A stretch of DNA of 64,000 bases, from positions 1 to 64,000 of the forward strand of contig JAPETS010000065.1 in assembly GCA_026023565.1 (NCBI GenBank). The letters run 5' to 3'. Numbering within the stretch: the stretch's first letter is position 1; each line of letters begins with the position of its first letter. The DNA comes from Cirrosporium novae-zelandiae (Eukaryota). The notes beneath the pieces are model-generated. The model worked only from the letters and a program-made list of their open reading frames with translations, searched no databases and was not told the origin of the DNA. The translations under genes and the position numbers were made by a program. Shown in pieces: positions 1-64,000 of the stretch.

Positions 1-71
1 GGGGAAGTACTTATTTCTCCCCTCCCCCCCCCCCCCCCCCTATCCACCCACCCATCCCCTCTCCATTCCCA

Positions 72-1659
72 TCACCTCATCCACAACTCCCTCTCCCCCA
101 CCTCCATCCCCTCAACCCTCTCCCCCAACTTCCCCACAACAACCATGCCCCTCCCCCTCTTCAAAAACTTCCCATCCTCCATCCCCCCCACCACACCCCC
201 CCGATCCCGATCCCAAGCAATCTTCCCTCTCAAAATCGTATACCGTGGCCAGTTACGAACGATCATTCCTTCGTAGGGCGTGTAGTCTACTCCATGATGG
301 AGGATTTCTTGGGTGATTGTTATGCCGGGGTTTTGGGATGGAGAGGATGGGGAGAAATCGTGGGAGTCTGGGTACCAGATTACTAGGTCGGCATCGTAGC
401 CTACGGCGATGGAGCCCTTGGTGCCATTCATGCCGTAGAGTTTTGCGGGGTTTGTGCTTGTGAGCTGCACGAAGCGGGGGAGGGAGATTTTGCCATCGAG
501 GGCTGCGGAGAAGAGAAGGGGGAGTCTGGTTTCGACGCCCGGGAGGCCGTTGGGGATTTTTTTGAATGATGGGATACCGTCTACAAGACCCAGTTTTTTG
601 CCGGCCGGGTGATTGTAGGTGGAGGGGGCGTGGTCGGAACTAAAAGTTGTGAAGGTGCCGTTGGCGAGGTGCTGCCACATGGCTTGGAGGTCCTTGGGAT
701 CGTGGCGTAAGGGTGGGGAGCAGACGCATTTGGCACCCGAGAAGGGGTCGGTTTCTGTGCCTTTGATTTGCGAAGAGAGGAGAAAGAGGTACTGCGGGCA
801 GGTTTCGGCGTGGATGGGGAGGAGCTTTCCTTGCGCTTTGCGTACGTGTTTGACGGCGGCTGAGGCGCTCATGTGCACTAGGAGGATGGGCGCGTCGGCT
901 AGGTTTGCAAGTGCGATTATTCGGTATGTGGCTTCGTCTTCGGCGATTTGCGGACGGGAGACTGCGTGGTAGTAGGGTTCTGTGAGTCGAAATGATTCTA
1001 AAGCGTTGGTGATGTGGGCTATCATGTCGTGGTTTTCTGCGTGGATCATGGTTGTCATGCCGCACTTTCGCGCAGCCATCAGCACGGTGATAAGTTCTTT
1101 GTCTGTGAGCTTGAGGGGGTCGTAGGTCATATACAGCTTTAGGGATGTGATACCGTCGGCTGCAAGGGAGGGAAGCTCGTCATTGAGGACGGAGGGTGAT
1201 GGGTTTGTGAGAATTAGATGGAACGAGTAATCACAGTATGACTGATTCCGTGACCTCTTGTGATAGTCCTCGACGACTGGGTAGAGCGAAGCTTGATTTC
1301 TCTCCTGAGTGGCAAAGGCGAGGACAACAGTATTTCCACCGGCAATGGCACTCCGAGAACCAGTTTCCCAGTCATCTCCAGTTGGAGAATTGTCTTGTGC
1401 AAGATGAACATGCGAGTCGATACCACCAGGCGTTATATAGGCGCCTTCAGCATCAATGATTTTGGTAGATGGAGATGATGGGAGTGAGAGCCCAATGCAC
1501 ATGATCTTGCCATCTTTAATGCCGATTTCAAGGCCTGGGGAGAGAACCTCAGAAGATGTAACCTATAGAGAATTAACTAAAAGTTCCATTGATTTGATTT
1601 GATGTAGTTGAGGGATGATTTACAATGATGCCGTTCTTCACAATGGTATCAAAGTCCAT
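72..1659 (-). CDS. D-hydantoinase / dihydropyrimidinase (cyclic amidohydrolase, amidohydrolase superfamily); exons 1659-1624, 1562-72
   Basis: Metal-binding motifs DSHVHL (HxH), LKLYMTY (carboxylated Lys position), IHAEN, VHMS, SSDHAP, plus C-terminal PAKLYG..KGSIAVGYDADLVIW. A 61-nt GT..AG intron (1623-1563) joins exon 1 MDFDTIVKNGII in frame to VTSSEVLSPGLEIGIKDGKIMC. Confidence 0.93.
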
Positions 1660-2372
1660 TTTCAACTTAGGGCTTTATGGGCTGCTCGGACCGGAGACTC
1701 AAATTCCGACTTCCGACCTTTCAACTCTTTTTCGTCTGACACTTATCGAGTACAGCTACAGCAAACAAGCACAGCATTCAGATTCTACGAAGCAATAATG
1801 AGGTCCTGGAGGGGTACTTTGGATATAATTACTGGTGGGGCATAGCAAAGACCCCTCAAGTAAGATTATGGAGCTTACGGAGCATAACACATGGCTCCTT
1901 TACACCATCTCCCTCTCAAGTCTAGTTCGATTTGTTTATCTCTCGCCGACGGTCGGCCTTCTGATAAAGGTGGGATACTCCATTTCGAAGGTGGGTATAT
2001 CCGCCTCATGGGTACATGCTGATGCGGATATAGCGCAAATAAATAATTCGATGTGTGTTTATGAGTTAATTCGGTGCCATGGTTACAGTACTTCAGTGCT
2101 TGGCCTTGATTTAGAACTATTAGTCTATGGACCATTTAATCCTGTTGCAACAATTGAATCATCATTTCACTAATACCCGTATATTTGCTATCTTTCCAAA
2201 GCTAAAACGAGTATGTTTATAGATTCCATAACGAATTGATTCTTACCACTAATTGTTTTCCGGTAGACGTCCGGGAAACGAGAGTGACTTTCGTATTTGG
2301 TCGACTCAGGAAACGTTTGAAACTCAGATTCTCCATCATCCATTCCCTCATTATCTATCATCTCTACCAAAA
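1660..2372. promoter_or_regulatory. Bidirectional promoter between hydantoinase and D-carbamoylase, with several GATA-type sites and a CCG/CGG palindrome
   Basis: 713-bp head-to-head spacer. GATAR elements at about 1742, 1935, 1962, 2188 and 2350. Palindrome GCCGAC-G-GTCGGC at 1945-1957. Function is inferred. Confidence 0.5.
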
Positions 2373-3473
2373 ATGCCTCGAACGTTCAAAGTAGCTGCTG
2401 GCCAGATTGGCTGCGAACCTGTCAATGTCTCCCGCGCCGAAATCGTTGGACGAATGATCAAGCTCCTCCAGGATGCAGCATCCCAAGGAGCTAAGGTCAT
2501 CCTCTTTCCCGAAACCGCATTTACCCACACATTCTTCCCACGACATCTCTTCACGGATCAGAAGGAACTGGATTCATACTTTGAGCTTGAAGAGGATGTT
2601 ACACAGGCGCCCAACACAAAACCACTTTTTGATGAAGCAAAGAAGCTTGGTGTGGATGTCAATGTTGGATATGCTGAGCGTACAAAGGAAGGAAAGGGCT
2701 TCAACACTTGTGTATACTACTCGGCCTCCTTGGGCAAGATAATCAACAAGTATCGCAAAATTCACCTTCCAGGAACATCAGAGCCATTTGAAGACAAGGA
2801 TGCTATCAACCAACTTGAGAAGCGGTATTTCACTCCTGGGGATCTTGGATTTAAAGCTTTCCGGGCTCCAGGTGTTATTTCGGATGTGTTAAAAAAAGGT
2901 ACTAGTGAAGAAAAAACCGATGGAAAGGGAGACCCTATTTTTGGTTCACTCATCTGTAATGATCGCCGCTGGCCAGAGGGGTGGCGTGTCTATGGTCTAC
3001 AGGGTATTGAACTTGTAATGTGTGGATATAACACTGCAGGGTGGGCGCCGGATCTCTGGGGAACGAGGAAGCCAATGACTCGTGAAGAAGCAGACGAGGA
3101 TGCAGTTTTCCACCACAAGTTGGCGATGCAAGCAGGAAGTTATGCGAATAGCTGCTTCTCGGTCTCGGCGGCGAGAGCTGGTATGGACGAAGGTAAATAT
3201 GATCTAATTGGAGGAAGCTGTATCACAGATCCAGAGGGGCATATTCTTGCAGAAGCAAAGACGAAAGGGGATGAGCTTATAATTGCGGAGATTGATCTCG
3301 AAGATTGTAGGCAAGGAAAAGAGAAGGTGAGTTGTCACATCTTTTGTTGAAAATATTTTGTTTGTACTGACTGTGTATGATAGACATTCGATTTCAGCAG
3401 ACATCGAAGAATCGAAACGTACAGCCTCATCTCATCTCAGACAGAAGTCATCGAACCGGAACTGCTCGAATAG
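2373..3473 (+). CDS. N-carbamoyl-D-amino-acid amidohydrolase (D-carbamoylase, nitrilase/CN-hydrolase superfamily); exons 2373-3326, 3384-3473
   Basis: Glu-Lys-Cys triad contexts FPETAFTHTFFPR, KYRKIHLPG and ICNDRRWPE, plus QLEKRYFTPGDLGF and GYNT. These match the signature of Agrobacterium-type DCase. Intron GTGAGT(3327)..TAG(3383) adds TFDFSRHRRIETYSLI..., resembling the DCase C-terminus. ATG 2373 sits in an AAAATG context. Confidence 0.92.
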
Positions 3474-4900
3474 AATTATATGCCTTGGATGACTACTCTC
3501 TAGGTATGAGATGTGCTAGGATCTAGCGAATTCGATAACCATAAAAAAATGCTTGTGAATGTAAAGATCCCAAGTCCCATGATACCCCTGTACATGCCCT
3601 GAAAACTTAGATTTAAACCCTTATTGCTCATCATGAGCCTGAGCTCCTTTCATAGATAAAACATGATGGAGAAAATACAACCCAGAGCTTCCTATGCTAT
3701 CCAACCACGATATCAGATAATTATCACTAGCCTCACGATAAACCTATAGCTAATTAATGACCGATATCTTATCCCTAACTACTTTCGAAAGTATCTAGGT
3801 TGACAATAGGTATCAATCCTCAAAATTACACCTAATATATATCATACATACCATACAGTGTGTAATTTAAGCTATCGGTCGGTCTATCGGGCCAAAGGAC
3901 AAACTCCCCCTTCGGTATCTTCGGTAAAATATCGGAATACCCGACGACAAAGACACCCACCGACACCTAAGAGGTTAGGCCTCTACCGCCCAAAAACGTT
4001 ATCTTTCCAGGCGGCTGTCAAGTTCAAGCCTCCAAATGTCAAATGTCAAATGTCAAATGTCACAAAGCCAAAAAGCCAAACCTCTCCAAAAGACGTCTTT
4101 CTGAAAATAATAATAATAATACCACGATTACATTATTTCCAACGTACAATACACACACAATACTATCTTCAGTATCCGAGGAGACTTTCTCCTTCAAATC
4201 CCCCGTAATAGCCCAGGTCGTTGGGTCTAGTGTTGTAGATCTCTTACAATAAACCCACACCTCTTCGGATATTTATTACCTGATTCTCGGCCATCTGTTC
4301 TGTATGTGGAGACCCTTTAACTACTGTGTATAGGATTTGGGGATTTGGGGATTTTAGAGGGAATGAGGGACAAGTTAGTGGATTAGTCAATTGATGGTTA
4401 GCTAATTAGTTTGCTTGATATAGTTTTTTTAATTGATTGATTGATTGATTGATCATCCACGTGGGGTGGGGGTGGGCTTGTGGTTGCTCTTCTCTCTTTC
4501 TTCTCTTCTTTTTTTTGGAATTTGTTGTCCCATTTATATATCTCTTATAGCCAGTTGTTTCTCTCTCTCTCTCTGTCTTGGAATTGGAGGAATAAGGACT
4601 TAAAAGAGAGAAAAGGATAGTAACAGAAAAAACTAGGAAAGGAATAGCCAACCTACAAACAGTATACTAGCCAGACGGAAAAATAGCTGAGAAGGGCAGG
4701 TTTCAATTCGTTTTGCTCTCACACACATCCATCTATCTTATCTTTTTTGATTACTTTTTGTTTTTCACTTTGGAAACCTCCAATCCATCATCCACCCATC
4801 CATCATTCTATATACGGAAGAATTAGAATTTCACCAAATAAAAATCGGCATTACTACTTACTACTACCGCCACTTACTACCGCCACTGCCACCAACAAAA

Positions 4901-5704
4901 ATGTCCGCCCCATCTCCCGCCCTCCCAACCATAACCGGCACAACCCACTCCGCCCCTCACCGAATCCTACTCATAAACCCAAATGGCACGCCCTCAATGA
5001 CGAAAGCTTGTTTAAGCTCCCTAGCACCCACCCTCCCAGCCGATGTCGAGGTGACCGGTTTCACAACCCCACATCCCACCCCCTCAGCAATCGAAGGGCA
5101 TGTCGACGGGGTCCTCTCCGCGGCGGCAGCCCTCCGCTCGATTCTCCCAATCTCGAAAAACTACGACGCCTTCCTCGTCGCCTGCTTCAGCGCGCATCCC
5201 CTCATAAACGCGCTGAGAGAGGAGGTCGAGGGCCCTGTTATCGGGATCATGGAGGCCAGTTTTTATGCTAGTCGCATGCTTGGGGGTCGCTTGGGGGTTG
5301 TGGCTACTGGGGAGAGGTCTAAGGTTATGCATGAGGATGCTATCAGGGGGTATGGGTTTGAAGGGTTCAGTGCTGGGGTAGAGACGTCTGGGTTGGGGGT
5401 TCTAGATCTAGAGAGGAGGGACCGCGCCGAAGTTTTGGGGAAGGTGGGAGAGGCTGCGAAGAGGTTAGTTGAAGGGAAGGGTGCTGATTGTGTTTGTTTG
5501 GGCTGTGCGGGGATGACGGATATGCGGAGGAGGTGTGAGGAGGTTGTGGGGACTAGGGACGGGAAGGTCATGGTTGTCGATGGGGTCGGGATTGGAGTTC
5601 AGTTTTTGGTGGGGTTGGTTAGGGAGAGGTTGCGGACTGCTAAGGGGGGGGTGTTTAGAAGCGCTGCAGAGGGGAGAAGAGCTAGAGGGCAGGATTGGGT
5701 TTGA
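4901..5704 (+). CDS. DCG1: Hydantoin racemase (Asp/Glu/hydantoin racemase family, Dcg1-like), intronless, 267 aa
   Basis: RILLINPNGTPSMT N-terminal motif and the two catalytic Cys contexts LVACFSAHPL and CLGCAGM; also PVIGIMEAS and VVDGV. Start in AAAAATG context. Confidence 0.92.
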   Translation: MSAPSPALPTITGTTHSAPHRILLINPNGTPSMTKACLSSLAPTLPADVEVTGFTTPHPTPSAIEGHVDGVLSAAAALRSILPISKNYDAFLVACFSAHPLINALREEVEGPVIGIMEASFYASRMLGGRLGVVATGERSKVMHEDAIRGYGFEGFSAGVETSGLGVLDLERRDRAEVLGKVGEAAKRLVEGKGADCVCLGCAGMTDMRRRCEEVVGTRDGKVMVVDGVGIGVQFLVGLVRERLRTAKGGVFRSAAEGRRARGQDWV

Positions 5705-5860
5705 TGCGTGGTCGAGTTCGAAATTTCCTTTAGGGTTGAGGGTATATGAGCGTGGTCAAGTTCGAAATCTCTTTCTAGGTTTTTGGGCTTGATGCGTAGT
5801 CGAGTTCGAAATCTTTCTAGGTTTTTGGGTGTGAGTGTGGTCAAGTTCGAATTCCTTTTA
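5701..5860 (+). repeat. Minisatellite, 4 imperfect copies of a ~41-44-bp unit (core GYGTRGTCRAGTTCGAA)
   Basis: GTTCGAA cores at 5716, 5760, 5804 and 5845. Copies 2 and 3 share TTTCTAGGTTTTTGGG. The first copy overlaps the racemase stop codon. Confidence 0.85.
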
Positions 5861-6351
5861 GGCTTTTCGGGATGGGATGAGAGCTTTGATTTTTATTTTG
5901 CTTCTCCAGTTCAGTTCCAAATCCAACCTGGGGTGGTCACCATCAAGGTCCATGAGCAGTTGCCCCTCAGGTCCATGACCATGACCATCCCACATAAAAA
6001 CCCCTCCAGTTCTCTTTTCTCTTTTCCTCTCTACATATATATTCCCTACCTTTCCACTATTCATATCAATCAAAGTGTGGATAACCAACAAACCCTACTA
6101 CCATAAACTACATTACATTACGCTTTTTTACTTATATTCGATTCTTCTTCTTCTACACTACTACACTCCGTTATCCTCTATAAATATTATTCTTCTACAA
6201 TAACTTTACACACGGGGCATCAATTCGAACGCCTATACTATACACCACACACACTACTACTACTACAAGATATATATCCCACACCTCCATTTTCAACATC
6301 AAACCAAACCAAACAACTCACCACAAACCATCCACCCTTTTCCTCCCAAAA

Positions 6352-6957
6352 ATGTCACCACCATCATCACCAAGCTTTGTTCCAATCCTCGTTCCAGCCT
6401 CCTGCTCGCTTCCAAATGAAAACGCAAACGGAAACGGAGCAGTGGACAATAGGGGGGATTGGGAGCTATTTGGAGATGAGGATAATGGTAATAGAGGTTC
6501 CATGAATTCGGATATGATTTCTGACATGGATGGTCTATGTGACATGGGCTATGGATATGGTGATGATGCCGTAGCTGTTGTTGATGATGGTGTTTCTGTT
6601 GTTGTTGATGATATTGGTATTGTTGTTGATAGCATTGCTATTGTTGTTGATAGGGAGGGTTTGAACTCCAACAACAATAACAATAACGATAACGCCAACG
6701 AACTCCCTCCGCCTCCTCCCTCTTCGACAAACCAAAACCAAAACGAAGAAAGTGGGTATTATACCGCAGCCCGAATTCTGGCTTGGTGTACGGATGTGGA
6801 GAGGCATAGGGATGTTATGGGTATGGGTGATGGGGTGGATATGCCTCCTATGCATAATATAGATAGGGATGGAGTTTTTGTGGATGTGGATTGGTATGAG
6901 GAAATTTGTATATTTTGGATGGAGATGGATGTGGATGGAAGTTATGGATGGGGATGA
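6352..6957 (+). CDS. Hypothetical low-complexity protein (Asp/Asn/Val-rich, 201 aa)
   Basis: Uninterrupted ORF with an AAAAATG start and a pyrimidine/CA-rich leader. It contains ~21-nt internal repeats (xxVVDxx) and poly-N/poly-P runs, with no recognisable domain. Confidence 0.3.
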   Translation: MSPPSSPSFVPILVPASCSLPNENANGNGAVDNRGDWELFGDEDNGNRGSMNSDMISDMDGLCDMGYGYGDDAVAVVDDGVSVVVDDIGIVVDSIAIVVDREGLNSNNNNNNDNANELPPPPPSSTNQNQNEESGYYTAARILAWCTDVERHRDVMGMGDGVDMPPMHNIDRDGVFVDVDWYEEICIFWMEMDVDGSYGWG

Positions 6958-9420
6958 GTGGTGGATAGAAAGTTATGAAGGGTTTGGGGATGGCCACTGT
7001 ATACGACCATTGTGGATATCGAACAAACGAGATCAAGACTGGAGGATGTGTATTCGATAAGGGAAGAAGAATTATATTAGATATCTAGAGTTCCGAAAAT
7101 CTATTAAAGGATTTATTAAAATCTTTCGATTGCACGTTGAGAGTCCCTGAGATTGAGTTGAATATTCAGCTAAGGACTTTAAGAGACCAATTTTCCACAG
7201 CAGAGAACGTCTTGACCAAGGTTCGCGACCAGTTGAAGGGTCAGATTTTTGATATTGGGGATGACGACTATAAAAACGATACAAGGTTCAAAAGTGATTC
7301 TATGCCAGAGGACCTGAAACAAACCTGGATCAATATTTTTAAGAAATTGGATCAGCTTATCAAAGCAGAAATAAAATACACGCTGATTCTAGAAGACCTT
7401 CTAGCAAAATAGTTTCGTGCAGGGAAATCTATCTCCAACGGAGAACCCGTAATCATTATAAAGGACCATCAATACTCGGAGGAGGGAAGATGAAGAGTTA
7501 GATCTTCAAGATATGAAGGACGGAGAATCCGGAGGGTAAGGAGCATACAAATAGTAACCTACAAATTATTATAGAAGGATTATAAGCATTCGAAGAAGAA
7601 AAATAAATAAAAAAAATTAAATCTTCAAAACATAAATACAAAGGACCTGGAGAATAATATCAATAATACCTCTATGGTTTCTGTGCAGAGGGGTTATTAT
7701 CTTCATATTCCAAATTATTCCATGCCCCCAGGCCTAATAATTAGTAATTATAACTTTCATAAAAATTAATTCTAGCCTTATATCCTTCCTTACCACAGTA
7801 CACACACAAAAAAAAAAAAATAATAACAACCTTCATCTCACCTTCAAGCTGAAAAGAAATTAATTAACGCTAGCTGAAAAAGGCCCCCCGTTTGGCTCGT
7901 CGGTTTTCTAGACTATACGTAAAAAAAAAAAAAAGTAGATTTAGTTTACTGTGGAGGGATTTTTTTTGAGTAGGTAAATTTGTAGGGATGGTTGATCATA
8001 TTTCATATATTATTTTTGCTGTGGGAGGGTTATTTGGTTAATATAAATTATTTATTAAAGAATAAGAGTTTAGGGAGGGGTTGATGGATGTGGGATGTGG
8101 GATTATAGGATTATAGGATTAATTAGGGTTATGGAGGTGGAGCGGAGTGGACTAGAGGGGAGAGGGGAGGGGAGGGGGGGGGGGGGGTTGATAGATGTGG
8201 ATATATCTATGTCAAATCTCCTACTATAATATAGATATAACATAAACTATATATTATGTACCACACCCTTCTAGATATGTAAATAAATAGGTGTTTGGGT
8301 AGGTAGGTAGGTATTTATTACAGCATTTTGATGTGATCATGGGGAATAAGGATAAAGGATATGTCACATCAAATCAAATAGACTATACAATCATCCACCA
8401 TCACTACTTACCACTCCCACACCCATCTCCTTTTTTCCTACTTCCCACTTCCCTCCTCCTCCTCCTCCTCCTCCTCCTCCCCCACTCCTACCTTCCCACC
8501 CCCAGCAAACAAACCAAAATCTAAACCCTTCCCCCCAAAAAAGCTCCCCCAAATAAACAAAGCCCTGAAGGATATATATATATATATATATAAACTTGAG
8601 GGTTTTTGGTTTCAATGTTTTAATGTTTCTTAGGGGTAGGTTTGAGTTTTGGGGGGGAAGAAAGGAGAAGGATGGATGAAAAGAGATGGGTTGAGGTGAT
8701 GAGATTGAGGTTGAGGTGGGTGACATTATATCATATCATATTATATTACGTGAGTTAGATCTTTGAATTCCAAATCTTTAGTCCTGAGTCCTGAGTCCCG
8801 ACGGAACACTATAACATAACAGAATATAACCGACCTACAAAATACATATAATTAAACAACCACCTTTCTCTCTCTCTTTCACCCCCCCAAAAATCTAGTC
8901 CCTTGCCATTAGTATAGACTAACTTATATAATAAGAGAAGAGAAGAGAAGAGAAGAGAATCGGAGCTAGAAGGAAGGGAAGGTCAATAAATAACACGTAA
9001 GTCGAGAGAGAGGCTGTTTAATTCTATGATAGGTTGGGTATGTTGGTGGTGGTGGTGATAGGAGGAGGAGGAGGAGGAGTAATACACTTTATCTATTTTT
9101 CGTTAATTATCTACATGCTATGATGATTTGATGATTTAATTTGATTTGATTTGAATTTATAGAATATAAAAAGTTTTTTTTTTCGGATCTTGGATTTTGA
9201 GGGTTTTGAGGTTTTGTGGTTTTTGGTTGTGATAAATAGATGGATGATATAGTTAGTAGCAGTAATAATACATTTACTCACTAATATACCACTTCAACGT
9301 CTCACCCACTTCCCATATAGGCTCTCCTCCCTATAATCTTTTTTTTTTTGGTTGGTTCCAGTCTTCATGAGGTTTTCTTTTCTTTGTACATTTACATGTA
9401 CCTTAGACCCCCCCCCCCCC

Positions 9421-11276
9421 TCACCACTCCCAAGCCCCCTCAAACAACCCCAACAGCTCCTCCCTCTCCCTCCCCCCCTCAGGACTCAACCCCGGCGCCA
9501 ACATCAACACCCGTCTCTGCGGCAACGTCCCCTCAACCAACGCTCCCAAATCCCCCCTGCGAAATCCCAATGCCCTCAACCCCCTCGGCTGATCCCCCAA
9601 CCCATCCAAAAACCTCCTCAGCGCCTCCGCCAACACCTCCCCCGCACTCTCCCTCTTAATAGACCCCTCATCGGGTGTCCCTGGAAACAGCGATGCGACC
9701 TTGGCATGCCGTTCGGGGTTTGAGGCTGCGGTGAAGGAGAATACGGAGGGTGCGGTGACGGCGACGGAGACGCCGTGTGGGATTATGGGATCGGGGACAT
9801 GGTAGCCTGGGTGGCGGTAGTTGGAGAGGTTTTGGCTTGCGATTGGGTAGCTCATCCCGTGGCAGAGGTGGACGCCTGCATTTCCGAAGCCGACGCCCGC
9901 GAGGGTTGCAGCGAGGAGCATTTGGGTTTGGGCTTCCGTGTCATCTGGGTCGCGCACCGCGCGGGGTAGGTACTTGATTGTGGATTCGAGGGCCTGTAGG
10001 GAGAAGACGTCGGAGATTGGATTTGCGCCTTGATAGGCGGGACGGTTGATGGGGTTTGAAGGGCGGGGCGTCCGTTGGTGGTAGGGGATTGCGGTGTAGG
10101 ATTCTAGAGCGTGGCAGAGGACGTCGAGGCCCGAGGAGGCGGCCACGGCAGAGGGCATGGTGCGGGTGTTTAGAGGATCACAAATTCCCAGGGTGGGTTT
10201 TAGGTTTCGGTGCGCGATTCCTGTTTTGCTACCGCTGGAGACTAGATCGAAGATTGCGGTGCCTGTGGTTTCGGAACCTGTGCCTGCGGTGGTGGGGATG
10301 GCGATTAGGGGTTTCAAGGGGTGCATTATTGGGTTGCCGGCGCCTAGAGGTGCGTTGACGAAGTGTAGGAAGGGAACTGAGGGGACGGTGGTGTAGAGGT
10401 TCATTAGTTTGGCGGTGTCGATTACGGAGCCGCCACCTACGGCTAGAAAGGCATCTGGGGAGTGGGGTTGGGCGAAGGCAATGGCTTCTTTGATGCTGTT
10501 TGGGTCGAGGGGGTTGCTGTTAGCTGTTTCGTTTGTATGGAGTCAAGTAGGTTGGTGTAAAGGATAGTAGATTGGATAAGGGGTATAGAAGATGTATGGG
10601 TAAAAAAAGCTTGCTTCTTCTAAATAAAAAAGCAATAGATGCAATAAATGAGTCAAATACTGCATATATATACATGTACATGTATCAAACTATCCACAGT
10701 ACCAGTTGCAGATCAAAAGTTCAGGGAGCGAATAAAACGAGATGATCTTACCCCCCGGACGATTTCTAGGACAAAGAAAATAAATATCTCCCATAGACCA
10801 AAAACTTTCATTTGAGTGTAAGAATAGGTAAAATAAAGTAAAATATATACGTACGAACTATCTTTTGGCTCCACCCTCGTCTTGTCCCAAACCACATACT
10901 CCACTCCCTCTTTCTCCAACCCTTCCACAACCTGCTTCATAGCATCCAGTTTCACAACATTAGCATCGGTCACCACGCACACCTTCTTGGCTCCTAGATT
11001 CTTCACATCCATGCCAACTTCCTTAGTACATCCTGGACCAAACCGGATAGACGAGGCAGCCATTTCAAAAGCATATTCACGTTCTTGGGAGCTATCAATT
11101 GGGGTTGCAAGATGTCGAGTGGCCTGACGAGATGCCTGAAATGGAGAGATATGAGGGTGGTGGTGGGAGGGGTTTGAATGGCAGGGACAGGAAGGGGGAT
11201 GGGTGAATTGAAGGGTGCGGAGGAGAGAAGTTGCCCGCGCGGCGGCGGTTGGGACAATACGGAATGGAGGGACCAT
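9421..11276 (-). CDS. ADHFE1: Mitochondrial hydroxyacid-oxoacid transhydrogenase (Fe-dependent alcohol dehydrogenase family); exons 11276-10855, 10495-9421
   Basis: N-terminal presequence-like segment with CPCH, then EYAFEMAASSIRFGPG, AVGGGSVIDTAK, IPTTAGTGSETTG, DVLCHALES, GVHLCHGMSYPI and PHGVSV. A 359-nt intron GTACGT..CAG (10854-10496) with a GCTAAC branch point restores the frame. Confidence 0.93.
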
Positions 11277-11964
11277 TGTGAAATATGTTCAATTGAGAGG
11301 AGATGGATGATAATATTAAAGAGTGGGGTAGAATAAAGAGTTGGAGAGTAGAGAGTTGAAGAGTAGAGAGTGGAGAATGGATGAGATATATGAATCTAGT
11401 AGTGCTATAATATCCTCATTGGATATTGATAAACAATTAAAGTGTAGAGATCTGAGAACAAAGCAAAAGAAGAGGAGGATACAAAAGACATTATTTCAAT
11501 TGAAATGCTTAGGAATGTTTCTGGTGGATACAAAGGTAATGCGGAGGTCGGACATGACATTTGCGGGGTCAATATTATCGTCATCATGTCTTTCGGTCCG
11601 TAGATGTCGGTTATATCCCTCGGCTATATGGCTTTGGCTCTCCCTCGTCCCTTCGGTTATCCGTGTCATCCACAAAACACCGAAATACGTGAGTCATTAA
11701 CAGGAGGTTGAAGGATCAATAATTATTATAATCTGGGCAATGTGGGTCATTAAAAGAGAATATGGGCCGAGATGATGTTACATTCGGCATTAATTATTTC
11801 CAGGGATATCCAACGTAGCCATTGATTTTCCCGTCCTTTAAAAGTCTCTGCAAAGGCTTGTCGATTATCTGGATAATCCCCTATTTTCTCTGCATCGTAT
11901 TTGACAGTTGTAAAATCAAAATATTAAAATCAAAGTTTGTTCACGAGAATCCTTAACCCTCAAA

Positions 11965-13287
11965 ATGCGTATTAGAGACTTGGGTTACACACCTGGATGG
12001 TTGAAGCCAGGACCAAAAAACTCCATCTTGGATGTCAAAGGTAGCCATAATACATAAATTCAGTTATAGTATTAGTACCTGTTCATTGACCAAGACTAGG
12101 CGTTCATGTTGGCCAAATCACCATCGAAGAAGGGGGTGATGTTCGAAAGGGCGTTACTGTTATACTTCCCCGTGATGCCGACGACGTTGTCGACATTCCC
12201 TGTTACGCAGGAATGCACTGTCTCAACGGGAATGGCCAAGTTACTGGATCCTTTCAGATCAAGGACTGGGGATTTATCAACACCGTATGTCTATGACCCT
12301 GCCAGTCAAAACTAATCTTTATGCCATTTAGACTAATGAGCTGACACGAGTTCCGTTATCCTTAATCCTTAGCCCATAGCATTGACAAACTCTACCAGCC
12401 TTGGTCTAGTCTATGATGCCCTCTGGAGGTGGGTTCTCTCACAACACAAAGCCAAGGGCAAGACTATCTACCAGATAGGACGGGATTATGGCACTCCTAT
12501 TGTGGGAGAAACTGCTGATTGGTGGCTGAATGACGTCTTTCGATCTGCAATCGCTCCAGCTGACATTGACAAGGCGATAGAGAACGCCTCAACTCAAGAA
12601 AGTGTTCAGGAAGGTCAGCACGGTGGTGGCGCTGGGATGACTTGTCATGAATTCACAGGAGGTACGGGAACCGCATCCAGGGTTGTTGATGGGGAAGATG
12701 GTAAGGAATACACCGTAGGTGTCTTGGTGCAATCGAATTATGGACATAGGGAAAATTTCCATATCGGTGGACTTCCTATTGGAAGAATGTTAGCCAAAGA
12801 AACGGAAAGCAAAGAAAAGCAGGCACCAGGAGGCAAAGTGGATGAAGGAAGTATCGTCATCATTATTTTCACAGACGCACCTATGCTTCCTCATCAACTC
12901 AATCGACTTGCTCAACGTGCCACGGTCGGTCTGGCACAAGTAGGGGGTCACGGTATTGGACGAAATTCTTCTGGTGATATCTTTCTTGCTGTGTCAACAG
13001 GAAATGCCCTCTGCGAACAACTATCAGCTCCAAAGCCAACTCCTGGTCAATCAGTTCATAGCCAGCCAGCTCATCGTCATCCATGTGTGCAGACAACCAC
13101 GGTACAGACGATTAAGAATGAGAGCGTAGATGCTGTCTTTAGGGCGGCTTCTGAGGCCACCGAGGAAGCTATACTAAATTCATTGGTCGGGGGCAGAGAG
13201 GGGAGGGTCGGATTTCGCATGGCGCTAGAAGGCTTACCTGTAGACAAAGTTGCCGAACTGTTGAAGAAGCATCTTGTAGTAGTCTGA
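11965..13287 (+). CDS. dmpA: DmpA/BapA-family (peptidase S58/P1) aminopeptidase; exons 11965-12040, 12100-12284, 12373-13287
   Basis: Spliced translation MRIRDLGYTPGWLKPGPKNSILDVKGVHVGQ...GVTVILPR...LNGNGQVTG...PIALTNS...VGET...GGGAGM...VQSNYG...EG/SIVIIIFTDAP (autocleavage Gly-Ser)...NSSGDIFLAVSTGN...EATEEAILNSL. Two canonical introns. Confidence 0.9.
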
Positions 13288-14147
13288 GGGAGAAACTACT
13301 GTCAAGGGGTATTGGCCATGTTGAGAATCACTGGAACATCTGTTCCATTACCTCCCATACCCCCTTATAGGCCTTAGAGCAAGTCAACTCCACTGTTAGC
13401 TACCCACCGCCGCCATTTCTAGCTACTCACTCCAACATACGTGAGTTCGAATCCTATAGTAGCCAACAGCTCTAGCGTTTTATTGTTGGCCAAGTTAATA
13501 GCTATGATTCCGGAGGGCTTACCACAATATAAATTTGGTTGCATTCTGCCATTTTAAATAACCAGAAACCTTCTCCTAAGATTAGTTCTCAACCGTGTAC
13601 AGTACCACCACCAAAGAGGGTAACCTGATACAATAAACAAATCCAAGGAAGAGAACAATAATGCCCATCAAGGCTAGGAAATTAAATAATATCTGGATCA
13701 TGGAGAAGGGATATTTATCTTGATTCTTTTAGTTGAAAGCGACCAAAGAGAGTAAGCCTCGCTCATTTAGCTGGCTCCGACTTTTCCGACTTTTACATAA
13801 TCTCCCTTTTCCATCGTTATCCAAAGAAACATATCAAAGAAACATAGAAAACAAAGAAAAAGGAAGCAATACACAAAGAGCACTAGGGCCAACCATTCGT
13901 CGATATTCCCTATATCCCACTCTCAAGCCACCCAATTCCACACGTTTTGTCATAATCTCCTTCCTTTCAACAATCTCATATGCTGCCTCATCGCATATAC
14001 GGCCAACAGTTAGGAGTTAAACTTTATCATATGAATTCAATTTCTTTTTTGGATCCCCGTTCGAAAATGCACCAATCAATAAGTCAATCGTCTTGAAACA
14101 AAGCATAATAACAAGCCCCTCAAATCCTTGTAACGGGTAAATCAACT

Positions 14148-17100
14148 CTATGGCCTCGGGAATCCGTTGCCATTCCCACTCTTTCCCTTTTTAACTGCAT
14201 CCAAGCACATGTCCTTTGCACTCTCCACGCCTTCTGGAGAACCGCGGATCTCAATCGCCTCGGCCTTGTCCTGATTCCTTGGCACATGGATTTTACAACC
14301 TGTATTCTTCCTAATGGCATTGATATGACTGCCACCAGGCCCGACAACATAACGATAGGTGCGTGGGTCTGGAAGAAGAAGATAGCCGGTGGCCGTCTCC
14401 TGCTTAGCCTGCTCCAGAGCCTTTTCGACGATCGATTTGGCCTTGGCTACATTTTCCTTTGAGCCGCTGAGGATCCAAGGAATCTCGCCATCTTCAGCAT
14501 TTTCGTCGAGGGACACAACTTGCCAGCCAAATTGTTCATCAGAATCCTGGGCTTCATCTGTAATGAGCGGCATAGCACCTCCATTCATCTGAGCCCGAAC
14601 GTCAGGGGTTGCAGGACGAGCAGGTGGTTGCTGGCCAGCGTGGTCGACGGTGACGTGATGGTCGTTGCGAAGACGGCGGAAGAATTGACCATTGTCGGCA
14701 ATGAAGTGGTGGAAGCGACGAGGGATTTGAATGGTTTCACCGGCTTGAGATTGGACAATGTTCATGATGTGGGCCTTGGCTTTCTCAATGTCCTCAGGGG
14801 GTCCTTCAAGCTTGATGTGCGAGCGAGCAGCACCCTGGACAGATTGGCGAGGAATATCTATACTAACGTGGAACTGAGATTCAATACTACGACGAGTCTC
14901 GCCGCCACGACCGATGAGAAGACGGTGTTTCTCGGGGGCGATCTCAAGGATTTCGGTAGCCCGATTCTCACGCTCGTTGACAAAGGTTTCAATGGAATTG
15001 ACAATCTTTTCAACAATGGCCTTGTTACCTTCTACGCGAATTGTAGTGTCGTCGGATTCTGGTCGAGGGAAGCGGACAATTCGGGCGAGTTCTCTTCGGT
15101 CATCGGGGCCGCCTGCCTCAAGGACGAGATTACGGATGTTGGAGCCTAGATATCATTAGTACTTTCATCACGCAGCTAAAGACATGGAAAGACTTACCGC
15201 CGCCGCCGATTAGGGCTTTATGGTATTTCTTGGGAACATCAATCGTACGAATAACGCTCTCGTCAAAGATTTTGGCTCGATCTCCGAGAAGCTTCTTCGC
15301 TTGCTCAACTTGTTTCTTGTTGCCCTTGATTCTAATTTCGACTCGGCCGGCAGAATCTGCTCCATCTCTGACCCCGGGTACATCGATTTGAGCGCCGGTG
15401 CTCATCCTCAGGTTATCCATTTCACGGCCACCTTGTCCGATTAAGGAAGGTATCTGAGCTTGTGCAACGGAAACAGTTGCAGTAAACGAGTTATCAATGG
15501 TCCATTGGAGTAGATTCAGGATTTCATCTCGAGCCTCATCAGCGCCTCTCTTAGGTCCTTTGACGATAACCTCATCTGGTGCCTGGTTATGGCGGTGAGG
15601 TCTAGCACCTGCTTCACTTGCTGCATCTGCTACGGATTGATCATCACCACCTTGTCCGTTGGTTGATCGAGGGAACTGTACCCGCACATTGTAGCGATCC
15701 TGTAATCTGTTGACTTGACTTCCCTTTGCACCAATAAGGTCCCGATGATACTGAGGCTTAACCTTTAATATGTGAGTAACCTCATCCTCGAGTTTCTTCC
15801 CCAAGGCAACGATGTTAGCCTTGGCGGCTTCGGCATGCTTCTGGGGCCCTTTGATCTCGACTGTGCCATCATGAAGCTGGATCTCAACATCATAGTCGTC
15901 CCTATATCTGTTGATATTTTCTCCTTTCCGACCAATCAAGTAGCTCGCAAACTTTTGAGGAAAGTCAAATGTCAGAGTAAATCCTCGTTCTTTCTCATTC
16001 TGCAATTCCTCTTTAACAAAAGTCTCGATCTTAGTGGCGAGCTTCTCAACATCATCAACAGGGCCACGCAACGACACAGCGTTGTCCGGAATAGCTTTAG
16101 AATGTCGACGTGCTTTTGAAGGACCGTAACGAATACGAACTGGAATGTCTCCCAAACCGTTGTTTTGCTCTTCTTTCTTTACGAACCTTCGAAGTCTATC
16201 GTGAAACTTGTCGGGGACTTCTACAATCTTTGTTGTGACGCTTGGTCGGCCGCTAATGATGTTGAGAATGTCCTTTTGGGCCTGCTGAAGGGCGGATTTG
16301 AACTGAGCAATTTCGGGCGAAGTTGGACGTTGCTTTGTCCTTGGGCAAACATAGGGAGTTTCCGGGTCCCTTTGACCTTCGTAGACAAGAAGAACCTGCG
16401 TGACCTCTGCATCTTCATCGGGGAATACCATATAGACACCGTGATCGGTTTGAATACGATTTAGCGTGCGCTCCTGGAGGTGTTGATGGTAGAACGGATC
16501 AATGTCCAGCGGCATCATACGCGACTGAGGGTGAGCATTGATAAGATTCGTGAGATCTGTACGTGCTTGGAACATGTTCCTAGGGTTCGCAGAGTAAATC
16601 TCCCAGGTATTGGGGTTGGCTTCAGAGGTTGGAAGAACAATGTGCGAATTGTGTTGTTGCTCGAGCTGTTCGAAAGCGAGGCGCTCTTGAAGGTATTGGG
16701 CTAGGGAGCGAGCATATATTTCAGTTGCCATTGGCGCATTCCCAGGTTGATTGGGTAAATCAACTCTCGCCGATTGCATACGAGCCGCGAGATCCATGAC
16801 CTTCTCGACTCCACTTTCAATCTTCTCGGCGGGACCAACAACAGTCAGGAAGTCGGTGTCATCAAAAGCAGGAGGAAGAATAACAGAACATCCTGTGGCA
16901 TTTAAAAAGTCACTGAGTGTATCGCCTCTATCGCCCACGATGAATTGATGTTGACCACGGGGAATTGATAGTTGCTGCAGAGTTATACGTTGTCGCAACT
17001 CCTCAACCTGTCGCTCGAGATTTTCACGAGCTTCTTGAACGGCATTGCGGTCGCCAGATAGTTGAATGTAGTCATGTGGGTTGGGAACAAACACAGGTCG

Positions 17101-18342
17101 CTGGTTTGGTTGAGGCTCCTGAGGTGGGGCTTGGTGCGTCCAAATATGATAGTCGGGAATCCTTACACGCAAATCGCGTCCTTCTTCCAGTGTTGCGGCG
17201 CGAGAATTCTCGGGTCCTGCAAGGAATGGGAAAAACTCAGGAGGAATGTCCTTCATTCTCGTATTGACAGTAGACGTGCGCTCATTTACAATGGCTTCGA
17301 TTTCTCGTCTTGCCATTTCTGCCGCTACCGCATCACCTTCGATTTCCACCTCAATTGTAGCATCCTCTTCTTCATCCTCCGGCGTCGTCGCTTGTTCACT
17401 TGGTCTGGGTACCTGGATTCTAGCGCCGGTGCGTTGGATAATAGCCTGCACCGTAGAACCCCCCTTTCCGATAATGTGAGGTCGAACTGAAGCTGGAACC
17501 GGGATTTTGACGGATTGCTGCATCTACATTAGCAATGAACATAAAAGTAGCGTGGGATAGCTCACTTTGGAACCCAATTGCTGAGCGACCTGTTTTAATG
17601 CCTGACGTACAGCATCAACTGGTCCCGTTCCTTCGAAAATTTGCATTTGATTCGGTCCAGAATGAAGTTTGACAGTTGCTTTGGATCGTTTATTGATATC
17701 CCGTAGAATGTCCAAAACTGGCTTCTTCAACTGGTCTTTCTTCAAGAGCTGGGATGGTGCAAACTGGATTCGCTCAACATGCTTTCCTGGCAAGTTCATC
17801 GTGTGCGGGAAATCAAGCTGGGTTTGAACTGGCGTACGCATACCAGGGGCAGGAGTAGAAGCACGAGAGGACCCAAGAGAAGCGGGGACGGAATGGCCAT
17901 TTGTAAGTCCATTGGTTCCATTCTTACCACCAGCGACCTTCTTCGCACCCCACATTACAGGTGCCACGCCAGAACTTTTCGGCTTGGGTCCACCTCCCAA
18001 AGCTGGGAAGGCTTCTTCAGAACGAGTATCCGGCACGACAGGGACAGCAGGTGTCTTTTTGGCATTGGCCTCGGCTGGGGTAAGCTCATCTAGAACCCTT
18101 TGTTTTCCGGCAGCTTTTTCGGACAATGGCGCAGAGGTGCCTTCGGCCTTAGCATGTTGGTTTTCAGATTGGGTAGTGGAGGGCGGGGGGTGAGCAAGAT
18201 CCTCTTCGTCCGGGACATCTTCGACGGTAGGACGACTTGGTTTGCGAATATGCTCAACTTTATGAACTTGTTCGGGAGCGGTAGCGGGTGAATCATCGAT
18301 AGCTGTGGAAGCATCTCCATTGAGTATAGCAGCGGTCGCCAT
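14148..18342 (-). CDS. SCP160: Vigilin/Scp160 multi-KH-domain RNA-binding protein; introns ~17565-17518 and 15197-15146
   Basis: Repeated KH GxxG loops (IIGKGGS, IVGDRG, LIGRKG, LIGAKG, LIGQGG, LIGGGG, VVGPGG). N-terminal EEAFPALGGG motif. Three ORF-track pieces are joined by canonical introns. Confidence 0.93.
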
Positions 18343-19721
18343 GGTTGCGAGATTCAATTACCGAGTTCGAGTGGTAGACAAACGCTGTAGCAGGCACAGA
18401 GATAGGGAGACTGTGGCCGTTGTGGTGTGCACAGACAGAGCCGAGTATTGATGAGGCAACTATTAACAGCACAAAAATTCCGAAGAGGCCACGGTTTCGT
18501 ATGCCAAATTCCAACAGTAGAATGGTATACGAGTGGCAGGAAATAGGGTTGAAATGTCGTTAATATAGTGTTGGTAGAATGCCGGTCGAGTTGTCAAGTT
18601 GGGTCAAAAGGGGAGAGGCCGATAGATATTAACACATGTCCATGGATTTTGATAGATGGACAGCCTGAATTGAATGATGACGTCTATTTCAGGGCTAGCG
18701 GAGACGTGCTCGAAAGTAGTAATAGACTTCTTGAGAAATCTCCAAGCGGGAGAAGAAACGATGGGAATTGAAGGGACAGGTGTAAAGAGGTATTAATAAA
18801 TTATTTCCAAATATCAATGTCAACCAACCCAAAAAGCTTCGGCCTGTGGCTCGAGCTGAGGGTCGGACCTAAGACACACCAAAAAGTCAAAGTCTTCGCT
18901 AGAACATCCTCGAAATATCAACCAAGACAGGATATCTGAACAGATTTATTCATCTACAATTTTAGCCAATACTTAGCATGAAAAAAATATATAGAGAGAG
19001 AATCCATGTTGCCACCACATGTATTACTTTATTCCCGACATCAAACGCCTACCACCCCCATCTTTACGTTTTGTCTACGACTACTCCACATTCAATGTAC
19101 TCCACTCGGGGACTTGAAGACCCTCTATAACATTTCATATAGTCAGCTTTAAAACTAGTCTGGGGTTGTTATCTGAGCACGCACATACGGCGGATATGCT
19201 TAACGTCCGGCGGGAAAAGAAAAATGTGGATCCATTACAAAATAGTGGCTTGTGGTCTCATGTACAAAATATTCTCAACATATACATATTCAAGAGAAAA
19301 TAGTAGGTCGTCTTTGCGCACCAGCGGATGAAGTGGCTGGCATTCACATCTGTTTTAGCTAGTTCGGTTTGTTTGTCTGGCTCAGACTCTTTTACCCCTA
19401 GAAACAGAAGACAGCGAAACGGGAAATAGAACCGATTAAAAAACAAACACACAAGAGGGTATCTAATTAACGTCTCGTAAACCCTTCAACACTTTCTTTC
19501 ACCTGTAGAAAATAACCTATGCCCTCGCTCCACTCCGATCGCTTTGAACATATAAGAAACACTTGAGAATGAATGCCCAACTCCATCCAGCGCAAGCTCC
19601 AGGCCATCCTTCTTACTCTGGAAAGAGAAGGAAAAAATTAATGAGAAATTGATGATGATCCAATCAATAGATTGTAGGCTTGTTGTTTCTTCAGCACTTC
19701 TCCAACAACAAAATCGAGCAT

Positions 19722-20604
19722 CTATGCAGTAGTAGCAGGTGCATCCTTCTTCTCCTCTGTGGGGTTCTTGGCCTCCTCTACAGGACTAGCAGCACCAGGT
19801 TGTAGCTCTGGCAGATCGCCCAGAGGTCCACTTGTAGCACTCAGTCCAACATCATCCTTCTTCTGTTCAGCAGGTTTCGTCTCCGCGGCTGGTGTGGCTG
19901 TCTCCGGGACTGTAGCAGGAGCTGCAGCGGGTGCCTCCTCCGCCTTCGCTGGCTCGGGAGTGGTGGTAGTAGGTGCCGCAGCTGCAGCAGCAGGAGCTTC
20001 TTTGGTCTCCGTAGCTGGCTTAGCAGCCTCCTCTGTTGCCGGGGCTGCAGGGGTAGTAGTATCTGCTGGCTTGGCAGGTTCGGCGGCAGCAGTCGTAGTT
20101 GGTTCCGTTTTGGCTGGTTCGGTAGTAGCAGTTGCGGGCTCTTTACCGTTAGACTTCTCCGACCTCTTCTTCTTCTTGAAGATAGCCTTGAGGCGTGACT
20201 TTAAGTCGGAAAGAGCATTAGGAGCTGTTAAATTCAGATAAGTTAGCCCATCCCACGAACAGAACTTAATCCAGAGATATATGGCTGGGAAAATCTTTGC
20301 GGGTAGAAGTATCAAGGATAGCACAAAATAAGGAGTGAGCAAGTTACAGCACGAGATTCAGCTCAAGTGAGCAGAATGATGTATTGGTACTTGTGAATCT
20401 AAAACGCGTTGCCTTAGTCTACAATTATGATTTGAAGTCATAATTGGTAATCCGATACCTCGGCTCAACCTAGAATGAAGAAAAGAGAAACGAGAAACCA
20501 CCATTATAACGTTGCCGTCAAGGAAAACAAGAATTTGGGGACTTTGCAAAGGTAGCGAATAAAGCAAAGTGGATATGATTAGAAGACTTACGAACACCAG
20601 GCAT
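19722..20604 (-). CDS. Hypothetical Ala/Pro/Thr/Glu-rich protein with basic N-terminus; exons 20604-20592, 20224-19722
   Basis: Micro-exon ATGCCTGGTGTTC|GTAAGT is spliced (GCTAAC branch, CAG at 20225) to give MPGVPPNALSDLKSRLKAIFKKKK..., followed by PAT/PAE repeats and a LSATSGPL motif. A probable 5'UTR intron lies near 20620-20656. Confidence 0.75.
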
Positions 20605-21681
20605 CTTGTTCAACGGTTGCCTATAAGATTTCGGGTAAAAAGTGTGGTATGTTTACTTGTAATTGGAGGGTTGAAATCCTCAACTAATGGATGGTGATGT
20701 TGATGGGAATGGTGAAGGAAGGACTTGATATTAAATAAGAGAGATGTCAAGGAGAGGAAGGGGGAAAAAGAGTATATGGATATTCGTGTCTTCGTGAGGA
20801 AGAGAAGGAGGTTAGAAGGAGGTTAGAAGTTGGTTTGGAAGTTTGGAAGGAAGGGAGAGGGAGAGAGGCCTAAGCTGAGGAAAAGAGAAAAGAGGGAAAG
20901 CGAAAATGACGAGCTGTCAAGCAAAGACCAAAAGACTCAATAATTACTCTTTTCTTCTGAACTGGGGTAGTTTGGCTCACCCCTCAACCTAGTCTATACA
21001 CGGATAAAAGCCGATAATTCCTTTAAATAGGAATAGGATAGGAAGCCTTCAACAATAAATGATTAATCCCCCATCCAATTCATTCATTGCCTTTCCTTTC
21101 CCACGTAACATGTTCTGCCCCTTTCTTAAAACTTATCTGAAACCTGCCTGGCCTTGATTAACATGTAAATAACCCCCCCGACATTACAAGCAATCTATCC
21201 CAAAGTAAAACATATCGATCTGACTCCACCGGCTAATCTACCATTGTGTCATTACCGTTATATCTCATTTCGCTTCAGGTCATTTTCATCAATTGAACCC
21301 AAAAGGGACCCCGTAGCGTCAGTCTATCCAGCCCTGGGTAAATTTCTCATCTCATGCCACTGATACCACCACGAACTTCTACTTTCATAAATGAGGATTC
21401 GTATCATAACATTCCTCTGAAACAATGCTTTATTTTACATCCATTTGCCGTATTCCAATGCAAGCAATTCCACCTTCCGCTGATCCAAGCAAGCCTGACC
21501 TTTTGACACCGAAATCGTAGCCCTTCTGAGATGATACCATAATTGAACGTCACGAGGATAATACCTTATCAGGGTCTTCCAAAATTCTCATTAACAAACT
21601 CATATGAAAATGTCTGCTGGAAAGACATACAGAGAAATCATGAACAACAGTAGCTTCTCAGAAGCCTCGTTGTGTTTCCAA

Positions 21682-22847
21682 CTAATGGTAACCATTGGGT
21701 CGCCCACGACCTGACCAAGCACTAGTACCATCCTCAAAATACGGGTGCATACAAGCTTCCTTGGCCGATAGACGGCGAGCGGGATCATATACGAGCATGC
21801 GCTCTAATAAATCCAAGCCTGACTCTTCTAATCCGGGAACGAGAGTTCGGCTTTCCTGACGAGACCATTTAGGGAATGAAGCCTTGAAATCCGGGAATGA
21901 GGTGACGCCCGGCCAGGAATCTTCACCAGGGGTGCCAAGCAACCTAAACACAAGTAAGCGATGAAACCTATAATTGATACCGAGACGACTTACCTAAAGA
22001 TCTTGAAGATTTCATCAATCTCGGAATCGCCAGGGAACAATGGCTTGCGAGTACACATTTCTGCGAAAATGGCACCAACAGACCACATATCAACACCTGT
22101 CGAATATTGCCGACCCCCTAGAAGGATTTCTGGTGCACGGTACCATAGGGTGACAACCTAAAAATCAATATTAGCTCCGTATCTAGAAGACCTAGATGGC
22201 CTGAGGAACTCCTCGACTCACTTCGTGCGTGTAGGTCCTTAGTGGAACACCAAAAGCTCTTGCCAATCCGAAATCTGCCAACTTCAAGTTGCCTTCACGA
22301 TCAATCAACAGATTTTGGGGCTTGAGGTCACGATGCAGGACACGATGAGCATGACAATATCGTACACCTTCGACAAGCTGGCTCATGAATCTTTTTACCA
22401 TTGCATCTCCAAGTCCAAGCCTACCCAACTCTGATCCGTCCGGCAATGCTTTCCCGCGGCCACCTTCACTGACAGGCAATGCTTCCATATATTTCTTCAG
22501 ATCGAGGTCTAAGAATTCGCAGACAAGATACAGTTTGTGACCATCAGCGTGGACAATGTTGAGTAAGCGGACAATATTGGGGTCATTCATTTCCTTTAGC
22601 AACGAGATCTCACGGATAGCAGTGCTTGGAACACCTTCATCCTCTGCTTCTAGGCGGATCTTCTTAAGGGCAACGATACGGGTCGGATGAGTAAGGTCTC
22701 GAGCTTTGTAGACAACCCCGTATGTCCCTAATATTGTTAGATTTTCAAGGTATTGAGAATGGCCATAGGAGGGGGGTTATGTCGGAAAAAAGGAAATAAG
22801 TTGTACATACCTTCTCCAACCTTTTCGATTTTCTGGTAGTTTTCCAT
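21682..22847 (-). CDS. CDC28: Cyclin-dependent kinase 1 (Cdc2/Cdc28/NimX); introns 22810-22728, 22221-22158, 21993-21944
   Basis: [33 protein letters not shown] (PSTAIRE), [38 protein letters not shown] and [12 protein letters not shown]. Confidence 0.98.
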
Positions 22848-23391
22848 ATCGGTAATGGTAACCAAGGGGATATTATCTATGGAAAAGTAAAACAATGGAA
22901 TTGTTTCAGATTTCCGTGGAGACGGCCTTCCAGAATCCAATGGATGAGGTCAACAAAGTTATGTGATCGAAGGCAGTGTAGGTATTAAAGGAGGGGTATA
23001 GTATTGCTGTAGGTTAGTATCTCTTGAATAAAATTGCCTACGAAGGCGGATCAAATTTGGAAGATAAACATGGATTGTCGACGAAGGGTGAAAACAAGAT
23101 GATTACAGCCTTGGTATTTAGTTGATCCAAAGCAACGTAACTTACAGTAAACAGAGGAGAGCAAAAGCAAAAAGAGCAAAAGCCCACTTGCTTTGGGCAA
23201 CACACACCGGCACACCGTAAACCGTAAACACGTCAATCTAAACTAAGCCTTATAAAGCATGGACCGTGTCAGGTACCAGCCAATCAATCTTTTCTTTACC
23301 TGTCTCTTCTCCAAAGTAAAAATAGGAATAGGAAATCTCCATCTACCATTTACAATCTACTCAGTAGAATCTTCAACTTTATATTATTATA

Positions 23392-24545
23392 ATGGCTCCC
23401 TGTGAAGGCCATATCGATGCTCATCAGCCTCCTCCAAACTTGATTCGTACTTTGTACAAGACCTATCGGAAATTGAAGCCTGCTGATTATGAGTCTGATG
23501 CCAATATTATTGATCTACAGAAAACCCTAGCAGGGCTAAAAATAATTAGAACAATCCCCAAGGATCAGCTATTGGATATATGCAGTACATTTATAAATAA
23601 TAGTGGCGGCGGGGACAATGGTATTTTGAAAGATTCAAAAAGTTTTGCAGCTTCTGCTTCTGATGTCCATGTCTACGAGCATGAAGCCCTCCCAGGTCAG
23701 CCTCGGGTGTAATCATTTTTCAATCTTTATCAAACTAAACACGGCCAGGCTTGCAAATAATACCGTCCTTTCTTCCTCAAGAAGTTCAACTTGAATTACT
23801 CTCTCGCTTGCTCCACAGGGATCTATCTAATCCTCAGCATCAAACAAACGTTCATATGCATTATAATATGTGGTATCCAGAAGGGGAGCCATCGACTCTC
23901 CTTTCTGAACATTCTGCTGCTTCTTCAAATCTTTCTTTCTTCTCATGTGCTCCGGATAGTGCTCCACTGTTCATTCCCAAGGATACAGTGCATCACAAGC
24001 CCATCAATATTACAGAGTTTTTGGGAAAAAGATTTCGCTGGGTGACTCTTGGGGGGCAATACGACTGGACAAATAAGGTCTATCCTCCCGAAGAGCCTCC
24101 CGCATTCCCAGAAGATATCAAACAACTTCTTCAAAGGTGTTTTCCGGATATGAGGCCGGAAGCTGCCATAGTGAATTCTTATTCTCCAGGGGATACTCTG
24201 AGCATGCACCGAGATGTGAGTGAATATTGTGATCAAGGCCTAATCAGTATCAGCCTTGGTTGTGATGCACTTTTCATCATTGGATATGAATGCGGCGAAG
24301 AGGACAAAAGCGCAGAAGGCCAAACTATCAAGAAACTTGTTATCAGACTGCATTCAGGCGATACGGTATACATGACCAAGAAAGCACGTTTTGCTTGGCA
24401 TGGTGTACCTCGAATTATTCCGAATACATGTCCCCTATGGATGGAGCACTGGCCTGCGAGCATGGGCAGATCAAATTACGAAGCTTGGAGAGGGTGGATG
24501 TCAAACAAGCGAATCAATCTCAACGTTCGCCAAATGAAGGAGTAA
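23392..24545 (+). CDS. AlkB-family 2OG-Fe(II) dioxygenase (ALKBH1/Abh1-like); intron 23696-23748
   Basis: RWVTLGGQYDW, PEAAIVNSYSPGDTLSMHRD (HxD), ISISLGCDALF, RFAWHGVPRI and KRINLNVRQ (RxxxxxR). Confidence 0.92.
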
Positions 24546-24914
24546 TGCATGCTGATCTGCGCGCAATTACAGAGATCCCTCGATGTGCGCAATTCTATTC
24601 GCTCTAGAAAAGTCGATGCGTGGGTTATCGATAAAGATAAAGATAATGATAGTGATAATATAGCCCCACTACTGTATGCATCGAATTTTGAAATCACGAG
24701 AGCTATCTCGACTCCAACAATTAGGAAGCTACATGGAGTGGAAGCCGATAGAGATAAAAGAGGGGCTTCATCCAGAGTTCAAAACAATGGATATGACGAC
24801 ACAAGGGCCTATTTTCGTCTATCCAAATTATCCTCAAAGTTAGCCAGACCATTTCTTGGATCCTAATTATTAAATAAGCCATCACTCATCTACATTCGGT
24901 TTTTAGAGTCCATA

Positions 24915-26983
24915 ATGACAAACGACACTGCGACTTGGCAAGGTCGTGCAAAAGCGAAACGTGAAGCTATTCTACAAGCAATTCCCGAGAAGTGGATATT
25001 AAAGGAACCCATTCCGTCCCCTGAAGAACAGCGCGATGTGACAGGAAAATTTATACATCAATTTCTCAATTCGCATGAAATTGAAATAACTGAGACAGAT
25101 GCTGTAGGGATCGTTGAAAAGACAACTAGTGGAACATGGACAGCTGTGGAAGTGATCGAAGCTTTTGCCCATAGGGCTGCACTTGCTCACCAGTTGGTAG
25201 GTAATACTGGGGGAAATTTCTAATAGAAGGGAGGAAATGCTTAAAGATTTAGGTGCATTGCCTACACGAATTCTTTGTCGATACCGCAGTAGCCGATGCG
25301 AAAAAATTGGATGCATACTTTGCTATGCATAAACGTCCGATAGGCCCTCTTCATGGTCTTCCAATCAGTTTGAAGGACCAGTTTCATATCAAAGGGGTGG
25401 AAACTACTATGGGGTATATTGGCTGGATAGGAACTTTCCAGGGCAAGAAGGGAACCGGAAAAGAGATGGTTTTTGAAAGTGAAATGGTCAGAGAACTACG
25501 AAATCTTGGCGCAATTTTGTATTGTAAGACGAGTGTGCCACACACGCTGATGGTCGGAGAGACGGTCAATCATATTGTTGGGTATACTTTGAATCCTAAG
25601 AATCGACTCCTCAGTTGTGGTGGAAGCTCAGGAGGAGAAGGGGCTTTGATTGGGCTTCGAGGATCTCCCCTGGGATTCGGCACAGACATTGGTGGATCTA
25701 TTAGGATACCAGCCGCGTTTAATGGCTTGTATGGACTCCGGCCATCACATGGACGTATGCCATATGAAGGAATGGCTAATTCCATGGATGGTCAGAATAC
25801 CATTCTGTCCGTGGTAGGGCCTTTGGCCACCACTGCACGCTCACTTAGGCTGGCAGTTAAGTCAGTCTTAAGCCAACAGCCGTGGTTATACGATCCTCTA
25901 GTCAACGAACTTCCTTGGAGGGATGAGATGGAGAAACAGGTAGATCTGATGGCTAGTAAGACCACTGGGCAACTGTCCTTTGGTATTCTGCGAAATGACG
26001 GAGTTGTTACTCCCCACCCCCCAGTTCAGAGAGCTATCGAGGTTGTTGCGAAAACAATTGAGAAATTAGGTCACAAGGTAGACTAAACCATTCATGTTAT
26101 ATTTATATTGCCATCAACTAATTGCTCTAGGTTATTGATTGGAACCCACCTTCCCACAAACATGCCATGGATATAGGAGTAGGTGAAATACGAATATCCT
26201 AATGGGCACAGGCTTACATAGATAGCTCAAAACCTGGATTTATGATGGTGGGAAGGATGTTCATGAAGCAGCTGGGTTGTCTGGGGAACCTCTAGCCCCT
26301 CAGCTATCAATATATGGATCTAAACCGGTAGCTGAAATGGTAGCCAGCGATATTGCAGCGGTAAATATCGAGAAGCGGGAATACCAGAAAGAATATATGG
26401 ATTATTGGAATAGTACAGCAGAAAAGACTGGGACAGGACGGCCTGTGGATGCATATATTTCACCACTTGCGCCTTTTGCAGCAGTGCGACGCAATCGATA
26501 CTCATGGATAGGGTATTCGATCGCGACAAACGTCTTGGATTACAGCTCGTGCGTTTTACCAGTGACGCACGCTGATGAGAAGATTGATGTGGTAAATGAG
26601 GATTTCAAGCCCATGACGGATCTTGACCAGGATATTTGGAAGGATTGTAAGTCCTGTTTTTTTTTCTATCACCTGCCTGATAAAGATAAAGATACTGGAT
26701 GAGAGCTCCAAGGAGAGGACCCACCAGGGCCAAGATAATGTGCGTAGAAGAATTTTGAGGTGGTTATTTCGGCAGATGGTTTTTGCAAATGGTTGCCACT
26801 CAGTTTTATGCGCAGTGGGTTGAGTAAAGTTGAAGTGTAAAGCTAACGGTGTTGGCAGATGATGCGAAGCTTTATGATGGAACGCCGGTGTCCGTTCAGG
26901 TGGTAGGTCGAAGGCTCCAGGAAGAAAAGGTGGTGGCACTGACTGAATATCTTGGTCAGGGGCTTTCAGGGCTGAGAGAATGA
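24915..26983 (+). CDS. Amidase-signature family enzyme (acetamidase/general amidase-like); introns 25197-25252, 26078-26130, 26179-26225, 26647-26858
   Basis: GPLHGLPISLKDQ (catalytic Lys), CGGSSGGEGALI, GTDIGGSIRIPAAFNG (Ser-cisSer), and C-terminal GTPVSVQVVGRRLQEEKVV reconstructed after the last intron. Confidence 0.93.
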
Positions 26984-27392
26984 GACTAAGGCATCTAAAG
27001 GAAGGTGCTAAATACGAGACGGCTAACGTCGAGATTCTGGAGACTGGAACAGCCCTGTTTTTGGGCTGATATAAACTGTGGAAGGAAATGACATTTTTTT
27101 TTATCATGGCTTTTTTTCGGGAATTAGCTTTGATGATATATAAATAAAATTCCATACACGTGTCAAGTGCAGTTAGTTTGTAGATTATGAGCATGGTAGC
27201 ATATGGAGGATGATGAATAGATGATTCAATGAGGAAGGGAACCGAAGAGGCTTGTGCTGGGGGAATATTTTGTTGATTTATTGTGTAGATCATCTCTCGG
27301 ACCAAGGACTCAATCTAGGAGATCTACAAAGGGTAACATCATCAATTAATGGGGCAGGTAACGTAGTCCAGTCTACTATTGATTTATTTTGA

Positions 27393-27475
27393 CAATTGAC
27401 TATTTGATTATTTGACTATTTGACCATTTGACCATTTGACTATTTGACTATTTGACTATTGTTGCTGACATTGAC
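27393..27475 (+). repeat. Octamer tandem repeat (TATTTGAC/CATTTGAC)n
   Basis: ttgactatttgattatttgactatttgaccatttgaccatttgactatttgactatttgactattg is visible directly. Confidence 0.85.
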
Positions 27476-28134
27476 TATACAATGTAATAGAGGACTATTG
27501 AGTATTTCAGTATTTTTGTATTTTTGTATTTTTGTGTATGAACCTCTCCCCTCTCTCCCCTCTCTCCCCTCTCTTCCCTCCCTCCACCCCCCCTTTTTTG
27601 GGATCCCATCAGACTAAGGAATTAAGGGACCATGTACAAAGTAGACTAATAATAATGAACAAACCTTTTTGTCTTTGCCTTGACCGACTGCAAAAAACCA
27701 TTAACAACTAAATTACCCAACCCAACATCAAAATTTGAAAAAAAAAAGAAGAAGAAAAAAGAGGCTTTCTCCATCTTTTCCCCCCCCCCAACTACCAACT
27801 ACCAACTACCAACTACCTAAAGGTTATCATCATCAATAATTATTCCTTCATCCTTCAAATCCCGCCACCCTTTTTAGCTATTTTATTATCATTATTATTA
27901 TTATTCAAAGAATAAAAAAAGGAAAGAAGAAAAAAAGTAGAAACAAAAAAAGAAGAAGAAGAAGAAAAAAAATAAAAAAAATAACTTTCGTCGAATAATG
28001 ATCCCTGTACCTTACCTTAACTGAACCTTTTTGTCGCAAACTCGCCTTTCCTCGCCATCCGCGTCCCTTGCAATTGCAATCTACTTCAACACCCCCCCCC
28101 CCCCTCCGTCATAGTAGGAAACTCCGTACTTGCC

Positions 28135-29971
28135 ATGGCCCATTCTTCAACAATTAATACTGGTTCACCCGCCGAATCGCATACACCTGGCAAGGCTGCT
28201 GCTCCCAAAGATCGTCAATGTAATTACTGTCAACAATGGTTTACCTCTTCTTCACTCGGCCGACATTTAGATCTCTTCATCAAGGAGAGCAATCCCAAGC
28301 TTCCGGATGGGATTCACGATGTCGAGGAAATTCGTCGTCTTCGTCGGGGGATCACTCGTCGTCAGGCTCGCAATTCATCAACTAAACGGGAAAGTACAGT
28401 TTCAAAAGCATCTCCTTCTAGCAATATTGATGGTGTCGATACCCTCTCCCCGAATTTGGCTGATGGCCATTTGCTGAACAAAACTCCTCCAGAGGGATAC
28501 CGTGTATTACTCAACCAGGCCAATTGGCAAGCGACCGGTGTCATCAATGGTCTACCCGGAACCATGGTCCAACGTCCTCTTCCCAATATAGCTCCCAAGA
28601 CTGCACAAGCCAGGAGAACCTCAATGAAGACCGACTTTATGCGAAGACAGGAAAACGATGATGAGGTAGATACCGGTCGCGCAATCGAGCTGGCGCTGAA
28701 GGAACTTTTAGGGAATATCAAGGCTGCCAAGTGAGCTGACCATCATGTTTTTCGTTCTTGATTTCCTACAGGAAGCTAAAAAATTTGACAGTATGCGCTC
28801 AAAACCGCCATCGACACCTTTCACCGCCGCCGATCCTCTCACCATGACATTTCCCGCCTTATGCCTGCAATTTCTTCCCCCACCGCCGACCCTTTTCTCG
28901 ACAGCACCCTTACCCTCCCCTTCCTCGTGGTCGATAGACCCTCCGGGTCCTCCACAACTCGAAGCTCTGACCCGTTGCTTCCACGAAACAATAAACAATT
29001 GGAAGATGTCCCGTCTAGCCTCCATCACACAACCCCAACAACCGACCAAACCAAAACTCAACGGCCGAAGTCCTATGATGGGAAACACCTCGAATCAAAA
29101 TTCCTCCCCAAACCCCATCGAAGTCCAAGCCGTCACCATCGCCGACCAGACACTCACGCATCTCACATCTGCCTTTACACACTGGAAAGCTTTGCCGGAT
29201 GCTGACAAAATCTCCCAGTGGCGTCTGGAACTTGCACGTGCCTTTGCCTCGGCCCGCTCTGCCCGCTCCGAATCCGACGCCCAGCTCGTGCGCGTTCAAC
29301 ATGAGGCAGCGCATCTGCATTGGCAGATTGAACAACTGAACCAGTGTCAATTCCCCAAAGAATTCGTAATGGCACCACCCAGGGAAATGAAAGACCTCCC
29401 AGACGCCGTAGTCGGCAACGGACCAGACTCAAGCGACGTAGATGAGGATGAAACATGGAGTTTCGAAAGCATAGTCGGCCGCTGGAAAGACGTGGTCCAG
29501 AGAGAAAGATTCGCGAGACGAGGACTAGCAAGCCAACGACCGTTACCCCAGCAGCGACCACAATCCCAAGCCCAATCCCAACAGCCACAAACACCCATAC
29601 AACAGCAACAGCAACAAAACTGGGCCAACGGAAACACAGGCTCAAGCACTGACGGCGGAACGCCACGGATGACTACCATGGCAACGGCGACGGCAAACAT
29701 GGGTGGGGAAATAGACGCTGTGGGTGAAGACGATAATTCCGTGATTGGTGGCATACAGCAGCCGCAGGCTATGGTGCAGGATGAGGATAGCATGGTCGTG
29801 GACTCTGGCAACGGATCGACGGAGAGCGGGAATGGCAGTGGTGCTGGTAATGGTAACGGTAACGGCAGTGGTAACAGCAATGGCAGAAATAACAACACTA
29901 GCGGCGAGGAGGTCAGGAGAGGAGAGAAAAGAGATGGATACGGAAACCCCGTCGGGGTCGGCGTGAGGTAA
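28135..29971 (+). CDS. Conserved-looking fungal hypothetical protein with N-terminal CxxC...H zinc-finger-like motif and Q/N/G-rich tail; intron 28731-28791
   Basis: CNYCQQWFTSSSLGRHLDLFIK...PDGIHDVEEIRRLRRGITRRQ, LNQANWQATGVIN, and FPALCLQFLPPPPTLFS. The canonical intron joins the two ORF-track pieces in frame. Confidence 0.82.
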
Positions 29972-29999
29972 GCTAGGAAGTTAGGATGGAATTTGAGAC

Positions 30000-32900
30000 T
30001 GGGATGTTATAGTTAGTTAGCTGGATGAGAGGGGAATCTGTTTTTACGTAGCTAGCCAGCTAGCCAGCCGTTTCGCTATTGGTATTATTGTTCTATTCTA
30101 AGAAGAAGGAAGAGCAATACGGACCGACGGATGGATGGAATAGGATACAATTTTATTTTCTTTGCCTAGCTTATTCTAGGAGCTACAGTACCGAGATGAA
30201 GATGAGGAGATGTGATTATTTTTTGTGTTGCGTGTTTTTTTTTTTATGAACAGATAAACAGAATCAGAGAATCAATCATACCTGGGTTGAGAGTATATTT
30301 TAATTGTTTAATTGTACTTCTTTTTTTCTTTTTTTTGATAGCGTGATTGATATGAGAATAGGGCCTCACGGGAAAGGAGGTGGAGTGAAATAGATGGATG
30401 GAAAAGATGGAGCTGGAGAAAGGAGAGAGGGAGGGGGAGAGAGATGTGGAGTATACGTCTGCATACATTTCCACTTATTCCCACGAGAGAAGATGAAGAT
30501 AGATGGATGGAGAGGGAGATGTGGAGTATACATATCCACTTGTTTATTTCCGCGGGAGAAGATGGATGGAGCTGAAGCTGAAGCTGGAGAGAGAGATATC
30601 CATACACATATCCACTTATTTATTTACTCCCACGGGGGAAGATGAAGATGGATGGATGGGTGGATATCACACTAGACACCAGACACAACACATAAATCGA
30701 AGTGGAAGTGGAAGTCGAGGATATCAGATAGATGGATCCATGGATGAATAGACGAAGGATATATATCTATATCTAAAGATTAAAGATACCAAGGAAGAAA
30801 GGAAGGAAGGATTCAAGATCGAGGTGTGTGATATGATGGGAAGGTGGTGGGACTGGATTGGGTATGGGAAAGGCAATGGCATGGGATAAGTAGGGATGGG
30901 ATAGAAATGGATAGAACTGGAATGTGGCAAGGGCAAGGGAAGAGAAGGAAGGGGGGGGGGGTTATTGACTTATTGTATTACAACTACCTCATATTGCATT
31001 ATCTCACATTGTATTATAATACAGTATATATATAGACTATATCATATCCATATATATCTATATCTATATTACAATATACAATATACAATATACAATAATT
31101 ATCCATACATATCCATACATATCATATCACATCATATTATATCACAGATTATTATTATTATTATTATATATAAAATCATATTATATAAGACTCTCTAACA
31201 AAAAAAAAATTGAAATAAAAATAAAAAATATTATGGTGGAGTGTATCTGTATGCTCATGCTCATGGACTTGTACGTACTTTCAAGTCATAGGAACAGCAA
31301 ACAAACCAAACCCTAAAAGTAATGTCTATAAGCCATAGTAAGTCGTGTACTGATTCAGGGCACTATGTCGATAATAGCAACTAGACGGGGGGGGGGGTGT
31401 AATTTGTAGGTAGTAAGACCCCCTCAACTTATAGAATTAAAGAAAGGTATGAGTAACTACTAATTGATTGATTGGTTGCAAGAAATAGTTCCCTTGGTTG
31501 GGTGTACATAATAAAATAAATAAATCAATAGTCTTTTTGATCGATCCATAGATGGATGGATGGGTGGATAGTTCTATCATTCCATGTATGTCTCTTCAAT
31601 CCTTAGACTCTCGCTGACCCGACCCTTAGACTATAACCCTCTGAAAATGAAATTAAACTAAATTGCTTTTATTAGGGGGGGGGGGTTATACAGAGGTAAG
31701 TGGGCCATGCCCACTTGCTCCACCATAATATATAAACAGAAAAACAGAAAAAAAAAGGAGGGGATTATCTATTTATCATTTACTATATTGTATTGTATTA
31801 TATTGTATTATATATCATATGAAATAGAATGGGATGGGATGGGATGGGATATGGGATGGGGGGGAGAGAGGGAAGATGGAAAGATGTGAATTATGGGTAT
31901 AGGATATAGGAGGGGGGGGGGAGGAAGAAAAAAAAAAAAAAAGCCAGTATTTCATATATTTATCCTTTCCTAAGACTTGGGGGAGAAAGAAAGGAATTAA
32001 GGGGCCAAAGGCCAAAAATAACTAAAGAAAGAAAGGGAAAAGGGAAAAGGGAAAAGGGAACCAAGGAAAGATATCAAAAAAAAAGGTTTGATTTATCAAG
32101 TGGTTATTATTATGTACTGTACTGTACTATACATATCTTCTAACAATTTATCTTATCAAACTTTTTTTTTTTTTTTTTATTATTATTATCCTAGCTTCAA
32201 AACATCTTACATCTATATACATATAATTACACTAATTAATCCCAGTAATAAACAAAAAAAAATATATATATATATATATACCATTCCCCTCTCTCCTCTC
32301 CCTTTCCCCCCCCCCCTTTTTTCTTTTCTTTTCTTTTTTTCGATTCTGCTATAAGCCTTTTACATATATTTATATTTATAATCTCGTAGGCCATAGTTTA
32401 TAGTTTTATAGTTTGTAAGACTGACTTGAAAAAAAAAAAAATGGGGGGGGAGATAAGAGGAGGAGGAGGAGGAGGAGGAGGAGGAGAGGAGAGAGGAACT
32501 AGAGAAAGGGAAGGAAAAGAGAGAAGAAGAAGGTAGGGGGAAAAAAAAAAAGGAAAGGTTTCGGTTTTAAGTATATGTACATATATTTCTAGGAAGTTAT
32601 ATCCAACCTTCTTTTTTTTTTTTGACAAAATACAACATCACCAACCTAATTCCAGTAAAAAAAAAAAATATTAGTATTCCTTCTTCCCCCCTTCTTTTTT
32701 TCTCCCTTCTTTTTTTTTTCGATTCTGCTATTCTGTTATATAACTCATCTATATATCCCATAATTATTTCATACCTTCATATAAACTTGAGGGAAAGAAT
32801 CCAAAAGAAACCAGAGGGAAAAAAAAAGGGAAAAGGGATTCTCGTTTCAAGTGTTGCTTTCTAACAAGTTGAACTGTACGCTTACCTTCTACAAAACATC

Positions 32901-33390
32901 TATGTCACCAGCTACTAGAAGAAGAAGAAGAAGAAGAAAAAAAAGAAAAAAGAAGGGAATGGGATAAACAGTGGTAGACTGCCATGAGTCCCTTGAGAAA
33001 TATAGATATACAAAGCTCTAACTAGATACCTATGTGCCGTAGCTGGGTAGGTGATTCATGCTATAGTATCATATTATACGAACTATATCATACCTGAAAG
33101 TACAGTACACGCGGTATTTTTAGCTGACAATACCCATACTGTATCATGCCTAAAAGTACATGCGGGATTCCCCAGCTGATAATACCAATACCAATACAAT
33201 CAGCCATCACCTTCTCGGAATTGTGTTTTGTTCGCCAACGATCCATATATAGCACTACTTTGGGTATCCATATCCCTCCCTGAACAAAAACAAAACCAAA
33301 TCACATAAACCAAACCCTCCATTATACAACTTTTAGTTTATAATAACACTCTTCCTTACCGTCCTACCCATTCATTATCCACTCATAATA
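30000..33390. repeat. Long low-complexity intergenic region (poly-A/T, poly-G/C, (TA)n, (GGA)n, (GGGAT)n, (GAA)n microsatellites) between convergent genes
   Basis: Directly visible simple repeats. The ORFs here are only low-complexity translations. Confidence 0.8.
30390..30660 (+). repeat. Degenerate tandem repeat, ~3 copies of a 65-80-bp unit
   Basis: Recurring GATGTGGAGTATAC / CCACTT(A/G)TT..CC(A/G)CG.GAGAAGATG / GATGGATGG blocks. CCACTT cores at 30471, 30536 and 30612. Confidence 0.7.
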
Positions 33391-33395
33391 GTCAG

Positions 33396-36300
33396 CTAAC
33401 CAGATCGAGTTGGCAAGTCCCTAAACACCTTCTTGAAGATCTCCCTACTCTTATAGAGATTAGAGATCCGTAGCCTCTCGTTGTCCAGATGCGCACTGTC
33501 ACTTGCCTGACCACACGGTAAATGAGCAGCGGGTGCTCCGAATTCTTTTTCGAGGAAACGGATTGCGGGGATGGAACCGCCTTCTCGGATATAGAGGGGT
33601 TTTCGGATGGTGGAGTGATTGGGATCCGAGACAATGCTATTTGTTAATCGCGTTTGTGCTTGTGCTTGTCCGGCAGGATCAATAGGATCTGATTGGGGTG
33701 AAAGTGGATCTCCACCGTTTGTCAAGGTAGATGATGTTGCTGGGGCAACCTTGGAGTTTCGACGTTGGTGAAGAGGGAAAAATTCTTTGGTGGGCGATTT
33801 TATAGGAGATGTGACATTTCGATGGCCTTGGCCAATCGGGCCCCATGCCTCCATAACTGCATCCTCCAATGTTCTAAAGATTTCGTTTTCTGGATCGCCG
33901 AGCCATGGCTCTGCCCTGTGGTCAATGCGAATCGATAGATGATTCGTACTGTCTAAAAATTCAAATTGCTCTTCTAGATAGGCAATGAGATTTTTGGCTA
34001 CCTCATCTGTATTTTGATTTGGAACAAGTCGAATAGAGAGACTAGCGGTTGCAAGTCTGGGAATAATAGTAGAGTTCTCGGGACCCGATACTTTGAAGCC
34101 ATGGATTGTGAGTGAAGCCTCCCTCCACCTCCGCATCAATGACTGCTTGAGAGTTTCTTCATCACCAAGACCAGGATTTCGTTGAAGAAGAGCAGTCGTA
34201 ATCGCAGTATATCGTGCTTCTTCGGCTTCAGTAAGCGGTAGTATTGGATCATAAAAGTGCGGAATCTTGATCTTGCCGTGGAAACCAGTAAGAGCAGAAA
34301 GAAGCATAACCAGATCTTTGAGAGACTCGTCCAACATAGAGCTTCCATCAACTCCGCTGTGGAGATCTGGATGATCACTCTCCACTTGAATTGTTGCGTG
34401 TATTACTCCACGTAGGCCATATGTCAAACATGGCACTTCGTCGTCAAGCCAATAACTATTAGCCAATAGAATCCAATCAATGTCCCCAATCACCGCTTTG
34501 TTCTCCTGGATCGTTTTCTGAAAGCCTCGAGATCCGCATTCTTCTTCCCCTTCAATGAGAAAGACAATATCACAATTCAACGATTGGGTTGAAACAAGGT
34601 CCATGGCAGCATATAGGGCAGCCAGGATAGGCCCCTTGTTGTCAGAAACTCCTCGGCCGTACAGATAACCATTACGCCCTTCCATCGTAAATGGAGTAGT
34701 TATCCATTTCTGACGTTCGTTTTCGGCAGCAACGACATCATAGTGACCATAGAACAGAATCTTTTTGGCTTTCGAACCGGATATAGAACTAGCATTAAAG
34801 CTTGCGTAAACAACAGGGTTGAGTTGCCCTTCAGTTCGAAGCATCTGAGTGGAAGCCCCGAATTTCTTAAACAGGCCACGAAGGTAGCTTGCGCCTCGAC
34901 GGCATTCTTCAGAGTATTGAGGGGCCGATGATACTGTTCGATAAGAAACAAACTTGGCCAAAGATGCAATAAGCTGCTCTGCAAAATTGTTAGTGCAGAT
35001 ATTATCGATGGGAACCGGAAAACTCACCATTGGTTGCTTCGAGTCTTTTACCCGAGCTGTGCGAACATTCATTGACATCCCATATCGCGACACAGCTGTC
35101 ATTCCCGCCGGATATGTACAAGTTACGGCCGTTATAGGAGGTAAAAGCAGAAGTTAGAATTAAACCATCGTGGCCTGCCCAACGATTGATGCATTGAAAA
35201 CTTTGATCAAATTTCTGACAGGATTAGATTTTCACAAGACGGTGGACAAGAGGCTATGCTTACCCTAATTGCACCGCTTGAGGCGCCACTGAATATCAAA
35301 CCATCGCCCATAGCTAGGGTTAACACATCCGCAGCGTGTGCTTTCACATTGCGGATTAACTGACGAGTTTCCAAATCCCAGATGTTGATTCGGCCTCCTA
35401 ATCGTCCACTATAGAGAAATGATCCATCTGCAGCAAGTGCTAATACGGAATCATCACCGTCTTCAAGAGTGACTTGTTCATGGATCCTGCCCTTGTCATC
35501 TTTGTCCAATGTCCAAATCTTGATGGTGCCATCGCCTCCACCAGATATCAAGGTCTCGCTGCCAAAAAGTTCTTTTGTTGCACCCTTTGCGAGCACCATA
35601 CAATAAACATATCCATAATGCGCATATTGAAGGATATCCTGGTTCGATATTTCCAGTTGTTGTCCACCAAGTGTTCGAAGCTTGGCGTCCTTTTCGTCGA
35701 CAGGAATTGGTGTAACAGTGCCACCGGGACCCTTCGAGTCGAAGAATCTATGGTTGCGAGAAGATGGATGACGGCCTAAGCATGGTCGAGTGCCCTTGGG
35801 GTTCAGATTAACCCACTAAGTGTCATGATTAGCTTGATTGCTATCCTAGTTGGCATGAAGCATCGTGGCTAACCTGTATGCTTGTATTCTGAGCACCGCA
35901 GTAGACTGTTTGTAGATCCGATGAATACACCACACAAAAAACGTCACCTACATCGTACGTGGAGTAGATTTCATACAATCGTTTTAGGGATTTGGTCGAC
36001 CAAACCTATTACGTCAGATACCCCTCATACAAATAGTGCATCCTGAACTTACATTGACAATTGCGTCGCCCGCACTAGAGAATAACAACTCCCCATCTTC
36101 AGAGACATATAAGGAGAGCACACTGAAGCGATGCGCTTGGACAGAATGTAGTAGTTCGTAAGTTTCGAGACTAAAATCCTGTGCGGCGTAAGCACTTGTC
36201 CACCGTTCCAGAGAGATTGAATGCATACCAGAATTTCTCCTCCTTGAGTTCCAGCAAAGATGTGATCCCCGCAAGCTGCTAATGACAAGATGGAATTGTC

Positions 36301-36471
36301 ATGCTTAATTCGGTGGAAAAGAACAGGTGGAGGATTTTGAGGTTGGGGTTTTCGTCTGCCTTCTCGAAGTATTATCGTTCTAGAATTGACTGGAGGAACA
36401 TCTGAGTCCCCATAATCAGTATCGACCAAATCAATGGCATTTTGAGGAAAGGTTAAGGGAGTTTGAGCCAT
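33396..36471 (-). CDS. DUG2: Dug2-like WD40-repeat + M20 metallopeptidase-domain protein (glutathione degradation); introns 36228-36179, 36052-36006, 35873-35816, 35263-35215, 35027-34979
   Basis: N-terminal WD40 repeats (LFSSAGDAIVNVW, LISGGGDGTIKIW, GRINIWD) fused to M20 motifs FYGHYDVV, GRGVSDNKGP, IEGEEE, LANSYWL, DLHSG, IREGGSIP and AHLDNE. This fusion is the Dug2 architecture. Confidence 0.93.
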
Positions 36472-39430
36472 GATCTTCGGAGGGATGGATGCGCCAATGG
36501 ACCTGGATAAGAAGGGTCGGCGGGCCCCACGTTTAGGTCTTGAGGTCCCTAAGGCCGGAATAACTCCGCGTACTTGTCCTGTACTTATTCTTTGACCTTT
36601 AGTTGAAACTTTGGGAATTGGTCCAAATCAAAACTTCTTCTCATACTTTAATACTTGACCATCTCCTTGCGTCCTTTATCTAAGTATCCAAATTTGATCA
36701 TGGTCCTTTCAGTCGTCGGCAATCTCAAGTTTGGCCCACCCGTTGAGTCATAATCGTTCGGGGTACTGTACGTGACGAAGCTCAAATCTGGACTGAACTC
36801 ACCAAAAGTTTCATGGTCCATATCTCTCCCCAAGAGTTTTTCTCTCACTTCATTTCGACTTTCTCCTGGACGTCGAACTCCGCACCTCAAAGGACTATCA
36901 GGACACGGCAAAAATTGATGGTTGTAACTCCCGCAAGCTGAGGATTGGCTGATGAGTTCTTTCAAGTCTTTAGATTCAGATTCGGATGTCATAACCTCAA
37001 CCGATTCTTTCTTTACCCAGGACTGGCTTGATTTGTCTTGAGAAAGACGGGAACTTTCGACGTTTACAGCCATGGTGTACAGAAGTAATACTTAAAAGTC
37101 CTTTAAATGACCAATGTTAGGAGTGATCAATGGCGTGCGAGTGAGCCCAAATTGTGACCGCACCTTCCTTATTGCACTTTGGGTCCTGAAGGCTGGAAGT
37201 CCGCTTGTTTCTGCGGAAGCCCTGACGTCTTCCTTGAATTTGGAAAAATTCCCTGTATCTAGCGAGGAAATATGTGTTACTTGCACCAGCAATGTCTGCG
37301 AGCCGCTATCATATATATTGGGCTTTGTTTTCAGTGACCAATATTTATCCGGAGTATTCTTCGAGATTAAAATAATCCAAACGTATATCTATCTGATTTT
37401 TTTGCCGTGTCTGATCAATCAAAGTGGCTGCCTGAGCCTTCGGTGTCTTGCAGGATAAGACACAAATGAGGAGCCCTCATGAGCTGTTTGCTACTTTTGC
37501 TTCAATCACCCTACAATATTCGTTTACTTGAATTGTATAGTGCCTTTGTTTGTTATCTTGTCAAGCTGAAAATTCGCAGCTCTATGCCTTGGGAGGACAA
37601 TTGGTGTATGTTCACCGCTTGTCAGCACTCTGCTATTGGTGTTCGGATTACCCTCTTGGAATCCCTCCGACCACGGCGGTCAAACAGCAAATTACGCTCA
37701 AGTCAAGACCAAGTCAGGACAGCTTCCTAGAATGTGTTGTAGGTTGCTGTTCTCGAGATAGTTGCAAGAAGCAACCTTTTGAAATGTACCATCCATTTAC
37801 GACCATTATCTCTAGATGAACAATTCAAGCGAAGACGATAAGGTCTATTTACGGGGCAACCCTTAGCAACCATTTCCACTCACCGACCTACTGATGCGTG
37901 TTCAACGTGTTTATCGTTGAGATGATGCCCTAATGACACGTGGGTATTTTTATGTGTATCTATTATCTACAAAGTACCATTCTACCACGGTCCTCAAGGT
38001 GTCTGAAGCCTATTCGATATACTATAATTACCGCACTACCAGATGCCATCCCACATGGTTAAACTTCCACGTTATTCATGCCCCAAGGTCTAACTTGGGG
38101 ATGGTGAAGATCAGTAGCATATCATTCAATTGGGCCAATTATAAGGACCATGGAATCTCCATAGAAGGTGGGTTGAAGGAGGTCTCTAAGGTCAAAAGAA
38201 CCTCGATTTTGGCTTTACTGGATACATAAATCCAGGGTTTCTAGTGGCAGTTCTTTGATGAGTGTCTGCGAGATGCCGGGATCCATGTAGTGTACAGTGA
38301 CGGCATTCCTGCACCCAATGGGTTTGTTGGATACTCGGCATGGCTGTAAGTATCAATGGTATGGGCTAGTATGCTGACCTTGCGCGAGGAAGTGGAGTCC
38401 AAAGCCATTGGCGGATTCCGGCTACGTGCCATAAGACGACCAGCAGCGGGAGAGCCGAGGAGGGTGGAGTAAATCTGCATTGGTTCCAGACGATCGGCGG
38501 GGATCAACAGCGAGTCGGAAAAATCTTCCAGGAATTTGACGGATGTGTGGTGGAAAATGCACACTATTAGTGAAGACAACATATGTTAACGTTACTACGT
38601 AAATGGAGATGGAGGGGCAGACAGTGAATAACAATAGGCCAAGTCCACACTCTCGATGCTCAATGCCCATATAGGCAGGCGGTTTGTCCTGGTAGCATTT
38701 CATGATCAACAGTAACTCAGCGTCCATAGTTGAGCTACATTGATGGGCCACTTATTCAATTTTCTCGGTTTGTGCAAGAATAGTGCCTATCACAACTTTC
38801 GTAGAGGTCAAGTCAAAAGTGGAAAGGACGGGGTTAATGGATTTTCGGGTTGATGCATGGAAAAAGAGCTCGTGGGGCCAATGGGGACCTGATTGCTTCG
38901 TCCCAATTCGATAGAGAATAGAATCCGAAGGGCATATTCCGTCAAAACCCTGGATGAGGGGCTCGTACGGCTTGAAGGCTACTGCATGTGACAACAACCC
39001 TTTTGAACCAACTCCAAAATCGGCGCATATATTGGAGAATGATTGAATGCCAACAGTAAATATGATTCATTTTTTTTTTGTTGGGAGAGAGGTAACAACG
39101 CAGCTGATGTGAACCCTCAAAGCCCCCAAAGCCCCGGATTCAGATAAGGACAATGCAGCATAGACACTGGTAATGAGGTAAAGAAAGCCTATCGAGGAAT
39201 AGAAGGAACTTTTGTGGGTATGGAATGATTTGAGGATATGAGAGTTTAGAGTAGGGCAACACAAAGACAAAGATGAGAAGAGCTGAGGAGAGAGGAAGAG
39301 ATGGAAACGCACCGCCTCATTATTTTGATTTGATTTTCCTGCGCCACAGATACACGAGATGAGATGATGGTTGCGATTTGTTGAGAATTCCTTGATTTTC
39401 TGATTTTCTGATTGTACTGTACTTGATTTC

Positions 39431-39500
39431 TTGCTCTGGCAGTCTCTAGCACTCTGGCACTCTCTGGCACTGGCACTCTCTGGCACTGGCACTTCTAGGC
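39431..39500 (+). repeat. Short tandem repeat (CTCTGGCA / CTGGCA units)
   Basis: ctctggcagtctctagcactctggcactctctggcactggcactctctggcactggcact. Confidence 0.7.
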
Positions 39501-40438
39501 TCTGCTTTAGACTCCTTAGGCTTTCTAGGCCCATTCTATCATCCTTGGCTTCTTTTTGGCTTCTTGATGTCCTCAGGCTTACCACCCCCCCCCCCAACTG
39601 TGCCACTCCCACTCCCACTCCCACTCCCACTCACACACACAAACAACTTTTCCTTAGAGCCAACTTCTTGATTGAGCCGCCCGTCTTTTCTACCCTTTTT
39701 AGACTCTCCGGTTTCAAGCGATTTGCAACTCTCTTTACTTTCTACCACTTGTAATGTGCCGGCCTTGAACGGCTTCACGGCAATTGGAACCATAAGTCCC
39801 CGTCAAAATGGATCAATGAATTAAATCCCAAGGGCAATCAGTCACTTCTACCCTCTAGCCATCAATCAAATGGTGACAACAAAGTCCACTAACTACATTT
39901 ACTCTTTTCACTCAACTGCATTCCCGTCGTGGTCTCTTCCATGCTCCCAAATCTCACCTTAGTTCCTCCCCCTCCATTATGCAGGCCCCGAGAAACAGTC
40001 TCAATGTCTTAGGCAGGAATGCATTGTGACGACGCTCCCCAGTAAAAGGACGTCACAAAAATACAATCGATACAATCGTATCAAAGGAGAATGCGAAATA
40101 AGGAAAATAAGGCTTATACCTTGCCATTGTTTCTGGCAAGAGCTGGTAGGTCACAAGCCCCAAAACCATCCTTTATCCCTCATCTGTCAGAAACGTCTTT
40201 ATAGTTCATAAATCCTTCTTAATATAAGGTCCTTCCAGGTCAAAACGGGGAGCTTCCACCGCCATTTCTAGTCTCCTGTTTTCGCGGCACTGACCACTCT
40301 TGACCTCCTTTTCATACTTTTCAAACTCTCCACCACAAAGTCTGCAGGCAGATTTAACCTCACCATCACCATTGTACTGAGTACATTGTTTCTCTCTATA
40401 CCATTTCCCACAACACAACTTCCCGTCTATCCAATCCA

Positions 40439-41730
40439 ATGGCTCCTCTAGGAGAGACCATCGCGGTGTTCGATAAGTCGGGTAAAATTGTTAGCACCGT
40501 GAGTTCTTCTACCCCTCCAAATGCTTTGGTCCCTGTTGAAGCTAATACCATCTGAAGAGCAAACATATCTTCGCCGTCTTCAAAGAAGCAAAAGATGCCT
40601 ACAAAGAACGAAAAGCTGAAATACGCGCCGTAAGAGCAGCTGAACGATTTGCCGCCGAGCAAGAACAACAACAACAGCAGCAGCTTCGTAGAGCTATAAA
40701 AAGTCGCGATAGCAATGACGATGGAAAATCGATAGCATCGTCGCATCGGTCTCACCGATCAAGTCGTTCGAAACACCATTCCAAATCCCATGGTCACTCT
40801 CGATTTATATCTGAAGACCTTGGTGCATCCCATTCTCCTGCAGAACTTGACCGCCGCCATACCACCCAGGATGGCCGTGAATTGGCTGTCCGACCACCCC
40901 CAGGCGCTCTTCGCCGCGCAAATACCACACCAGCCCATAATGTCGATATGGACCTTGCCTATGGTGAACTACCGCCGGATTTCCATGAAGAAGAAGCCAA
41001 GGAACCAGCGGCGGATGATGGGCTCGATGGTCTCGTTACTCGCTGCAAGGATCTCCTGGATGAAGCCGACTGCGCTGGCGCATCGGCTACAGCAATGATC
41101 CAGCATTTGAATAAAAACCCTGACGCCATGGCCGCTGTAGCTCTTACTCTTGCCGAAATTAGCAATATTGTGACAAAGATGTCACCAGGTATAATAACTG
41201 CCTTGAAGGGTGCAGCGCCTGCGGTTTTTGCACTTCTCGCAAGTCCCCAATTCTTGATCGCGGCGGGTGTAGGTGTCGGCGTTACAGTTGTCATGCTTGG
41301 AGGATACAAGGTTATCAAAAAGATACAGGCACAACAACCTACAGTACCGCTCCTTGAAAATGCACCCGCGCAGCAACAACCGGAAGTCGACGAAGGGGGC
41401 ATGGATGAGCTTCTGGAACTCGGAACCAGCAATGACAGGATTGAGAATTGGCGTCGTGGAATTGCAGACGCGGAAGCCAATAGTGCGGGAACCGGCGTCG
41501 ATGGCGAATTCATCACGCCTAATGCGGCACGCCTTTCATGTCTCAATGTCAATGAGCTGAAGAGTCAAGCCTCCAGCAGAAAAGAGAGGAAATCAAAGAG
41601 CTCGAAAAGCGGAAGAAGTCATTCTGGAGGCCATCACTCATCCGGCTCCAAGAGAGATTCGAGTAAGAAGGAGAAGGTTAAGGTTAAGGCCAAGAAGCCT
41701 TCGCCTTTACGATTGATGTTCCATGTATGA
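40439..41730 (+). CDS. Conserved-looking fungal hypothetical protein with one predicted TM segment and basic Ser/Lys tail; intron 40499-40557
   Basis: Exon 1 MAPLGETIAVFDKSGKIVST|GTGAGT..AAG|SKHIFAVFKEAKDAYKERKAEI is in frame with ORF 40882-41730, which contains DMDLAYGELPP, AMAAVALTLAEISN, SPQFLIAAGVGVGVTVVMLGGYKVIKKI and RIENWRRGI. Confidence 0.85.
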
Positions 41731-43320
41731 TGATGATTAAGGCATGAACATGAACATGAACATGAACATGATGAGACGTCGATGATTGTTTCCATATACG
41801 TATATTCGCACCCTTACATGACATACGTGAGGTTGCACATTGCATCTTCTAACGGGTATATATTGCATATGACGGGAGTTGACGAGACTGATTACACGAA
41901 TCTTGATATCCAAACGGTCTCCTTTGCATGCTTATTATTTATTCCATTCTATTCTAGCGTCCTTGATTATCCGAAATCATTATTGGATGCTGAGGTGTTT
42001 TATAGCATATACATTATCTCACATTATCTTAGAACCTTGTACTGTAAATTTTAAATTAAATTGATGTTTCCCACCAGTTGGTCAGTTTGCATGATATATC
42101 TGCGCCTATGATCATATAGATATGTATACTGACATCAGACGATACATTATCCATCGGTGTCATGGTCCTGCATGAGGTAGCAGTACCCAAGAGCAGGGTA
42201 CCAACCACGTCAGAAATCACATCGCACGAAAGCCCTGCATAATTCAAGCCAACAAGCAAAAACAAGACAAAAATGATATCATAAATTAAATACCAAGATT
42301 CCACGATTTACCATAACGACAACATCATCCATCATTGCTCTACTGAGAAACAAAAAAAATCAACATCAAACGCAAGACCCCCTTGAGTCAAATCATCAAA
42401 CCAGGCACCCGCGCGCACCAACGCACCAATCCTTCAGGAAAGAGCAAAAAAGCTTAAAACCCGCCAAGGCGGGGCCTTGCGGCCTTTTCATTGGCGTTGA
42501 CAGGTGTGAGGACCCGTGCAAAAAGGGCATGCAGGGATCAGGCGGATTCTTCTGCTTCATTGCTTCACCTTAACTTTGACCAGCCACAGTCTTTTACCGC
42601 CTTCTACCACTTAGCGGTGCGAGCCCAATCCAACCAAAAAGTCTCGGACTCTCGGACTTTCGGTTCCAACCACCCAGACGCTAGCACTACGGCCCCACGG
42701 GCACTTGTAACGAACCAACCAAAGGTGGGAAGTTCGTGATCTTCCAGCCACCGCTGTTTTTCTGGCGTATGCACTACGTAAAGAACGTAAAGATGGCTGG
42801 GAAGATGGAGGGGGAGCAATAAAATGGAATGAGAGGAACGTGGTTTGGATGTACATCACTTCGCAACTTGTTTACTTGCTGAGTACGGTTATTGCAGTTG
42901 CAATATTATATTACATATCAGTTTCTTATTGGAAGAGGCTGTTTGAATTGATTTGAACGATTGAATTTATTGATACGATTACGATATACCCTATAACCAT
43001 TACCATACCATATCACACCACGACAAACGATATCAGTATCTTCAAGGAATATTACCATCATCACGACCGAGGGTTACTATAACCATTGCCAAATACTCCT
43101 CTGTCCATCCCATCTTTTATTTATACCCAAGTCTCAATTCTAGACACCTGAGCAAGGCATCCTGAAAAGGCACTGCTTGCTTTGCATACCTGCTTTACAT
43201 CTCAACCAAACCCCCTTCAAACAAACACACCGTACGTTACCCAAACCATCAATCCATCGAGGCAAGAGGAAGGAAAAACTAACCTTCACTCTTTAGAACT
43301 CAACCAAACCAACAGCAACC

Positions 43321-43497
43321 ATGGGTCTCAAACGCAACGACGTAATTGCCCTCATAATAATAATCCTCTTCATTGTCCTCGCAGGTGTTGGGTACGGAAT
43401 CTACGCCATCCAGAGGCAGGTGTCGCTATTCCAAAGGGGGATGAGGCATCCCGTTGATGATGAGGAGAGTGGGAGCAGTTCTAGTTCACAAGATTAG
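43321..43497 (+). CDS. 58-aa single-pass membrane microprotein
   Basis: MGLKRNDVIALIIIILFIVLAGVGYGIYAIQRQVSLFQRGMRHPVDDEESGSSSSSQD*. Strong start context (CAACCATGG), A/C-rich leader, and a 3' region resembling neighbouring 3'UTRs. It falls below the 60-aa ORF-track cutoff. Confidence 0.65.
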   Translation: MGLKRNDVIALIIIILFIVLAGVGYGIYAIQRQVSLFQRGMRHPVDDEESGSSSSSQD

Positions 43498-44632
43498 GTG
43501 GATGGATAGAGAAAGATTGTGACGAACCCTTTTTTCACCTGCATCTTATGGATGGAGTTAAGATTATACGGAATGATATGGACAATTATGCATGACAGCT
43601 ATGGACATGGATACGGACATGCAAAGGCGTTTTTATTTTATTTTCTGTGAATGTGTGAATATTTTGGTTTACTTTGATGATATGATGTCATGGATGAACG
43701 GATGGGTGGATAGACGATGAGGAAGAGGAGGAGGAAACCTCAACTGAGACTGAACCTTACAAAGATTGTGAATATCAAGATTGTATATATATATGTAGGT
43801 GGTGGATATGATTAATGATACCCCCTTTGTCCTTATGGGATGGGTGACGCATAGACTAGATAGTTGAACCAACGTAAATTGGAATTTCAAAAGAAAGTTG
43901 ATGTCTAAATAGTAAGCTTCTTTTATAGTGTCTGCTTTAGTTATTCTCTTATACAAATATCAAATATGACATAACTTGCTTGATATACAATATCCTTTGC
44001 TCTTCCATTGCTTTTTCCCTTTTATTTCCTGTTCCTTTCTCACCTCTCACCATCCTATCCCATCTTATATATCAATTCCCTGCCTTCTCTTCCTTCCCTT
44101 CTTTATAATGTTCGATTCCAGCCACCTCCGCCGGCACCGCCAGAGAGACTTTGACATAAGTACCTGGGTACCTAGCACTGCGTACCGTAGAAGTGATGGG
44201 CAAGGGGAACCTTGTGTAAAGTGCCTGCAGCTGCAGGTTTCCGAAACCTTCGATCTTAAATCCCAGCCCTCCGCATTTTCAAAAGTTCAGCATTTATCCA
44301 TTGCTGCATCTATGGCTATTAAAATATAACCATACTTTATAAAATAGTATTATTAGTAACGAGAAATTATTCGGTGATGAGCTGTCGCTGGTTCCTTAAC
44401 CTATGGCAGCGTGCCACCTTTTACTGTGGTATCTTTAGTTGCGTCACAAGTTTATCGATAACGAGCGTTGCTGCGGCAACCCAAATGCTGGAAGTTTGTC
44501 AATTGGAAGCTCCTGAACTTCTCCAGCCATATGCTTTTAGACTATCATTCCTCAGTATTTTTATCCATGAACATTCCAGAGACGTCGCATCCCTCGACCC
44601 AATTACCTCGATTCTCAAAAATTGATTGCTGA

Positions 44633-46905
44633 ATGGCGAGGCCGCCCCGTGAATCTCCGGCCCGTCACAAGGCAAAGCGCAAATCCACCAACCCTAATGG
44701 TGACACCAGGGCCTCGCCAGCTCGACATGGCCATAGAAATGGAGAAAGAAGCGCACATAGAAAGACGAGGCATGTGATTACCGATAGCGCGGATTCAGGC
44801 ACTGGGCTACTTTCGCATGATGCCCTAACGAGACTCAATATACAAAATACCCTGAGAGCTGAGGAGGAGAGGGAGGAAGCTAGGCGGAGAGAAAAAGAAA
44901 ATAGAAGACGGAAAGAGAAAGAGGCAAGAAGACGGAGGGAGAAGAGAGCTGCTGCGGCAGTAGCAGCAGCGAGAGACAAGCATGAGGGGAATGTCGTCAT
45001 AGGAAGAGAGGCCAAAGAACGACGTAAAGGCAAATCAAAGAGAGTTGTCAGCGGAGCAATCCTAGAAGAAGGCAGAGGAGGTCCACGAGCGAGACGGAGA
45101 GGTGGTTTTGAGGAATCAGACCTATCCAAGCAAGAAAAAGAGCCAAACCCAAATAAAAAGAAGTGGATTATTATCGGGGCCGTTGTCGCTGTAGTGCTGC
45201 TGGTCATCATTATAGCCGTCGCAGTGTCTGTTTCAAAAAAAAGCTCAAGCTCGAGCTCGAGTTCAGATTCAAGTTCAGAGCCTACAGATGCCAGCTCGGC
45301 GACAATATCAAACAATTGTACGGGAGCGAATGTCCCGGTAAGTATTTCCAATACCAATTAACATATCAAGTTGCCAAAGCTAATGATATTTGCAGGTCTC
45401 GGCAAAAGATACATATTGGGATCCATGCTCATGGTATGACACAACCGATTTCAATGTCACCTATACAAACGATACTGTCGGCGGCCTCCCCATTATTGGT
45501 CTAAACAGTACCTGGGATGACACAGCTCAAGCCAATGATAATGTTCCAGCGTTGAATAAGGATTGGGATTATGGAACCATGCCCATTAGGGGAGTCAATC
45601 TAGGAGGTTGGCTATCTATAGAACCGTGGATTACACCATCACTTTTCGACACTTATTCTTTGGATTTGGGCATTATTGATGAGTGGACTTTATGCGAGCA
45701 CCTGGGTTCAACCGAGGCTGCATCGACATTGGAACAGCATTATGCTACCTTTGTCACCGAACAAACATTTGCAGATATACAAGACTCGGGACTTGATCAT
45801 GTCCGTGTCCAGTATTCTTATTGGGCGGTGGAGACTTATGACGGTGATCCTTACGTGGAAAGGATCTCCTGGCGATATTTATTAAGAGGTCTGGAATGGG
45901 CTCGGAAATACGGTCTAAGAATCGATCTGGATCTACACGCCTTACCAGGAAGCCAAAATGGATGGTCACATAGCGGACATCAAGGCGTAGTTGGCTGGCT
46001 AAATGGAACAGATGGCACCCTCAATGCCCAACGATCTCTGGAAATCCATAATAAGTTGACAACATTCTTCGCCCAAGACCGCTACAAGAATCTCGTCACC
46101 CTCTATGGAGTGGCAAATGAACCTAAGATGATGAGATTGGATGTCTCGAAGGTTTTGAACTGGACAGAAAATGTCGTTACCACTGCCCGCAGCAATGGTT
46201 TAGATTCATATATTGTTTTTGGGGATGGCTTCCTTGGGCTCGACAACTGGCAAGGTCGGTTTGAGGGCATAAACAAGTTGATCTTGGATGTTCACCAATA
46301 CCTTATCTTTAATGTTGCGCAAATTGTCTACACCCACGAGAAAAAGGTTAGCTACGCCTGTAGTGGATGGACTGAGCAGACTTTGGCAAGTATCAACACG
46401 ACTACTGGGTAAGTTATTTTCCTTACTGCACCTCCCCTGTTTTGACTAAGTGAAGACTAATCACGGCCCCCACAGTTTCGGCCCAACGATATGCGGAGAA
46501 TGGTCTCAAGCCGATACAGACTGTTCTCTCTATCTCAACAACGTCGGGAACGGCAACCGCTGGACCGGCAACTTCACCGACCAGACTCATGATTCCCAAG
46601 ACGTATCAAGCCCCATCTGTCCCCTTAAAGACAGCACCTGCGAATGCACAACCGCTCTTTCAGACCCCTCTCAGTACTCTGACGAGTACAAGAAATTCTT
46701 GCTATACTTTGCAGAGGCGCAGATGTATAGTTTTGAGCAGGGAGGCTGGGGCTGGTTCTATTGGACATGGGAGACAGAGAGCGCACCACAATGGAGCTGG
46801 AAAGCAGGACGGGCTGCTGGCATCCTACCTAGCAAGGCATACAGTCGGAGCTGGGATTGCACAGATGATGTGCCGGATTTTAGCTCATTGTCAGAGAAAT
46901 ACTAG
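44633..46905 (+). CDS. exgD: Membrane-anchored GH5 exo-1,3-beta-glucanase (ExgD-like); introns 45338-45395, 46409-46475
   Basis: Basic cytosolic N-terminus with RVVSGAILEEG and a TM helix (WIIIGAVVAVVLLVIIIAVAVSV), then IRGVNLGGWLSIEPWITPSLF, DLHALPGSQNGWSHSG, ANEP (acid/base) and CGEWS (nucleophile). Confidence 0.92.
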
Positions 46906-47895
46906 TAATGCTTCAGATGAGAAAAGATGCTGGATTGATATATGATAGGACTGTTGGTTGCCAAGGTATATCCGGGTTATTGCTTTTTCGGACTGCTCTT
47001 TGGCATGGAGCTATGAAGAATGGTACGAGTGGAAATGGCATTTAACGGCGTTTTTTATTTATTGTTTTATCGTTTATTTGATTGTTTGATTGTTTGATTG
47101 TTTGATTGATACCTCATGTATATTTCCCCAACCAGTTGGGTTTGTGTATTGTGTATATATTCGGAAGCTACCCCAGAAACCGAGCTTTGACCGTTAATGA
47201 ACTAAAACTCCGCAAAACCCGCAAATGGTTCAATTTGCCTAAATTCATCCCCCCCCTCCGCACAAGCAATATTACAATCTCAGTTGAGCCAATAGCAGTT
47301 TCCACCAATCCCCTGGTGTTAATGAGGTCCATTTAATATATTCACCAACCTGATCATTCGCCTATCACGTTTTTAATTCTCTTCATTTCGAAAAAAATGT
47401 TCCCGAGATGGAGGACCGGGTAAATACAGAAAGTGTTTCTCATCCTTTCCTGGCATAATGGGTGGTTAACAACCTTCTAAATTGGAGAGTGCCCTTGACT
47501 CCCTGCGAAGATCAAATGATGGCATCTAACATGACATCCAATTGATTAATCTATACCGCAACCATTCCACGGCTCATTTCTTCCGCAACCTTCATTTGGT
47601 TGTATCTGGGGAAGACCCATCCTACCCCCCATCCCACCTCCACTGTTCTAACCTGTTCCTCTTTAACGTTACCCGCTTTAGACCCCATGTCCAGTAATAT
47701 TCTGCGTCTTGGGATAAGATCATTCTCATATAGATTCCCGGTGATTATTTGTCCGTATTTACTGCGCTGGGTAACATCATATGTCATTCTCCAGATTTCC
47801 TATGAGTATTAAAGCTCTTCTCCTTCCACTATGGCTGTGATTTTTTTTTCTACTGTAGACGAGTTCTCGAGTCCCTCGGGGTCAGCATAATCATA

Positions 47896-50611
47896 ATGGA
47901 GTTCTTTACTCTTCTTTCGCTCGCTCTATTCTCCCTTTCGGGCTATGCTGGAGTTGCTTCTGCCGCAAATGCGACAGCCAGCTTGAGCAATGCTACCTAC
48001 AAAAATCCTAATGCATCAATCAAAGCTAGGGTCGCCGACCTTGTATCACGTATGACCTTGCAGGATAAAGTGGCCCAATTGATGCAAGGTAATATCCTTC
48101 GGTCTATATAATGGAATATACACAAAGGACTAACCGACTACAGGTGATATCACTAATTGGCTTAACGGAACCTCTGGAGAGTTCAATTATAGCGGCCTTG
48201 TTGCGAACATGGAATACAAAGCCGGTTCATTTTATGTTGGGACGATCAACCGTCAAGATTATCTAATAGAGAACATCAAACGCGCGCAAGATTACCTATT
48301 ATATAATACCACCCTTGGAATCCCAGCATTAGTGCAAACCGAAGGCATTCATGGCTTTCTGTTTCCTAATGCTACTATTTTTAATTCCCCCATTGCCTAT
48401 GGATGCTCATTTAACCCTGATGTGAGAGATATTTTCCATATCATCCTAAGTGCATTAAGCTAACGGATACTAGCTCGTTGAAGAGATGGCTAAGGCAATT
48501 GGCGAAGAAGCAGCAGCTTTAGGGGTGAATCAATTATTTGCTCCTCTAGGAGATCTCGCTCGAGAGCAACGTTACGGTAGAGTTGAAGAGACAAACTCCG
48601 AGGATGCATACCTTGCGGGAGAGATTGCCTACAGCTATGTTGTTGGCTTGCAAAGTACTAAGGTTTCGTCAACCGTCAAGCATTTTGCTGCATACAGCAA
48701 CCCTGAACAAGGGCTTAACTGCGGCCCTGTGCATGGGGGGGAAAGAGAACGTCGGATGACGTGAGTATCACTGTCTTGACAAATCCTACGCGTACTTTAC
48801 TAATGTATATCATAGGTGGCTTCCCTCCTATAAACGTGCTATTGTTGATGCTGATGCTTGGAGTATCATGTCGGCCTATCATTCGTATGATGGCGTCCCT
48901 GCCATTTCTGACTATCATCTTCTAACCGAGATTCTTCGTGATGAATGGGGCTATGAGTATTATGTGATCTCAGATGTCTGTTAGGCCGATTTCAGGATTC
49001 ATTCGCCAGAGGCTAATTTTCTATAGGCTGGAGCCACTGACAGGCTCTTTGATAATTTCATGATTTGCGGAACCGATGATTACGAATGTGTTACCGAAAA
49101 TGTTCTTCCTGCTGGGAACGACGTGGAAATGGGAGGCGGATCCTTGTAAGAGAATGTTCACTTATGGATGGAATAATAGACTGATTCCTTTCTCTACAGC
49201 AATTTTAAGACTATCCCCGAGCTTATAGATAGCGGCAAGATTGATCTTGACGACGTTAATACTGCAGTATCCCGCGTACTTATGGCTAAATTCAAAATGG
49301 GCCTATTCGAGAATCCCTACTCGGCTCTGAATTATTCGCTCATCAACGGCACTGTCCATACGCCTGAAAAGATTGCCTTGGCAAGGAAACTTGATAAGGA
49401 ATCAATCGTCCTACTTGAAAATCACAACTCTACACTCCCTCTTAGCAAGAACAGTAAGATAGCTGTCATCGGTCCTATGGCTGACGGAGTCATGAATGTG
49501 AGCATTTTTCTCCCCTACTTGATTCGTATGCTGATAATCTTACTAGTATGGTGACTATGTTTTCGCCCATAGCGATGAACGGGGAGTAACTCCTCTTGTG
49601 GGTATCAAAACCGCTGTTGGTTCGAACGGATCTGTTATATATACTCAAGGTTGCGAGAAATGGAGCAACAGCCAGAGTGGTTTCTCTGAAGCCGTAGCCG
49701 CAGCAGAAAGTGCCGATGTCGCTGTCGTCGTCGTTGGTACTTGGTCGCGAGACCAGTCAGAGCTTTGGTCAGGATTAAATGCAACGTAAGCGCTCATGTT
49801 ACGGCAAATCTAGATGTATAGGCTAATCCTTTTGTCCAGAACCGGGGAACATGTTGATGTTGCCGACCTTCATCTCGTTGGAGCTCAATCGGCTCTTGTT
49901 AAAGCGATTGCAGATACTGGCGTACCCACTGTGGTTGTATACTCCTCTGGAAAACCCATCACGGAGCCTTGGATATCTAACGGCACTGCTGCCCTTGTTC
50001 AACAATTCTACCCCTCTGAACAAGGAGGTAATGCCCTCGCAGATGTTCTCTTTGGGGACTATAACCCAAGCGGGAAGCTTTCTATGTCATTCCCATATGA
50101 TGTTGGAACTCTCCCGATCTACTACGACTACTACCATTCTGGCCGCACTACCGATCCCGGATCGGTTGATTCCAACGGTACCCTCGTGTTCGGACATCAA
50201 TACGTCTTGAACACCCCACAACCACTTTACGAGTTCGGCTACGGTAAGAGCTATACTACCTTCGAATACTCTAACATCACACTTTCAAAAAAGAACGCCA
50301 CCACCACAGATACCGTCCAAGTATCCGTAAGCGTCACCAACAGCGGCTCGGTCGACGGAACCGAAGTCGTTCAGGTCTACATCGAAGACAAGATTTCCTC
50401 AGTCGAGGTGCCGAACCAGCTACTCAAGGGCTTCAAGAAAGTTTTTATACCTGCTGGTTCAACTAAGACCGTCACAATCCCTATCAAGGTGGAGGACCTT
50501 GGCCTCTGGAATATTAGAATGAAATATGTCGTTGAGCCTGGAGAATTTGAAGTCTATGTGGGATCTAGCTCACTTGATATCCGCAGCACTTCGTCCTTCT
50601 ATGTCTCTTAG
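47896..50611 (+). CDS. Secreted GH3 beta-glucosidase/beta-xylosidase with C-terminal Fn3-like domain; 7 introns (48089-48143, 48422-48473, 48761-48815, 48976-49026, 49146-49199, 49498-49546, 49786-49839)
   Basis: Signal peptide, QTEGIHG, RYGRVEET.SED, VKHFAAY, IMSAYHSYDG, VISD|AG (nucleophile Asp), ESIVLLEN, TGEHVD, NPSGKL, FGYGKSYTTF and EVVQVY. Confidence 0.93.
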
Positions 50612-51500
50612 GAAGGAGGGAATGGCCAAGCAAAGGGAATCACATACAACTATTTCTTTTGCAAGTCACTTGGTAAAAAAAGAAACTAGAACATAATTCT
50701 CTGCGGGTTTTCAAAATTTCTTTTGCCTGATGGAAACGATTACGACGCGCATCTGTATTCGCGCACACTCATGTTTCATAACCTTGACTTCTTGTACAAA
50801 TTTCACAGGAGCACTTATCTCTTTCGTACCATTTCTTGATGTACACACATATATGAAAACCATCACCTGCCCAGAAGTATATCTCAAGGTTCGTAAAATA
50901 AAAATAAAAAATAAAAGATAAATATAACTTTTGTTCGTATACATATAGAACCCTTCACATATATACTGTAATTAAACATGTTTTTTTTTTCATCAATATG
51001 TGGTTGCAAAGGTACGGATAGTGACGCAATAGTGAAACCAGGAAATGGTGTTATAGGATAATATATATCAACATACATACTACACCTTGAAGAGATGAAA
51101 TCAGGTTATGTTGTAAATCGGGTTTCGCTTTTTGGTCCGACCTTTGGTGGTACAGTAATTACAGTATATTTTTGCTTAACGCGAGTATTACATAGTATTG
51201 GTAATTATGGAAACTTTAATTATCGCCGCCTTAGACTAAGCGCTAAGCGAGATACACTCTTTGACGTCAAGTATGCTAGTTCTATTTGGTATATTAGAAA
51301 GGTGTCGGCTCAGCCAAGGTTATCATAATACGAATAGTGTGATACCTATTCCTGGGGGCATTTTACAATCAGCGACATTTTTAATGCACCTCTAACAAGA
51401 GTTTTCTGGGAGTTCCTTCTCCAGTTGTTCATTTCTTCATCCCCCACTTTTTTATCGTTGTGTATGCAGAGGTGACTCCTCTGCTCGACCATAAGTCAAC

Positions 51501-52635
51501 ATGCAAGGCTTTAATATGGGACGGTGCGTTTCCTTAACAGCAGTAATCAATGTGCAGGCAATACTAAATATGCAGTTATGTCCCACCTGAATATGAAGGA
51601 ACAACATCAGCGAACAAGCTCGCAGGCAAACATGCCCTCGGAAATCGCGCGCGCAAAGCAAACCAGGGTATTCTTACGGTCCGTTTCGAGATGCCTTTTG
51701 CGATCTGGTGCACAACATGTCCAAAACCCACGATAATTGGACAGGGCGTCCGCTTCAACGCGGAGAAAAAGAAAGTGGGAAATTACTTCTCTACTCCTAT
51801 CTATAGCTTTCGCATGAAACATACTCCATGTGGTGGATGGATTGAAATACGCACGGATCCACAAAATACCGCCTACGTGGTTACGGAGGGGGCGAAGAAG
51901 AGGGATACTGGTGAAGACAAAGTCTTGGACGGAGAGATTATAATTAGAACGGATGATGAAAAAGAACGGTTGGCTAATGATGCGTTTGCGGCACTGGAGG
52001 GCAAGGTGCAGGACAGAAAACAAGCCGAGACCCACAGAACTAGGATCGAAGAGTTGGAAAAGCTAAGTGATAGGCACTGGGACGACCCATTTGAAGTCAA
52101 TAAACGGCTGAGGAATACATTTCGTGTAGAACGAAAACTTAGACAGCATAAAGAGCAGGTCACGGAGGATCTTAAGGACAAAATGAGCCTTGGTATCGAC
52201 CTTCTAGATGAAACGGAAGAAGACCGAATAAGAGCTGGTTTCGTTGAGTTTGGAGAAATCGATCCAGAGAATGCTATTCGCAGGGCACGGTCAAGACCTT
52301 TATTTTCAGGAACGGGATCAGATAGCGGTCGAGACAACAAACCCCCTGATGGAAAACGCAAAAGGCTTAGTCCGGAGGAGCTGTGCAAGGAAAGGAGAGA
52401 GAAGATGGGCTTGGAGTTCAGCAACAATACTAGGGCTGCTATAGACCCCTTTCTCGTATCCAAAGGAGGAAAATCTGAGAGCGGAGGCATATCTTTGGGA
52501 ATCAAGAGGAAGAGACTCCAGGATACTCCGGGACCCAATACAGTCACCGAATCCGACAGCAAGGCGGCTGTAAATGATACAACGTCAAGCAACTCTAAGC
52601 AAGTTTTGGCATTAGTAGACTATGAGTCGGACTAA
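51501..52635 (+). CDS. saf4: CWC16/Yju2-family splicing factor (CCDC130/Saf4-like); intron 51524-51575
   Basis: MQGFNMGR|YVPPE...LTVRFEMPFAIWCTTC...IGQGVRFNAEKKKVGNYFSTPIYSFRMKHTPCGGWIEIRTDPQNTAYVVTEGA, ending ALVDYESD. Confidence 0.9.
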
Positions 52636-53011
52636 GGTTGAAATTTAAGCGTACGGGCTTGACCCCTGATGTAAGTATATTTATTATGATACCCACAGAT
52701 CGAAAGTATGAAGAATATGTGAAATATTTTTTTCTCTTATTATCACACCTTTCCCCACGTAAAAGAAGTTCCTAGTATCCGTCTTTTATTTTCAAAACAT
52801 TCGCTTGCCTACCTACCTATTTAGGTAGGGTGGAGGGCCTTGTATGTGCGCCTTCCTACAAGTGACGACGGACCCCCCCCTCTCCCCATTCCAGACCCTT
52901 CCACCCATCCATAAAAGCCAGACTCTTCTTCCCCCCACGAAGTGAGCAAACCTCAATCTCAACTCCAGACATTTCCAGTTTTACACTCGGGTAATTTACT
53001 CCAAGTACATC

Positions 53012-54315
53012 ATGGATATGGATGCTGGTTCTGAGAAGGTTGGTCCTCCTAGTAAACTCCCTTGTTTGCTAAAAGACGACCATCCCGAACCAGTTCCTGG
53101 ATCAGTTCCAGAAGGCGATACGAAGTCAGATGGGGTGTCTGTTGATAAAATTGAGGCCACTCAAAGTGAGGGCGGGAGGATTCTCGAGGAGCTCGTACCT
53201 CTCCCTCGAATGGTCCATACTATCGATAATAATCTCGGATATCTACGCAACCAGAATGAGGCTCTTCAACTGGATGTCCGATCCCTTCTACAAGATCATG
53301 CCCTGATCTGGCATTTGCACTCCAATATTGAGATACTTCAAGACGAGAACCGGGAGTTGCGACATACATTGGTAAATGAAAGCCGGAAAACAAGAGATAT
53401 GATCAGGAAACAGGCCATCGAATCTGACACATACCTGAAGGAGTTGCTTAGAATAGAATCAAAGTCATTACAACATTCGAACCAGCAATCTGCCAAGGAG
53501 ATAAAAGATCTACTCAAGAAGGAGTTAGGAAACGTCAAAAACTTGCTGAATAATACAAAGGATATCTGCAAGAGCACAATAAAAGAGATCAAGTCGGGGT
53601 TTAGCAGCATCAAACAACACGTGGAGGAAGTGGCTAAACCAGGGCTTGAAGGGTTAAAAGGTGATATGAATTCGATGAATTCATTGATGGCGGGGATAGC
53701 AGGAAGCTTAGGTGTCATAGAGTATGGGTTCCTAGCCATCCTAGTGCCATACTTGTCCACTAACGCTTAATATCAAATAGGCCTATCCATCAGCGACACA
53801 TAAGTACTAGGGAACTGCCAAGTGCTTTAGAACGTGCAGAAACAGTCGATATCGTCGATACTGCTAGACTACGACGGCGCCGTCCACCATTCCATCGCCG
53901 GCCACAAATATTACCGTCAGGGATGACACCAGGAACCGGGGCAAATGCCACTATTGTTAACATAAATTCCATGACTCCCCCTGAAATGGAGATACCAACT
54001 ATCAAGGTTGAGTTGCCATCGATGTCTCAAACCTTCCTCGGACCCTTTCCCGCTGTGCAATTGCTCGATGGAGCCATTACTTCAAAATCCTTCTCACTTC
54101 CCCACAACGATCCCCCGAAGACTACTAAAACGTCACACAGCGTCTATCCTCAAGAAGCACAGTCAACTCCCTCTTTTCTTGTTCCAACTTATCCAGAAGT
54201 GACTCTCGCCTCTACAGCTCCTTCTCGAAAGCGCAAATGCATGGAGTCGTTACCAACTGACTCAGACTTGGGGCTAAAAAAAGTAAAGATGGACCCAGGA
54301 ACCCCGCCACTTTGA
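53012..54315 (+). CDS. Hypothetical protein with central coiled-coil and C-terminal basic NLS-like motif; intron 53722-53780
   Basis: ORFs 53012-53770 and 53923-54315 are joined in frame by a GTATGG..TAG intron with a CTAAC branch point. Heptad-like region LRNQNEALQLDVRSLLQ...; C-terminal RKRK and KKVK. Confidence 0.6.
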
Positions 54316-55322
54316 GGTGGGAGGTGGGGAGATACATCATCGTCATCTCGTTCCTTATCAGAGAAGCCATTATCTCCTTAAGCTCCACTTGCATTGCATT
54401 ACACCTCGTGGGGGTAATGGCTCTTTTGCTATGGATAGAGGATCGAGATTGCGATGGTGATGGATAAGAGGACGACGTATTCTCTTTCGTTAAACATTTT
54501 TTGTGCGCTATTTGATTATCATAAGTTTGCAATTAGAAAGGAGGAGGGGCAGGGGGGTGCTTCAGGCTTTACGATTGATATGGTTGTATAAAAAGTCTTT
54601 TTAAAAAAAAACAATACTGTCATTAACTACTTAACACTACCTAACCTACTTAGCTAGCCAGAATAGAAAAGAATAGAAAACCGAATATCATATATATTGT
54701 CAGTAACTAAAAGCTTCTAAACTGATAGTAATATATATATTCATGCTATGCCAGCGTCCCCCCCTCGAAAAAAATCGAGAACCCACCATTCTATTACGAT
54801 TACGATTACCATACAAAAATACATATCACAACACAAACGACATTCCGACATCCATTACTGTACCGCTTGCCCGAGCCTACGTACCTATGGGTAGGTACGT
54901 AGGTAAGTAAGTAAGTAATAAGAAATTCAGATTGAGATTCACAGTAACAATATGAAAGTGGAAATGATAGCTGCAGTCGCTGTTATTTTGTTCTGTATGC
55001 ATGTATACATACATATCTACCCGTTCCAACACAACCAGTTTATATAGAATATAGAATATATCCCAACACTAATCAACACCAAATAATTATCCCACCTCCC
55101 TTTAGCTGGGCTTAATTACCTAGGTAGTTAGGTGAGAGTTTAGTTAGGCTTGTTCTCTTTACACATAGATATGTTGGATATAGATCTATATCGTATCTAT
55201 TTTCAATTTTGATTTTGATTCGTTTTTTATGGATGGATGGATGGAATGGATGGAATGAATGAATAAACTCGGTGGTTTGAACTTTAACTTTATTCTTCTT
55301 CCGTCTTTGGTTTGTTTGGTTC

Positions 55323-58300
55323 TTATGTTTTACTCTTATTGCCAGCTGTAGTAGTGGAGGCGGCGGCAGAATCCCCTCTCCCTCTGCCCCCACCTCCACC
55401 CCTAGAAGTCCTCCCTTCCCCTCTCCCCCTCCCACTCCCTCTCCCCCTTCCTCTCCCCCCTCTAGCCCCACTCCCACTCCCACCCCCTCCTTTCCCATCA
55501 CTCCTCTCCCTATCCCTATTCCTATGCCTACCTCTCTTCGACCCTCCCCCCCCACCACCACCACCCCTCCCACTAACATCCCCACCCCCACCCACATTCA
55601 CAGAAGAAGAAGCAGCAGCCTCCTCAGCCATAATCTTCCTACTCTCAGCATCCCACCACTCCTGAAACTCCTGTTCCTGTTGGATGTCCTGCAAGCTGCG
55701 TTTGGCGACTGCTTCTTTGAGGATTTCTTTTTCGGTTTGTTGTTGGGCGAGGATGTCGGCCATGGAGAGGTGGAGGGAGGGGGAGGGATGGGGATGGGGA
55801 TGAGAGTGGGAAGATGGTCCGGGGGTTGATGATGGTTTGGATTGGGATTGGGATTGGGATTGGGGATCTGGAGCGGGCTTTTTGCGAGGGGTGATGTTTC
55901 CGGGGATGGTTTGGCGCATGGTTAGGGAATGTGCTGGTGCTGGTGGTGTTGGGGGTCTCTGAAGAACGTCTTTTAGGGAGATTTTCGGTCCCGCTGGCGC
56001 GGTTTGCCATGGTGATGTTTTGCTCTGACTGGCTGAAGAGGTTGCGGATTTGATTGGGGTTTTTATGGCAGATGTGGATGGCTGAGCTTCCTGTTGGTGT
56101 TGCAGTTGTTTCTTTCTTTCCTTCTGTGACAGTTTTCCTCCAAATGTTCCAGCGGGTTTTGAAAGGCCTGACGAAATCCCGGATACCCTGTTAGATGCAG
56201 CTTGAGCCATGATGTCCTTCATCTCTAATTTACCTGTTTGGAGAGGGCTTGAACCCCAAGGGTTTGCAGCGGCTGCCGAGATAGGAGCCTTGGGATGGCT
56301 GGACTGTTTCTCCTGGGTTTCCGAAAAATTAGCAGTCGACAGCGAATCGCCCTGATCGTAATGCTGCTCTTCGGCTACCTCGTCAATGGCAGTACTGCTG
56401 CTCTTTCTTCTATCCCTCGCCGACTCTCCCTGAAAGTCGAGGTCAACGGTTGACTCGGGCTTTAATCCATCTTCATCCATATCGAATAATAAGTCGCTGG
56501 AAGAAAACTTTGGCTTTAGGGAAGGGCTCGAATGGGTTGTTGGTATTTGCATTGACCCTCGACGTTGAGCCTTTTGAGCCGAGGGCGACGTCGAGACACC
56601 ATCATAACTGCCGATCTTGGCCTTTATAGAGCTAGAAAACTTGGCCTCATCTTCGTGCAAATGTGATCTCAAGGCCATCGAGTCAATCTTTCTCCGACGG
56701 CTTTGATCAAGAAGCTCGGCCAATTCTGGATGACATTGCATCAATTCTGCCTCGGCTTGCCCGCTCTTCGCAAACGGCAAACATGTAAGCTGATTTTGTC
56801 GAATGACTTCATCCAGCTCGAAAAGAAGATCGTCATCGAGTTCATCGAGTAATCTGTAGAAGGATTAGTTAGAGAATGAGCTGGAAGATAGATTTGGTGG
56901 CGTACTGATTTTCTAACATGGCCTCAAGATTTAGGCATATGTATTCGAGAGCGGCATTTTTGAATTCGGTCACAGAGCAAGGCGCAACAGCATTGACAAG
57001 CGAGCACACGTTTCGAATATTGACTACGAATAGTTAGCTGTGTAGCTTGGAGATAGTACAATATAGGCCTACCATAGCGACCAAGTACCCTTTGACAAAT
57101 TTGTGCCAGTCGGTCTAACATTAGCTCGTTGGCGACACCCATCACTTCAAGCACAATATCCAGAAAGTCGTCTAGATCATTGTCTGTCAGATGGTCAAAC
57201 AACTCTTCGCCAGTATCAGCATACAGGTATCGAAGCACGAGGTTAAAGATATCGGGTTCAATGTGCTTTAGATCAACTCTGACTAATGGAGTGGTCTCCC
57301 CTTTCTCACCACGCCTTGAAGATAGCCAACGGCCACCAGTACGACCATTGAAGAGACCCTCAAAGAAAGGACACCTCTGACAAACGAATGCGCTGTGAAC
57401 CTTGGCTTCCCCACCGTCAAGGTCAATAACTGTATCTGCAGAATTAAAGTAACCATCTCGCTGTATGGCCTGCTCCATGTCCTTATGAAGGGTCTTTGAG
57501 GGCTCATTCATAAGTCGCGCAGCATGTTCAAGACCAAACATTTCCAATTGAGCCGCAATTTTTATCAACTCTACGCGAACCTGGCGATACCTAAACGCGT
57601 ATTCAGGAACCCTTCTTGTATAATGCCAATAGTCCACGAACGTATCAGCATAGATATAGAATACCCAATTGAAGGTGGTCAAGAAATCGACACCTTGAAA
57701 CACAAGTTGTGTCTGGCCTCCCTTATCATATTCAAGGTGAAACACATCTGGCACCTCATAATAATAAGATTGGCGGAATTCAACAAAGGCCTTTTGAAGA
57801 ACAGAGCTTCTGCCTGTTATCATGAACTCGTGAATCGGAATTCGAACATCCGAAACACTACTTTTGACCCAGACATCGTAGGAATTATTTCCGGGTTTCA
57901 GTTCCTTGAGTAAAGCATCCACATCTTTTTCCAGATCGACTGATTCCAAAGCTGCCATTCTAATTGTGCCAAGACCTGGTGTTGGATTTTCTATGTCGGA
58001 AGCTTCTTTCTCTGGCCTAAGGCCGCGAAAGGGGAGCAAGGAAGAAATATCGTTCCATAAGCCAGGTGGTGTCACGTCGATTTGATCATTGGTTACATCG
58101 AAGTCCTTACGAACTGCAGCGAACGCCCCGAACGCATTGCTTCGGACAGCAACGGCACGAGTTAGTGAAGGCACTCTAGAAAATTTATAGTCTTTAGGTT
58201 TGTAATTAATTCGTCCCGAGGATGGAGTATCTTTGATTTTTGCACGTTGGACACGCCTCCAGACGGAACCGGATTCTGTACAAATGATAATTGATCCGTC

Positions 58301-60124
58301 CTGCCCAACGTCAACGTCACGGACAGCCATATGATCCTTCTTAATCGACCACGCTTTGTAAGGTTGAGATATCACATTTCTAGTTTTATTTGGATTAGTG
58401 GTCGAACCCGCCGAGGACCCGGAATCGGATTTTTGGTTTACATTAACGGTGAAAACTTCACCCCAACTCGACATTGCACAAATGGTATTACCACCCGAAG
58501 TGATCTTTGTAATGCAATTTACAGGCGTATCGCGAATGCGGATATTGAGAAAAAAATTAGTGAAGCCACCTAGAGGGAATGATAATCTGATGTAGAGGAA
58601 ATGAGAAAAGACCCATACCTCATGGCTCTCAAGCAAACAGCAAGTTGCACGATCAATTGCCGAGACTGCTTGAATGCCAGATGAGAACCGAGAGGCACCA
58701 ACACGGCGTGGTGTTGTCTGTATTTCCAATGAGGCAGCATCGGAATCAACTAGTCCGAGCTGGCCTTCATTCTTCCCAAATGTATAAAGAGCAGTCAAAG
58801 TATGAACAACCGAATGGATACTAGAAGCAGCAATGCCGGTAACAAACTCCTTTTTTAGAGGGCCGAAAATCTGACGAGGAAGACTCTGGACCGGTTGATC
58901 GCCTTTTATACTGGATTTTGGCAAGCTATATCCCAACTGGCCAAAAGAATTCATCCCAAAGCTGAATACTTCCCCCAAGCCAGAAACGGCAAGGGTATGG
59001 TTTTGACCAAGAGCGACATCCATTATCTTTTTGCCAGCTATTGCGCTATCTTCAATGCAAACAAAACGAAATCTAGTGATTTCATCTCCAGTGCCGAGCC
59101 TTCCCCCTGGACCAAACCCACACATATAGAGATTGGAATAAGGATCGTCGGTTATAACAGCAGTGGAAAGCTTTGACATATGGACATTACGAATGACAAC
59201 TGGCCGATTACGTATAACTGCAGGGATGTCTGACAAGCTTCTTTCAGGATCTAAACCTGAATTGTCGTTGAGAGACTCGAGCCAAAAAGACCGAAGTAAG
59301 TGCTCAGGACGGCTGAGAGTAATTCGCTCCGGATATTGCCTATTATCCTCATCTCCAAGACCTAAGGTCAGGTTCTTGTTGCTGCCGAAGGTGTAAACTT
59401 CATCACCGCCGATACACACCATCGATTTGAGCAGATTTTGTGCCATCTGGGTGCCTGTGCCACTATCATCAAGACTATGTTCGACACCTGACTCTTCTCC
59501 CCCCACCTCACTGTCGTCTATGAAAAATGGCAGAGATTTGATGTTCCGAGAGGCTATCGTTGCACCATAGACGTCAAAAGGACTGTTGCCTTCTTTATCC
59601 TTAATCTTTATCAAACCTCCTGCATGTGATCCTACATTGCTAGTAAAAGTAGTCGCATCATGGATATCTCGGGTCATCATAGAACGGGCGACCGTAATGT
59701 TGCCAAAGTATAGGGCTCGGTGTAGCGCTGTCCATCCATTCTCTAGATCTTGAATATATAGGTCAATAAGGGGTGCCTCGAGGAGGGCTAGTGCAAAATC
59801 AATAGCACTGGGATCAGTAGAGGATGCCGCATGGTGTAGAATTGTAAGGCCAATACTATCTCTTGAATTGATATCCGAACGAGTGAGAGTCAATGGCTGA
59901 CTGTGACCTTGTGCTTTTCCCTTTTGCCTCGGGGTGGTCTTGGGCGAAGAACCCAATGGCACGGTTGGACTTCCCACATTGAAGGTGGGAGTCCCGAACG
60001 AACCTGATAGGTTCTTTAGCCTTTGGGTATTTGTTCCACCGGTGCTATAGCTGGCATTTGCCAATAGCCGTCGAAAGCTTTCGACATCATCCTCGAGGTA
60101 ATATCGCCAGAGATAGCTGCTCAT
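55323..60124 (-). CDS. btb1: Ankyrin + RCC1 + BTB/POZ domain protein (Btb1/IBTK-like Cul3 adaptor) with RGG-rich C-terminus; introns 57072-57024, 56905-56854
   Basis: Ankyrin motifs GLTILHHAAS and GWTALHRALYFG; RCC1 repeats VYTFGSNKNLTLG, GGRLGTGDE, FGMNSFGQLG and FGKNEGQLG; BTB regions IPIHEFMITGRS and VHSAFVCQRCPFF; C-terminal SLQDIQQEQEFQEWWDAESRK then GRGRG repeats. Confidence 0.92.
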
Positions 60125-63100
60125 GTGCCAATAATATTTCGGGACGACAGGAATCAATTCCAGTCACTCCAACAACTCCACCTCGCCGTAACCTCTCCGG
60201 ATCACAGCGTTTTTAAAGGCGCGACGTTGAATGGGACTTATCCTGCAAAGGGATGTCGCGAAGGGGCGAAATAATAGGATTTGAATTGTGCGCGACCAAC
60301 TCAAGGGCGAAGATGGAATTTTCTTTGGACGGTATTAAATGAAGAGGAGATAATTTCTAGAGTTTTTTTTTTAGAAGATTTTCGTCCGTTGGTTGAGATT
60401 CTGGATATGGTCGAGGACATGATGACTCTGAGCCATTGTTGGCCTTTGTGCGGGCTCTGGATGGTTTGCGACCATGACCTCAGATGGGAGGTCATGACCC
60501 GTCGTCCAATCAAAAGGGACAAATGACCCTTGTGGGCTAATCGATGGTATCATGGTTCTCATACAAACAATTGCGCTTCTCAAGCATTATTCTCATATTT
60601 TGTTTTCTTCTTTCTCTAGAATTGAATAGATATAAAAATTCAAGTTATCTCGACCTAGGTACCAGGAATTGTAGAATCATAGCTAAGACACTGGTAACTT
60701 GAACAGCTTACCCAGATCGTACAATGAGCGGTGAGAACGCTCCTCCATCCCCCCCCTAAAACGACATTTCAAACAAAAACAAAACACCATTAACCACTTA
60801 TGCAGCTACTTTCATCATGTTGAGAGTTTAAGCACTCGTATCTGTGCCCGATTTTGGTGAATGTTAATAACTAGCCAAGATTTGATAATCGCACCCAAAA
60901 TATCCCAATCCCCATTATTGCACCATGTTGCTCCCAGACAACTTCTTTTGGACCCGACAGAGGAACTGGATTAATTACTTTTGGTTATTGGGTGCCTTGT
61001 ATTCTTAAACACATGCGAAAGGTCCTTTTCAGAACCGCACAGACTGTCTATTGTATCTCGACGTGGCAACCATCGTCTGTAGTGAGCACAACTTTGGATC
61101 TAATTCCAAGACGAGAATCATATTTGCTTTGTCTTTTTTTTCCCTTCGTTGGATGTTTCTAGATTTCCTAGGTGATTTTATTCTCTGGTTGTCCTGGTAC
61201 TATGATTTCTTTCGTGGTATACCCCAACAGATTCTAGCTGTCTCCTACTGCAAGTTGTTTCCTATTCGAGAATGTTGAGGCTGGATTCTAATGCTAGCAG
61301 TAGTTTGGCCTCCCCTTTCGCTTTGTGGGTGTCTTGCAGCTAGATACTTCTGGTGTCAATAAATGCAATTGGCACCCACAGCAGTCCTCCCAAAGTTAGC
61401 TTTTCTTTTCCGAACTCATCTTTGGTTCATGGTGCGGCAAGCTGACCGTTTCTCTGGGAATTTATATTTCAAATATCTATTGACTATCTACTCTCCTCAA
61501 TTCGATATTTGGCTAGTTTTAGAATCCATGGGATTATCACATTACTAGCTTGTACTATACTTGGAGTACATAACCGGTTGGAGCCACAAGATATCGTGCA
61601 TTATCGTTCCGTACCAATTATTTATGACTTGACAGCTATCATTACGCCGACGTGGCGTGAATCCATGCATAATCGATCTAACCCCAGACTAACACGGACC
61701 TCCTTATCTACTATACATGCACTTGCAGCTAGCCCAGCATCTGCAGCTTCATTGTAGCTCCTGCCTAGGCCAGGCATTTGCAATTGACTAAACAAATATA
61801 TGCACGGGGACATAGAAAAAAAAATTGTTGGCGCTTCAGACATAAGGCACATCTCATGTAACACTGTAACTTAGTGGACGGAGACACGATAGGGTAGAGT
61901 AGATCGTGGCATATCGGGACCTTAATTAGCTTGGCTGTTTAGGTACACGACATAGTCTATACCCCGAGTGTCGAACTACAGTATTATCCTCAATACAGGT
62001 AGCATCTTAGAAAATTTCCATTGGTGAATGATAACATTTGCCCTCTACTGTATGCTGCCAAAGTAATGTTAAATTATGGCCTGAGATGTGCTTCGGGAGG
62101 CACTCGAGGATCACGAGGTTGAAGAAAATCTTTTTGGTACAAATTGTTATCAGCAAATGTAGCAAAATCTATCTGGTGGCAATAGAGTTCAGACGAATTA
62201 TATTCTGTAAAAACTTCCACCGTAGATTTCTTATCTTTCTTGATAGCCCTGACATCAGCGAGTTCGGTAGCCAGGAATTGGATGCCTGAGGAATACATGA
62301 GGAATATCATGCCAAAGCCAATAGGACTTTTGTCATGGCGAATGATGTGGTGAACTTGTGATTATCGTCTGAGACTAACAGTGGAGTGGAGTGGGTTTGC
62401 TGATATTTTATCAGACCAGCAGAAAACTGTCAGACGATAGCTAATATGGATTTTTCAGGCTGTTCAGGTTCAGGTTGTCTCAACCGTCAACGGCTTGTCC
62501 AGGACGAGCTGACTCAACTGGAGTAGGCAAAAAAGTTCAAGAGGCTTGATGACATTGGGGAAGTACCCTATCATGTATAATGATGATATCTGTCCAAAAA
62601 TTGATTTCTGCTGGCATCAAAAGTTGGAAGAAATGGGGTAAATGCATGATGCGGATGTATGATGCATATACCCTACCCTGTCGATGACCCGAGATGATGG
62701 ATGCCTGAGGAGGGGTGGGTGGGTGCCTGGGTCTCAGTTGCCTGCTCGCGATGGACTGCTGGTGATGGGACTGGAGAATGCCATGAATGCCTGGCGAAGT
62801 GAGAGACGCTGAGATTTGGAGTAGCCATGGAGAATAATTACTTATCAAATCCTGGAGTTGTCCCTAGTGACGGGCTAGACTCATGACTGGTTCCTCGGGA
62901 TACAGGCGTAGTAACTCCTACTCAAGTCTTGGAACGGATTGCTCATTCGAGAGAAGCGCAGGCGTTAAAATTGATTGTAGTTTGGCAGTCGTAAGCCTAG
63001 TGCTGCTTCTGAATGACTCTGAATGGCTCTAAGAATCATGCTTCTCTTCCTCGGATGATCCGGTGCTGTGTATGGAATGGCCTCGGGTACATTTCGAGGA

Positions 63101-64000
63101 GTGTGGGTGGTAAATTACTAAGTAGAAAGTACCTAAGTAGCTACCTTAAGACAGGTGTGTGGCATCCTTTTGTTAGCCGCCTTTTTGGTTCATTTTGATT
63201 TGGCTTTTCTTTCCTTTCCCTCTGGGTGTGTTCTAGGGCCAGTCATGGAAGTTTGCTTGTTTGCAAGGGGGGGTGGATATATTAAGCGAGAGAGGTAATA
63301 TATCATCGATATGGTGTAGATATCGTCATGGGGTGTCATCTTAATTAACCGAAACTAACCTAGAATTGTTCTTCCAATTTGCTTTGTCCATCAGGGTGCA
63401 ATTCCAGGAGTTCCGATACACACAATCAATCAATCAATATCTTAGACATACTCCTACCCCCCCCCCCCCCTGTCATCGCTGTGTCTGGTTAAGAGCCTTA
63501 TCCCACGGCATCACGGTAAGTATTTTGAATCATAGGTTCTCCATCGTCCCATGGCCCCATACACTGACTCTATAGGCCCCATAACCGAAAATACCCCCCC
63601 CCCAGGCAGGCCCCCATGAGTCCATTCAAAGAGACTGCCAGGACCCATCCTTGCTGACTTTCCAATGACTCCCATCTCTTCCTCTCGCCAGCCTTTGGAG
63701 GGTCCGTGAGCAACTGTCCCTTCCTATCAAGCTTCATTTCATGCACAGCTCTTCATTTGTTCTTGCTTCTTCGTCCTTCGAAAAAAAAAATAACCAAGAC
63801 ACTTACTATTCTTCATAGAACTCTCCTCGCCCTTCCTTCGACGTCCTTACCCCCCCCCCCCATATATCACCAAATATCTTATTCTTAGTTTTGTTTGTTG
63901 GATCTACCTTACCAGCTGTAGATCTCTTTGGGTTCTTTAGAAGTCACATGTATGCGTCACCGGGAAGCTTGAGTCTTCGTTTGTCTTAGCTGCATCACGG

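Follow-up and report, generated by a model that had tools for sequence, protein, structure and literature searches.

Three genes whose products resemble enzymes of hydantoin metabolism lie side by side in this fungal DNA, which raises the question of whether they form a pathway comparable to the bacterial hydantoin-utilisation (hyu) systems or whether their proximity has another explanation. The window (i.e. the whole stretch of 64,000 nucleotides that was analysed) contained three intact genes at bases 72-5704, designated G1, G2 and G3, as read from open reading frames and splicing in the sequence. Alignments showed that the expected catalytic residues were all retained in the three products. 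The first-pass annotation had assigned genes of three enzyme families to these positions, and both aspects held: all three genes were found there, and Pfam, PDB and model matches agreed with the families named.

Organization of the locus

G1 (72..1659, minus strand) encodes a cyclic amidohydrolase of the dihydropyrimidinase/D-hydantoinase type (508 aa). The gene starts with an ATG at 1659 and displays a single intron of 61 nt (1563..1623, minus strand, GTAAAT...CTATAG, i.e. GT..AG, read from the sequence) between exon 1 (1659-1624) and exon 2 (1562-75), the stop codon being located at 74-72. Both the N-terminus supplied by exon 1 and the C-terminus of the spliced product aligned with fungal homologues. 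Pfam matches were Amidohydro_1 and Amidohydro_3. The score against NCBIfam model TIGR02033 (D-hydantoinase/dihydropyrimidinase) reached 403 bits, above the cut-off of 393.25, while that against the allantoinase model TIGR03178 (215 bits) was below the cut-off of 357.85. Metal-centre residues H51, H53, K142, H174, H230 and D310 (numbered on the 496-aa exon-2 product) were unchanged across 11 aligned sequences. The top PDB match was 2fty, the Lachancea kluyveri dihydropyrimidinase PYD2 (E 4e-108, with two aligned segments scoring 209 and 156 bits), followed by bacterial D-hydantoinases. Being the closest solved relative, this enzyme points to G1 as a member of the old fungal PYD2 dihydropyrimidinase lineage; the fungal family containing G1 takes in yeast PYD2 and, among the best 120 matches listed, a basidiomycete. 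A database amidohydrolase 100% identical to G1, located on a 102,287-bp contig, carries a 'partial' flag, so that the assembly probably ends left of G1, at this edge of the window.

G2 (2373..3473, plus strand) encodes a homologue of the Agrobacterium-type N-carbamoyl-D-amino-acid amidohydrolase (D-carbamoylase, 347 aa). Its two exons (2373-3326 and 3384-3470, stop codon 3471-3473) are separated by one intron of 57 nt (3327..3383, plus strand, GTGAGT...TACTGAC...TAG). Splicing yielded database protein P0005 (347 aa) without any mismatch, and the C-terminal exon aligned with fungal homologues. The product matched Pfam CN_hydrolase at 3e-45, and its top solved relatives were the Agrobacterium D-carbamoylases (E 3e-66, 42-45% identity), as opposed to only E 8e-10 for 2vhh, the nitrilase-type beta-ureidopropionase of Drosophila. 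Foldseek searches with the AF2 model (pLDDT 82.7) returned D-carbamoylases in all of the top 19 listed rows (TM 0.84-0.89), the Agrobacterium enzymes reaching a TM of 0.88 at 42% identity. Residues E47, K129, E149, C195, N196, R198 and R199 were unchanged in 53 fungal and bacterial sequences. Three of them (Asn196, Arg198 and Arg199) align with Agrobacterium N173, R175 and R176, which we take to be the alpha-carboxylate binders. Immediately before the nucleophile strand, fungal carbamoylases have about 25 additional residues that are specific to fungi; this insert was of low confidence in the G2 model and is shorter in Septoria. G2 also has Gln where the Agrobacterium enzyme has His144, as do many bacterial relatives, and its substrate specificity may therefore differ from that of the latter.

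G3 (4901..5704, plus strand; coding part 4901-5701, stop codon 5702-5704) is intronless and encodes a two-cysteine racemase of the Asp/Glu/hydantoin family (267 aa; Pfam Asp_Glu_race, PF01177, at 1e-54). All 16 racemases aligned, from fungi and from bacterial hyu clusters, had C95 and C202. The top PDB matches were the allantoin racemases of Klebsiella (4e-23) and Pseudomonas (3.5e-22), with about 30% identity; bacterial hyu-cluster racemases, at 27-35%, were neither nearer nor farther. The family reaches Schizosaccharomyces octosporus (40%) and Basidiobolus (39%).

G1 and G2 are divergently oriented and separated, from ATG to ATG, by the 713 bp announced in the first-pass annotation (1660..2372), presumably a shared promoter. 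Six HGATAR sites were counted in this spacer on both strands together (the window mean, for comparison, is 3.5 per kb), and a single CCGG-N7-CCGG palindrome was located at 2260; both are only weak hints of possible regulatory signals. The G2-G3 spacer (3474..4900, 1.4 kb), where the G3 promoter is presumed to lie, displayed 11 HGATAR sites and short simple repeats. No gene was detected in it, since its sole ORF of at least 130 aa had no Pfam match, nor was any Rfam family. The genes surrounding the cluster were ordinary eukaryotic ones. Neither a permease or regulator nor further purine-catabolic genes were seen within the 64-kb window, and its single M20 gene, 28 kb away, encodes a Dug1/CNDP2-like dipeptidase and not PYD3.

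Linkage in fungi and bacterial counterparts

Synteny had been proposed as a check by the first-pass annotation, and the trio indeed proved to be linked in other fungi. Locus tags were compared in assemblies with tags in two of the three best-120 match lists, one more assembly being added; the counts thus describe the best 120 matches listed rather than a genome-wide survey. Carbamoylase and racemase genes were at most two tags apart in eight of nine comparable assemblies, amidohydrolase and carbamoylase genes were adjacent in all four, and amidohydrolase and racemase genes were two tags apart in both. Likewise, amidohydrolase and carbamoylase had consecutive GenBank accessions in 7/7 assemblies compared, as did carbamoylase and racemase in 2/2. 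Claussenomyces (M1818_003942-44) and Coleophoma cylindrospora each had the complete trio in consecutive positions. Linked genes occurred in Xylobotryomycetes, Leotiomycetes, Candelariomycetes and Dothideomycetes, as well as in Xylographa and Lambiella, presumably Lecanoromycetes. At least five classes of Pezizomycotina, with moulds and lichen fungi among them, thus preserve the linkage. A 617-aa gene model of Septoria linicola consists of a near-complete carbamoylase fused to a racemase; together with the adjacency in other Pezizomycotina, this argues for conserved linkage and against chance. One assembly, that of Xylographa bjoerkii, was an exception, with carbamoylase and partial racemase on separate contigs. 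As the first-pass annotation had supposed, full-text literature searches found no characterisation of the fungal trio. The three families themselves are known from automatic annotation. Numerous moulds and lichen fungi that are only remotely related have kept the trio together, yet its role there is apparently unstudied.

The parallel with bacterial hyu clusters was borne out by 14 of the 84 alphaproteobacterial loci examined (L004, L019, L031, L032, L036, L038, L044, L066, L069, L072, L073, L079, L081 and L084), in which carbamoylase and racemase genes lay within 8-10 kb together with one for a G1-like hydantoinase. Identities to the proteins of these loci were 38-46% for G1, 42-47% for the carbamoylase and 27-33% for the racemase. 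In Agrobacterium, the three enzymes together turn DL-5-substituted hydantoins into D-amino acids (PMC7431475). In four loci of the Bradyrhizobium type, the trio adjoined homologues of the pyrimidine-catabolism genes URC1 and URC4 (DUF1688).

Proposed pathway and competing explanations

We consider, with modest confidence, that the locus probably represents a catabolic cluster conserved in Pezizomycotina, made up of three separately transcribed genes and acting like the bacterial hyu system. It would most likely degrade a chiral, 5-substituted ureide that resembles hydantoins, yielding an amino acid, NH3 and CO2. The racemase G3 would interconvert the enantiomers of this cyclic ureide, G1 would open the ring of one of them to give an N-carbamoyl amino acid, and G2 would hydrolyse the latter, which yields CO2, a free amino acid that is most likely D-configured, and NH3, whereby nitrogen is released. 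We infer the joint pathway, the order of its steps, its D-stereochemistry and its function in nitrogen scavenging; the D-amino-acid output, nitrogen scavenging and candidate substrates of the first-pass annotation are likewise a matter of inference only. Since G1 falls in the yeast PYD2 lineage, for which a role in the use of dihydrouracil has been tested, its natural substrate may be a dihydropyrimidine instead of a hydantoin.

This last point leads to another reading, possible but rather unlikely, in which the cluster is the Pezizomycotina version of the final two steps in the reductive breakdown of pyrimidines. As PYD2 orthologue, G1 would open dihydrouracil or dihydrothymine, the nitrilase-type G2 would replace the M20 enzyme PYD3 as beta-ureidopropionase, and G3 would act on the chiral C5 of dihydrothymine or be only loosely associated. 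The PYD2 structure as top solved relative, the match to a model named dihydropyrimidinase (TIGR02033), the wide distribution of the G1 family in fungi (among the best 120 matches listed), the lack of PYD3 in the window and the URC1-like and URC4-like neighbours in Bradyrhizobium-type loci are all consistent with it. It was thus too strong to state, as the first-pass annotation did, that the locus is 'not simply' the yeast pyrimidine pathway; it may serve in dihydropyrimidine breakdown, the carbamoylase taking the place of PYD3. Yet G2 is much nearer to D-carbamoylases than to the beta-ureidopropionase 2vhh and retains the Asn/Arg/Arg set of the former, and a conserved, sometimes fused racemase would be without role on achiral dihydrouracil; moreover, we know of no dihydrothymine racemase. 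That the three genes are functionally unrelated, their adjacency being kept for reasons other than a common pathway, is unlikely in view of the linkage maintained over several fungal classes, the Septoria fusion model and the independent recurrence of the trio in bacteria.

A side branch of purine-ureide metabolism is also quite improbable. In this case G3 would racemise allantoin, the activity proposed for yeast Dcg1, and the substrate of G1 and G2 would be allantoin itself, a hydantoin resembling it or one derived from oxidised purines, allantoate being formally an N-carbamoyl-alpha-amino acid. The top solved relatives of G3 (Klebsiella HpxA and the Pseudomonas enzyme) fit this proposal, but the match is biased by the scarcity of hydantoin racemases in the PDB, and the identity of about 30% does not exceed that to hyu-cluster racemases. 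DCG1 is termed a probable allantoin racemase, by similarity alone, in two sources (PMC13751858, PMC3646786). In several databases, homologues of G1 bear the name 'related to DAL1-allantoinase', although G1 fails the allantoinase model and passes the dihydropyrimidinase one; nor does the window hold any further purine-catabolic gene. It is disfavoured, and highly improbable, that this fungus recently acquired a bacterial hyu operon as a block by horizontal transfer, or that the three genes are bacterial contaminants in the assembly. The trio does occur in alphaproteobacteria, and a eukaryote survey (PMC5169069) gives Asp_Glu_race the most predicted HGT events, mainly into fungi. Against this stand the spliceosomal intron in each of G1 and G2, GC3 values of the three genes (0.62, 0.44, 0.63) within the range of other window genes (0.40-0.69), and the ordinary eukaryotic neighbours. 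Fungal clades were also monophyletic in each of the three gene trees, with long stems (0.63, 1.51, 0.58), and identities to bacteria were uneven (42-53% for the carbamoylase, 27-35% for the racemase and 38-46% for the amidohydrolase). Finally, fungal carbamoylases formed a group (99*) with 49 alphaproteobacterial sequences, a clade without a G1-like hydantoinase or classic hyu neighbours at its loci; fungal amidohydrolases grouped instead with hyu-type bacterial hydantoinases. From the trees, the levels of divergence and the wide fungal spread of the amidohydrolase and racemase families, it appears that the three genes came together within fungi rather than being received as a transferred operon.

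Relation to known systems

Like the DAL cluster of Saccharomyces cerevisiae, the locus is a putative fungal nitrogen-catabolic gene cluster, and G3 shares Pfam family PF01177 with DCG1 and bacterial HpxA; in contrast to DAL, the window holds no allantoinase, allantoicase, ureidoglycolate hydrolase, permease or malate synthase. PYD2 of the L. kluyveri PYD2/PYD3 route and G1 are of one fungal dihydropyrimidinase lineage. Here, however, G1 has as its partner a D-carbamoylase homologue of the nitrilase superfamily instead of an M20 beta-alanine synthase such as yeast PYD3, and a racemase is linked. Unlike the hyu clusters of Agrobacterium and Sinorhizobium (D-hydantoinase HyuH, D-carbamoylase HyuC, hydantoin racemase HyuA/HyuE), the fungal cluster consists of monocistronic genes, two of them with introns and G1/G2 divergent, has no adjoining permease within the window, displays the carbamoylase insert of about 25 residues, and its three genes were not placed by trees beside one bacterial cluster type. 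With these same clusters it nevertheless shares the three protein families, their catalytic residues and an arrangement of the genes within a few kb of each other.

Organization of the cluster and its surroundings

The amidohydrolase, carbamoylase and racemase genes (G1, G2 and G3) are co-located within 5.6 kb of the window, and their structures were read from stop-to-stop ORFs together with the sequence. G1 (72..1659, minus strand), coding for a cyclic amidohydrolase of 508 aa, is composed of a first exon of 12 codons (1659-1624), a 61-nt GT..AG intron (1623-1563) and a second exon of 496 codons (1562-75) followed by the stop codon (74-72). Since fungal homologues can be aligned at either end of the protein, over the spliced N-terminus as well as the C-terminal tail, the gene is complete in the window, although its stop lies only 71 bases from the window edge. 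The 'partial' flag on a database protein identical to G1 indicates a probable end of the source contig at the left edge of the window. The DNA directly downstream of G1 at this edge (1-250) is very C-rich and of low complexity, with repeats of 13-27 nt. G2 (2373..3473, plus strand) has two exons (2373-3326 and 3384-3470), and its spliced product is identical, letter for letter, to a database protein of 347 aa, attributed in one source to a metagenome-assembled Cirrosporium novae-zelandiae. G3 (4901..5704, plus strand) is intronless, with coding positions 4901-5701 (267 aa). A 44-nt unit in four tandem copies (76% matches) occupies positions 5695-5867, beginning at the racemase stop codon.

The first-pass annotation had described a divergent promoter of 713 bp shared by G1 and G2, and the distance from ATG to ATG is indeed 713 bp. 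The gap between G2 and G3 measures 1.4 kb and neither a gene nor an RNA family was detected in it; likewise, an Rfam scan of window positions 1-9000 found no family. Both spacers displayed an HGATAR density about twice the window mean (the reference being this mean rather than other intergenic DNA), which is compatible with nitrogen control, as a hint only. A single CCGG-N7-CCGG palindrome was recorded, at 2260, and one 11-mer is common to the two promoters, both again no more than hints.

Genes around the cluster are ordinary eukaryotic ones. Three nearby genes code for hydrolases, namely a Peptidase_S58 (DmpA-like) aminopeptidase (12373-13284, plus strand), an amidase-signature enzyme (25253-26083, plus strand) and an M20 dipeptidase (33399-35153, minus strand). 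The latter was considered as a counterpart of PYD3, from the dihydropyrimidine route of the yeast Lachancea kluyveri, and was rejected as Dug1/CNDP2-like. Housekeeping genes (Fe-ADH, a KH-domain vigilin-like protein and a protein kinase) stand between these three genes and the cluster, and the three were not counted in it. An open frame of 257 codons (6184-6954, plus strand), rich in Asn and Asp/Val repeats and with no Pfam match, could represent either a gene specific to the lineage or non-coding DNA.

Linkage of the three genes in other fungi

Fungal synteny was read from NCBI locus tags in the lists of the best 120 homologues of the three proteins, and from accessions. Among these best 120 matches, carbamoylase and racemase tags were at most two numbers apart in 8 of the 9 assemblies sharing a prefix (Coleophoma cylindrospora, Rhynchosporium graminicola, Scytalidium lignicola, Claussenomyces sp., Pycnora praestabilis, Xylographa parallela, X. 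trunciseda and Lambiella insularis). Only X. bjoerkii departed from this, its racemase being a partial model located on a contig of 6 kb. In some species, gene models stand between these two genes (e.g. WAI453_003425). Amidohydrolase and carbamoylase were neighbours in all four cases among the matches listed, i.e. the assembly of the window, Claussenomyces, Trypethelium eluteriae and R. graminicola, the adjacency in the last one coming from the cluster look-up. Amidohydrolase and racemase were two tags apart in both cases among the matches listed (Claussenomyces and Cudoniella). Accessions told the same story: in the cluster look-up, those of amidohydrolase and carbamoylase were consecutive in the seven assemblies compared (two Coleophoma species, three Rhynchosporium species, one of them in two assemblies, and Phialocephala subalpina), and those of carbamoylase and racemase in two of two (Scytalidium and Xylogone).

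In the whole-library racemase search, a 617-aa model from Septoria linicola (P0387) carried carbamoylase then racemase in one protein, with a near-complete carbamoylase part (59% identity over residues 1-327) and a racemase part of 52% identity over residues 351-617. Two other models, P0383 (partial) and P0234, also join the two proteins. These models could be genuine fusions, or two annotations merged into one; in either case they imply same-strand adjacency of carbamoylase and racemase in a further lineage. The carbamoylase part of the Septoria model is devoid of most of the fungal-specific insert described below.

Class look-ups placed the taxa in Xylobotryomycetes (the class of Cirrosporium novae-zelandiae), Leotiomycetes, Candelariomycetes and Dothideomycetes, to which Xylographa and Lambiella add Lecanoromycetes. 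Conservation over several classes of fungi, both filamentous and lichen-forming, and partly as fused models, points to a real, selected pathway. Parastagonospora nodorum (Dothideomycetes) and Fusarium (Sordariomycetes) formed a pair with a support of 100 in both the racemase and the amidohydrolase trees (P0204/P0206 and P0348/P0363). This pairing contradicts the species phylogeny and could reflect transfer of the cluster from fungus to fungus or a shared paralogue.

Predicted activities of the three proteins

The carbamoylase contains a CN_hydrolase domain (Pfam, 3e-45), and its best 11 PDB sequence matches were all D-carbamoylases (E-values from 3e-66 to 2e-59), against only 8e-10 for the nitrilase-type beta-ureidopropionase of Drosophila. 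With its AlphaFold2 model (pLDDT 82.7), the best 19 Foldseek rows listed were again all D-carbamoylases, with TM-scores by target of 0.84-0.89 and 40-43% identity. Residues E47, K129, E149 and C195 were invariant in 53 fungal and bacterial sequences and align with E47, K127, E146 and C172 of the Agrobacterium enzyme, i.e. the Glu-Lys-Cys triad and the second Glu. The CNDRR motif (N196, R198 and R199) was invariant in the same 53 sequences; its Agrobacterium equivalents N173, R175 and R176 are the binders of the substrate alpha-carboxylate. Agrobacterium His144, an important residue, has no His counterpart in the fungal proteins, which display Gln, as do most aligned bacterial relatives; a His occurred at this position only in the second copy of L001 and in L004 and L005, three of the bacterial loci compared. 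Since most aligned relatives have Gln, His144 is not universal in the clade. Ahead of the nucleophile strand, fungal carbamoylases further contain an insert, some 25 residues long, which was modelled at low confidence. In NCBIfam, G2 matched no N-carbamoyl-D-amino-acid amidohydrolase (EC 3.5.1.77) model, its best score being with aguB (93 bits versus a cut-off of 410). G2 may carry out D-specific decarbamoylation of N-carbamoyl-alpha-amino acids.

The amidohydrolase (Amidohydro_1 domain in Pfam) scored 403 bits with TIGR02033, the D-hydantoinase/dihydropyrimidinase model (EC 3.5.2.2), above the equivalog cut-off of 393.25; this is the whole-protein score of the 496-aa product of exon 2. It remained below the subfamily model NF009941 (537.9 bits versus 647), below the allantoinase (DAL1/AllB) model TIGR03178 (215 bits versus 357.85) and below the dihydroorotase and hydantoin-5-propionate amidohydrolase models. 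The best solved relative was the dihydropyrimidinase of L. kluyveri (2fty, E-value 4e-108), followed by bacterial D-hydantoinases (1nfg, 3e-89), well above animal enzymes. In an alignment of 11 fungal and bacterial sequences H51, H53, K142, H174, H230 and D310 were invariant, and this set of HxH, carboxylated Lys, two further His and Asp is presumably the binuclear-metal centre. Ring-opening activity is predicted, on a hydantoin or a dihydropyrimidine.

The racemase displayed an Asp_Glu_race domain (PF01177; Pfam 1e-54). Its catalytic cysteines C95 and C202 were invariant in 16 sequences and correspond to the pair of cysteine motifs in 3qvj and 5lfd. The closest solved relatives were the allantoin racemases of Klebsiella and Pseudomonas, at about 30% identity. 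Since bacterial racemases of both kinds are about 30% identical to G3, sequence does not decide between 5-substituted hydantoin, allantoin or another substrate. A protein atlas query with the racemase gave no clusters other than the ascomycete one to which it belongs and generic ones of bacterial racemases, and nothing on yeast Dcg1.

Origin, proposed pathway and rival readings

Querying metagenomes with the carbamoylase yielded just 6 loci, all at 46-52% identity and none from a close fungal relative, and the scan of prokaryote genomes yielded 78. Named loci were all but one from Pseudomonadota, mostly Alphaproteobacteria. A hydantoinase resembling G1 (38-46% identity) occurred in the flanks of 17 of the 84 loci, a distant amidohydrolase only (23-29%) in 25 and a racemase (27-35%) in 35. 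The full trio, i.e. the classic hydantoin-utilisation (hyu) cluster, was found in 14 of the 84. The closest bacterial carbamoylases (47-53%; Roseomonas and Acetobacteraceae, in L001, L002, L006-L009, L016, L017, L041 and others) have as neighbours a second carbamoylase paralogue (about 41-44%) and an amidohydrolase distant from G1 (23-27%); most of these loci showed no racemase. This arrangement is a different, uncharacterised type of cluster.

Three quick maximum-likelihood trees (IQ-TREE, LG+G4, midpoint-rooted) were built, with bacterial rows picked by similarity to the fungal carbamoylase. Fungal sequences formed one clade in each (support of 100, 99 and 100; stems of 0.63, 1.51 and 0.58). 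Fungal carbamoylases grouped (99) with a clade of 49 rows comprising Roseomonas, Acetobacteraceae and Bradyrhizobium, in whose loci no G1-like hydantoinase was present, and fungal amidohydrolases grouped with the hydantoinases of classic hyu loci. The amidohydrolase family takes in a basidiomycete (Gloeophyllum, 63% identity) and yeast PYD2, and the racemase family extends to Schizosaccharomyces octosporus (40%) and Basidiobolus ranarum (39%). A composition test for recent transfer revealed no anomaly in the GC3 of G1-G3. Contamination or recent transfer is argued against by the introns, the ordinary eukaryotic neighbours and this unremarkable GC3. Trees, family spread, introns, neighbours and GC3 together favour a cluster put together within fungi from genes with different histories. 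The carbamoylase may be of old bacterial origin, as far as unrooted trees with bacterial rows selected by similarity to the query can tell. We put forward as a tentative and rather doubtful scenario that Pezizomycotina built a hyu-like pathway independently, linked since before the divergence of classes, from an old dihydropyrimidinase and an old racemase, both fungal, plus a carbamoylase that probably descends from Alphaproteobacteria, and that it serves a natural chiral hydantoin or ureide.

The best-supported reading of the function of the trio is a hyu-like pathway of three steps, such as the one that the Agrobacterium enzymes perform with DL-5-substituted hydantoins (PMC7431475). For the fungal substrate, stereochemistry and physiological role we infer the following. 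The racemase would equilibrate the two enantiomers of a chiral ureide that is 5-substituted and resembles hydantoin, the amidohydrolase would open the ring and the carbamoylase would yield NH3 and CO2 together with an amino acid, probably of the D form since the D-carbamoylase active-site residues are kept in G2.

Dihydropyrimidine catabolism is the main rival, because G1 belongs to the PYD2 lineage. It also draws on four hyu loci of Bradyrhizobium type which hold URC1-like and URC4-like pyrimidine-catabolism homologues. However, the D-carbamoylase character of G2 and a racemase that is conserved and sometimes fused argue against it. In the four bacterial loci (L031, L032, L036 and L038, e.g. 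L036:4984-7489), carbamoylase, racemase and hydantoinase adjoin DUF1688 (URC4-like) and GTP_CH_N/GTP_cyclohydro2 (URC1-like) proteins, homologues of the yeast URC uracil-catabolism genes, which hints that such hyu clusters belong to pyrimidine degradation. An allantoin-related role of the fungal cluster might also be proposed from sequence likeness, its sole bases being the best PDB matches of the racemase and the naming of Dcg1, the DAL-cluster protein of Saccharomyces cerevisiae, as a probable allantoin racemase; this naming is itself similarity-based (PMC13751858 and PMC3646786).

No description of a fungal hydantoinase/carbamoylase/racemase cluster was found in full-text searches of the main texts of papers readable without subscription. 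The closest paper (PMC5169069) reports that Asp_Glu_race genes were often transferred into fungi, and this text contains neither "hydantoinase" nor "carbamoylase". Many fungal records are already automatically annotated as D-hydantoinase, N-carbamoyl-D-amino-acid hydrolase and hydantoin racemase. The novelty therefore lies in the conservation of the cluster and in what appears to be its independent assembly, rather than in the enzyme families, and the weight of the finding is tempered by these existing names.

The D-hydantoinase/D-carbamoylase/racemase trio is an industrial workhorse, and to our knowledge its natural substrate and role are unsettled even in bacteria. The fungal cluster extends the short list of known fungal catabolic gene clusters, gives genetically tractable hosts (carriers include Aureobasidium pullulans and a Penicillium) for finding the physiological substrate and could provide eukaryotic enzymes for D-amino-acid production. 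Should independent assembly hold true, fungal genetics could finally reveal the physiological substrate of the enzymes of the 'hydantoinase process', and a eukaryotic route to D-amino acids would come to light. No transporter was found within the 64 kb to the right of the cluster. Two domains therefore show similar clustering, and no evidence of operon transfer was seen: like the bacterial hyu system, the fungal cluster brings together hydantoinase, carbamoylase and racemase genes; unlike an operon co-transcribed with a hydantoin permease, these genes are transcribed separately.
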